A DNA stretch of 62,445 nucleotides, counting the filler, from Dugesia japonica (taxonomy: Eukaryota): NCBI GenBank assembly GCA_001938525.1. It is 6 parts of 6 records of this genome, joined end to end, with 100 filler letters (N's around TTAATTAATTAA, not from the genome) between each part and the next. Parts side by side here need not be neighbours in the genome. Positions count along the whole stretch, not along the records: positions 1 to 8,462 come from MQRL01575401.1; 5 more parts are not named here. The stretch is one strand, 5' to 3'. The translations under genes were made by a program, and so were the position numbers. The notes beneath the pieces were generated by a model. That model was not told where the DNA came from. It did not search any database and saw only the letters and a list, made by a program, of their open reading frames with translations. This document shows, one piece after another, positions 1 to 62,445 of the stretch (the stretch's first letter is position 1; each line of letters starts with the position of its first letter).

Positions 1-581
1 AATAGGGAAACAACGATTTGAATACTCATATAGCAGCGTACTTATAAAAAAGAACAATAAATACGAATTTTACCAAAAATGGGGACTAGAAACTGACAAC
101 ACTAAACTCATGTGGCATAATCGGTTGGCTGAATAATATCAACAATAAAATTTAATAAAGACAACTGTGAAAATTATTAATTAAAATATCCAAATCAAAT
201 AAATAAAGAAAATTTTCATTTATTAATAAAGAAACCCAAAAGTTAATTAAAATTAATCTAATAAAAAGGAAATATTAAAGGAAAATTTCCACATCAAATT
301 ACCAATATGTGAATTGTAAACGACTTATTAATATAAATAATAAATTAAACGAAATTTGTTTTGAAAATAAAATTAAAAGAGAAACGAAAACTCCTGATCT
401 CTTCGATAAACATCAATCTAAAACTTACTTCTTTTTAATAAAATGATTAGGTATAATTATTTTTATTTTTTTTAATAACACAACAATTATCTCTTCAAAA
501 AAAATATAAAGATGAGATCAAACTCATTACCAGCTGAAAAAATGGGCGAATCAAAAACATAATAAAACAATCAATAATTGT

Positions 582-597
582 GGTCCTAAAGAGGACC
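582..597 (-). terminator. Histone-type 3' stem-loop, copy 1 (GGTCCT CTTT AGGACC followed by ACAA), not attached to a histone ORF
   Basis: Minus strand reads gagaatgagtaat-GGTCCTCTTTAGGACC-acaattattgattg. The 6-bp stem, 4-nt pyrimidine loop and 3' ACAA match the histone 3' stem-loop consensus. 21 nt are identical to the copy at 3275-3290. Confidence 0.6.
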
Positions 598-737
598 ATT
601 ACTCATTCTCAGTTTATCTAGATCCGGCATAATTTAATACAAAAAACTAATATCCAAAACAATAACTAAATTATCATCACCATAGAAAATTAATTTATTT
701 TGCTTTTGGCATCCCAATATAGTGATTTGATATATTG

Positions 738-1340
738 ATCTGGATGATCATTCAAATTCTCTACGAGTTCCATTTCCAAATCTACTACCAACATTACCAA
801 CTTCAGAACATTTTCATACATCTAAAATGAAATTCTACCATTTGAATCACCAACAAGAACATATAATGAAAAAAACCCAACGTTACAATATTATTACTCA
901 CGAAAATCTGGCCGCCAAATACTAAATTGTCCTAAAAAAGGATGTCGTAACAGTAGAAATAATATGAAAGAAGGCGAAGAAGTGCGTTGGGCAAACGGAA
1001 AATTAAAAATATGTACAAAACAAACTACGGGTAAAAGAGAGGAAATTTTGTACATGTTGAGCATAAATTCCGAAGAACCGCCTATTTTTGTTACAGTAGG
1101 AAAAAATAATCAATCATCTTGCAAAATTAACGGTATCATCGTAAATCAGGAAGAAAAGAAATTGAAAAAAGATACAATCAGAAAAAACTTGGAGGAGGCA
1201 GAAGCAAAGGGTAGGGAACATTTCAACAAATTATGAAACGGGAACAAGAAGAGAACAAAACTTATCAAGAATTCTCGGCCACAATAAAGGAGTTGACAAA
1301 AGTTGCAAATATAACAGATGAGCAAAGTATAATAGAATAT
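738..1340 (+). pseudogene. Degraded ORF of unknown function (includes ORF 964-1236)
   Basis: The reading frame extends upstream of the annotated ATG (NEILPFESPTRTYNEKNPTLQYYYSRKSGRQILNCPKKGCRNSRNNMKEGEE...) with a frameshift near 825. No family recognised. Confidence 0.25.
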
Positions 1341-1670
1341 TTCAGATTGGGTTTTATAGTGTTCAATAAACATTATCTGAAATTTTATAGTAGTCGATAA
1401 AGATTTTATGAAANNNNNNNNNNNNNNNNNNNNNNNNNNNNNNNNNNNNNNNNNNNNNNNNNNNNNNNNNNNNNNNNNNNNNNNNNNNNNNNNNNNNNNN
1501 NNNNNNNNNNNNNNNNNNNNNNNNNNNNNGAAGTCTCCAAATATTATATGAAATTGCACAGTAGTCGATAAAATTTTTATGAAATTGCACAGTAGTCGAT
1601 AAATATTTTATGAAATTGCACTGAAGTCGCAAATTATTTTATGAAATTGTATTATAACATTTTTTGAAAT
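1340..1670. repeat. Minisatellite, ~31-bp unit (gaaattgcacagtagtcgataaatattttat)
   Basis: Several tandem copies on both sides of the N gap at 1414-1529. Confidence 0.8.
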
Positions 1671-1914
1671 TTACATGAAGTATGCAAGATGAATGAATAA
1701 TATGTTGCATTACATATAAAGTTTTTGTCGAGTACAAGTGTGAGAATAGTGCTATATGAATGCTATTCACTCGGCATTCTAATATTACTCAATGAAAAGG
1801 AATACATGAAAATTATTGATTTCAATGCAAACAAGTTTCATGACCCACTAATGTATTCATATAATTACTTGGTAAAAATTGGTTTCAATTGTTAAAATTA
1901 TAGTGGAAAATATC

Positions 1915-2160
1915 TAAACATACACAATACTCGTTACCAACAACTATATCAACACAATATTTGCTATCCTCAAGTCTTAATACTTAATGCTCGCTACAAT
2001 TACGTCTTAACATATACAATACTCACTGTCGTCAAGTATTACCATACACAATACTCGCTACCATTAAGTCTTAACATGTACAATACTCACTAACAACATC
2101 TATATCAACGCTATACTCGCTACCAACAGCTCTTAACATACAGAATACTCGTTATCATCA
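1915..2160. repeat. Minisatellite, ~34-bp unit (aacatacacaatactcgctacc...gtctt)
   Basis: About 7 diverged tandem copies with a recurring aatactc core. Confidence 0.75.
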
Positions 2161-2250
2161 TTTACCTATTAATTATTCAGTTGATAGTTTAATCTGTTCA
2201 TCGCTTATTTCATATAGTCAACAGTAGGTAGATAGTAGCGCACTGAATCA

Positions 2251-2436
2251 GCCCCGCCAAGGTATTTTTTCCCCAAGGTCATTGATCTAGTGTACTAGAT
2301 TCTTATTGGTTGAAATAATTCAAGGTCAAATTTTCAAGGTCAGAGTGATATAGTATACTCAGTTCTGATTGGGGGAACATTTAAAGGTAGAATGGATGTA
2401 GATCATGACATTACTATGACAATCTTTATTAGGTCA
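2251..2436. promoter_or_regulatory. Cluster of GC box, nuclear-receptor (NR5A/ERR-type) half-sites and CCAAT boxes near the putative Polinton terminus
   Basis: GCCCCGCC 2251-2258; CCAAGGTCA 2273-2281; TCAAGGTCA 2320-2328 and 2334-2342; AGGTCA 2431-2436; ATTGG at 2305 and 2368; short hairpin atctag-tgta-ctagat 2285-2300. Confidence 0.45.
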
Positions 2437-2696
2437 ATGTCAACTATCATCCAGGCAGAAATAATATGAAAGTTCTCCGGGCAGACTTAGTATTAAAATT
2501 TCCTGTACAGGTTTAATATTTTTTGTTTTGTTGTATAAATTTTTTTTGTTTTAATTTATTAATTTAAAATGTCATTTTTTTAAACATTTGTTTTAAGTAT
2601 ATTTGTTACACTACTAATGAAAATAAAAAACAATTTTCAAACAAATATTTATTTGATAACATATAGTTAACAATCAAAATAGTCAAATTTATCTGT

Positions 2697-3230
2697 TTAT
2701 TTTTCTAAAAAGTCCGCACCTTTAATTATCAGTATTTCTTCTTCTATCATTGGTACATCTTCGACTGTTTTGTACATCGACCATCATTTCAACATCTGTA
2801 TATATTGTATATTTTCTAAGTTATTCATTATTTAAATAGTAAATAAATAAAAATATCATACCTATAGCTTCTACAAATGTTTCCTTCTCCTCTTCTTCAT
2901 TCAATTCTACAAAATTTTGTTGATTTTCATTAGAATAATTGATATCAATATATTCAACCATATCATCTATAACTTTATCTAAATTCATATATTGATAAAA
3001 TGAAAAATATTGATTTTGTTTATATTGACCATTGTTGCAACTTTATTTTCTTTGTTAAACTTGCATTCTTATTGCACACCTACATTACTCAAGCTCTTTG
3101 TATACTTGCATTGATGTTAAATTTTCTTTGTTTAACTTTCATTCATGTTGCACATGTATGACTCATGTTTTTGATGACTTGCATCTGTATTGCATTTTCT
3201 TTGTTTAAGTTTCTTTATCGAACTTATAAT
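2697..3230 (-). pseudogene. Small spliced acidic gene downstream of polB (Polinton accessory gene, degraded)
   Basis: Exon-like blocks DKVIDDMVEYIDINYSNENQQNFVELNEEEEKETFVEAI and ...EDVPMIEEEILIIKGADFLEK* are separated by a 46-nt GTATGA...TAG intron (2861-2816). There is a possible 51-nt intron (3029-2979), ~74-bp internal repeats at 3046-3215 and AATAAA on the minus strand near 2650. Confidence 0.4.
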
Positions 3231-3274
3231 TTTGAGCCCAAAAGAGGATTGATATACTCTCAATCCATATTTGT

Positions 3275-3290
3275 GGTCCTAAAGAGGACC
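3275..3290 (-). terminator. Histone-type 3' stem-loop, copy 2, in sense orientation downstream of polB
   Basis: Minus strand gtgaacgtgtact-GGTCCTCTTTAGGACC-acaaatatggattg lies 123 nt after the polB TAA (3414-3416). A 47-nt GTATGA...TAG intron-like segment (3374-3328) lies between them. Confidence 0.7.
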
Positions 3291-3413
3291 AGTACACGTT
3301 CACATATATACATTTTTCTTCTTTTTCCTAATTATAAAAGTTTTAAATATTATCTAAATAAAATAAAGTCATACCTTGAAGTAGATTGGATTGATCTTGA
3401 TTGATGAAAAGTA

Positions 3414-6400
3414 TTACAATGTATAATGCCCGTATGGTAAGCTTAAATTTTTTTCTGTCCATATTCGTTTATCATCCTTATTAGACAGAGCTACTTTCTT
3501 ACTTTTGATACTGCAGAGCTGATGATTTATTGATGTTATTCGAAATTGCTCTACTGAGACCGTTTCATTATTGTTATAACAGTCAGGATATGACTGATGA
3601 CAAATTCCAGTGTTTTTCAATGTTATGGCCTTAGCTTTTATTGATTCTTTCTCGCTAAGTAGGCTATAACACTTCGGTCTCAAAAATATCCATTCTTGAT
3701 ATTTCTTCCCTTTACTCTCATCNNNNNNNNNNNNNNNNNNNNNNNNNNNNNNNNNNNNNNNNNNNNNNNNNNNNNTGTTGTAATTGGACGTATCTAATAG
3801 CTGATCCTTCTTCATTAATCCGGTAAGTTTTTTCAAACTTATGTCTACCACTTCTAGGAAGAAACTATCGGTATCACCGGCTACAATATTTATCTTACAA
3901 TTCTCTTCCTGTCTGTACTTTTCCAACTGAATGTACTGTAATTGGTACATTACTGACTTTGAGAGGTCTAGTACAGTCTGTCCGATGTAGCTCGGTCGAT
4001 CCAAACAAACAATAGCTTTGTTCATTAAAACAGCTATTAGATCATTATCAATTTTAGTTGTTTTTCTGAATCCAGCTTTTGATGTATATGTCATCAATTT
4101 TTTAGCCAAATTACACAATCTTAAATTAATTCTTTTCTTTAAATTCTCAACTGTTTTACCATACAGGCTATTATTTATAAGGTTATAATAATTCTTCTCC
4201 AACTCTGATTTACATTCTGATCTTAATTTAGTGTTAACATCTATATATTGTTTGAAAATAGATGCCTGGCTGAACTTTACTTCTCTATGAACCTTTGTTA
4301 TTTGTACACCCAATTGCAAATAAATTTGCAGCAATCTCCAATGTGTAACATAACTTTGTTTCGGGTAATGAGTCAGCATTAATATTTTCACCTTACTACC
4401 TGAAGCACTTTGATGTTCTGCTGCAACAGGTAAATCATTTAGTTTATCTTGGATTTCTGCTGGTATAACCATATCTACTTCCAATGTGTATCGATATGGT
4501 AACAATTTGAGATCTCTTATTCTACATTCTTTCAATACTAAATCCAATCCAGTATATACCAACTCGAAATCGCAATAGGGCAATTTCTGACTTAATGCCC
4601 ATTCACATAGATTATTAATATCTATATATAATAAATCTGTATTTTCATTACTTACAACATGGTGTTTACTTACAAATGTTAGCCCGCCTCTTATACCCCC
4701 TTCAAAAAAGGTATACAAATCATTATCTGTCAACAATTCTATAGGCTCATTTAATGACATCAATGCAGATGCTCAACTCATACCCGGGATGCCAAAGAAT
4801 GTTAATGGCTCCAAATTATTGTGTGCCAAAGATTTATTTCTGAACTGTTGAAAGAAATCGGCTAACAAAAACACATCTAGTTTCAAATATACCAGCATAC
4901 AAAAGAGTGTTGCATCTTGTTATAGTCAAAATTTCGACTGCTTTTTGATAATCTTGCTCACTAACTTCCTCCCATCTTGGTGGTATTGTTGTTTCACCCA
5001 GAACTTGCAAACTGGTTGCATAATTATAAGGAAATATCCCCTTTGAGATTGTTAATCTGCTATCTTTAATTTAATTTGCTGTCTTTTAAGGATTTGACTG
5101 CTTCGTCCAATGAAGAATTAATAAATTAGTACGAGTCAATAAATCTGATTGTAATTTCTTTCAGATGTCCAATGAGACATAGGAATTTTTCTGATGTTGT
5201 TGGTATACACGATATGGTCAATGCGGAAATTTATTTAATCCGTACTTTAATATGTGGTGGAGGTCATATCCTCTCAAATTATGGAAGACTACTGGTAATT
5301 GATAGTTTATTCTTCTGCTCAAATTGCATTTATTACAGGCAGCTTCTATATACTTACCTGTAAAATGGTCATGATCCCGAACTGGATTACATAAAGGTTT
5401 TTTACACAAATGACATATTGTACTATGTTTAAATTCGATTTCTTGGTCTGAGCTCATAATTCGTTTCTTTTTCCTTCTTTGATATAATATAGATATACTA
5501 TATTATTACCAATTTCCTCCACTGCCTTTAGAAATTCATATAGGCATTCATTTTCAATAAACTGGCTGTATTTGACTTCATTGCTAAAGTTATTTACCAA
5601 CAACAGTCCAGCTGAAACAGCTAAATGTTTCTGGAATTTTTTTTCATCGCTTGGTAATATTGATTTGAAATCACCATATATTTAAAAAAGGGTGGAGTTA
5701 TAGTTTTGGAGTAATCTTAAAATTCTAGATTCTTTTCTCTCGGCATCTTGCATAATATGGTGGCCGTCTGAATTCTCTCGCAAAGTGGCTCATGAGTATT
5801 GTAAGCAGTATTATCCTTAAATTCATTAAGACAATTTTCACACCAGATTGATTGAATTCGAACATCACCAATTTTAATATCCCTGTTCATCAATCTATTC
5901 AAATTCATTATTACAATAAATTGATCTTATCTCCATCGCATTTACACCGATGTATAATGTCTAAATTCGGATGCTTCATGATAACATCTTCATCGTCCTC
6001 AATTGATTAAGGATTCCATGAGAAAACATTAATTTATAAGCCCGGGTTTTGTTTTTTCAAATTTTGGTATATCTGTAAGCTTCATTGGCATGTCCTCTTC
6101 ATCAAATACAAGTTCGGACATGTATTTTTGATAATTGGACACCCTACATTTATTATCTTTAACTTTATCTTGTTTAAGAATAGCGAAGATACTATATATA
6201 AAACACTTATTGTCAGTGTTCTGAATATTTAAAATTGCTTTTTTTTATAAAAGTTGACTGGGTAGGTATATAACTAAGGCCAGATAATCGGCTTATATCA
6301 GATACCTTGGTAATCTTAAAATATATTTCCAGTATGCTGCTCAGTATCCAACTAGACCCGAGTTCGCTTCGTATAGCTATCTTTTCCTTTGACTGTTTTA

Positions 6401-7069
6401 TTCCATCTTCAAAAAAAGAATTGCTTAATGCAACAGCTTGATTCGACAATCTACAAGTTTTTGTTTCTTCTTCTTTTTCGAATTCAAATTGGATCTTGAT
6501 ATTTTTTAATTCTTCAATAANTTTGAATAACTGCTCAATCAATGAGTTTGGTAAAACGATTTCTCTCGTATTCCACCTTGAAACATCCATTTTTAATATC
6601 TGGTGACATTTATATAAGTCACTTTCTATTATCACATCTTCATTGAGGGAGCCAACAACTTGTGCTTCTTCTTCACCTATAAAACTTTGCATGGCAATAT
6701 CTTCTTCATCCATTTCATCTATGATTTGAAAATTGCTACAATCATCTTCAATTATCTGAGATTCCACCTTTATTTCCTCATTTGAGATAACTAATAAATC
6801 TTCTTTTCGTTTTTTCATTGGGGGACGATCTATCTCTTTATCTAATATCATCCTTAATACTTGTTTCTTATTTATTCTAAACTGCCCTAAGTGGTCTGCA
6901 TGCAACCTATAAAAGTCTAAATATTCACCTATTCATATAGACCTACATGATGGGCATATGTAATACTTTTCCCCATAAAAGGATTAAGCATAGTATCTCT
7001 CCATAATACTATGGCAGTCACCTTTATGAGTCCGATTTGTACAAGAATGTTTGTACATTGTACAACATT
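3414..7069 (-). pseudogene. polB: Protein-primed DNA polymerase B of Polinton type, with endonuclease-VII-like insert; frameshifted
   Basis: ORFs 6213-6905, 5717-5908, 5218-5457 and 3414-4763 plus intervening frames give DNKCFIYS, GDFKS (ExoI), CHLC...VRDHDHFTGKY...CNKCN (endo VII-like), FHNLRGYD (ExoII), RFIDS, GIFPY, LKLDVFLLAD (ExoIII), EGGIRGG, YIDINNL (motif A), NNSLYGKT (motif B), GDTDS (motif C) and LRPKCYS. The N-terminus has a CPSC...H..H zinc-finger-like segment. Confidence 0.93.
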
Positions 7070-7987
7070 CTGGAAAAAATAAGTTGATTACATTAAAGTT
7101 TCATTTAAAAAGTATCATAAATTAAATTATAAAATAAATAAAAACTAATTTTTATCATAAACAGGAGCAGCAACAACAAGAGTAGCAACAACAGAAGCAT
7201 CATAATTCTAAAATAAATAATTTTAACAACTATCAACTGTTGATAATAAGTTTGCTTTAATTAAACTCTTCCTCTTGATACATCATTCACCTTGATTTAA
7301 ATTATTATAATTCTAAAATAAATTAATAATCATTAAATAATAAAAGTAAATTTACATTATCCATCATTAAACTTGTCGAATTCATATTTCGTTTATCGTT
7401 TATATTGACCATAACCTGAATGCGCATAATTAATAATATTGAAAATAGTTTACCTTTTCTTCGCTTAAATTATTATTTTTGATAATCTAAAATGTATATA
7501 TATAAAAGAGATATTAAAAATAACAAACTTACGTACCAAAATTATCGCTTTTAAAAATAGTTTTAATAAAAATGTGAAAATTTTTAAAAGTATCTACTTT
7601 AGTTTTTCTATCCCCTTTGTATGTGTGTATCATAATTTTTTCTATCCCCATTGATAAGGTGTATCAATAATTTTAAAATACCACAAAGTAGTATATTTAG
7701 TTGTGAAAAGAAATAATTTTTTTTGATATAATTTTAAAGTACTGCAACGTAGTATATTGTTACATTTACCAAGTTATTAGTCATGACAATAACAAAGGCA
7801 TGTTTTTGATTATAACAAAGGTCAATTAACTGCTTTATATTTTAATGATTTTAACAAAGATTAATTAATTATTTTTAAATTTATATAAAAATAAATCAAA
7901 CAAATATTTTCATATAATACATTTATTTACATGCAACATATACATTTTCAACTACAATGTTGATTATTTTTCACATAACGTCAATTT

Positions 7988-8292
7988 TCAGTTAGAATGT
8001 TGATTTTTAAGCCACAATTGACAATTTTGACCGCCGGTTGTTGTAAACAGATTTTGAAATCTAAATTTGCTAAATTCAATTGGCTTGGATATTTTTGAGA
8101 GATGTGAGACCAACAAATGTAGATAATAAAATCCAAGCGGATCAAAAACTGAAATAATTCAGTTTCCAACAAGATTTGATGTATCAGTATTGACGATTAA
8201 GGCTTTATTAACTAGAAAGTATGATAGTTTGTCTAATGGATACACCCCAACCATGACGATCCCAACAATTTTGATCCGACTTGATTAATCTG
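7988..8292 (-). pseudogene. Adenain-like (adenovirus/Polinton) cysteine maturation protease, degraded
   Basis: Manual translation with one frameshift gives QINQVGSKLLGSSWLG/VYPLDKLSYFLVNKALIVNTDTSNLVGN*IISVFDPLG...RFQNLFTTTGGQNCQLWL. This matches the GVYPxD, LIVNTD, FDxxG and Q....CGxxC pattern. The catalytic His segment is deleted and the Cys is mutated. AATAAA follows on the minus strand (7922-7927). Confidence 0.75.
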
Positions 8293-8364
8293 AAAAGAAC
8301 TAATAAAGTAAAATATTGAAATTAAATACTATACTTACTTCATAATTTTGATTATTTGATTATA

Positions 8365-8460
8365 TTAGATATTGTTTACACTAACATTAGTATTTATTTG
8401 GATTTTGCTTTCAAATACTCCATATATTATAACATATGCTGGCGCAGTCAAAGCTTTAGC
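8365..8460 (-). CDS. C-terminus of Polinton major capsid protein (double jelly-roll), 5' part beyond the scaffold edge
   Basis: AKALTAPAYVIIYGVFESKIQINTNVSVNNI* resembles the Polinton MCP end (F..AL....IVYAEF...I.ID....V). It lies directly upstream of the protease. Confidence 0.55.
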   Translation of the reverse strand, partial: AKALTAPAYVIIYGVFESKIQINTNVSVNNI

Positions 8461-8462
8461 AA

Positions 8463-8562
8463 NNNNNNNNNNNNNNNNNNNNNNNNNNNNNNNNNNNNNN
8501 NNNNNNTTAATTAATTAANNNNNNNNNNNNNNNNNNNNNNNNNNNNNNNNNNNNNNNNNNNN
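8463..8562. other. Artificial scaffold-joining linker (44N-TTAATTAATTAA-44N)
   Basis: Exactly 100 bp, with stops in all six frames. Identical linkers occur at 19694, 31390, 40166 and 50504. Confidence 0.97.
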
Positions 8563-8585
8563 GGAAACGACCTTGACCTACATTG

Positions 8586-8599
8586 GTTGCCATGGCAAC
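8586..8599. promoter_or_regulatory. Perfect palindromic RFX X-box (GTTGCCATGGCAAC)
   Basis: Exact consensus X-box next to ATTGG (reverse CCAAT) and ccttgacct half-sites, at a scaffold start. Confidence 0.5.
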
Positions 8600-9779
8600 G
8601 GGGGATTGCCCCCCCCTACCTGTTCTCGACTCCTCCATTCCCACTACTTTCAACTATTATTCTTGCATTTTTTTTTATAAATTTTGGAAATCATTAAATA
8701 AAATTTTTTTTTAATTTGCAGAAAATAATTGAAAATTTTAAAAAAAATACTAAATATAAAAAATGAAATAATAATTATTCATTATCAAAATCATTATTAT
8801 GAAATTTTAGTCTAAAAAAAAAATTATTTTCAAAATATTCTAATTGTTAAACTAAAATTTTTATGTTAAATTATTTCCTAATAAACTTTTAAAGTGAAAG
8901 TAAAATAAAGAAATGCAATTTATTTTCAATCAAAGGAAATTCATGTTTTAAAAGTAATAATAAAAAATTTTTCTTTATTATTAAAATTATTTATTATTAA
9001 TATTAAATTATTATTTATTATTTTGTTTATTAATTAAAAACGATTAAAATATTCCCACAAGAATTGTTTGAACATTTAAATAAATTTTCAAATTGGTCAA
9101 TATTACAAAATTATAATTTTGATATCAGCAATCGTTAAGCAAGTTAAAAAACATTAATTTAACTTTAACGGTAATTTATATTTGAAGAAATTTTAGTAAA
9201 TCTAAGTTCATTCTTTAACTACTTTTAGATGACACAAAAATATATTTAATATACCAAAAAATAATTACAATTACAGATTATTGATATGATTCGTTTTGAG
9301 ATATCGATTATTTAATTGATATCGTCTGGTGCATTGAAATTTTTAGACTGAATTAGATTTGTTTCTCATTTAATGGAATCCCAATCTATCGAAATCTCTT
9401 CATCATCAATCGACTTGTAATGAGGATAAATTCCATTGAGCCTTTTTTTCATAAGTCTAATTAATATCAACCAGCTTCATGTAAGAAGGAGAACCATTTA
9501 CAAGGTTTCTAGTATTATGTGAATTCCATATCAATTGGTTCCATTTGAGGATTGAGATTATTTTATTTTCGTGTTTGCTAATCATTGATTTTAGAAAGTT
9601 TAGACTTTTCATGATATCATCATTCTTCGATCTCCCAAATCCAAGGCATTTGACCAAAATTTTTAGAAGTTTCTTGAGGCCATCTTTTATTTTTTATACT
9701 TTGAAATATTGGCTTCGTGGCATTTTCCAATATTTTCCTAGCTAAAGTAATCGGGCAAGATTTGTTGAATTTTGAATAT

Positions 9780-10110
9780 TCTAAAGTGGCACTCAAACTT
9801 AACTTATGTTCTACAAATCTTTAATTTTCAGAGCAGCCTTTTTGAAATTGATGAAGAAAATTGTTTTTTTTTAATCAAAAGATCTAGTATTCGAGTAAGA
9901 ACTGCGACAAATATTTTGTATATTACAAGCAATAATGCAGTTGGACGCTAATAAGAAATTTTATTATATAAGTCTTTTTAATCTGGCTTTGGAATGAGAA
10001 CAATTTTAAATGATTTCTAAGCATTTGGTATTGATGCTGCAAATATTATTTTGTTGTATAAATGATTTAGTAGTTTTCCTTATGGATCAACATATTTGAT
10101 ATCTTTCTAA
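9780..10110 (-). mobile_element. Non-LTR retrotransposon reverse transcriptase fragment (R2/NeSL/R4-like), degraded
   Basis: SIPNA*KSFKIVLIPKPD*...SY*RPTALLLVIYKIFVAVLTRIL...LHQFQKGC...VEHKL corresponds to the N-terminal RT motifs. The conserved W codons are mutated to TAG. Confidence 0.7.
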
Positions 10111-10789
10111 TTAACATTATCTAAATTTCATTTAAAAGGAGTTGGTTCATCATGCCGAAAAAAGCTTTCAATATCCTCTATTGTCGGTTTTTCATCTGGA
10201 AGAAATGAGTAGACAGTTTCTTCATATTTTTGTTAAAACTTGTCGATATTTGATTGGTTTTGACAACAAATGGCTTGTTTGCAATTTGAATTTCTTCTGA
10301 CTTCAAACATTGATCTTTAATTATTTCAAAATTAGAGCCAGGATTTAAATTTTTGATTTTGGCAGGTAGCTTATTAGCTTTTATTATACGGGATTCTTTA
10401 TTAAGTTTCAATTTAGACAAAGAGGAATCAGATTTTACAGTTTGATTTGTAATGTTGTTTTTATGGATAGAGATTATCAAGTGTTGTATCCATTTCTTTG
10501 ATATTTAAGTTGATAAGTGAAAGAACAAGTGCAAAAGGTTTAAATCAAGTTTTTGCTAAATCTAGATTTTGATAAATAATGCGTATTAGCAATATAAGGG
10601 ATATAATTAACTAATTAATTTAAACAATATATGTATTTATATTTGTGTCACATAATTCCTATCGTAAGATCTTTGATTTATAATTAATGTTACATCTTAT
10701 GTAATATTAAGAAATGGAAATTATTATATCATAATTTAACCTATGATAAATGAACACATAGGTTGATATTTGATATAAGCAATTCTTTA

Positions 10790-12498
10790 TAAGCAATTCT
10801 TTCCGTGTAGTACAATATCTTTTCACGTGACTCGTCATTGCGTGTGACCCATATGCAATTACTCTTCATTGCCCATTGTTGTCCTTTTGAGATAGTATTA
10901 CTCCAATTGTATTGAAACTCGCATCCGTGTCCAAATTAAATCCTCTCTTTATACCTGGAAAACATAATATTGGAGAAATCATTACTTCTTCTTTCATTCT
11001 ATTAAAAAATTCATCTAATTCGTTTGCCCATTCAATTTTCTGGTTACTTGGTCCGCTACACAGTTGTTCCAGCAATCGAGCTTTTTTTGAATAATCTTTA
11101 ATAAACTGGCGATAGTAATTTCAAATTCTCAAAAAGCCTATCATCCTTTTAACGCATTTTGGTTAAACAACGTTCTGTATTGCATCTATTTTAGTTGGAT
11201 CTGTTTTGACACCTTCTTTAATGATAACGTGTTTCAAATATTTTATCTCTTTTGCATGAATTGAAATTTCTCTGGATTAACTCTTAAGCCAGCCTTCTTA
11301 ATTTCTGTTAATACTTTATTGATTATTCCATAATGTTGCTCCTTTTAATTTTCCGATTACTTTATTCATTATTTCCTGGGATGTAACTGGTGCTGCTGCA
11401 ATTCTAAAAGGCATTCTATTGAAACAAAATTGCCCTTGTTTAGTCGAAAAAGACGTTTTTTCTTGAGCATCTTCACTGAGTTCCACTTGATAATATGAAT
11501 TACATGAATTGTTTTTGACACATCTTTTGTTTGTTGTTCGCTTCTAAAATTGTATCTTCTCTCTTCTAGTCTAGGTTTACTAATGTTCGAATAAAATTCT
11601 TCTGTTCTGTGACCCGGTCTTTTATATCTACCGCATACAACTTCTGTGCTCACCATTCTGATATGACCAATCTTACTACACTCAAAACATTTTGGTGGTT
11701 TCTTGTCTGAGGAATTTCTACTTAAATGCCCTTTATTGTGACAAGTCCAACATTAAACATGAGAATTTTTCGGACACTCTCTTTTTGTATGCCCATAACT
11801 CTGGTATGTCTAACACTATGGTTCTGTTCTTTTTGAATTTCTCTCAATATTTTGTCTCCTTTCTCCACTACGTTCTCCGAAACGTTCTCCACGTGTTTCA
11901 CCAGCGTAACTTTTTACTACGTTAATAGGTTCTCTTCTTTCTATTTTTTCAACCGAAGATAACGTTTTTTTATGTCTTCTACTTTCTCCAATTTTCGCAT
12001 GATAATCTCTTCTTCTGCTTTTTTACTATTTGCACAAATTATTAGCATTGTTGATAAGAATTTTTCTTTCGTCAACTCTCCATTTGCTAAATATTTATCG
12101 ACCAAATCTTCCACTTTTTTAAAATACACCTCAAGTTCTTCATCACCACGTTGATAGCTTACAAGATTTTGTAAATCTATTATTTTGTCTCTCTTACTCT
12201 CAAAAACTAATCGCAATCTTTCTCGATATCCATCAGCTTTCTTCAATGTCTTCACATATGCTTCCATTAAATCTTCATGAAGCAAATATGTTACCTAACG
12301 TACCTGATATTTCTTAACAATGATGTTCTTTGGCTCAAAGTATATTTCATACCGTTTAATAAACTTTTCTAGATCATCGCCTCTGCAAAATATGTTTGGC
12401 AACATTTTTTCTGTGATTGCATCAGTGTTTACCACTGCCACCATGTTAGGAGAATTTGGAAAACTCCTCGAATCATTAACATCAAAATTCAATTCCAT
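10790..12498 (-). mobile_element. Ty3/Gypsy LTR retrotransposon remnant A (gag + RT end/RNase H connection; protease and most of RT deleted)
   Basis: gag-like ORFs 12295-12498 and 11941-12285; degenerate zinc knuckles (CFECSKIGH, CGRYKRPGH); PILCFP...LDTDASFNTIGVILSQKD. Confidence 0.85.
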
Positions 12499-13493
12499 AA
12501 AACTTATTTCAAATAAAAACTATATCCTTCATTGTTCGTTTAAACAAACAAATTAAAACTTCATGCTTTAATCGGAAATTATTTTCAAAATTTAAAAATT
12601 TATATTTAAATCTTAATTTAAATTAATTTGATAATTTTACAGAAAATAATTATTTTTTAATAACACATCATTTTAAAATTTTCATAAACTTTTAAAACAA
12701 AAATAAATGATCATTCGTATTAACAAATAATTTAAATAATTTTAGAAAATTTTAAAACTAAAAAAATTGATCATTTAAAATTTTCAAAACAAAATCCCTA
12801 TTAAATAATCATTTTAAAATTTTCTGTACTTTTAAAACAATATTAACATTTCCAAATATTTTAATTTCTTAATTAATTTGTGATTTTGAATTTTTTTTAA
12901 AAAAGATTTTTTAAAAAAATCTTCAACCAGAGCGAAAAACATTTTTACTCGCTTCTAAACTACTCACTATATATATCGATGAATCAGAAGTGATTTTGTT
13001 TATATTTTTGTAATTTAATAAATATTTGTATTAGAATGACTTTGTATTCTAACCTAACGTGGCAATCACACAGGCTTTAATAAACAGACTGTTACCAGAT
13101 TTATTTGAAGGAAGAATGAATCTAAAAACCTTCATTTTAGATTGCCGGAGATTTTTCGACATCGCAAATATTTACGAAAATTCAAGAGAATTAATCATCA
13201 AAACAATGATCAACATAGAATTAATTCCAATTTATGAAGCAGTTGAAATCAACATTTCTAGTTTTAAAGAAAGATTGAGAAAAGCATTTCAAAAGCCAAG
13301 TTCACTTATTAATGATCTTAAAAAATCATGGATTATCAAAAATGATCGACTACTGCGGAAAAATATTTTCAAGATATAAATCGTATGATGGAAAACGTTT
13401 TGCGACACAAATGGGACAAAAATGAACTAACGAAGTATTTTTTAATTCATTGCTTTGATGACAAAGAAATTCAGGAAGAAATAAAAATGAGAG

Positions 13494-13707
13494 TGTTAGT
13501 TACTGATAAACTTTCTGCAATGTCCATTAAATTCAATAAATTTTTATTTATTACACAAAATTTCAAATCTTCAAATCTTTCTAAAAACAATGTCTTTAAA
13601 AGCATAATATTTAAACAAATATTTTAAATATTTTTAAAAATTCTTGAAATCTTTTATAACATTTTCTTCAAAATTTAAATTGCGATTTTTAATTTTTAAT
13701 CCTTACA
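13494..13707 (-). repeat. 3' LTR of Gypsy element B (~214 bp)
   Basis: Bounded by TGT/ACA and adjacent to the PPT. Its terminal 17 bp (aatttttaatccttaca) recur at 17612-17628, the residue of a mostly deleted 5' LTR. Confidence 0.8.
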
Positions 13708-16700
13708 TCCCCCTCGATTAAAAGAATTTTTTAAGCTTTTCTACTTTTCTTTCTAACTCTTTTCCCTTTGTATTTCGTATACGATATCTTCTAAATGTAC
13801 CTTATCCGTGATCTTGTATGGACCAGCGTATCTTTCATGTCTTGTGTTTATAGTTTAATCAATACTTCGTCTTTCACTTGAAATTGTTTTTTTGTAGGTG
13901 TTTCTTCCATGAACTCTTTGTCATCTTTTTGGCTGTCAAACCATTGTTCTCTGTGAATTCTCCTACAGAATACTAATTTTGCTGGTGATATCCCCAATGT
14001 CTTTAACCTTGTCGCATCCATTATGTATTCACTCTCCGGTATCATGTTACTCCAATCCTTTTATTCTATCTTCATCTGCACCTGCGTTAATACAGTTTCT
14101 AATTGTGCGGAATTGTCTCTCTATAATTCCGTATGTATTGTGATGGTACGGATTTGAAAAGTGTATATTCATCGATTCCATCAGATTCTTGAATTTTTTC
14201 GATTCAAATGTCTTACCACTGTTTACGTGACTTTTCTTGGTGCTCCAAATCTCAGGATCCATTTTTCCATTATCACGTTTTTGATTGTCTCATCATCTTG
14301 CTTGCTGATTGCCGTTAGGCTTGCGTATCGATTGTATTGGTCTATTATTCCACATATATATCTTCGTCTGTTTACAGTCTGTCGAAAAGGCCCACATATT
14401 TCTATATATATCTTTTCAAATGGACAATTTGCGCCTAATTTTACTGTTGTCTCTTTTTTGGCCACCGTATTAACTTTGTTCTTTTGACACGCTTCACACT
14501 GTCTTATCACTTCTGTGATTGTCTTTTTCAGTACTTCCATGTCGTAGTTGCTGATTATGTTGCTGATCATTTTCTCTGTCCCTGCATGTATCAACAATGT
14601 ATGTATCTCTTTGATCACTGATATTCTTTTCTCTTTTGGAATCCAAATTTTCCCATCAATTGTTTTCACTATATTATTTTCAACTCTATACTTTGAATTC
14701 TTTCCTTCTTGAATATCTTGTTTAATTAGTTTGATTTCCTCTATTTTTTCTTGCCATTTAATACTATCTATCTTTATCGTCTGATTTATCTGTCTTGTTT
14801 TCATCTACACCATCTTTGGATCTTCGTGTTTAGATCTTCAAGTGCACGTTCCGCATTTCATTCTTGAGAGCATATCTGCGTTTGTGTGTTTTTCGCCTAG
14901 TCTATATATTAATTCCATGTCTAAGCTGCTAAGGTAATTCATCCATGTCTGGAATTGAGGTGTTGTCGGTTTGTTTGTCTTTTTTATGAATACGATGGTT
15001 TTGTGATCTGTTGTCGTTATGAATTTTTTTCCATATAAATAATGTTTAAAGCGGTTGCAGAAGTAGTAGATTGCTAGTAATTTCTTCCGTGTGATACAGT
15101 AACCCTTCTTATGTGATGTCATTGCATGTGAGCCAAAAGCAATAACTCTTTATCTTCCATCATCATCATTTTGTGATAGGACCCTCCTATTGCGTCGAAG
15201 TTAACGTCAGTATCTAAAATAAATGTCTTCTTTATATCAGGAAATCCTAAAATAAGTGCTTCTATCAGTGCTTGTTTCATTTCTGCAAAAGCTTTCTCAC
15301 ATCCATCTGACAATATTAGCTTCATGCTGTTACTTTCACATAATTCGTCTAGGGCTCTTGGTTTCTTTGAGAAATTCTTGATGAATCTTCTGTAATAATT
15401 GCATGTTCCGAGGAAGCTTCTCAGGTTATTTACACATTTGGGTTTCTCAAAGTTTTTGGTAGCTTTGATTTTCATTGGATCTGTTCGAATTCCTTCTTTA
15501 TTTATTATGTGGTCAAGAAATTTCACTTCTTTGCGTAATAGGTGACATTTTTCTGGATTCACTCGCAACCATGCCTTTTAGATCCGCTCTAATATCTGAC
15601 CCAGAGTTATATAATGTTCTTTTAGTCCTTCTGAGAATATCATTATGTCATTCATTTACAACATTGCTCCATCTAGACCGTCCAATACTTTTGTCATTAG
15701 CTCTTCAAATGTTCCTGGGGCTGCTGCTAAGCTGAATGGAAATCTTGAGAAACAATATTGACCATTTTTTGTCTAAAAGGCTGTTTTCTGTTGACTCTTT
15801 TTCTAACGGTACCTAGTAATACGCGTTTCCCTAGTCTATGGTACTGCAATATTTAGCTCCGTACAAATTTCCAAACATTTCTTCTACGTTTGGCATCAGG
15901 AAAGCTTGTCGTTCCGTTACTGTATTTAGTTTTCTGAAGTCCAAGGAAAGTCTCACATCCTTTCTTTCTTTCTTCTAGACGCATATCAGTGGTGTGTTCT
16001 ACTGCGAATTACATTTTATTATATTATTAGCGTTCGCTAAATTATTTATAGCTGTATCTATTTTTCTTCTAGATTCAATGTTTGTCTCCAAGGCTTCGTA
16101 TTTATTAGGTTACCCTTTGTCACTATCTTGAGATCCGCCAACGTTGTGCATCCGACATCCCAGTTATCTGCCATGAAACTCCTCCATGTTTTAAATTACT
16201 TTTTACAGTTTTTCGTCTCGTTTGTCATCAAAATTTTCAGAGCTCTCTGTTCTCTTTCAGAATCCTCGATTTTAAGACCAAGCCTTGCATCTATGTTGCA
16301 GATCCACTGTTCATCCTCACAATCCTTTGTTTCTTTCGTTAAACGGTATCCAAACTGGCATTGCATGTCTATTCCTGTGACAAGATTCGGACTCATTTCT
16401 TTTACTACGGTGAATTGTACTATTTTCTTATTGTTTCCGATCTGCACTTCTACATATGTCTTACTAGCAATGTTCATTCTGCTATTATTTGCACATTTTA
16501 ACACGTCATCAGTTCCTATCAGCTCTACATTTGCCAGACTTCTAAAAATATTGAGGCTCATCACGTTCATCTTTGCACCTGTATCCAAAAGGCAGTCCAT
16601 ATATTTTCCTTGAATTCTAACTTCCACACTGGGCCTACCTTTCATTCTATCATAATTTTACTTGTTTATTCTCTTCTAATACCATTATTTCGTTATCACT

Positions 16701-17628
16701 ATTTTTCGTTTCTTTCATTATATTGATATCTGCATTATACATATCTTTGAAATCTTTCTTTAAAAAGGCATAAACTTTACTGTTGACTCTCTCCTCTTTA
16801 GTTTCATCTTTTAAACTATTATTTAAACTACTTTTACTATAAATATGTATATTGCGATCTGGATTGTTTTTCAGTTCATTGCTCTAATCATCTCGACTTT
16901 TGGATGGAGCTTGTCTGTTTGAGGTCTCTTCTTTATAGCTGTTTGTCTCCTCGTCATAATAATAAATATTATCTCCTCTCTTTATGCACTCTTCATCCTT
17001 TTCTACCATTGCGTTTACATATCTAATGCCGTTTCTTTTCCTGAATCCATTATTAACTTATGTCTTCCCACTCGGTTTTGGATATCTGGTTTTTTCGTCA
17101 TATTTTCTGTTTGTTTCCTCTCTTTGGTTGTATTGTGCTGCTTCGTTTCTTTGTTCGTTATTCTGTTGTCTTCTATCATTAGTCCACACACCTCTTTTCT
17201 CTAAACTAATATAACATTGTTCTGTATGATGTCTAATTTTTCCACATCTTGAACATCTAATTTTGTCACAATTCCTTCTTATATTATTCTCTGATCCCCA
17301 TGCGTAACACATTTTTTTCTTTTCTGGACAATTTCTGCTGATATGATCTATCTTCTGACATGACCAAAATGTAATTTCTTCTTTATCTTCACTTTGAGTT
17401 CAGTTAACTCCTAAGAAACGTTCTTTTGTCATGTCTCTTTTTACTGCATCGCTGTAACTCTCCACCGTATTTATATTGTCTGTTTCTTTCAGGTCCTCCT
17501 TTAGTTCATTATTTATTTTTATTGTTTCAAATATCTCTTCCGAGTTAACTAGTTTGCCTCTTTAAATCTTTATTTTCATTTTTTTAACTATTGAATATGA
17601 ATTCTTTTGCCAATTTTTAATCCTTACA
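13494..17628 (-). mobile_element. Ty3/Gypsy element B, near-complete but frameshifted, inserted into element C with a 5-bp TSD GAGAG
   Basis: TGT...ACA termini flanked by GAGAG (13489-13493 and 17629-17633). Domains: gag knuckles 17058-17360, protease LLDTGA (16196-16645), RT (~15570-16130), RNase H (14838-15568), integrase HAGTEK...CEAC...KWILRFGAP (13730-14804). PPT at 13708-13716. Confidence 0.92.
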
Positions 17629-19693
17629 GAGAGAATTAACAGATGTGCCAGAAAATGAAAAATTTATTAAAAAGATGGATAATATTATGATGGATGAAGA
17701 AGTTGCACTAGTAAAGCGACTTACATTTCCAGGCGTGGATAGAGCTGAGAAAAAATTAAAAGATCATCAAAATAAAAATATGAAACTCGCTCATGTGAGG
17801 AAACATCAAGTGCCTTGAGTTAAGAAAATTATGTGTTGGACATTCGGATATGAAAGCCATTTTTCACGACAATGTAGAATGGTGCCAAATATAAGATGCT
17901 ATGCCTGTAATGAAGAAGAAAATATTCCAAGAAATTTTCAGAAAGTCAATTGATATAACTGTCATCGATAAGGCCATTTAGAAAAACAGTGTTATTTCAA
18001 AAATGATTTTCAAAGATATCAATTCAGAAATAGATCCAATACAAAAATTCAATGACATAATGGAAATGGTAATCAATATAATCTGTATGGTAACAGAGAA
18101 AATAGAAATAAAAATATAAATTATGGTAAGTATCCGCGAAATTTAATTTGAAGAGTGTACAAGAATTCAGTGGATAGCAATAGACAAAGCCGAGTAGCAG
18201 TTGTAGATGATGATTTCTCGGATGATCAAGAAGATGCGTTCAGACTAAATAACCCAAAAGAAGAGATGATTGGAGCCATGGAATAAAAGGTGGGATTTAT
18301 TTTGACACAAATTATTCATATTATAATAGATGTAGCTATTATACGTATTATATAAGTAAATTTGATAAAAGTAATATTAATAATAAAAAATTTAATAATA
18401 TTAAATATTTTGATAAGGAAATTTTGATAATTAAGGATAATGATAGATAATGATAAAAGTTTTAATAATTCTAATAATAGGAAGTTAAATGAAAATAATT
18501 ATTTTGATAATTGATATGTTTTTTTTGAAAGTAATTTAGATAATGATAGAATATTTAATGATTGTAATTTTAATACCAAAAAATTAACTAAAATGAATTA
18601 TTTTGATAAAGAAAATTTTATAATAAAGAATAATACTTAAATATTGATATTGATAAAGTAGAAGATATTATAAGAGCAAAAGATAATAAAATATGGATAC
18701 CAGAAATTAAGAGAGCTGAATATATTAAAAAAAAACTCATGTTATTTTGTGTCATGTTAGATGTGAAAAAGTGAAATCATATATTAAAAATCATTTTGAT
18801 ATAAAATATTTGGCAAGCTTTGTTAAAGAAATTATTGATGGATGTGAAGCAAGTCAAAAACTAAAAATTATTACAACTAGAACGAAAGAGAACATAATCT
18901 CAGAAACATCTTCAAGACCGTTTGAGAATATTTATATTGATACTTGTAAACCATTAAGATTAACTTGGCATCAATAAAATATATATTAGCAATTATAGAT
19001 CATTTTAGTAGGTATATTTCATTAGCAACAATCGCTAAACAAGATGAAAATACTATAACTGATACTTAAGTTAATAAATGGATTCTAAAATATGGTGCAC
19101 CTCGTAAAATACATTTAGATTGCGGAAACGTTTCGAATCAAAGATGATGGAAAAATATGATGATAAATATAAGATACAGTAGTTTATTCTAGTCCATATT
19201 ACCACAGGGCTAATGGATTAATTGAAAACGAAAATTTAGAACAATTAAAGATCGTATAAATACTTCCGTATCGAATAATAATAACAAAAATTGAGCATAT
19301 TTGATTCCAGAAATAAAATTTTCCATGAATACTTCAACTCAAAAAACAACGAAAAAGAGTCCAACCGAAGTGATTATTGGTTTTAAAATAAACAGAACAG
19401 AATGGCATAAAACTGATAAAATGCAAGTTAAAAATGCTATTACAGAAGAAATAATAGATAATAATAAAAACTCAGTTGAACATCATTCGAGTATTAGAAC
19501 ATTTTGCAGTTGGTGAAAATAGATAATTGACATAAAAATGAAGAAAGATATCGTGGACAGTATAAAGTGACGAAAAGATTACATGAACGAAGTTATGAAA
19601 TTACAGATATAAAGGGTAGAAAATTTAAAAAAGAAATGTTGAATTGCTCAAAAGTTTTAGAGAAGGGGGATATTAGAGATATCATTAATTAAC

Positions 19694-19793
19694 NNNNNNN
19701 NNNNNNNNNNNNNNNNNNNNNNNNNNNNNNNNNNNNNTTAATTAATTAANNNNNNNNNNNNNNNNNNNNNNNNNNNNNNNNNNNNNNNNNNNN
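19694..19793. other. Artificial scaffold-joining linker
   Basis: 44N-TTAATTAATTAA-44N. Confidence 0.97.
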
Positions 19794-19889
19794 GTTATTC
19801 GAAAACGAGATTTCGGGTCTTTTAGCTATTTAGTTGATGGTTTTTCCCTATACGAAATTGTTCAATTGAGTCCTTTTGATTGTTATTAT

Positions 19890-20210
19890 AAAAATCAAAA
19901 TATGACTGTTTTATTATAATTATTATGAATCAAAATTTATCTGTTTAAATTTTATAAGAATCAAAATAAACAGTTTAAAATTAATACAAATTAAAATTTA
20001 TTCAATTTGAAATTAAAATGAATTAAAATTTAACAGCTTTAAATTAATATGAATCAAAGTTTATCGGTTTATAATTAATTTGAATCAAAATTATCAATAT
20101 AAATTTAATATGAATTAAATTTTATCTACTCAAAATTAATACGAATCAAAATTAAACAGTTTAAAATTAATATAAATTAAAATTTAAAATTGATCAGTTA
20201 GAATTAATGT
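19890..20210. repeat. AT-rich minisatellite, ~30-bp unit (aaattaatatgaatcaaaatttatcagttt)
   Basis: About 10 diverged tandem copies. Confidence 0.7.
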
Positions 20211-21169
20211 TTTTAAAATTGATTTTTGTTATATCATATTAATTAAAATGCCAAAAATTATTTATTATAAAATAATTTTGTTTAAACATATTAATTAAAT
20301 ATGGCTTGAGTGGAATAATTTCTTATTATTTCGTCATTTTTACAATATCAAGTAAGATTTTTTTATTTAATTTGCTATATTATTAATTTCATTTTAGATT
20401 ATTTAGGAAAACTTATTATGATTAGCGATATATATAATATGGAAATTTATTGTGATCGATGTCATGAAATTTGATAAATTATGAAAATAAATAAGAATTT
20501 ATTTTTATTTAAATTAAAGGGTAATGTTTTTCTTAAATGATTTAACTTAATGAATTTTTAGTAATGCTTTTCTTTAATGATAATAAGTAATGATTTTCCG
20601 TTATGATTTAAATTAAAGATTTATTTAATAACAGTTGACTTTGAATTCTTTACAATTTTGTGGATCTTAGTCTAGCCAAATATTGGCGTTGACGACTAAC
20701 GGTTTTTATTTTATAAAAGTTATACAGTTGTAGCAATGTATATTTAAGACCAGATGTGAACGGTTAGAAGCATTGCTGCCAGAGATTCATATACTTTAAT
20801 CGAGCTTAGTATAGTTAAAAAAATACAAGCTCGTCGATAAGTTCATTTATAAACGGACTCGATTGGATGCTAACGGACCTAGAAAGATTTTCTCCGTCGG
20901 ACTGTACATGTCGGAAGAGGTAATGTAATGGTAAGTAATTCGAACAAAACCTATATTGAAACAATGTATGGAAATAATTTAAATACTTTTATTGATAATA
21001 AGTTTACTTAGAATACGGATATCATTAATTATACTTAGCCAAAATAATTTTACTTAAACATATAATATTAATGAGTCAAGATCATCTAACGTCGGAGCAT
21101 CTAATAGAATGAACCCTGGAAGAACTAATAATATGAACCATTGAACATATATTAGTATGAAACCTGACC

Positions 21170-21350
21170 AATTAATGTTAAATATTTCCTGGGGAATAAT
21201 TAATATCAATATTGCCCGGGGAATATTTAATATTATTACAGCCCGGATAATATTGAATATTATTATTGTCCGGAGAATATTTTATGTTAATATTACCCAG
21301 GGAGCATAAATAAAATGTTAATATTATCAGGCGCCACTAATGTTAACATG
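21170..21350. repeat. Minisatellite, ~27-bp unit (gcccggggaatatttaatattatta)
   Basis: Recurring ccgg/ccag cores with ~27-bp spacing. Confidence 0.6.
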
Positions 21351-22658
21351 ACTTAAGCGAAAATTACTTTAAAAATCATTAATTTTACTTAATTTCTTTA
21401 CAAAATATTAATTTCACTTAACTTAAACAAGAAATCATTAATTTAAACAAACAATAAACTTTACTTAATTAAAACGAAATAAATAAATAATTGAACGTAA
21501 TTAAAAAAAAATAATAATAAATCATTTAAATTCATCAATTAAATCAAAAAATAAATTTAAAAAATCGACCAATCACAATGCTTAACTTCATTCACAATTG
21601 ACCTTAAAAAAAGGGAAGGGTACTGGTACCGTGCTGACCTATCTTAAAAAATGGACTAATCAAAACGCTGGAAACATTTTAAATCGCTTAAAATCGGTCA
21701 CATTAATAAAAACGGGGAGGTGTACTGTGTTTATTCTGACCTATCAGTTTACTTTTAGCTAATTTTAGAAATTCGAAAATTTTTACTATTTTTAAAATTT
21801 AATACCATAAAGTATTTATTAAAATGAATTTTTATTAGTTTAAATTTTTAAATGTAATTTTGAAATTTAATTGTAAAGCTTTATAAAAATATTTATTTAC
21901 AAAAGTTTTTAAATGTAGATATTTAGTGAAAAGTTTAATAATTCGATTTTATCGTTTTATTTTTAAATTATTTTAAATTCGAAAGTTTTATATTTGTAAA
22001 ATATATTTTTAATAAATATAATAAATTCGTTTAAGTTTATTATTATTTAAAAATATAAATTGAGAAAGGCACGTGTTGAAAGAAGCGTTCAATAAGCAAG
22101 AAGAATTTCAAAGAAGAATTATTTGTATTTTAAATAGTGTTGAATCCAAAGTCTTATTTTAGTTGATTTAAATGAGGATTACAAATAAAACTAACAATTA
22201 CCCTTTTATTTGTTTCTTTCTCTGCTTTTCATGTTACCCGAGGCTGTTTCAGCCCAACAAAATCGAAGGAGAATCAGAAGTCATCTGGAAGACTACTCAC
22301 TCGAATAGAGGTTGCACCGAAACAAATTCTTTCACTATTGGAGAAGGATACCAGCGTCTATCTTAATCTTATTGTTATTCAGTGAATATATTTTTCAAAT
22401 ACCACTTGCGTGTTTTATCAAACAACTTCTTAAATTTCTTTTTATTCACTAATGTTTCAAGTTAAAATCACCTCGGTAGTCTACTTCTATTAGTAAATTA
22501 TATGTTACAAGTCACGAAAAATGATTCTCTGTTGATTATTCATTAATTATAAATATGATTATCTACAATAATCTAATTCTATTCAGTGTCTAGTGAAAAA
22601 GTTAACTCACCAGCAACCTCAATAGCCAACCTATGGAAAGTGGTGTTTACTCCAGAAA

Positions 22659-22919
22659 ATGATACAAGCTGAAATTGCATCTCTTCAACAGAAGAATATA
22701 AAGTTCCGGATGTGGAATACCCAGTTGAAAGAGCGGGACTTATCACTGTCACAGTCCAGCAGAATGAAAGCTGACATCATAAAAAGATATGCAGATCGTG
22801 AAAGTGCCTTGATAGCAACGGTTCGTAACCTAAGCCAGGTCTCCCGGGCAGAAAGCCATGTATCGAGAGAAAACCAGAAAGAAATCATCAATATTGACAA
22901 CTTGTTTTATTGCGAATAA
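22659..22919 (+). CDS. Small predicted coiled-coil protein or terminal exon, unknown family (ADIIK.YADRE motif)
   Basis: Open 86-aa frame whose stop overlaps AATAAA. A homologous degraded copy lies at 43696-43925 on another scaffold. Confidence 0.45.
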   Translation: MIQAEIASLQQKNIKFRMWNTQLKERDLSLSQSSRMKADIIKRYADRESALIATVRNLSQVSRAESHVSRENQKEIINIDNLFYCE

Positions 22920-24549
22920 ATCTTTAGTCATGTAAAATGTATTCTTAAATTTCTTTATCTGGTTAACAGGAAAATAAATGAAATACAAAAATAAATAAAA
23001 TTCAACAATTTCGAATTTATAAAATCATTTCAAACTAAAATAAAGCAGTCGATTGTAAATTGTAACAATTTTTTTTAAAAATAAAAATTCGAAAATAGTA
23101 TTTACGTTTTTATTCTGAATTTACATCAATAAAATTAAATCAAAAGTTAAACAAACACTCTTCAAACATCGAATACACTAAAATTTTTCATTAAAGCTTA
23201 TCCAAGAAATAGTCGTTTGATAAATTTAAACATGTTCTAATCCTATGATCATTTCGCTGACGTTCGTTTTATCAAAAGTTGTATCATTTTTCATGGTGTA
23301 AAACAATCTGGTACATCAGACTTTTTAATAATCAAAATTTCACCACAAATATTGATTACCAAAATCGGTACTTTAAAATTTCAATATATTTTTTCCTGTA
23401 ACATTAAAGACAATACGTTATCATATATATTGCTTGGTAGAATTGACTAAACAAATCGATCTACAAAATTTTTATTTGGATCAAATATAGTTACTCAAAA
23501 AAACTTCAAAAATTAAAGTAAACACAAATTTAATTATTATTATCTTAGTTGAAAGTCATTTGTGACTTAAGTGAAAATTTTGATTTAGTTATTAATAACT
23601 GCATTTTAAAAAAATTACCATTTACTTTGATATAAATTTTTATACTAGTTCTTTAAATTTTACACCAAAAATCTAAAATTGATGACAATACAAATAAAAC
23701 TTCAGACAAACATCAATGATAATCTAGTAAAAAAATATATTTAACAAATTGATTTTTCAAGCGATAAAAATTATTTAAACTTTTTATTTAAAATGAATAT
23801 TAAAACAAACTGAAATGCAAATTACAAATAATAGTTATAGTATCAAACAATAGCATCATTAAACCAGTTTACTTTTCACGCCACCAATTGAGAAAACTTT
23901 CAAAGAGCAATATCTTATTTATTCAAAATGGATGTACTTTTACATTTCCATTGTATAAATTATTGACGAGTTATTTTTTAATCATGTATATCAAAATTTT
24001 CGGTTTAATTTCCTTATTATAAATAGTGTATTTTTGTAAAAACAAGCTTAGGTCATATTATTTTACAAATCCACGTGTTTATGTAATAAATATACTCATA
24101 TCATATTTATAAAAAATACATTTATTGTAGAATATATTACAAGTTCCTATTTTTAAAAATTACTAAAACGTTACGTNTTAAAGGTATATTATTAAAATCT
24201 ATATTGTGTTTAAATGTTTTCAATTTTGAAAATTTTGAAGTATATTTCCTGCTAATATTTTATTATTTTAAGAAATGAATTATGTTTAAATATTATGAAT
24301 TAACCTTCTTTTTCAACTTTTGTAAAAATCAACCCAACTTATAGTAATAAATAAATTTTAGATGAAACATTTTGAGAGTGTTTAATTCACGAATAAAAAT
24401 AAACCAGTTAAACTTATTGTGGTGAAACAAACGCAATCAGATCTGATAAGAAGAATAGAACAGTTTTGATTCCGACTATTGAGAGAAGTAAAAAGAAGCG
24501 GGATATGAATGCAGTTCAACGGATGAAGAAAGTGTACAAAGAGTATTAA

Positions 24550-37829: not shown

Positions 37830-39674
37830 CGTAGAAAATTAACTTATAAAAATATTATTTTACTTTATGAAAATATTTTCGTAAATAAATTTCAATTGTT
37901 AAAGGTTCTTCAATTTGAAAATTAGGGATTTAAATCAATTTAATGGTGGGGAATTTATATTTCATTCTTATTTTTCAATTAATTGTTAACTATAAAGCTT
38001 TATGTGAAACATTAGATTTATTTTTATTCAAATAGACATGAAATTTATTTAGTCACAGAAAAGTAATCGGATATGATCTTTATACAATATTTGATACTAC
38101 TAAATTCTGGATTTGATACTATTAAGCCAGTTTCATTGTTATAAAATTTAGTAATTGTTTTGTTTATTGTTTTTCTAATATTGGAATTTCTTTATCGATT
38201 CTTGGTTTCTCGTTTGTTTTGTCAGTACGAAAATTTTCATAAACAGAATTGATATATTTAAGTAATGTTATCTATAGTGGTTTACATAGTTCTGCATAAG
38301 TTTAAATAAATCATTTTGATGATCAAGGTATACTCACATGACATATTTTTGTTACTTTCATAGATCAGATTATTTTCAATTATCTTTATGAATATAACGA
38401 AAGGAATATTGAACTCATTAAAATAATTTGAAATTCTAATATAAGAAAAATCCGAATTAATATTCAGTGTCATATATTTGATTACATTGAAATAAATGTA
38501 ATTGATTTTGTATGCCATTTTGATTGATCTCGCATTTTCGATGTAGCTGAAAAATGTTTATCAAAGTCAAAGTCAAGTGGTTTTTGATGGTGATAAATTT
38601 AGACCGTTCAAAAATTTATGCAAAGCATTTGATGAATGATTATCAATATTATGGATGTATTATAACATCACATTTAACAATTAATAGAACCGTGTGGTGT
38701 AACGTTGCCATGATTGGACTTTTATTTGATCAACTGTAGCCCATTCCTATCTACAACTATCTCTAGTTTGGTGAATTGTGGTTATAAGTGTCTTGTTTGG
38801 TTTAGCAGTTTTTAATATACGATCTAATACAATGGATTTTAATCATACCTTTTTTTCTAATTTTACTCTCACTAGAATTATTTCTTGTTTTATTAATAAT
38901 ACAAAGGATTCAATTAATTTACTTTGGATGCTATCCGAGCGCTTTTTATGACATCAGCAATAATAATTATCGATTATTTAAATTTTTGTTTGTTTATTAT
39001 ATAAAAAAGTTAACTTATTTATGAAATTTATTGTTAAGTATTAGGGTTCGGGCCTACATTTGTAACATTTTCATCTGAAGACAACATTTATTTTCTGAAA
39101 CAATTGGGTTTACAATAAATACATGTAATAAAATTCTAATTTACAAAATTAAAAAAATATTACACAATAATATATTAAAACGTTACAATTTATTAGCCAA
39201 AAAATAATTTTACAAAATATTATTTTATACACAATTAATAATTAAAAAACTATAAAGCTTACGTATTGCTTTTTACCATGTACGATTTAATTTCCTCAAT
39301 AATAATTACGAAATCCACACTAGTTTTTTAAAAATCTGTCGTGCATAATATTGAAACAAAAGTTTCTTAAATTTAAAATAAATAAACAAGGTTTAATTAA
39401 TTACATATAAAAAATAAAAAGAACTTAAAACATTCAACAATCACACATTTTCTCACAATAAGAATTAGAAGGTATTAATTAACAATTATTAATAATTAAC
39501 TAAATTAAATTAAATCGATACTTTATATGGAATGTAAAAATTTGGTGACAAATCGAACGTAAATAAACGTGATTTCTAATCAATTATTAATATTTTTATT
39601 AATGATAACAATTTATTAACATATTGTTTTTTGCATTTTACATTTAAACTTTTTTATTTGGTATTTTATTTTAG

Positions 39675-40163
39675 TTGTTTGAAAGAGTATTATTTATATG
39701 GTCAATGAGACATCCTGCCAGTGGTTACGTACAAGGCATTAATGATTTACTAACTCCATATTTCATTGTATTTTTATCAGAATTTGTCCAAGTTGGTAGG
39801 TTTATTTGAACACCCATTAGTTAGCATGCTAGTGATTCACTTATAGATTTGAATACTGCAGGGGAGCTTACGCTAAGTACTGATCCAACAGAAGATGAAT
39901 TGAAAAAGGTTGAGGCGGATTGTTATTGGTGCGTAAGTCGATTATTAGACAGTATCCAAGATCATTATACATTTGCTCAACCGGGTATTCAAACCAGAGT
40001 TCAAGCATTATCTTCTTTAATCAGTAGATTAGATTCTGAACTACATCAACATTTAAATGATCAGAAAGTGGAATATCTACAATTTTCTTTCCGTTGGATG
40101 AATAACCTTTTAATGAGGGAACTTCCTCTGCGATGTGTAATACGTTTGTGGGATACATATCAT
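39675..40163 (+). CDS. TBC1D22: TBC1 domain family member 22 (Gyp1-like Rab GAP), two internal exons (39675-39795, 39847-40163)
   Basis: LFERVLFIWSMRHPASGYVQGINDLLTPYFIVFL...VEADCYWC...IQDHYTFAQPGIQ...YLQFSFRWMNNLLMRELPLRCVIRLWDTY, with a 51-nt GT-AG intron. The gene continues beyond the scaffold end. Confidence 0.95.
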
Positions 40164-40165
40164 GT

Positions 40166-40265
40166 NNNNNNNNNNNNNNNNNNNNNNNNNNNNNNNNNNN
40201 NNNNNNNNNTTAATTAATTAANNNNNNNNNNNNNNNNNNNNNNNNNNNNNNNNNNNNNNNNNNNN
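40166..40265. other. Artificial scaffold-joining linker
   Basis: 44N-TTAATTAATTAA-44N. Confidence 0.97.
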
Positions 40266-40934
40266 GGAGTCTCTGCGACCCATTTTCATTATTATAATAA
40301 CGCTGTATCGCGTTTGATATTAATTATTATTTTTAATTGCTGTTGGTCCAGTCATCATGCCTTGTCTAGCTGGCGAAAATAAAACGAAAAATCATCAGCA
40401 GATTAGCTGAATCATTTCGTGCTAGACAAGGACTTAGTAACAATAACATCCGATTATTCAGAGGTTATATGAGGTGACATGTTGAATAATTTTGAAAACC
40501 GAGTTATGGTGCGCGAAATCTCTAGCCGAGATGAAAATGAAGAGGTGCACACTAAATGAGAACAACACACCAACAAATCAGGAGAAGTGAATTACAAGAA
40601 CCAGATTTTGATTGACGAGCTAATGAATTATTGCAAGTTGGCGTGCAAACGAGCAATAAAACTCGTTTGCACTGAAAAAATAGTCAGAAGAATTACCAGA
40701 TAATTTTGTTGCTTAACAAATTTTANNNNNNNNNNNNNNNNNNNNNNNNNNNNNNNNNNNNNNNNNNNNNNNNNNNNNNNNNNNNNNNNNNNNNNNNNNN
40801 NNNNNNNNNNNNNNNNNNNNNNNNNNNNNNNNNNNNNNNNNNNNNNNNNNNNNNNNNNNNNNNNNNNNNCGTCGGCCAACCAACTTCCAGATAGTTAAAG
40901 AAATTCAAGGAGATCGACAATTATTATTATATGA

Positions 40935-41150
40935 TGCGATGTAATTTGAAAGCAGATTGAGGATATGCCCTCCAGAATGAATTGAATTTAATGTGTTATG
41001 ATCCAACTCAAAATATGCGATGTCATTTGAAAGCAGAATGAGGATATGCTCTCCAGAATGAATTTAATGGGTTGTGATCCAACTTAAAATATGCGATGTA
41101 ATTTGAAGGCAGAATGAGGATATGCCCACCAGATAGATTGGAATTTAATG
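40935..41150. repeat. Tandem repeat, ~76-81-bp unit x3
   Basis: tgcgatgtaatttgaaagcagaatgaggatatgc starts at 40935, 41016 and 41092. Confidence 0.85.
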
Positions 41151-42135
41151 TTTTTTCAGGAATCGAGAAAAAAAATGGTTAAAGTGTAATCGCCGATGAA
41201 AGTATTTCGAAGAAAAGAAAATTTCACGAGCTTACGTTGTAAACGAGAAAACTAATATATGACAGCTAGTGTGGCGAATTCGATCCGACGGAGAAAACGA
41301 TAAAAGTCGTAGAGTGAATTGTAGGAAAATAATACCATTAGCCTGCGAGGTACGAGTTGCATTGGTAATCACTAACGAGTGGAAATGAGTCGATATGTAT
41401 AAGAGAGTCGAGTGCCTGCGAGTTCAACTATGTAATAAAGATGTTTCTGAGAATGGAACATGAAGGAATGATTGTCGTTGGAGTGAACGAGGTTTGGCGT
41501 TGGGAGCTCGATTAGCAGGATTTATGAGAGGGTGTCGTGAATTAAATTTATTACTTTTGATTCATTTTTCAAGTTTTGTTAGTTTGGTTTGAATTTAAAT
41601 GAATTTTTAGCTTTTAGTTTTCTTAAACCAAAAACTTATTTCGTTTTGTGTAATTTAATAATTTACCAATTGGTTTGGTTTGAATTTAAATGAATTTTTA
41701 GCTTCTAATTTTCTTAAATTTTTTTTGGCTGTAATTTAATAATTTACAGAAAATATTAAGTTTTAAAATGGAAGAGTGTTATTGCTTAAATTTCTTTTTT
41801 TTATTTGATTAAATAATTTTTCTTAGCAAGTAATTATAGAGTAATCAGGATTAATGATAAATTTTACGACTTGACTGTATTATGCATTTCTTATGAAACA
41901 AGCTGATAAGGAGTTCTTGTTAGAGCTTCGAAGTAGTAGAAACGAGGNAAGATGGCTGCTATGGTGGACATATTCTCTGGTTCATACTATAGAGGCGGTG
42001 GAACCAGAATCTATAGGCCACAGGCCGAAGAAACGTTGGTGGTTTAATTGCAGCTTATTTTTAAATTAGTTACTTGAAAATATATTTACTATTAATGGCA
42101 GAAACTTAAATAATTGTTAATATTTTTTATAGAAA

Positions 42136-42504
42136 ATGACCGCTTACTTCAAGGCACATATTCCCTTGGTGCTATCCAATGACGGCGACGAAGGTACATT
42201 TTGGATTCCTTGGCGAAATGCAGTAGAGCTGCTGGACGAGCAAAAAGCTATCTACGAGAAGGAAAAGAAGGAGATGCAAGCGGGTCAGTAGGAGTTGATC
42301 AAACGTCACATCGAGTTACGGTGGCAATGAACTACAGTTAATGCGGAGAAGGAGGATCTGGCGAGGAAACTGACACAGCGGGAGTCGAAAATTCAGGAAA
42401 TTGCTAATGAATTCGCGTCGGCGACTCGGCATCTAATGGAGCATCGATTCGGGATGGAAAAGATCGAAGGACAGATCCTGCAGCAGATGATGGACGAGTC
42501 ATGA
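42136..42504 (+). pseudogene. Degraded coiled-coil ORF of unknown family
   Basis: MTAYFKAHIPLVLSNDGDEGTFWIPWRNAVELLDEQKAIYEKEKKEMQAGQ*ELIKRHIELRWQ*TTVNAEKEDLARKLTQRESKIQEIANEF...MMDES*. It is GC-richer than the background. Confidence 0.4.
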
Positions 42505-42657
<153 letters not shown>

Positions 42658-43695
42658 TTTATTTGCATATTTTTTTACCATAAAAATACAATGTGAATGT
42701 TATATGTTATCTGTCTGAATCGGATAAACAGAGGCTTCAAAAATGGACCTTAAATATTTAAATACATTCGCAGAATCAAAGGAAGAAAATAAAACATTAT
42801 CNTTTTAAAAAATAAAATCAAATACACAAGTTTTACTTTGTATATTTTATTTAATAAGAAANGATTTGTAGGTGGCCCCAAAATTAATTCTTGCACAAGA
42901 GCCCAAAATGTCTNGCTAAGCTACTAACTCCTCAATTTTTCTTTTATCAATACTTTTAGTAAATTACAAGATTACTAAAATTAAAATGTAAAAATATATT
43001 TTGTTAAATACCCAATGTCCAGTCTAAATTACCTATTGAGAAAAAGGTTTTACATCTTATCTGTTGAAACGAAATCAACAAATACATTAAATTTTTTCTT
43101 AAAAAATCTCGGAGAAAATGCATTTAAACTTTGAAATAAAAAATAACATGAGATGTTCATTGATTAACCAAATATTTACTTTGAATATAAAATAATGGCG
43201 CGTAATAAAGCTAGATTGTGGAGATGAGATAAATAAATGAGATCCTGAAGTCGAGGTCCAGGATCCGGTGAAATTGAAATCAGAGTCACTAAGCAACACC
43301 CAATAAATGTATTAATACGTGCCTCAGTTGTTATTATTGATTTAATTATTTAAAGNNNNNNNNNNNNNNNNNNNNNNNNNNNNNNNNNNNNNNNNNNNNN
43401 NNNNNNNNNNNNNNNNNNNNNNNNNNNNNNNNNNNNNNNNNNNNNNNNNNNNNNNNNNNNNNNNNNNNNNNNNNNNNNNNNNNNNNNNNNNNNNNNNNNN
43501 NATGTTTTGGTTTTTCTTTAAACATTATGTTAAACCTACAATTGTTTATTCTCGTAATTAATAGCAATTACATTTCTGATTATGATTCATTATAATTCAT
43601 TTTCATATACACCTTTAGTGAATAAATCGAATGACGAACGGACATTGAAGAAAGACACGACGGCCATGCCGCAGAGGTAGAAGGAGGAACGGAGA

Positions 43696-43925
43696 GAATT
43701 GAAAAATGAAATACTGCGGCTGAAGGGACAAGTACAAAAGTCGGCGGCAAATACAACCAGTTGTCCCTTCAGCACGCAAACCGATTAATGGCCGACATCA
43801 TCAAGACTTATGCGGATCGGGAAGGTTCATTGTTTTTGTCTTTACGAACTCTCTGAATGAACTATCGTGTACCCGAGCCATCCTGAGAAGCTATGGACCA
43901 AACCGTCGACTTGGACGCTGAATAA
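43696..43925 (+). pseudogene. Degraded paralog of the 22659-22919 coiled-coil ORF
   Basis: ELKNEILRLKGQVQK.../MADIIKTYADREGSLFLSLRTL*...QTVDLDAE*, followed by AATAAA at ~43946. Confidence 0.5.
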
Positions 43926-44339
43926 CTGACGGAAATGTAGCTATAAATAAAATTATTAACATCTTCGANTTATTGTGTAATATAATTGTGTATTTCAGTA
44001 TGAGCAACAGTTTTCGAGTTACGAGTTTAAATTTTATTGTTGTATTATTGAGCTAAAAGAGATTATAGATATACTGGGTCACAGATTTAATGAGTAAGAC
44101 GCGATACCGCGAAGTCGCGCTGGACCCGTGGAAAGAAAGGGCATGTCACAGAGGTGACATAAATACTTGTGGTTTTTAGGTATGCCCATAGACGCGTGGA
44201 TGAAATAATAATTATTAAAATGATATCCGATAATGTGGAGATAAAGAATTTTTAAAACACCAAATCCTAAAAATCCAACACCTCTAATAAAAATCAATAG
44301 TAATACAACTAAAAAGGAAAATTTAAAACTGCAACTTGT

Positions 44340-45090
44340 TAATTTTATTTACCAAACACGATTATATTTCAAATCTGTTTGCCTTTTCCCTTTCAGCATT
44401 TATTTGTCGTATTAAATTCAGCAAGCTCACTTGGACTTGTGTTAATCTGTGATCTTGTTCAAACGCTTTCGTAATAATCGTCGCGACTACCTCGCTCTTC
44501 TCACAGGTTTTCAATAAATTGCTGTGGGGCACTTAGCTCTATCCTTTTTGATTTTAGATTTAGAATAGATTTTCATCTTTTTATTCCATGTTTCATTGTC
44601 ACTATTTTTTATTCTTATCCGAAATTACCTTGTCAGCGAATGGTCACTGATTCAATAAGTCCCATATTTCATTACTTAGAATTATTGAGGTGTTCAATTT
44701 TAAAAAAGAGAGCCATTTTATATATAAAGAAACGTCATATAAACAAATAGTTCAGCTCATCGTTTTATTTTATTAACTGATAATAACATCATTGACAAGA
44801 GTCACCGACAAAGGTTCGATATACATATGAGTTCCGCAAAACGCCAGAGAATAATCTAACGTCTTTCCTTAGTTTTTTACAAACGCATATTAATGGAATG
44901 TTCTATTGCCAATTACGTTTCCTAATAATGCGTTTGTCGAAAAAATTCTTGATAGCTTCATCTATCTTTTTTTCTAAATGCATTGGTTGTCTCCATGATT
45001 TTGTATTTATTGGTTCTCCATTTGCGATTATTTGATGTCCTGCAATAGTTTTTCTGACAATATCTCAGTTGTCTGCCGTTTGTACTATAA
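44340..45090 (-). mobile_element. Highly deleted Gypsy pol remnant E
   Basis: AGHQIIANGEPINTKSWRQPMHLEKKIDEAIKN...IPLICV (RT N-terminus), similar to element B. Confidence 0.6.
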
Positions 45091-45459
45091 AGAAAAATTG
45101 TGCTTAATTAAGCAGTCTTGTAATGTAAATTTGTATGTTTTTATTTCTGTCAATACATTTATTTTGTAAATTTTTGAAAATTTAAATTTTATTTTATATT
45201 TTAATAGTTTAAATTTTTCATCACTGAAATTATATTATTTTCAGTTTTTTCAGTTGTTAAGATTTTCAATGGAAATAGTTTGTAAAAGTTTTTAACTCTT
45301 ATTTTTAAAAGTTAATCAAAATTTATATTAAAAAAATCATCAAAATTTGCCATTTACTGGAAAAATCATGAATTTTAAATAAAATGTAAAATTTTGAAAT
45401 TCAATAACAATGAATTAAAATTAGCACATGAAATAAAATTATTATAAGGAAGCATTTTT

Positions 45460-46370
45460 ATACAGCAAACCCTATACACAAAATGTTCAGAATTTTATTC
45501 TGAATTAAATGGTCTAAAAATATTTTAAAAATTATTATTATTTTAATTATAATTCATATTTAATTATATATTATTTTGAGAACCATGCATACTTTTACAA
45601 CAAACCCTATGGGAAATATGTTCAGTTTTTTATTCTGAGTTAAAAAATACCAAATTTGTTTGACTATCCTAAGTTTTTTCCAGAAAAGATAATTTTCTAT
45701 CTTTTGAACTAAGCATATTTATACAGGAAACCCTGTAAGAAATATGTTCAAAATTATTTTCTGAATCAAATGTTTTCATTCCTATGACTATACGATAAGT
45801 TTTCATTGAGAAATTGACAGATCAAGGTCGACTGATCCCGCGCGTTAGTAACTTTTCTGAGAGAACCACAAACTTTTGTTCAGCAAACCCTGTGGGAAAT
45901 ATGTTCAAATTTTAATTCTGAGTTCAATAAAACCGAAATTTTTTGATTATTTCCAGAAAATATAATAATTTTTTATCCACGGTCTGATATGACACCTGGG
46001 CATTATCTTAATTTTGAACTAAGTATATGTCAACAGCCAACCCTATACAAAATATGTTCAGAATTTTATTCTAAATCGAATCCTATGATTTTTAGGATTA
46101 TACATTGAGTTTTGGTTGAGAAATTCGCAGATTAAGGTTGACTGATCCCGTGCTCTAGTACCATTTCCAAGAGAACCGAGCATATTAATATAGCAAACCC
46201 TATACAAAAATGTTCACCTTTCAATTCTAAGAAGATCCATATCAAATTTGTTTGATTATCATTAGTATTTCTAAAGTTCAATTTTTCATTCTTTGAATTT
46301 TCTATCTTTTGAACTAAGCATATGTTTACGGCAAACCCTATACACAAAAAGTTCAGAACTTGATTTTGAA
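45460..46370. repeat. Satellite-like repeat, ~130-150-bp units (gcaaaccctat...aaatatgttcagaattttattctga) with ~300-bp higher-order period
   Basis: About 7 copies of the aaccct...atgttca core. aaggt(c/t)gactgatcccg recurs at ~45825 and ~46135. Confidence 0.75.
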
Positions 46371-48405
46371 TTGAATGCTATCATTTCCAATTTTTTTGGA
46401 GTGATAAATGTGGACTGTTTTTTTTACTATGAAGAATGAAAAAAAAACCAAGGATAAATTTTTTTGGAATCCACATGACCAAGATGCCAGAGTCGTAAAA
46501 AATTGAAAGAATATACATGTTAAGGATTGTAACGATTGGCGGGAAATGGATCAATTTGAACGATTTTAGTACTATTATTGGAGGCCAAAGCAGGTAATTA
46601 ATAACCTTTTCTTATATTCCCCAGAATCTTCAATGTTTTCATTTTCTGATGATTTTAACTTTAGGTGCAATAATTAATAAACTTAGTAATAATATTTTCT
46701 TGTTTATTACAATATCAGCCAAATTCTTTTTAATCATTAACTTTTACTTAAATAAATTATAATTTGAATAATATGTATGTAATAACATCTGTAGTGTCAT
46801 TTCTGCATAATAAATTAGATGCTCCAACAAAAAATATGGGGGGAAGACAATGAAGACATAGAATTATTATATAAACTATACAGGCTCAGTATGTGGCAAC
46901 AAAACCACCCGTTGATGAGGCACGCACTAAAATCCAGGGTAATCGAAAGCGCTGTACGGAATACCAACAACAAGCAAATTTTTTTCATAATCACACAGTA
47001 CAATTAAACATTGTTTTAAGTCTACAATACAATCAATTTAATACATACAGTACAGCATATAAATATTTACATTATCCGAAGGATAATTAATATTAATATT
47101 AAGTCTACCAAGAGAATATCAGTAGATGGATACTAGCGCACGGGATCCCCAGGCGACGACGTGATTTTGTGATTGAAGTGATCTGGATGTATTATTTTGA
47201 TTGGTCGTTACGATGACGTAAAAATGAATGGGTGATAGCTAATCAACTCTTAGTTTCATCTATTTAACTGTTACGTTCTGACAGTCAATTAAAAAATTTT
47301 ATGGATAGAGTAACTATTTATTAATTATTAGGTAAATTATTTTAATTTAAACGTGGGGTTTGTTTGTTACATGTAATTACTAGATCACACTCAATAACTT
47401 TTCATTGAAGTGCCTCTTTGGATAGATTTCTTCATCTAGATTTCAGAACAAGATGAAATTTATTCAGAAATAAAAAATTCAAAATTTATCGATAAATTAT
47501 CTTTAACAATAAATAAACTAAGTCAATTCACTTATTATTTCACATTAAAATAAACCCGTAAACCATGAATCAGCATTGTGGTGGCTGGGAAACCAGTTTT
47601 TAGTGCACACAGCTGAAGTATTTTTATTTTCATTAAATAGTTTAAGGAAATTAATTATTTTGTTTTTAATAAATAATTCCAAAATAATATTAGGTTATAA
47701 TTTCTCATAATTTTATCAATAAATAATGATTTAGGAAACGGTTAAAATTGACAGTTGTTCAATATTCCTATTTTCATATACTCTTAAAACTAATAATGCA
47801 CGCAAATAAGTGCCTTATTAAAGACTGCCATCTTAAAAAAAGTTTGTCGACATTTTTTTAAAGAATATTAAATAATTTTCTTAATTTATGATTTTACGAA
47901 ATTAATTAATAAATCACACTTTATATATCCTAATGGTAACAATTTGCTTAACCGCTAATTCTTTTAATTATTGGAATACACCATAAATTGTTCTTTTATT
48001 TTGTTAAATAGAAAAGTTTAAAAATCTTTAACATCATTGTTTTCTATCATTAGAAAATTCAAAATTTGTGAAGTGAGCTCAATTTTTACTTTGCTTATAA
48101 TTTCATTAACATATTTTATACGCTTTTAATAGTGAATGATTTAGAAATTACTTGTTAAAATTACTTAAACTTGGTTTAAAAATTATATTTTAAGCAAAAA
48201 TTCAGTGTTGGAATTTTTGTTTTTAATTGTTAACTTTCACAGGCTGTTAGATTTTATTGTTAAAAATTTTATAAATGTTATTTAAAAAAAATAATATAGT
48301 CAAGATAAATTTAACATCATTAATAATGCTGATTTATCCATATACTTTTTAAAATGGATATTGTTTAAATATTTACTAGTAAATGTTGCAAATTTGTTTT
48401 ATGAA

Positions 48406-48931
48406 ATGTCTAATGAAAAAGAAATTCCTGTTAGTATATATATTTTTTTGATATAATATAATTAAATACTTTAATACAATAAATTAATTTGATTGATATA
48501 TAATTTTTAGTTTGTCATCTTTTTAAAATCGATATATGAAGTTAGACCTAAAAAGCATCCAACTAGTAACAAAACCCATCATTGGAAACTCCGAATTGAA
48601 TCATTAAAGTCACAGAATGATATTAAAAGAGTGGAATTTATCTTGCATAATACATTTAAAGATCCTTACCAAAGTGTGTTTATTAATATTTAAATATTTT
48701 ATATTTAAATTATATTATATAAATTTAGTTCGGAAGAAATCTCCATTTGAAATAGAGGAAGAAGGTTTTGGTAATTTCGAAATGCAAATTAATATTAAAA
48801 TTCTTAATCGGAAAATTCCATTGCCATATTTCATTCAATTAATGCCTCAAAAAGTAACGACAATTCAATTTCATCATTCAGTTTGGATGGTGAAACCTAA
48901 AGAATTGAGTAAAGTTTTGGAAATCGGAGGT
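48406..48931 (+). CDS. YEATS-domain protein (divergent ENL/AF9-like), first three exons 48406-48429, 48511-48673, 48729-48931
   Basis: Spliced translation MSNEKEIP-FVIFLKSIYEVRPKKHPTSNKTHHWKLRIE...IKRVEFILHNTFKDPYQI-RKKSPFEIEEEGFGNFEMQINIK...; the THxW, FxLHxSF-like and EEGxGxF motifs are present. Introns are GT-AG, 81 and 55 nt, and a GTAAGT donor lies at 48932. Confidence 0.85.
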
Positions 48932-49589
48932 GTAAGTGTTAATTATTTCAGTTTCTTGAGTACAATTTGTAAATTGTGAATTTTTTAATCATTATTGTTT
49001 ATTCTGCAAATAATTTGAGATGAAAATAATTTTGTCAAACCCAGAGTTTTTTTGGGTTGAAGTTTGAATTTCGGCTCGAGCTCTGNNNNNNNNNNNNNNN
49101 NNNNNNNNNNNNNNNNNNNNNNNNNNNNNNNNNNNNNNNNNNNNNNNNNNNNNNNNNNNNNNNNNNNNNNNNNNNNNNNNNNNNNNNNNNNNNNNNNNNN
49201 NNNNNNNNNNNNNNNNNNNNNNNNNNNNNNNNNNNNCATTTATAACAAATAAAATGAGAAAAAACAAATTTTTGCGGACGAAAAGTCGTTTTATTAAACC
49301 ATACAATCTCCATTATTATCGACCATCTCTCAGGCAACATCATAACATGCTTTGTTCAAATAACTCTTTGATTTGGTGCTTTTTTTGGCAAAATACTTAA
49401 TCAAATGTGATTCAATGTCATTATAACCAATAGAAATGAACATTTCGCCGTTGAGGAAATTTTCCCGCTACCAAAATAAACGATAATCGAACGGTGCGAG
49501 GTCAGCAGAAATATAATCTAAATCCGGATTCATTCGTATTAAACTACAAAGAAATGAGACCAATCCTACAATAGCAGTAAAGAACGAAG

Positions 49590-49880
49590 AAGTTTTTAGT
49601 CTAAAACCAAATTGTGTTTCGCTGAGCACCTTTTCCGTTATTCGGTGCAATCTGGTTTAAATAGTATTTTCCCATTTACCCCGAGCACGAAAATTCCTAT
49701 ATAGCTAAAAGGGTCAGATTTGCTTTCATTTACATGATAGAGTACTGTTGCAACTCTCCATTCTAGGGGAAATGTTTTCGTGAGATTCCAAATTATATAT
49801 TTTACGATACTCCTATGCACGAATGGTCCCGCCTCCTTGAAAGCTTTCACTGGTATTTCTGATGACCCGGGTCCTTTGAT
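49590..49880 (-). mobile_element. LINE (RTE/L2-like) reverse transcriptase fragment
   Basis: GPGSSEIPVKAFKEAG...FPLEWRVATV...SYIGIFVLGVNGKIL.../RITEKVLSETQFGFR. Confidence 0.7.
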
Positions 49881-50149
49881 AACTTATTGCATTGTAACCG
49901 GTTCATTGCTGTGATGCAATATTATATCTCTAGGGTCCAAGTTTCTAAGCACTTAGCACGTAGATATTTCATCTTGTTGAGCATATTGTTTCATCCATTC
50001 ATTATCAAACCTAAATATTATGAACTCTATGGAAATTAAATTTCAAATAATGTTGAGGTTTCAACAACTTTACAAATTGAAGAAATGATTCCTGGAACTC
50101 AAAGAAAATTCTCAGAGCTGGTTTTAACTAAATTGACAGAGCGAACTTT

Positions 50150-50460
50150 AAAAATTGAAGTTACCGAAAATCTTATCAGAGGAGGAGCAAATGCAAAAAT
50201 GAATCTGGTCAGGACAATACGTTAAAATATAGCAATTTTACCGACTTAGACTCCCACGATCTTATTTTTNTTACCAAAACCCGGATGCCAAATGGACATG
50301 TAACATCGCGCATTATAAGAATATAAAAGTCGACCATATTACTATTTTCAACCAAGAGTAAGCTGGACAACAATAAGAAAGCAGTGGTCTATCTTTCCGT
50401 GTTTTTAAACCACTAATTGTCTCAAACTGTGCATCCGTGGAAGATATGATTGATAAACCA
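50150..50460 (+). mobile_element. Possible LINE APE-endonuclease C-terminal remnant
   Basis: AKWTCNIAHYKNIKVDHITI resembles the ..TW......IDHI.I motif. Heavily decayed. Confidence 0.35.
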
Positions 50461-50503
50461 AAGAAACATAAGAAGAATCAACTGAGTTCTTGCAGTAACG
50501 GCT

Positions 50504-50603
50504 NNNNNNNNNNNNNNNNNNNNNNNNNNNNNNNNNNNNNNNNNNNNTTAATTAATTAANNNNNNNNNNNNNNNNNNNNNNNNNNNNNNNNNNNNNNNNN
50601 NNN
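50504..50603. other. Artificial scaffold-joining linker
   Basis: 44N-TTAATTAATTAA-44N. Confidence 0.97.
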
Positions 50604-51247
50604 TTTAATGGATTGCTTCGATAATAAAATTTACCCATTTAGTTGATAATTTAAATTCACTTTATGTTTACCCAAAATTTGGGAATTTTACTAGATAGAT
50701 GATCAATTTTTGTTTTCAGAAATTTTTCTTCACTATTTCTTAAGTTATTCAGTATTATACTTTATACCCATTATTTCAACACTAGACAATACTAATGATC
50801 TATGAAAAAATGTAATTTGCCAATAGTTCATAAATAGATGTCATTGGTTATACTTTTTGTTGTGAATAGTGAACAAGATTATTGAGGTAAGGTATTTATA
50901 TTGTTTTTTCTTAGAAATAGTAATATAAATAAAATTGTTTTTGATTATTGCTTATAACCATACTGCATTAAAACAAAATATTATTATTGTCACGATATTT
51001 TTCATTTACTTCATACTAGGTTATATTTAATGTTTTTAAGTTTATTTTTCATAAACTATTTGTTTTGTTTAGATAAATAGTAATTAAACATTATTTTCAC
51101 GTAGTTTTATTCTAGGCGTTAATGAGTTAAGTAATTTAGCTATAACTGTAAAATTTTCCAAAATTGGATAATACTGGGAATCACAATTTCCTCTTACGTT
51201 TTTTAAAGTTGCAAGTAGATTATTGATTAAATTTGTAGAATGCAAAG

Positions 51248-51720
51248 CAGGGGTCTGAAACTCAGGTCACATTACTACTGTGCTTCAATGTAACACTTTG
51301 TATCACTGAATACAACACTATTAATAATTAAACGTATTATATCATATTGTATTTGTTAGGTAAATATTACAAAGATCATTTATTTTCAAATAAATTAATC
51401 ATTTTAATCCATCTCTATTGGCTAAAAATCTTCATAATGATTTCCTTATAATATTAATGCTTATAGTACATTTAGTAGGCTAATAATTGCAAACCATAGA
51501 AATATTATAAAAGAATTTGTTAAAATTTAATATATTTTAAGAAATATTTTATCATATTTAAATTATTGAGAAATAAAATTAATAATTATGAAATAAAAAT
51601 TAAATCTTATTTCAAATAGAAGCTATAATTATTTACAATCAAAGTAAAGCTGTATGTGTTGACAAGTAATTTTTGCTATTCACATGGAGCAACTAGCGGG
51701 CCACGTATTTGACACCCCTG
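51248..51720. mobile_element. hAT-type non-autonomous element (~473 bp)
   Basis: Termini CAGGGGTCTGAAA ... TTTGACACCCCTG, subterminal gcgggccacg, and an 8-bp TSD with one mismatch (atgcaaag / atgaaaag). Confidence 0.65.
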
Positions 51721-54099
51721 ATGAAAAGAATCTATGGAAACTTTTTGAAAAATCTTACGCAAAGGTAAAATGAAAATTTATTATTTTTTTGTCTTTCGTA
51801 TTCTGTGATTATTACATTTGTGCTTTTTTATTGTACAATTATAGGTGCGCTTATTTCTGAATTTTATTTTATCTTTATTAAAACTTTCATTGTTATTTCG
51901 TTATCTATTTGATTTTTTAAATTAATAAACTTGTCTTATTTATCAAACTTACTTTCTTTACTCGTTTTGTTGACGTATAATTTTATTGTCGATTATTATT
52001 GTCATAAAAATGAAAATACGTGTGTTACTTAGATAAATAATTTTATAGCAATAAATATATAATAACAGAATTAAAGTCTAGATGTAGAATAAATTTCAAG
52101 ATATAAACAAGTTTGTAAAACAAATATAATTGTTTTGAAATGTTCTTCAAACACTAAACATATAACCATGAATTCATATATATTATAAACCTGAAATGCT
52201 TCTGAAACTATCAAAAGTTTAAACAATACATTAAGCAAATGAATATAAAATATTATATTGAATGATGTTTTGGTTCAAATTTTAAATAATATACGAAATT
52301 TGACAGTTTAATAATAAAAATCATCTAAGTAGTGACTCATTCTATAGCATAGGTGTGGCACACAAATTGGTTGAATTTCATCATTGATTCTAAAATTAAT
52401 AAGTTTTATAAAGATTTTATAAATAATACTTGGTGAAAAAAAATAATCTTTAAATTCATTAATTAACTAATAATACTTGCAGGTTGCAAAATGTATATAT
52501 TATTNATAATGTCATTTATAATTAGATTTGTAATGATTGGAATTTTAATTCATTATTTTATTAAATCAATCTCTTAATGAAATCATTTCTATAATTATTT
52601 ATGTCAATAAGAAAAGAAGATTTCTTGATTTTTCTAATGGTTTAGTTCTTAGAATTTTCGATAATATTCGCATAAATAATGATTGCTGCTAAAGTTTTAT
52701 CAGGTGAAAACATTTTTCAAAATTTAGAAAACTAGACCAACTAAAATAGAAATTTGGTTTAGAAATATTGAAATATNNNNNNNNNNNNNNNNNNNNNNAC
52801 AAATATTAAATTTATAATAAAAATATTTATAATTATCACATGAAACCATATAAACTTTAATCATTTTAAAATTATTTGTCAGATAATATTAAAAATTCAC
52901 CTCACAAAAACGATTTTAAAATTACAATGAAATTTCATAAATTAACAGTTGCATTGGTCATCCTATCAAAAATATTAATTTTCGAACCATGAGAAATACA
53001 ATAAAAGTCATATAATACATGCACACCATCAGAATTTGGAAAATAATTTAACTGAAATTTTTATAAAAACCAAAATAATTAAAATTTTAATTAAATATTT
53101 ATTTATACTGTACCTTTGTAAATCAGTTAAGGGTCATGAGAAAAAAGCGAAACAATCACATGGATTGAATACATTAACCACTTANCTGATTTGCCTGACA
53201 GTTTCTCCTTACAGAACTTAACTAGCTTAACGATTAATATGTCAGAATTTTAATATTTGTTAATAAAAAATATAATTTTTTGTTTTTTCTAATACACATT
53301 TATAAGACTAAATAAATTTTAAAAAAACCCGCGACTTTTTCTGCGAAAAAAAATTTAAAACCCATCAAGCAAGTGATATACACGAAAAATTTAGTTAAAT
53401 TCATATTTAATAAAAAAAATATATACTGCTATTAAAATCGTAATCAGTTATAACTACAATGGAAATCGGTTAGGGGATTGTAAATTCGGATCGAATTAGC
53501 CAAATTTCTTAATAAAATTATTTTATATTGAATCCACTAAAATCAATATACTTCTTGTAAATATTGATTTTCAGCTTCAATTCCATTTTCTGATTACTTA
53601 AAAGACGAAAGTTTCTGTGAAAGCAAAAAGCCTTGTTTTTCATACTATTGTATTCCTAGAAATTTCTTGTCAACTACTCATTGTTGAATTAATTGTCAGT
53701 CATGTTTATTTACGAATAAATTGATAAAATGATTATAAACATTTATTTATTATAAATCTTGATTTGTAAATCAATTAATTTTCATATTTTGAAATCTAAT
53801 TAGCATTANNNNNNNNNNNNNNNNNNNNNNNNNNNNNNNNNNNNNNNNNNNNNNNNNNNNNNNNNNNNNNNNNNNNNNNNNNNNNNNNNNNNNNNNNNNN
53901 NNNNNNNNNNNNNNNNNNNNNNNNNNNNNNNNNNNNNNNNNNNNNNNNNNNNNNNNNNNNNNNNNNNNNNNNNNNNNNNNNNNNNNNNNNNNNNNNNNNN
54001 NNNNNNNNNNNNNNNNNNNNNNNNNNNNNNNNNNNNNNNNNNNNNNNNNNNNNNNNNNNNNNNNNNNNAAATTGTTCCTAGTAAGTGCTTAAAAGACTG

Positions 54100-54170
54100 A
54101 TATTCAGTTGGGTCCAAAAATGGTTCACATTAACCGGGTGTTTGTACTAACCGAGTTCGTGCCACTGTAT
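54100..54170 (-). mobile_element. pogo/Tc1-mariner-like MITE terminus (TA-CAGTGGCACGAACTCGGTTAGTAC)
   Basis: TA-CAGT terminus typical of pogo-like MITEs. The same ~39 bp recur at 55046-55084. Confidence 0.4.
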
Positions 54171-56447
54171 TTAAAATTGTAGTTATAATTCGAATGAGAA
54201 GAATTCAAGTTGTTTTATTGCTCGCCAAATTAATATTTGATAAAAGTAAAAGATTTATACGTTCCAAATTTTGTTCAAAAACTANAAGAAATTCAGATCA
54301 GTTATAAGCAACCACTTTCTAATTCAGGTCATAAAAGAAAATTTAATAGTCTTAGTTGCGACGAATAATTATTTGTTGATTATTAGTAGTTTTATTATTA
54401 AAATCGTTTTTTGGCAGCGGGTTCTTCATCACCGATATTAATCTAAAAAAATAATTGAAAATTTTTATTTCATTACAAAGGAAGTCAAAATATTTAGCTC
54501 AACATTGTAAATTTCAAGATTTAAGTTTACAAAATACGTTTGATTTTAAAATTCAACCTATATAGTTATAAACAGTAATTAATTTTGGTTATTGAATATT
54601 AATAAATAATCGGACATTAAAATTATTTTGAATATATAAAATGAATGTATTTTGTAAATAAAATACCTAAATAATAATAATAAATTTCAATTTATAAATT
54701 TCCATTTCAATTTAATATTTATATTATTATCATTATATTAGTTTTTAATATTAATATTAAAATTAAATGGGAATTTATTAAATATCAAAAATAATAAATA
54801 GAAAACATTCTAAATACTGGTTTAAACAATCTTTGTAAATTTTTATGCAAGAAAGAAAAAACAATATNGCAACTTTTCTGGTGTAATTCAAATTAACAAG
54901 CAATCAAATATTTTACTCAGCAATATCATTAAATTGATCTTTATGTATAAATAAATATATTACGCGATGTTTTAATTGTACTATAAGTATTGTTGTCGAA
55001 TACAGTATTATACGTTTCAATGAATGAGCAGCATTCACGATTTGATTTGTACTAACCGAGTTCGTGCCACTGTATTTAAAATTGACATTTTATATTCATA
55101 AATTCTTAAATTCCATTTTTATTTGCTATTTTCTTTGTACACAGTTAATTAACAACTGTAGCATTAAATGTACAATTTATAATTCTAGATTTAAAAGGTT
55201 ATAAATACAATTGGAAACCCCGCAATTTTAAAAATATACATAATTTCGGTTGTATGATTTTTGGAAAAAACGTATCAGTTAAGCAAAATATTTTAAAAAC
55301 TAATAAATACATTTTATAGACAATTAAAGACAAAATTATGAATTGAAATTAAATTTCTACAAATCAAATTAACAATAATAAGCCTAATTGAAAATTGAAA
55401 GATTTATACATATTTTACCTGGAAATCAAGATTATAGAGAAATTATTAAAGTAATATAATTCAAATTTAAGAAGAACATTAAATAAATTTATCAACTGCA
55501 AATATTATTTTGTACTGTAAGAAATAAAAGTTGAGGATAAATTTAATCACGAATTAAGTAAAATGTGAAATTAGATGGAATTTAATATTAAAAATAATCT
55601 TTAACAAATATATAAAAACTATAATTGCTTGAAACTTTGAGCTTTTCAGAAGTAATGACGCAGTAGAATAAAAATTTAAATAAATAATTCCCTAAGTCTG
55701 TATGCGAATTTGACGGAACGCTAGAGATATAAAAGTTAACATAAATTTTGATTTTTAAGTTTTAAGTTTAAAAAAATTTGTTTATTTAAATATGAAATAG
55801 GAGTATTTTCAGACCATTGTGGAACTTTTAAACTACTAAAATTTCAGTTATAAAATTTCCATTTTTGAAGGGAAACCCTAGTTTTCTTATAATTTTATAA
55901 GACTATAATTGTTTGACTTTTAGAATATTGTAAATGTAATGCAGCAAATATTATTACTAAAAAAATTATGAATAATAGATTTTAAAGTAATTCTGAAAAA
56001 CGANNNNNNNNNNNNNNNNNNNNNNNNNNNNNNNNNNNNNNNNNNNNNNNNNNNNNNNNNNNNNNNNNNTTCAAAATTGAAAAAAAATATTAAATATCTA
56101 ATATGGAAAATATTCATAATTTAAAAACCATGAAATAATTATTAAAAAGAAAATTGTTCCTCATTTTCGATCGAAGTAAAAAAATGAAATAAAAATTGCA
56201 CATTAAAACCTATATTATCGATTCCATGAATATATTTTAAGATTTATAATGATATAAATATTAGAATGGAACACAAAATAACTTTTAGTTCAGTCGCAAT
56301 ATAATACCTAAAGGATAATTATTAAACCAAATATAAAATAAATATTTATTTTCATTNATACTTAATTTAGATTTCACATTATACTGTATTATTAAAAGTT
56401 TAACTGCTTAGAAGGCAATGCTTATTAAAACTTAATAATGTTTAAAC

Positions 56448-56753
56448 CAGTGATGCGCAACCCTGGACCCGGGGCAATGTTACATGTAGACCGCAATCCA
56501 AGTGTATGAAAAATCCAAAATATATTTTTTTATCGAAATATAATTCTATACATCAAATATTTCACCGATTCACGACGATCTCCTCCAAAATACTAGCTGC
56601 TAAATGAGCAGTATTACATTAAATGCTCAAAGTTATATAGTATAGTATTTAAAATATCACGGCTGCATAACGAGTGGCCTGCAATTTTTGCAGGCACGCG
56701 ACTTTAAATAAAACTGATGATGCGGCCAGTACAAAAAAGATTGTGCATCACTG
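56448..56753. mobile_element. hAT (Buster/Charlie-like) MITE, 306 bp
   Basis: TIRs CAGTGATGCGCAA / TTGTGCATCACTG and a perfect 8-bp TSD GTTTAAAC (56440-56447, 56754-56761) with central TA. Confidence 0.88.
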
Positions 56754-59700
56754 GTTTAAACTAATTCTTAATATTATTTAACTTAAAATTGTTAAATATT
56801 TTTATTATCAATAAAAAGAATTATCAAACCTTTTTACTTGGACTATAATTTATTATAACTACATAAACAATATTTTTAGAATAGTAAACAATTAGGTTAT
56901 CAAATTTTCCGTAAACAGAAACATAACTTTGATAGTAATGACGATTTTAAAATAATGTTAAAAAATTTTATTAAACTTACAAATCTCTTAAAGTAATAAA
57001 ATAATATTTCATAAGTATTTCAAATGACTACATTTACCTGAGAAAATTAATTGCTGAATTTTGAAATAAGTATCAAAATCTTCAAACAAATATTAATAAA
57101 TCAGTGCAAGTTAGTTATTAATGATTACTTTAACATATTTTAACATAACCCATAACATGTGGAAAGTGTATCATTTTAATCGCTGTTGAATTGAAAGATA
57201 TGAGAAAAAACATTAAAATTTAGTTAAATGGGAAAAATAAAATAATGCTGAATTAATTTTTTTAAAACAAGTGCAATCAAACTGTTTAAAAGTATATCAT
57301 AATACATTTATATAGAACTAAGTTTAACAAACTTTCTATAAGAATTACTTTAAAATTATTTTTATAAATATCAAATTTCCAATCGTTTCATAGAAAATCG
57401 AGCTTCTTACTGATTGAATTAATCAGTATTTCTATATAAAAAAACTACTATTTTTATAGAAATTTTAGGATTAACGTAGACAATTTCTTATTTATATTTT
57501 GCTCTGAATTTGCCATTTAAAATGTTAACTGCGAAATAAAATTATTTCAGTAAATATCATCTTTAAATTAATTTTAATCAAATATTAAACAACAAGCGAG
57601 CTATAAACAACTTTATATGCATTAGAAACCAATTTATTATTGTATATTAATATATATCAATTATACAAAATGACAATATGGACATTAAATTTTTATGTAA
57701 CAATTTAAATGGACATAGAAGGAAATAAATTTTAACAATAAAATTAAGTTTCTAACTCTCCAAATACGTAATCAAGTTTCAATCCATGTAAGCAATAAAA
57801 TCACTTAAAACATCTTATTGTGAACTTTATTATCAAAAAAATCGCAAAATAAAACAAACTAAATAAAACAATCATAAAAATCATATTTTTAACAAAAATT
57901 AGAATGATCTGATTTTAAAATTTATTTTTCCAGTTATAAAAAAGATCGAAGATCAACGATAAATGCTACACAATGAAAAATATTTTTTTCTTAAAATTCA
58001 TTATTTTTACAGAATATTTGCAATGAATAAAACTCCGGTTTATCATCTAAAAATTATTAAAATAAAACAAAGTCTAATATATTAAAATGCANNNNNNNNN
58101 NNNNNNNNNNNNNNNNNNNNNNNNNNNNNNNNNNNNNNNNNNNNNNNNNNNNNNNNNNNNNNNNNNNNNNNNNNNNNNNNNNNNNNNNNNNNNNNNNNNN
58201 NNNNNTGCAAAAAGCAAGCTATATCAAATTACAGTTTATTGTAGACGTGTTTGTAGGCTCGTTTGAGCTAATATGGTAATATTTCATCCATTTACATATA
58301 CAATTTCAAACGTTAAAATAATGTTGGAAATGTCAATAAATTTAAAAATGTTTTTTAAAAATTAATTCACATTTAATTTTTGCATATTGAAGATTAATTT
58401 TAAATTGAATTCCGATTTATAAATGAACTGTAAATAATCCACTAAAATTTTCGATTCTTTTCGTTTTTAAAGTTCTTTCTTTAATTTCCACTGATCTGCA
58501 AACCTTTGTAATAAGTACATTACAAANNNNNNNNNNNNNNNNNNNNNNNNNNNNNNNNNNNNNNNNNNNNNNNNNNNNNNNNNNNNNNNNNNNAACCAAA
58601 TAATAAACTAAATGCCTTTTTTTGAAGAATTAAATTACTTGGATGAAGAATAAAATTTAAATACCGTATATTTTTTTAAGTTTCGTTTATGGGGAAAATA
58701 AATGTACAAAATAGTATCACAACCCCTAAAGTATGATACAATTCAAGGGTGTTTCGTGACACTAACTAATTATGTATTTACACAATAGATAAGTTTCGTA
58801 GAAACTCAGGTAAAAACCGATTTAGTTGTAAATTTAACGTAATAAATGAATCCTTAGAAAATATTAATTAACATTGATTTAATTAGGTAAAATTTATGTG
58901 AATTTTTTAATAACTTCTCATTTTAAATGTTAAATTTAAACTGCACACCCGCACTGTACTTTAACCAAAACTTATGTCAAATAATTAAGGGAAATCTTTT
59001 GTTTAAAAGTGTCGTAGATTTCTCATCACACAATTTAGTGTTTATTTCTAGAAACGTGTTAAAACAAGCACCTAAACCATGTAAATAGAGTGCAATATTT
59101 TTTGGAATCGCATAAAATCAAATTCGCTTAAAAACAGAATTAGGTATATTTAAATTGTGTCACTGATACTATTTGGCGATATCCGTTAGCGATATCAGAC
59201 TGAAGAAAAACTATTCAATTTTAAAACCAATTATTGCGTATCTTTACTTTTGATAAATTCATTTAAATGAAATGTCATTGCGTAATTGAAATAAAAATAC
59301 TGAACGCGTATTTTTATATAAATTATATTGAAATGACGTTTAAATAAAGAAATATCAATAAAAATGGTTTGATCGCACTATATTAATCACAAATAATCCA
59401 AATTGCCATTTATCGAATGGAATAGTCTTTTTGTACATTTTCTCCGTACATTTAGAATACTTTCCTTCAAAAATTAAGTTATTTATAATACGTAAATATT
59501 GTAATTTCGTGTATTTTCATCAGAAAATTTTACACATGACAATAAAAATTTATTATTTTTCTCGCCCGATGATTGTTAATATTGAAAATGAATCATTTAA
59601 ATTAAACATTTTGGGCAAAATTAGAAAGTGTGATGCACCATTGTTCAATTGATTAAACATCAAATTCCCAATTTTCGAATTATCATACATCTGATAANNN

Positions 59701-60874
59701 NNNNNNNNNNNNNNNNNNNNNNNNNNNNNNNNNNNNNNNNNNNNTAAACTGTAATCAAACTGATTTTTATAATGCTAAATATTGAATTTAAAAATTATTT
59801 CATAAAATAAAAGCAGTAATGAAAAATATTTGATAATAGTAAAATACATTTTCTTTTGATATTGAATAAATAGGATTTAGAAATTAATAGAAAATCAGAA
59901 ATAATTTCCAAAAATTAATTTTCTTATTTTCAAAATTATTTCAAGAATAACTTCAACCTAAAGATTATTAATTTAAATGTGCATTTCTTTCTGCAAGATG
60001 TAACTTCAAACCGCCATATTAGTCTGATTCTCTTCCAAATAAATTATTGATTAGCCATATTAGCCAATAGTTGTCCACAATATAAATTGACTGAGAAACA
60101 CTATTCACCAACATAATATAAGGTAATAATTTTCAAACACTAAATAATTTCACATAAATTATTCCAAGTTAAAAATCATCTGAAAATAACTAAAGAAAAA
60201 AATATAGATTGTACAAATAAGATATAATTTACTTTCGAAATTTTAATTAAAATAAATGTTTATAATTATTTATGTACAAATTAAAATATAATAATAATAT
60301 TAACATTCAAAACAACTAATTTTAATTACTAGCATAATGTCTTTATTTCGTTTTAAATTTAAAAAGTATAATTTTAGTTTCTTAAGACATAAATAGTTTT
60401 TAAAATGAAATGGGGAAAAAATGAAATGCATTTTCNNNNNNNNNNNNNNNNNNNNNNNNNNNNNNNNNNNNNNNNNNNNNNNNNNNNNNNNNNNNNNNNN
60501 NNNNNNNNNNNNNNTTTACTACATAATTTAACAGTAACAATTTCTATCTGACCTAATCATTATAATTTAAACATAAAGTACGTTAAGAAAGTTAAAATAT
60601 ATTTATTAATTAAAATACTATTTAAAAGAAATAAATTATAAGTAACAAATTTTAATATCTAGAAAAGATTTTATTTGGATTGGAAATAAGAAAAGAATAG
60701 ATTTGGATAAAATAACTGAAGACGAATATTGAAAATTGTTAGAAGATTCGAATGCTGAAAATTTTTCAAAAAAGGAAAGAGCAAAGAAATAAAAATAAAA
60801 TGAAAATAAAAAGACAATTCTAGGCACAATTAAAACTGTGAGATTAAAGATATTACCAGTTTCCCCGATATGTC

Positions 60875-61039
60875 TATTGATCAAAAAAGGAAAGTCTCAC
60901 TTCTATGCAATATGACCCAGAAAAAAAGCTTGAAGTTTGTTCAAAATTTAGGGAATGCAATAAGCAATAACTTTTCTTTTCCCATTCCTGAACCAAAAGC
61001 TACCACGTTGCGTCGAAGCCGTTAACCAGACATCCCAAC

Positions 61040-61070
<31 letters not shown>

Positions 61071-61431
61071 TAGTCCATGCCAGTTCTAGGTTGATCGTTT
61101 AGTGCACAACGTCTATTACAAATCCCAAAAGACTCATAATATAGCAATACCCGCCTATCAATCGAATCAGAAAAGTGCCATAGTCAATCAAGCTCAAGTT
61201 TCCTTAAACTCAATCAATAACAGCTCAATTCCATTCCAATCAACTTCTTGATAAAGCCCACTATGCCCGATCCCTAGAGCCAATCCTTTTACCGAAGTTA
61301 GGGATCTAATTTGCCGACTTCCCTTACCTAAATTTAACTATATTGATCAAAAAGAGTTAAGTCTCACTTCTATGCAATATGACACATAAAACAAACTTTG
61401 TTTGTTCAAAATTTAGGGAATGCAATAAGCA
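60875..61431. repeat. ~90-bp direct repeats (60875-60966 and 61341-61431) flanking a 28S rRNA fragment
   Basis: tattgatcaaaaa...aagtctcacttctatgcaatatgac...gtttgttcaaaatttagggaatgcaataagca occurs on both sides. Confidence 0.85.
61004..61330 (-). pseudogene. 28S (LSU) rRNA fragment, non-functional orphan copy
   Basis: Reverse complements of conserved LSU segments: gctttgttttaattagacagtcggattcc...ccagttct and agagccaatccttttaccgaagttagggatctaatttgccgacttcccttaccta. Confidence 0.88.
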
Positions 61432-61539
61432 GGAATAAAAATAAAATAGAACAGTTTTACACAACCAATTACTTAGTATTATAAATAGGATGCTATCTTA
61501 CAGAAGGTTTTCGACAATTTAAACAAAATTCACTAATAT

Positions 61540-62300
61540 TACCGATGTTTTCTCGAAACCGATTCCATACATTCGGCTACTTAGTTATCATCAAAATGAT
61601 AATTTGCAAAAAAAACTATTGAAAATACTGACTGCTTGTAAAAGATAGAACAATTTATTGGCGNNNNNNNNNNNNNNNNNNNNNNNNNNNNNNNNNNNNN
61701 NNNNNNNNNNNNNNNNNNNNNNNNNNNNNNNNNNNNNNNNNNNNNNNNNNNNNNNNNNNNNNNNNNNNNNNNNNNNNNNTGCCAATGGCATCGTATATGA
61801 TTTTGCAATTTATACGAGAAAATTCAGTAAACGAAATTTTTGGAATAAGCGGAGATGTAATATTAATACTAGTTAGGAGAAAATAAAACTATAAAATATT
61901 CTTTTTTTGTCTTTTAACTATGCTCTAAAAGGTATATTTCGAAATGGACATAATTCGCATATATAGATTTCTAAGTTGTTTTCTGATAAACAATTGAAAA
62001 AGACAGAATTTCACAAAAACAATAATATGGCAGTTGCAAAAGGTTTGATAATAAAATGTTTATTTAGTGTCAACATATATTAGTTTTATACTCGAAGTAT
62101 CTGGAAAACGTGATCCAAGGAGAATTTGCAAATTGATAAACTATGTCTGGCAATTATCAAGGAACATAATAAATTTGTGATAAGTATAGATCTCATGTTC
62201 ATGTTAGTACATAAAACGAAAATAAGGGTTAAACGATTTCATCTTCTAAATTTCTTTCTATATTATGAATGTTTGAGTTGTATATGCTTGGATATTATTC
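61540..62300 (+). mobile_element. piggyBac (PGBD-like) transposase remnant
   Basis: PMFSRNRFHTF, ANGIVYDFAIY, FGISGDVIL and CLAIIKEHNKFVISIDL resemble the piggyBac motifs MxRNRF, GxxYDFxIY and YNxxMGGVD. Many stops and frameshifts. Confidence 0.7.
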
Positions 62301-62445
62301 AGCAAAATCAACTACGAAATTTCAGAGCAAACATTGTAAAGAAATGTGTTGTATTGCAATAGATCAAACCTCAAAAGCATTGAAGACCGATCAAAATAAA
62401 AGAGTAGCAATTAAAAGATAAACCACAGTAACTTGAAAACATCTA

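Follow-up and report, generated by a model that had tools for sequence, protein, structure and literature searches.

Two copies of a histone-type 3' signal beside mobile DNA suggest that mobile elements borrow the histone mRNA pathway in this lineage

The DNA analysed here, called the window throughout, is a stretch of 62,445 nucleotides (filler included) joined from six parts of the Dugesia japonica assembly GCA_001938525.1; positions 1 to 8,462, within which the features of Table 1 lie, come from record MQRL01575401.1. This part carries a decayed gene for the protein-primed family-B DNA polymerase (pPolB) of Maverick/Polinton elements and, on the same strand, two copies of a hairpin resembling the one that ends replication-dependent histone mRNAs. 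The last 449 codons of pPolB (3417-4763) are open, interrupted only by an N gap at 3723-3775, and are closed by a TAA at 3414-3416. Decay is evident further upstream: an in-frame TGA stands at 4773-4775, and the upstream pieces of the gene match one continuous ORF in a related contig (L002) but occupy at least five different frames. A stretch resembling Endonuclease VII (Endonuclease_7-like) lies within the pPolB region at 5221-5457.

The assignment to Maverick/Polinton elements draws on homology. Over the last 449 codons the window polymerase is 76%, 70%, and 71% identical to the metagenome proteins P0001, P0002, and P0003, and most of its 119 relatives carry PF03175; together these identify a protein-primed family-B polymerase. 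Scanned against Pfam, the window ORF itself had no match with an E of 0.1 or less; its translation contains a DTDS motif. In a relative on a 28-kb contig (L001), the polymerase gene has as neighbours an rve integrase gene and another whose match to Pox_A32 (packaging-ATPase-like) is faint, and two further long contigs (L044 and L045) hold the same gene set. Because the polymerase of these relatives sits with an rve integrase and an A32-like gene, the window element is, on its homologies, a Maverick/Polinton. It resembles known members in its protein-primed polymerase and Endonuclease-VII-like stretch, as its relatives do in their integrase and A32-like gene; it differs from them, as far as the literature searched reports, in the histone-type 3' signal that follows its polymerase gene. 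Of the gene set of such elements (integrase, packaging ATPase, protease, and capsid genes between terminal inverted repeats), a protease-like remnant is all that was seen beside the polymerase in this part of the window, which does not include the ends of the element. A protein with a TBP domain (PF00352) was also observed beside the A32-like ATPase gene in L044 (167-349) and L045 (13925-14368), both Maverick relatives from one ENA sample.

Table 1. Features at positions 1 to 8,462 of the window, with the evidence on which each is placed
Feature	Position	Strand	Basis and remarks
Copy 1, three-part histone-type 3' signal	568-611	minus	Rfam, cassette alignment, pattern search, R1
Copy 1, parts	5' box TGAGAATG 611-604; stem-loop 597-582; ACA 581-579; 3' box TTGATTG 574-568	minus	
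Sole sense ORF upstream of copy 1	690-821	minus	43 codons, stop at 690-692; preceded by AG, a possible splice acceptor
Small acidic gene downstream of copy 2	2700-2988	minus	Two exons, 66-nt intron; ends at AATAAA, no hairpin
Copy 2, three-part signal	3261-3304	minus	Rfam, cassette alignment, pattern search, R1
Copy 2, parts	5' box TGTGAACG 3304-3297; stem-loop 3290-3275; ACA 3274-3272; 3' box TGGATTG 3267-3261	minus	
Possible GT..AG intron in the pPolB 3' UTR, between stop and hairpin	3328-3374	minus	47 nt; candidate, from sequence
Maverick/Polinton pPolB gene, decayed	3414-7651	minus	Homology; start put tentatively near 7651
Promoter-proximal motif close to ACTACGTTGCGGTATTTTAAA, two copies upstream of pPolB	7733-7753, 7672-7692	minus	Repeat search, motif comparison
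Maverick protease-like gene remnant	7991-8284	minus	Matches L001 7820-8122 (faint adenovirus-protease-like match); then AATAAA, no hairpin

Copy 2 lies in the sense strand of pPolB, 123 nt past the stop, with no AATAAA in between. If the candidate intron in this interval were spliced, the hairpin would start 76 nt past the stop; GT..AG stretches of 45-48 nt occur at the matching place in two relatives (L003 and L004). Tandem repeats, two blocks of a unit of about 31 nt and one of a 73-76-nt unit, were also seen at 1530-1650, 1910-2160, and 3021-3216. The 73-76-nt block separates copy 2 from the point where the small acidic gene starts, and the 31-nt blocks could be a sign of the Maverick's end region.

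No credible gene stands before copy 1. The original prediction had warned that no intact sense-strand ORF was visible upstream of it, and that caveat stands: the only one there is the 43-codon ORF of Table 1, for which no relatives were found and whose status as a gene is doubtful for that reason. The better ORFs near copy 1 are on the opposite strand. On the plus strand, 964-1400 contains two ORFs, of 90 and 55 aa, which a frame change connects and which have a gag-like appearance by eye (TDEQSIIEYFRLGF); relative to them, copy 1 is upstream and on the other strand. They gave no Pfam match and no relatives among the fetched loci, and Pfam offered no family for the small ORFs of the window in general. 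Copy 1 may be, and probably is, an orphaned signal of this kind that stems from another mobile element.

The two hairpins are identical, with a 6-bp stem (GGTCCT/AGGACC), a CTTT loop, and an ACA tail, just as the original prediction had described and placed them. A degenerate histone-hairpin pattern matched this part of the window at 582-597 and 3275-3290 only, against a chance expectation of 0.01 from 200 shuffles, none of which held two matches; a chance origin of the hairpins is thereby ruled out. In a collection of viral contigs the hairpin pattern had no exact match. A repeat search paired 568-611 with 3261-3304 over 44 nt at 86% identity, which bears out the earlier observation that the likeness extends beyond the hairpin, with the addition (see below) that this likeness is not private to the window copies. 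In the predicted RNA folds of both copies the hairpin forms the core. A longer helix joining the two flanking boxes, seen in the single-sequence fold of copy 1, was set aside, since RNAalifold retains the 6-bp stem only. No further diverged copies were found in this part of the window with Rfam (to E 10) or with a custom covariance model, R1, run with filters off.

As such, the hairpin belongs to a known type of element. On the minus strand, the Rfam model Histone3 (RF00032) gives copy 1 a score of 25.4 bits (E 0.001) and copy 2 one of 23.7 bits (E 0.0045); the covariance-model test put forward with the original prediction thus gives two matches that are significant in this search, yet both lie under the gathering score of 34. 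Both stems have the 6 bp of the histone 3' signal, recognized by SLBP (stem-loop binding protein) and the U7 snRNP, with G-C, G-C at the base and U-A at the top; both enclose a pyrimidine-rich loop of four bases and are followed directly by the ACA, as in histone mRNAs, whose AC-rich tail (ACA or ACCCA) contains the site of cleavage. A conserved box stands downstream, at the place where a U7-pairing element would be expected, and in relatives the signal starts 21-36 nt past stops. The differences are equally plain. The loop, CUUU, begins with C rather than having U at positions 1 and 3; the downstream box, UUGAUUG, is not purine-rich; there is an extra conserved 5' box, UGAGAAYG; and the signal follows a transposon polymerase gene. 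Neither copy comes soon after the stop of a replication-dependent histone gene, and a tblastn search with every ORF of the fetched histone contigs found no histone coding sequence in this part of the window, in agreement with the original claim that no histone ORF precedes either copy.

A C-first loop is typical of nematode histone genes, and the histone hairpins of Caenorhabditis elegans reportedly have C as the first loop base, as the CUUU of the window does. To place this variant, JGI metagenome contigs were scanned for hairpins with a C-first loop, with Y/R permitted at stem pair 3. The scan gave 39 loci, the majority of them ordinary genes for H2A, H2B, H3, or H4, in which the hairpin follows the stop after 25-56 nt. 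Because CUUU follows real H2A, H2B, H3, and H4 genes in these loci, the C-first loop is, as far as these contigs tell, a lineage variant and not a defect. Many of the C-loop histone genes have CCCAAC ahead of the stem, and ten AT-rich contigs (GC 0.25-0.30) have the flanks of the window copies as well as the hairpin. The host need not be a nematode, since among named proteins the nearest to the H2B of these AT-rich contigs are arthropod H2Bs, not fungal ones; a literature search for SLBP in early-diverging fungi found nothing linking the two. The relatives are short metagenome contigs, which need not come from the species of the window, and the comparison of signals rests on those contigs.

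An alignment of 14 cassettes, as we call the hairpin together with its flanks, defines a signal of three parts. The 5' box, TGAGAAYG, stands 7-14 nt before the stem; the ACA tail is invariant in all 14; and the 3' box, TTGATTG, is present in every one with minor variants, 10-16 nt past the stem, where a U7-type downstream element would sit. The same two boxes stand on either side of the hairpin behind an intact gene for H2B (L043; PF00125, E 3e-22) and behind an H3-like gene (L009; E 1.5e-27). At the level of sequence the window signal is thus the same as that of true histone genes in related contigs, and the three-part arrangement looks like the normal histone 3' signal of this AT-rich lineage, the boxes being seemingly required parts of it. 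Because the boxes also flank the hairpins of genuine H2B and H3 genes, the similarity of the flanks is a property of the signal itself. The original prediction of a portable 3'-end cassette shared by mobile-element genes is accordingly retained in part: a histone-type signal does stand beside mobile-element, non-histone sequence, but the similarity of the flanks alone is no proof of common descent.

The covariance model R1 was built from this alignment, and its E-values are rough. It scores copy 1 at 78.5 bits and copy 2 at 72.1 bits; all AT-rich cassettes reach at least 67.8 bits, and the histone hairpins of other lineages at most 41. Unlike the window copies, then, the C-loop histone contigs outside the AT-rich group have different flanks and correspondingly low scores (at most 41 bits versus 72-78 bits). 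Stem pair 3 is U-A in six cassettes, C-G in eight, and mispaired in none. An independent R1 match of 53 bits, outside the training set, lies in the Maverick contig L001 (1766-1844, minus strand), where pair 1 has changed from G-C to A-U in compensatory fashion and both boxes are retained. The stem covariation that had been named as a test is present, at pair 3 and at pair 1 of L001, but is limited: within the alignment it is seen at one pair only, and it is thin because the search that yielded the loci used a pattern in which the remaining stem positions were fixed.

The association of the signal with genes of mobile elements is clearest in relatives that share a promoter motif with the window. 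The ACTACGTTGCGGTATTTTAAA-type motif found in two copies upstream of pPolB also occurs, sometimes doubled, upstream of two families of intact ORFs in five contigs (L006, L016, L018, L037, and L040), and upstream of a cassette-ending gene in a sixth (L031). The motif-bearing ORFs of L016, L018, L037, and L040 stop 21-35 nt before a cassette in the sense orientation; the ORF of L006 is the exception, with its stop 141 nt before. One of the cassette-ending families shows homology with the N-terminal region of the window pPolB (32% identity over 97 aa, E 8e-6). For the other, a protein search blind to the hairpin recovered five more contigs from other samples, all with the cassette directly past the stop; in one of them, a 46%-identical homologue known from the protein search alone, the cassette starts 21 nt past the stop. 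Pfam has no family for either.

The same tendency appears in the loci as a whole. An ORF of at least 60 aa ending within 150 nt upstream of the hairpin is found on the sense strand at 36 of 50 sites, versus 16 of 50 in the antisense control, and by the same measure at 13 of 18 versus 3 of 18 in the AT-rich group. The sense-strand bias whose lack would have spoken against the original prediction is thus present among the metagenome sites. The L031 gene with the promoter motif deserves separate mention. It is a small gene with a linker-histone domain (168-532; PF00538, E 2e-8, one frame change), with its cassette 26 nt past the stop, and its contig has a weak match to the protease-like ORF of the window; it may be an element-borne H1-like gene.

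Cassettes also occur in or beside transposons of other kinds, and it is here that the main competing explanation arises, namely that the two window copies are broken-off pieces of inverted repeats from Merlin/IS1595- or Tc1-type transposons, lying near a Maverick by chance and outside the pPolB transcription unit. In L039, an IS1595/Merlin-type transposase (PF12762) sits between inverted repeats of at least 173 nt (415-587 and 1580-1752), and each arm contains a complete cassette facing inward, the sense copy being just 5' of the transposase start. In L030, likewise, a cassette stands just 5' of a Tc3/Tc1-type transposase; in both contigs the sense cassette is 5' of the transposase gene, not 3'. 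These are the best DNA matches to the window copies: the L039 arms are 90% identical to copy 1 over 63 nt and 88% identical to copy 2 over 50 nt, and the L030 cassette is 97% identical to the window copies over 34 nt. An origin as transposon ends would also fit the lack of a gene upstream of copy 1 and the lack of a cassette in close pPolB relatives. However, the match to the 173-nt arm of L039 is restricted to those 50-63 nt around the cassette, and no transposase similarity or remnant was found in this part of the window. Both window copies, moreover, are on the minus strand, and the R1 search gave neither an inverted partner nor a third copy in this part of the window, which is not the arrangement of terminal inverted repeats. 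Copy 2 lies in the sense strand and at 3'-UTR distance from the pPolB stop, and the elements that share the promoter motif of the window have a cassette at the same position after intact genes. On balance we regard transposon ends as a rather unlikely source of the copies, and one to be taken seriously.

Read-through transcripts from either side of the L039 transposon would meet a cassette in sense, and these cassettes may cut such transcripts before double-stranded RNA forms. In GC-richer lineages, hairpins are found past the stops of transposase genes: 11 nt past the stop of an intact Tc1/mariner transposase (DDE_3) in L029 (hairpin at 85-103; with L024:170-188), and 29 and 57 nt past those of IS1595-type transposases in L020 (1215-1233) and L027 (142-160).

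A second alternative sees in the copies the 3' ends that dead histone genes left behind, or captured pieces of histone genes, which were never of use to the element. The cassette cannot, after all, be told apart from that of real H2B and H3 genes in the related contigs, and a family from another lineage seems to carry just such a captured piece in coding-like sequence. This Helitron-like/Ulp1-protease-like repeat family (L014, L022, L025, L026, L033, and L035, all from one sample) has the hairpin inside coding-looking sequence and probably reflects a single captured histone 3' fragment that was later amplified. In this part of the window, by contrast, histone coding sequence has left no trace, the hairpin follows the pPolB stop after only 123 nt, and the same arrangement recurs 21-35 nt after intact non-histone ORFs in several diverged relatives; we therefore think this origin quite improbable. 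Least probable of all, and hardly to be expected, is that the palindrome acts at the DNA level, as a site of protein binding, recombination, or replication, and merely looks like the histone RNA hairpin: as DNA, the stem forms a perfect palindrome and is present inside the L039 inverted repeats, but the loop is CTTT and never AAAG, the ACA tail and both boxes are strand-specific, the cassette keeps one orientation relative to the upstream gene, and genuine histone genes have the same signal. Captured or dead histone ends and a DNA palindrome alike fit the strand-specific, stop-linked pattern poorly.

Several observations that speak against a role of the signal in element genes concern the nearest relatives and neighbours of pPolB. 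None of the six closest relatives found by protein search (L001-L004, L044, and L045) has the cassette after pPolB, and the neighbouring genes in the window end at AATAAA. Two of the fetched Maverick relatives have an AATAAA or poly(A) at the polymerase gene, L003 having AATAAA in its 3' region and L004 ending in a poly(A) run. This last contig, whose pPolB is 70% identical to that of the window, ends in 28 A (2190-2217), and to judge from that end the sequence probably represents a polyadenylated transcript, assembled here as a 'metagenome' contig. The cassette of L001 is not behind pPolB; it follows an unknown serine/acidic-rich neighbour gene that runs in the opposite direction. The long Maverick contigs L044 and L045 were considered as possible carriers, and no cassette was found in either.

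RNA reads of four runs were aligned to positions 1-5000; two of the runs were oligo-dT-selected and one is stored only as contigs, and these three cannot show hairpin ends. The four runs yielded a few dozen reads, which come mostly from paralogues, because most are 95-99% alike and only partly aligned. Among these few dozen reads, in four runs of which three are unable to show such ends, there was no pile-up of read ends at either hairpin. A loose read end at 649 was considered as a splice junction and dismissed; there is no GT at the junction, and the read looks like a paralogue.

Taken together, two copies of a histone signal beside mobile DNA suggest that mobile elements borrow the histone mRNA pathway in this lineage. 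The reading we favour, at somewhat better than even chances, is that mobile-element genes use SLBP-type 3' end formation, with copy 2 as the 3' signal of pPolB, here in a copy that is now dead, and copy 1 as an orphan. Both sites would then be full copies of the signal that ends replication-dependent histone mRNAs in an AT-rich, animal-like lineage, composed of the 5' box UGAGAAYG, an SLBP-type hairpin of 6 bp and 4 nt with its ACA, and the 3' box UUGAUUG. Mobile DNA would carry this signal in the window, and copy 2 would end the pPolB gene of a Maverick/Polinton. By analogy with histone mRNAs, we infer SLBP binding, cleavage, and a benefit in timing: SLBP would bind the hairpin of a polymerase II transcript, and cleavage a few bases past the stem, after the ACA, would give a non-polyadenylated mRNA whose stability and translation would follow the histone programme, in S phase or in the germline. 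Such a programme would suit an element that copies its own DNA. Because the window element is decayed, the signal here would be a relic, and since its pPolB is a pseudogene, no selection would act on it now.

A wider form of SLBP-type 3' end formation in mobile elements can also be proposed, tentatively and at clearly less than even chances. Maverick/Polinton-like elements and cut-and-paste transposons of the same AT-rich hosts may have taken over the complete histone 3' signal of the host, such that the mRNAs of polymerase, transposase, and accessory genes are made, stabilized, and translated via SLBP, timed with replication and without poly(A); inward-facing copies in transposon inverted repeats would sever read-through transcripts early enough to keep double-stranded RNA from forming.

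To our knowledge, the histone stem-loop pathway is as a rule seen as exclusive to replication-dependent histone genes. A search of the open-access literature found no report of histone stem-loops on transposon, transposase, or Maverick/Polinton genes, which is no proof of novelty. The nearest case that we found in which histone 3' processing is tied to mobile-element sequences comes from human cells, where U7 snRNA reportedly represses HERV1/LTR12 elements via U7-complementary motifs (PMC11417402). The two cases differ in that the host machinery represses LTRs there, whereas here a gene of the element has a complete hairpin signal in the sense orientation.

If the wider proposal is true, SLBP-coupled element mRNAs would represent a mobile-element strategy not described so far. 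Should elements of three superfamilies (Maverick/Polinton, Merlin/IS1595, and Tc1/mariner) prove to carry a working signal, this would amount to a new S-phase or germline timing for selfish DNA, which would also escape poly(A)-linked surveillance. Hairpin-ended element transcripts would be missed by oligo-dT RNA-seq, and the two flanking boxes would offer a handle on 3' processing in a lineage with a non-textbook signal.

Follow-up and report, generated by a model that had tools for sequence, protein, structure and literature searches.

A histone-mRNA-type stem-loop cassette behind the polymerase gene of a Polinton in the planarian Dugesia japonica

Histone-type 3' ends and Polintons in described systems

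Histone mRNAs are described as the only known non-polyadenylated cellular mRNAs, and no other SLBP target was found in human cells (PMC4604434). In C. elegans, histone mRNAs end in GGCCCT-CTTT-AGGGCC followed by 3–6 nt (PMC1924863), and across metazoans the median distance from stop codon to histone stem-loop is given as 30 nt (bioRxiv 10.64898/2026.10.14.759114). In mouse H4-12 pre-mRNA, the downstream element was reported to be folded in a hairpin that is opened by SLBP (PMC1635294).

Several reports concern this pathway in planarians. The knock-down of SLBP results in the loss of stem cells (PMC4603911). In Schmidtea, only some histone genes carry the stem-loop, their RNAs being poor in oligo-dT libraries, and stem-loop histone RNAs together with poorly adenylated RNAs feed SMEDWI-1 piRNAs (PMC10954484); furthermore, Integrator knock-down raises unprocessed histone RNA (PMC6312358). 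Supplement 13 of the latter report gives primers for the 3'-unprocessed canonical histone RNAs of Schmidtea mediterranea. Read in the sense direction, the H4 primer ('unprocessed rev') consists of a loop T, AGGGCC, ACAA and ATGTTGATTG; the H3 primer has the same arm and ACAA and diverges thereafter. TTGATTG is contained in the H4 primer, TGATTG starts the H1 primer, and the H3 primer has neither.

Polintons were reported as piRNA targets (PMC8532177). Knock-down of smedwi-2 raises the level of Polinton RNA. In two Polinton papers (PMC8502044, PMC10748475), the term-matched passages contain nothing on stem-loops, hairpins or polyadenylation, and those of PMC13525598 and the above preprint have nothing on histone-type Polinton ends. 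The machinery of histone ends is known, and its use by a Polinton appears undescribed in the literature searched, subscription journals and repeat-database reports being beyond reach; as literature text, the hairpin sequence was found in its C. elegans form only.

The Polinton fragment and the 3' flank of its polymerase gene

The window analyzed in this study is the whole stretch of 62,445 nt of D. japonica DNA. Its Polinton fragment has the following features.

2223–2470, no strand assigned: element end, beginning AGTAG at 2223 (sequence and RNA reads); inner limit approximate
2821–2988, minus strand: small acidic ORF, 55 aa from its ATG, 25% D+E, without a Pfam family
3042–3047, minus strand: AATAAA, possible read-through poly(A) signal, 367 nt past the polB stop
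3045–3213, no strand assigned: 73-nt tandem repeat, 2.3 copies, the unit number differing among family contigs (repeat and contig joints)
about 3414–7004, minus strand: Polinton pPolB gene (protein-primed family-B DNA polymerase), ending YGHYTL-stop like its relatives (tblastn with P0001/P0002/P0004)
7982–8272, minus strand: adenain-like protease remnant, 36–41% identical to ORFs of 6 related loci, with AATAAA behind it at 7922–7927
8368–8460, minus strand: C-terminus of a probable major capsid protein, interrupted by the assembly gap (14/26 identical, E 4e-8)

The last ~500 aa of polB are 58–61% identical to the metagenomic pPolB proteins P0001, P0002 and P0004 (tblastn), of which P0001 is a DNA_pol_B_2 protein in Pfam. 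Several frame changes lie within the first two thirds of the gene, in agreement with the many frameshifts recorded in the first-pass annotation. Since the polB relatives terminate shortly past the same YGH motif, the hairpin described below does not lie in a further coding exon, a possibility that had been raised against it. The six loci matched by the protease remnant gave weak Peptidase_C5/C48 hits for the ORFs in question. The capsid-like tail matches the end of a 403-aa ORF that adjoins the protease in locus L019 and has no Pfam hit; both are probably the major capsid protein. Loose letters before 2223 were seen in 38 RNA reads, the opposite end of the element is missing owing to the gap that starts at 8463, and this fragment contains neither the rve integrase nor the packaging ATPase, both of which are present in the relatives L019 and L073.

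Behind the acidic ORF, AATAAA occurs at 2696–2701 and 2648–2653. The first-pass annotation had placed such signals at 7922–7927 and ~2650, where they are indeed found, and had contrasted structural genes that use AATAAA with a polB that does not. The structural half of this contrast stands, but polB too has an AATAAA behind it, at 3042–3047, and the contrast is therefore weaker than was stated.

The 3' flank of polB contains the following elements.

3246–3266, minus strand: second hairpin, of 7 bp here and 6 bp in the majority of copies; the candidate downstream element forms the 5' arm
3261–3269, minus strand: candidate U7-binding site downstream of the stem-loop, resembling the Schmidtea H4 flank; the majority of family copies have TTGATTG here
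3270–3274, minus strand: ACAAA, predicted mature end, 3–6 nt past the stem by analogy with C. elegans
3275–3290, minus strand: histone-type stem-loop of C. elegans form, 6-bp stem and CTTT loop (sequence, fold, Rfam)
3291–3304, minus strand: 5' flank of the cassette, 10/14 letters as in the copy at 580
3328–3374, minus strand: GT..AG segment, earlier called intron-like, retained in RNA (oligo-dT depth)

Inspection of the sequence confirmed a perfect GGTCCT-CTTT-AGGACC at 3275–3290 on the minus strand with ACAAA directly 3' of it, 123 nt past the polB stop (3414–3416, minus strand), as had been described. The 7-bp hairpin reported at 3246–3266 was likewise found, and both hairpins form in the predicted fold of a 91-nt stretch (z −3.3; 1/200 shuffles equally good). 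In the second hairpin, the outer pair is peculiar to this copy, nearly all aligned contigs and reads having another base at 3266. The base carried there by most family copies gives TTGATTG and a second hairpin of 6 bp.

The structural features of Histone3 (RF00032) that were examined are present, namely a 6-bp stem, a 4-nt loop, G-C at stem position 2 and U at loop position 3, and the covariance model scored 23.7 bits (E 0.033 window-wide), which is below its gathering score of 34. The place behind the stop is atypical for RF00032, being 123 nt away and behind polB, not a histone gene, versus about 20–50 nt. The histone-type pattern has two exact matches in the window versus 0.11 expected, and two matches were obtained in 1/100 shuffles with one mismatch allowed.

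Compared with the mapped C. elegans end, the stem-loop has one base pair swapped (T-A for C-G). The Schmidtea H4 primer provided a query independent of the window sequence: the polB cassette matches 18/21 letters of this 21-mer, in the right arm and flank only and including the TTGATTG spacing, and the base of most family copies at 3266 raises the match to 19/21. At 3 mismatches the 21-mer has two sites in the window, the cassettes at polB and at 580, which are the only intact ones; none of 100 simulated windows had such a site, and none of 80 foreign loci had one within 4 mismatches. Since the H3 flank differs from TTGATTG, the match may reflect descent from an H4 flank rather than a U7 site in common. 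A search for a planarian U7 sequence to pair with TTGATTG found none; the source section on snRNAs gives spliceosomal ones only. Hence, of the proposal that polB is followed by a histone-mRNA-type end signal, the signal itself has gained the C. elegans CTTT form and the H4 primer flank, and its sequence-based identification is better supported than the first-pass annotation could know; its function on polB RNA is putative.

Two further points had been made about this flank. The undamaged state of the stem-loop in a decayed gene had been considered telling; this copy differs from most family copies at about 3% of places, and 16 letters would stay intact by chance with a probability of 0.61 at 3% to 0.26 at 8% divergence. 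With chance alone predicting an intact stem-loop at about 0.4–0.6, the undamaged state has no evidential weight. The 47-nt GT..AG segment at 3374–3328, which is present in the sequence, had been called intron-like; if spliced, it would leave the stem-loop 76 nt from the stop. It is retained in oligo-dT RNA, the depth being 39 at 3340 and 44 at 3355 versus 40 at 3375 without a dip, and no splice joint for it occurs among 15 of the 87 joints in the RNA alignment.

Further cassettes, family copies and foreign polB loci

Two more cassettes were found in the window.

568–611, minus strand: second cassette, stem-loop at 582–597, identical 18-mer (580–597), outside the Polinton; Histone3 25.4 bits
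30450–30499, plus strand: third cassette, decayed, stem-loop at 30463–30478 with a host-type AGGGCC arm and a TTTT loop, outside the Polinton

The three cassettes share about 45–50 nt and nothing beyond. Between the polB and 580 copies, 10/14 letters agree upstream, 16/16 in the hairpin and 12/14 downstream, followed by 9/46. The copy at 580 lies outside the Polinton since the element ends at 2223; it precedes, on the opposite strand, a zinc-knuckle/gag-like ORF (826–1397, plus strand), zinc knuckles and a gag-like region being present in the one good relative of this ORF. Two of the three cassettes stand behind no recognized gene, and a protein atlas search gave no usable match for the two neighboring ORFs. 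For the cassettes at 580 and 30463, a profile search did not support decayed polB tails in front of them, and neither inspection by eye nor Pfam scans of part of the frames showed a histone coding remnant upstream. A captured H4 3' half is also present in the window, at 42505–42657, with no stem-loop behind it; for this reason the fragment was dropped as an internal control. The number of cassettes, three in 62 kb, suggests that the repeats of this genome contain many of them.

A TBC1D22 exon in the window shows 64–72% identity to flatworm proteins versus 61–64% to those of other animals (at least 93% coverage) and is 91–95% identical to two further proteins, in keeping with a flatworm host that is probably a planarian.

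Terminal hairpins are known from mobile elements of the Helitron and LINE/SINE types. The dispersed copies of ~45–50 nt, the perfect palindrome and the flanks shared on both sides could accordingly belong to a DNA-level element, either the end of a tiny mobile unit with such a hairpin or a palindromic protein-binding site, that resembles a histone end by accident. We consider this highly improbable, as a match of 18–19/21 to the host H4 flank is unexpected by chance, and inspection by eye revealed neither a CTRR end at the expected distance nor a tail or target duplication.

For the family copies and RNA reads, 4 of 24 listed runs were aligned to 2200–3722 at 80% likeness. On this stretch, 6,084 contigs from X1 (organism A) and 814 from X8 (organism B, the holder of a small share) were aligned, and the Polinton family is therefore multi-copy. 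One X1 contig (3189–3463) bridges the polB stop and the hairpin, one X8 contig (3168–3337) spans the hairpin, and one X1 contig skips 3209–3329 with the hairpin included. The base at 3266 that gives TTGATTG is carried by 84 X1 contigs, 27 X8 contigs and 31/32 reads of X22, and the best-supported 40 of 396 differences include none within 3267–3331. The site is thus present in family contigs under two organism labels.

In the oligo-dT run X22, the sense depth was 30 at 3332, 27 at 3266 and 17 at 3240, so that reads cross the stem-loop. Polyadenylated sense read-through RNA across the polB site exists. Such RNA had been named in advance as evidence against a histone-type end, and it is to be read together with the blindness of oligo-dT libraries to stem-loop ends. 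No place at the stem-loop collects many RNA ends in X22, oligo-dT selecting against such ends, and the other RNA run (X21) is thin, with 1–3 reads per place.

We surveyed 80 related polB loci from metagenomes (28–62% identity). The stop was located in 66 of them, 58 of which have at least 150 nt downstream, while 14 were dropped for want of the C-terminus. A GG..CC hairpin with a 6-bp stem and a 4-nt loop occurs within 400 nt of the stop in none of the 66, and the stretch closest to the 18-mer has 7 mismatches. At Rfam E 5, no Histone3 hit was obtained in 19 of the closer loci; a further 40 were scanned at the gathering threshold, where hairpins as weak as that of the window are detectable by pattern scans only. 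A quick polB tree groups the window with P0001–P0008, its nearest relatives, which are proteins without DNA and so outside the hairpin survey. The check for a positionally conserved Histone3 element that had been proposed for Polinton polB flanks hence gave a histone-type hairpin in 0/66 foreign loci; the stem-loop is not a Polinton-wide trait and looks lineage-specific.

One of 60 related loci scanned with Rfam, L073, carries an HDV-like ribozyme (RF00094, above its gathering score) 100 nt past the polB stop, in sense and followed by a small acidic ORF. A home-made ribozyme descriptor was rejected, as this Rfam-confirmed site escaped it and its second version gave no hits; its two candidates in L033 were unconfirmed by Rfam. 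Viral contigs yielded no confirmed polB relatives, and viral contigs and prokaryote genomes gave 0 matches to the exact hairpin or cassette. Looser histone-type patterns matched 14 times in viral contigs, 13 of them inside, antisense to or overlapping ORFs. In the CRESS virus L087, a histone hairpin stands behind the capsid gene.

These data bear on whether the cassette is a passive relic, namely a piece of host H4-like 3' flank that was captured at the DNA level, spread with several repeats and has no function for polB. Three cassettes in 62 kb, two of them behind no recognized gene, fit such a history, and the captured H4 half without a stem-loop indicates that histone pieces get moved about. 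The flank is matched best by H4 alone, the distance of 123 nt is unusual against the median of 30, poly(A) RNA reads through, foreign Polintons lack the hairpin, and the X1 contig mentioned above skips it. A relic is the main rival to the reading preferred below, but nevertheless an unlikely account in our view, because the likeness is confined to the processing-relevant part and no trace of histone coding sequence was seen upstream by eye or in Pfam scans of some frames, two cassettes whose surroundings are unrelated both have the AGGACC arm with a matching GGTCCT arm, and the site is kept in the family under two organism labels.

Alternatively, the cassette might be processed without serving as an S-phase timer, acting instead as a terminator that limits read-through from polB into the following gene, or as a silencing handle for piRNA entry. 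The feeding of Schmidtea stem-loop histone RNAs into SMEDWI-1 piRNAs and the piRNA silencing of Polintons agree with a handle. The cassette at 580 is antisense to the gag-like ORF, as a terminator might be, and the ribozyme of L073 in the corresponding slot gives no cell-cycle control. Silencing through such a handle would be costly for the element, yet the cassette is family-wide; on the whole, we regard this alternative as improbable.

A proposed leaky histone-type end and its comparison with known systems

The reading that we prefer is that the cassette is a lineage-specific, working but leaky histone-type 3' end on polB RNA, for which we estimate a probability of roughly 0.5. The Polinton family of this flatworm lineage would have taken up a host histone 3' cassette of ~45 nt comprising the stem-loop, ACAAA and TTGATTG. 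SLBP would bind the polB stem-loop, and the histone cleavage machinery would cut about 4–5 nt past the stem, yielding a non-polyadenylated polB mRNA, while transcripts that avoid the cut would be polyadenylated at later poly(A) signals. The leak may be set by the second hairpin, which folds over the downstream element and would keep it hidden until SLBP opens it, by analogy with mouse H4-12. As production and translation of SLBP-dependent mRNAs take place in cycling cells, polB expression would be biased towards neoblasts; such S-phase or neoblast timing of polB through the cassette is a tentative proposal, somewhat on the doubtful side.

Judged by its sequence, the cassette appears to be a genuine signal of host type and is plausibly placed. 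In favor of a leaky histone-type end are the single swapped pair relative to C. elegans, the H4 match, the sense orientation in the polB 3' flank, the retention of the site in family copies and the end of the likeness among the three cassettes at the cassette edges. Planarians have SLBP, which their stem cells need, and stem-loop histone mRNAs; the HDV-like ribozyme in the same slot in 1/60 related loci points the same way. Against it stand the missing pile-up of RNA ends, the 0/66 foreign loci, the two orphan cassettes, the distance of 123 nt versus a median of 30, the Histone3 score below the Rfam cut-off and an H3 flank unlike TTGATTG.

If this reading is true, the mRNA of a transposon polymerase would be a natural non-histone client of the SLBP/U7 pathway, by which histone mRNAs alone among cellular mRNAs are held to end (PMC4604434). 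It would also give a genomic parasite a simple means of placing its replicase in the one population of planarian cells that divides and is heritable. Cassettes borne on many repeats could serve as terminators, as sinks for SLBP or as entry points for piRNA production. The knock-downs of slbp and Integrator and the assays of histone 3' processing already exist in Schmidtea (PMC4603911, PMC6312358). A bolder generalization would be that the host histone 3' cassette is a working signal in several mobile elements of flatworms (the Polinton and one or more unrelated repeat families), making polB mRNA a non-histone SLBP/U7 client that is restricted to cycling neoblasts. More widely, key genes would have been provided with poly(A)-free ends again and again, in Polinton-like elements as well as in small DNA viruses (histone cassette, L073 ribozyme, L087 hairpin); we think it unlikely that all of this holds.

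Among the described systems, the element resembles Polintons/Mavericks (adintovirus-like) in its pPolB, protease remnant, probable capsid gene and AG-starting end here, and differs from them in that none of the 66 related polB loci has a histone-type hairpin. The HDV-like ribozyme of L073 occupies the same slot, as an RNA-cleavage signal that lies about 100 nt past the polB stop and ahead of a small acidic ORF; it is self-cleaving without a host factor, would give no cell-cycle coupling and occurs once in 60 loci.

With the replication-dependent histone end (RF00032; SLBP, U7 snRNP), the cassette shares the 16-nt stem-loop with its GG/CC base and U at loop position 3, the ACA after the stem, the sense strand behind a stop codon, and a candidate downstream element in a hairpin as in mouse H4-12 (PMC1635294). 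It differs in its place behind a 3.6-kb transposon polymerase gene, the C at loop position 1, the score below the gathering cut-off and the distance of 123 nt from the stop versus the median of 30. The C. elegans histone 3' element (PMC1924863) has the CTTT loop, ACA and a hairpin within a longer conserved block, and AATCC, which may be a chance likeness, and a later AATAAA follow here as they do there; the host of the present cassette is a flatworm, and the AATAAA of the window lies about 230 nt further on and not adjacent. Compared with the Schmidtea H4 and H3 flanks (PMC6312358), the right arm in the window has A for G, the primers do not include the host left arm and complete loop, and H3 diverges past ACAA, whereas the loop T, the AGGRCC arm and ACAA are common to both flanks and the window, and H4 also shares TTGATTG at equal spacing.

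An HDV-like ribozyme behind polB

An HDV-like ribozyme was identified behind polB in L073, a metagenomic locus on a Polinton-like contig whose polB is related to that of the window:
L073:663-749, plus strand: HDV-like ribozyme (RF00094), scoring 52.9 bits in Rfam, above the gathering score of 50

The ribozyme lies 100 nt 3' of the polB stop; a small acidic ORF comes next, along with a P-loop ATPase. In another locus, L033, HDV-like candidates at 2215 and 2936 (both plus strand) were proposed by a home-made descriptor; Rfam did not confirm them. The two stretches are nearly identical, and the one at 2215 sits 76 nt after a 489-aa ORF.

Histone-type stem-loops in other loci

Histone-type stem-loops in other loci include the following, scored with the Histone3 model:
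L087:1235-1253, minus strand: canonical histone stem-loop, 28.5 bits
L045:306-321, plus strand: strict histone-type hairpin, 20.8 bits

L087 is a 2.3-kb CRESS-DNA virus with Viral_Rep and helicase domains, in which the stem-loop is located 87 nt past the stop of a probable capsid gene; it was found in none of six Rep relatives (0/6). The hairpin of L045, a polB-bearing metagenomic locus, lies about 4.7 kb 5' of the polB stop, with no ACA behind it.

Cassettes, histone pieces and other sequences in the window

The window additionally contains the following features:
19849-19908, minus strand: second polB tail remnant (60 nt, 78% identity), truncated at an assembly gap
10700-17400 and 35100-35800, minus strand: broken Ty3-like retroelements with protease, RNase H and integrase domains
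60940-61334, minus strand: isolated eukaryotic LSU rRNA gene fragment
39675-40163, plus strand: exons of a TBC1D22-type Rab-GAP host gene, which served for host placement
42505-42657, plus strand: histone H4 gene fragment (3' half), fused to an unrelated broken ORF
568-611, minus strand, and 30450-30499, plus strand: two further histone-type cassettes, which lie in repeat-like surroundings and do not belong to the Polinton

No stem-loop was found 3' of the H4 fragment in the window; 32 nt past its stop, a stretch shares 10 of 16 letters, by raw letter count, with the sequence that borders two cassettes on their 5' side. Two contigs from sequencing run X8 continue at window position 3306, as loose contig ends, into a partial second hairpin copy immediately 5' of the polB cassette. 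Three cassettes per 62 kb would imply many genome-wide, if the window is typical.
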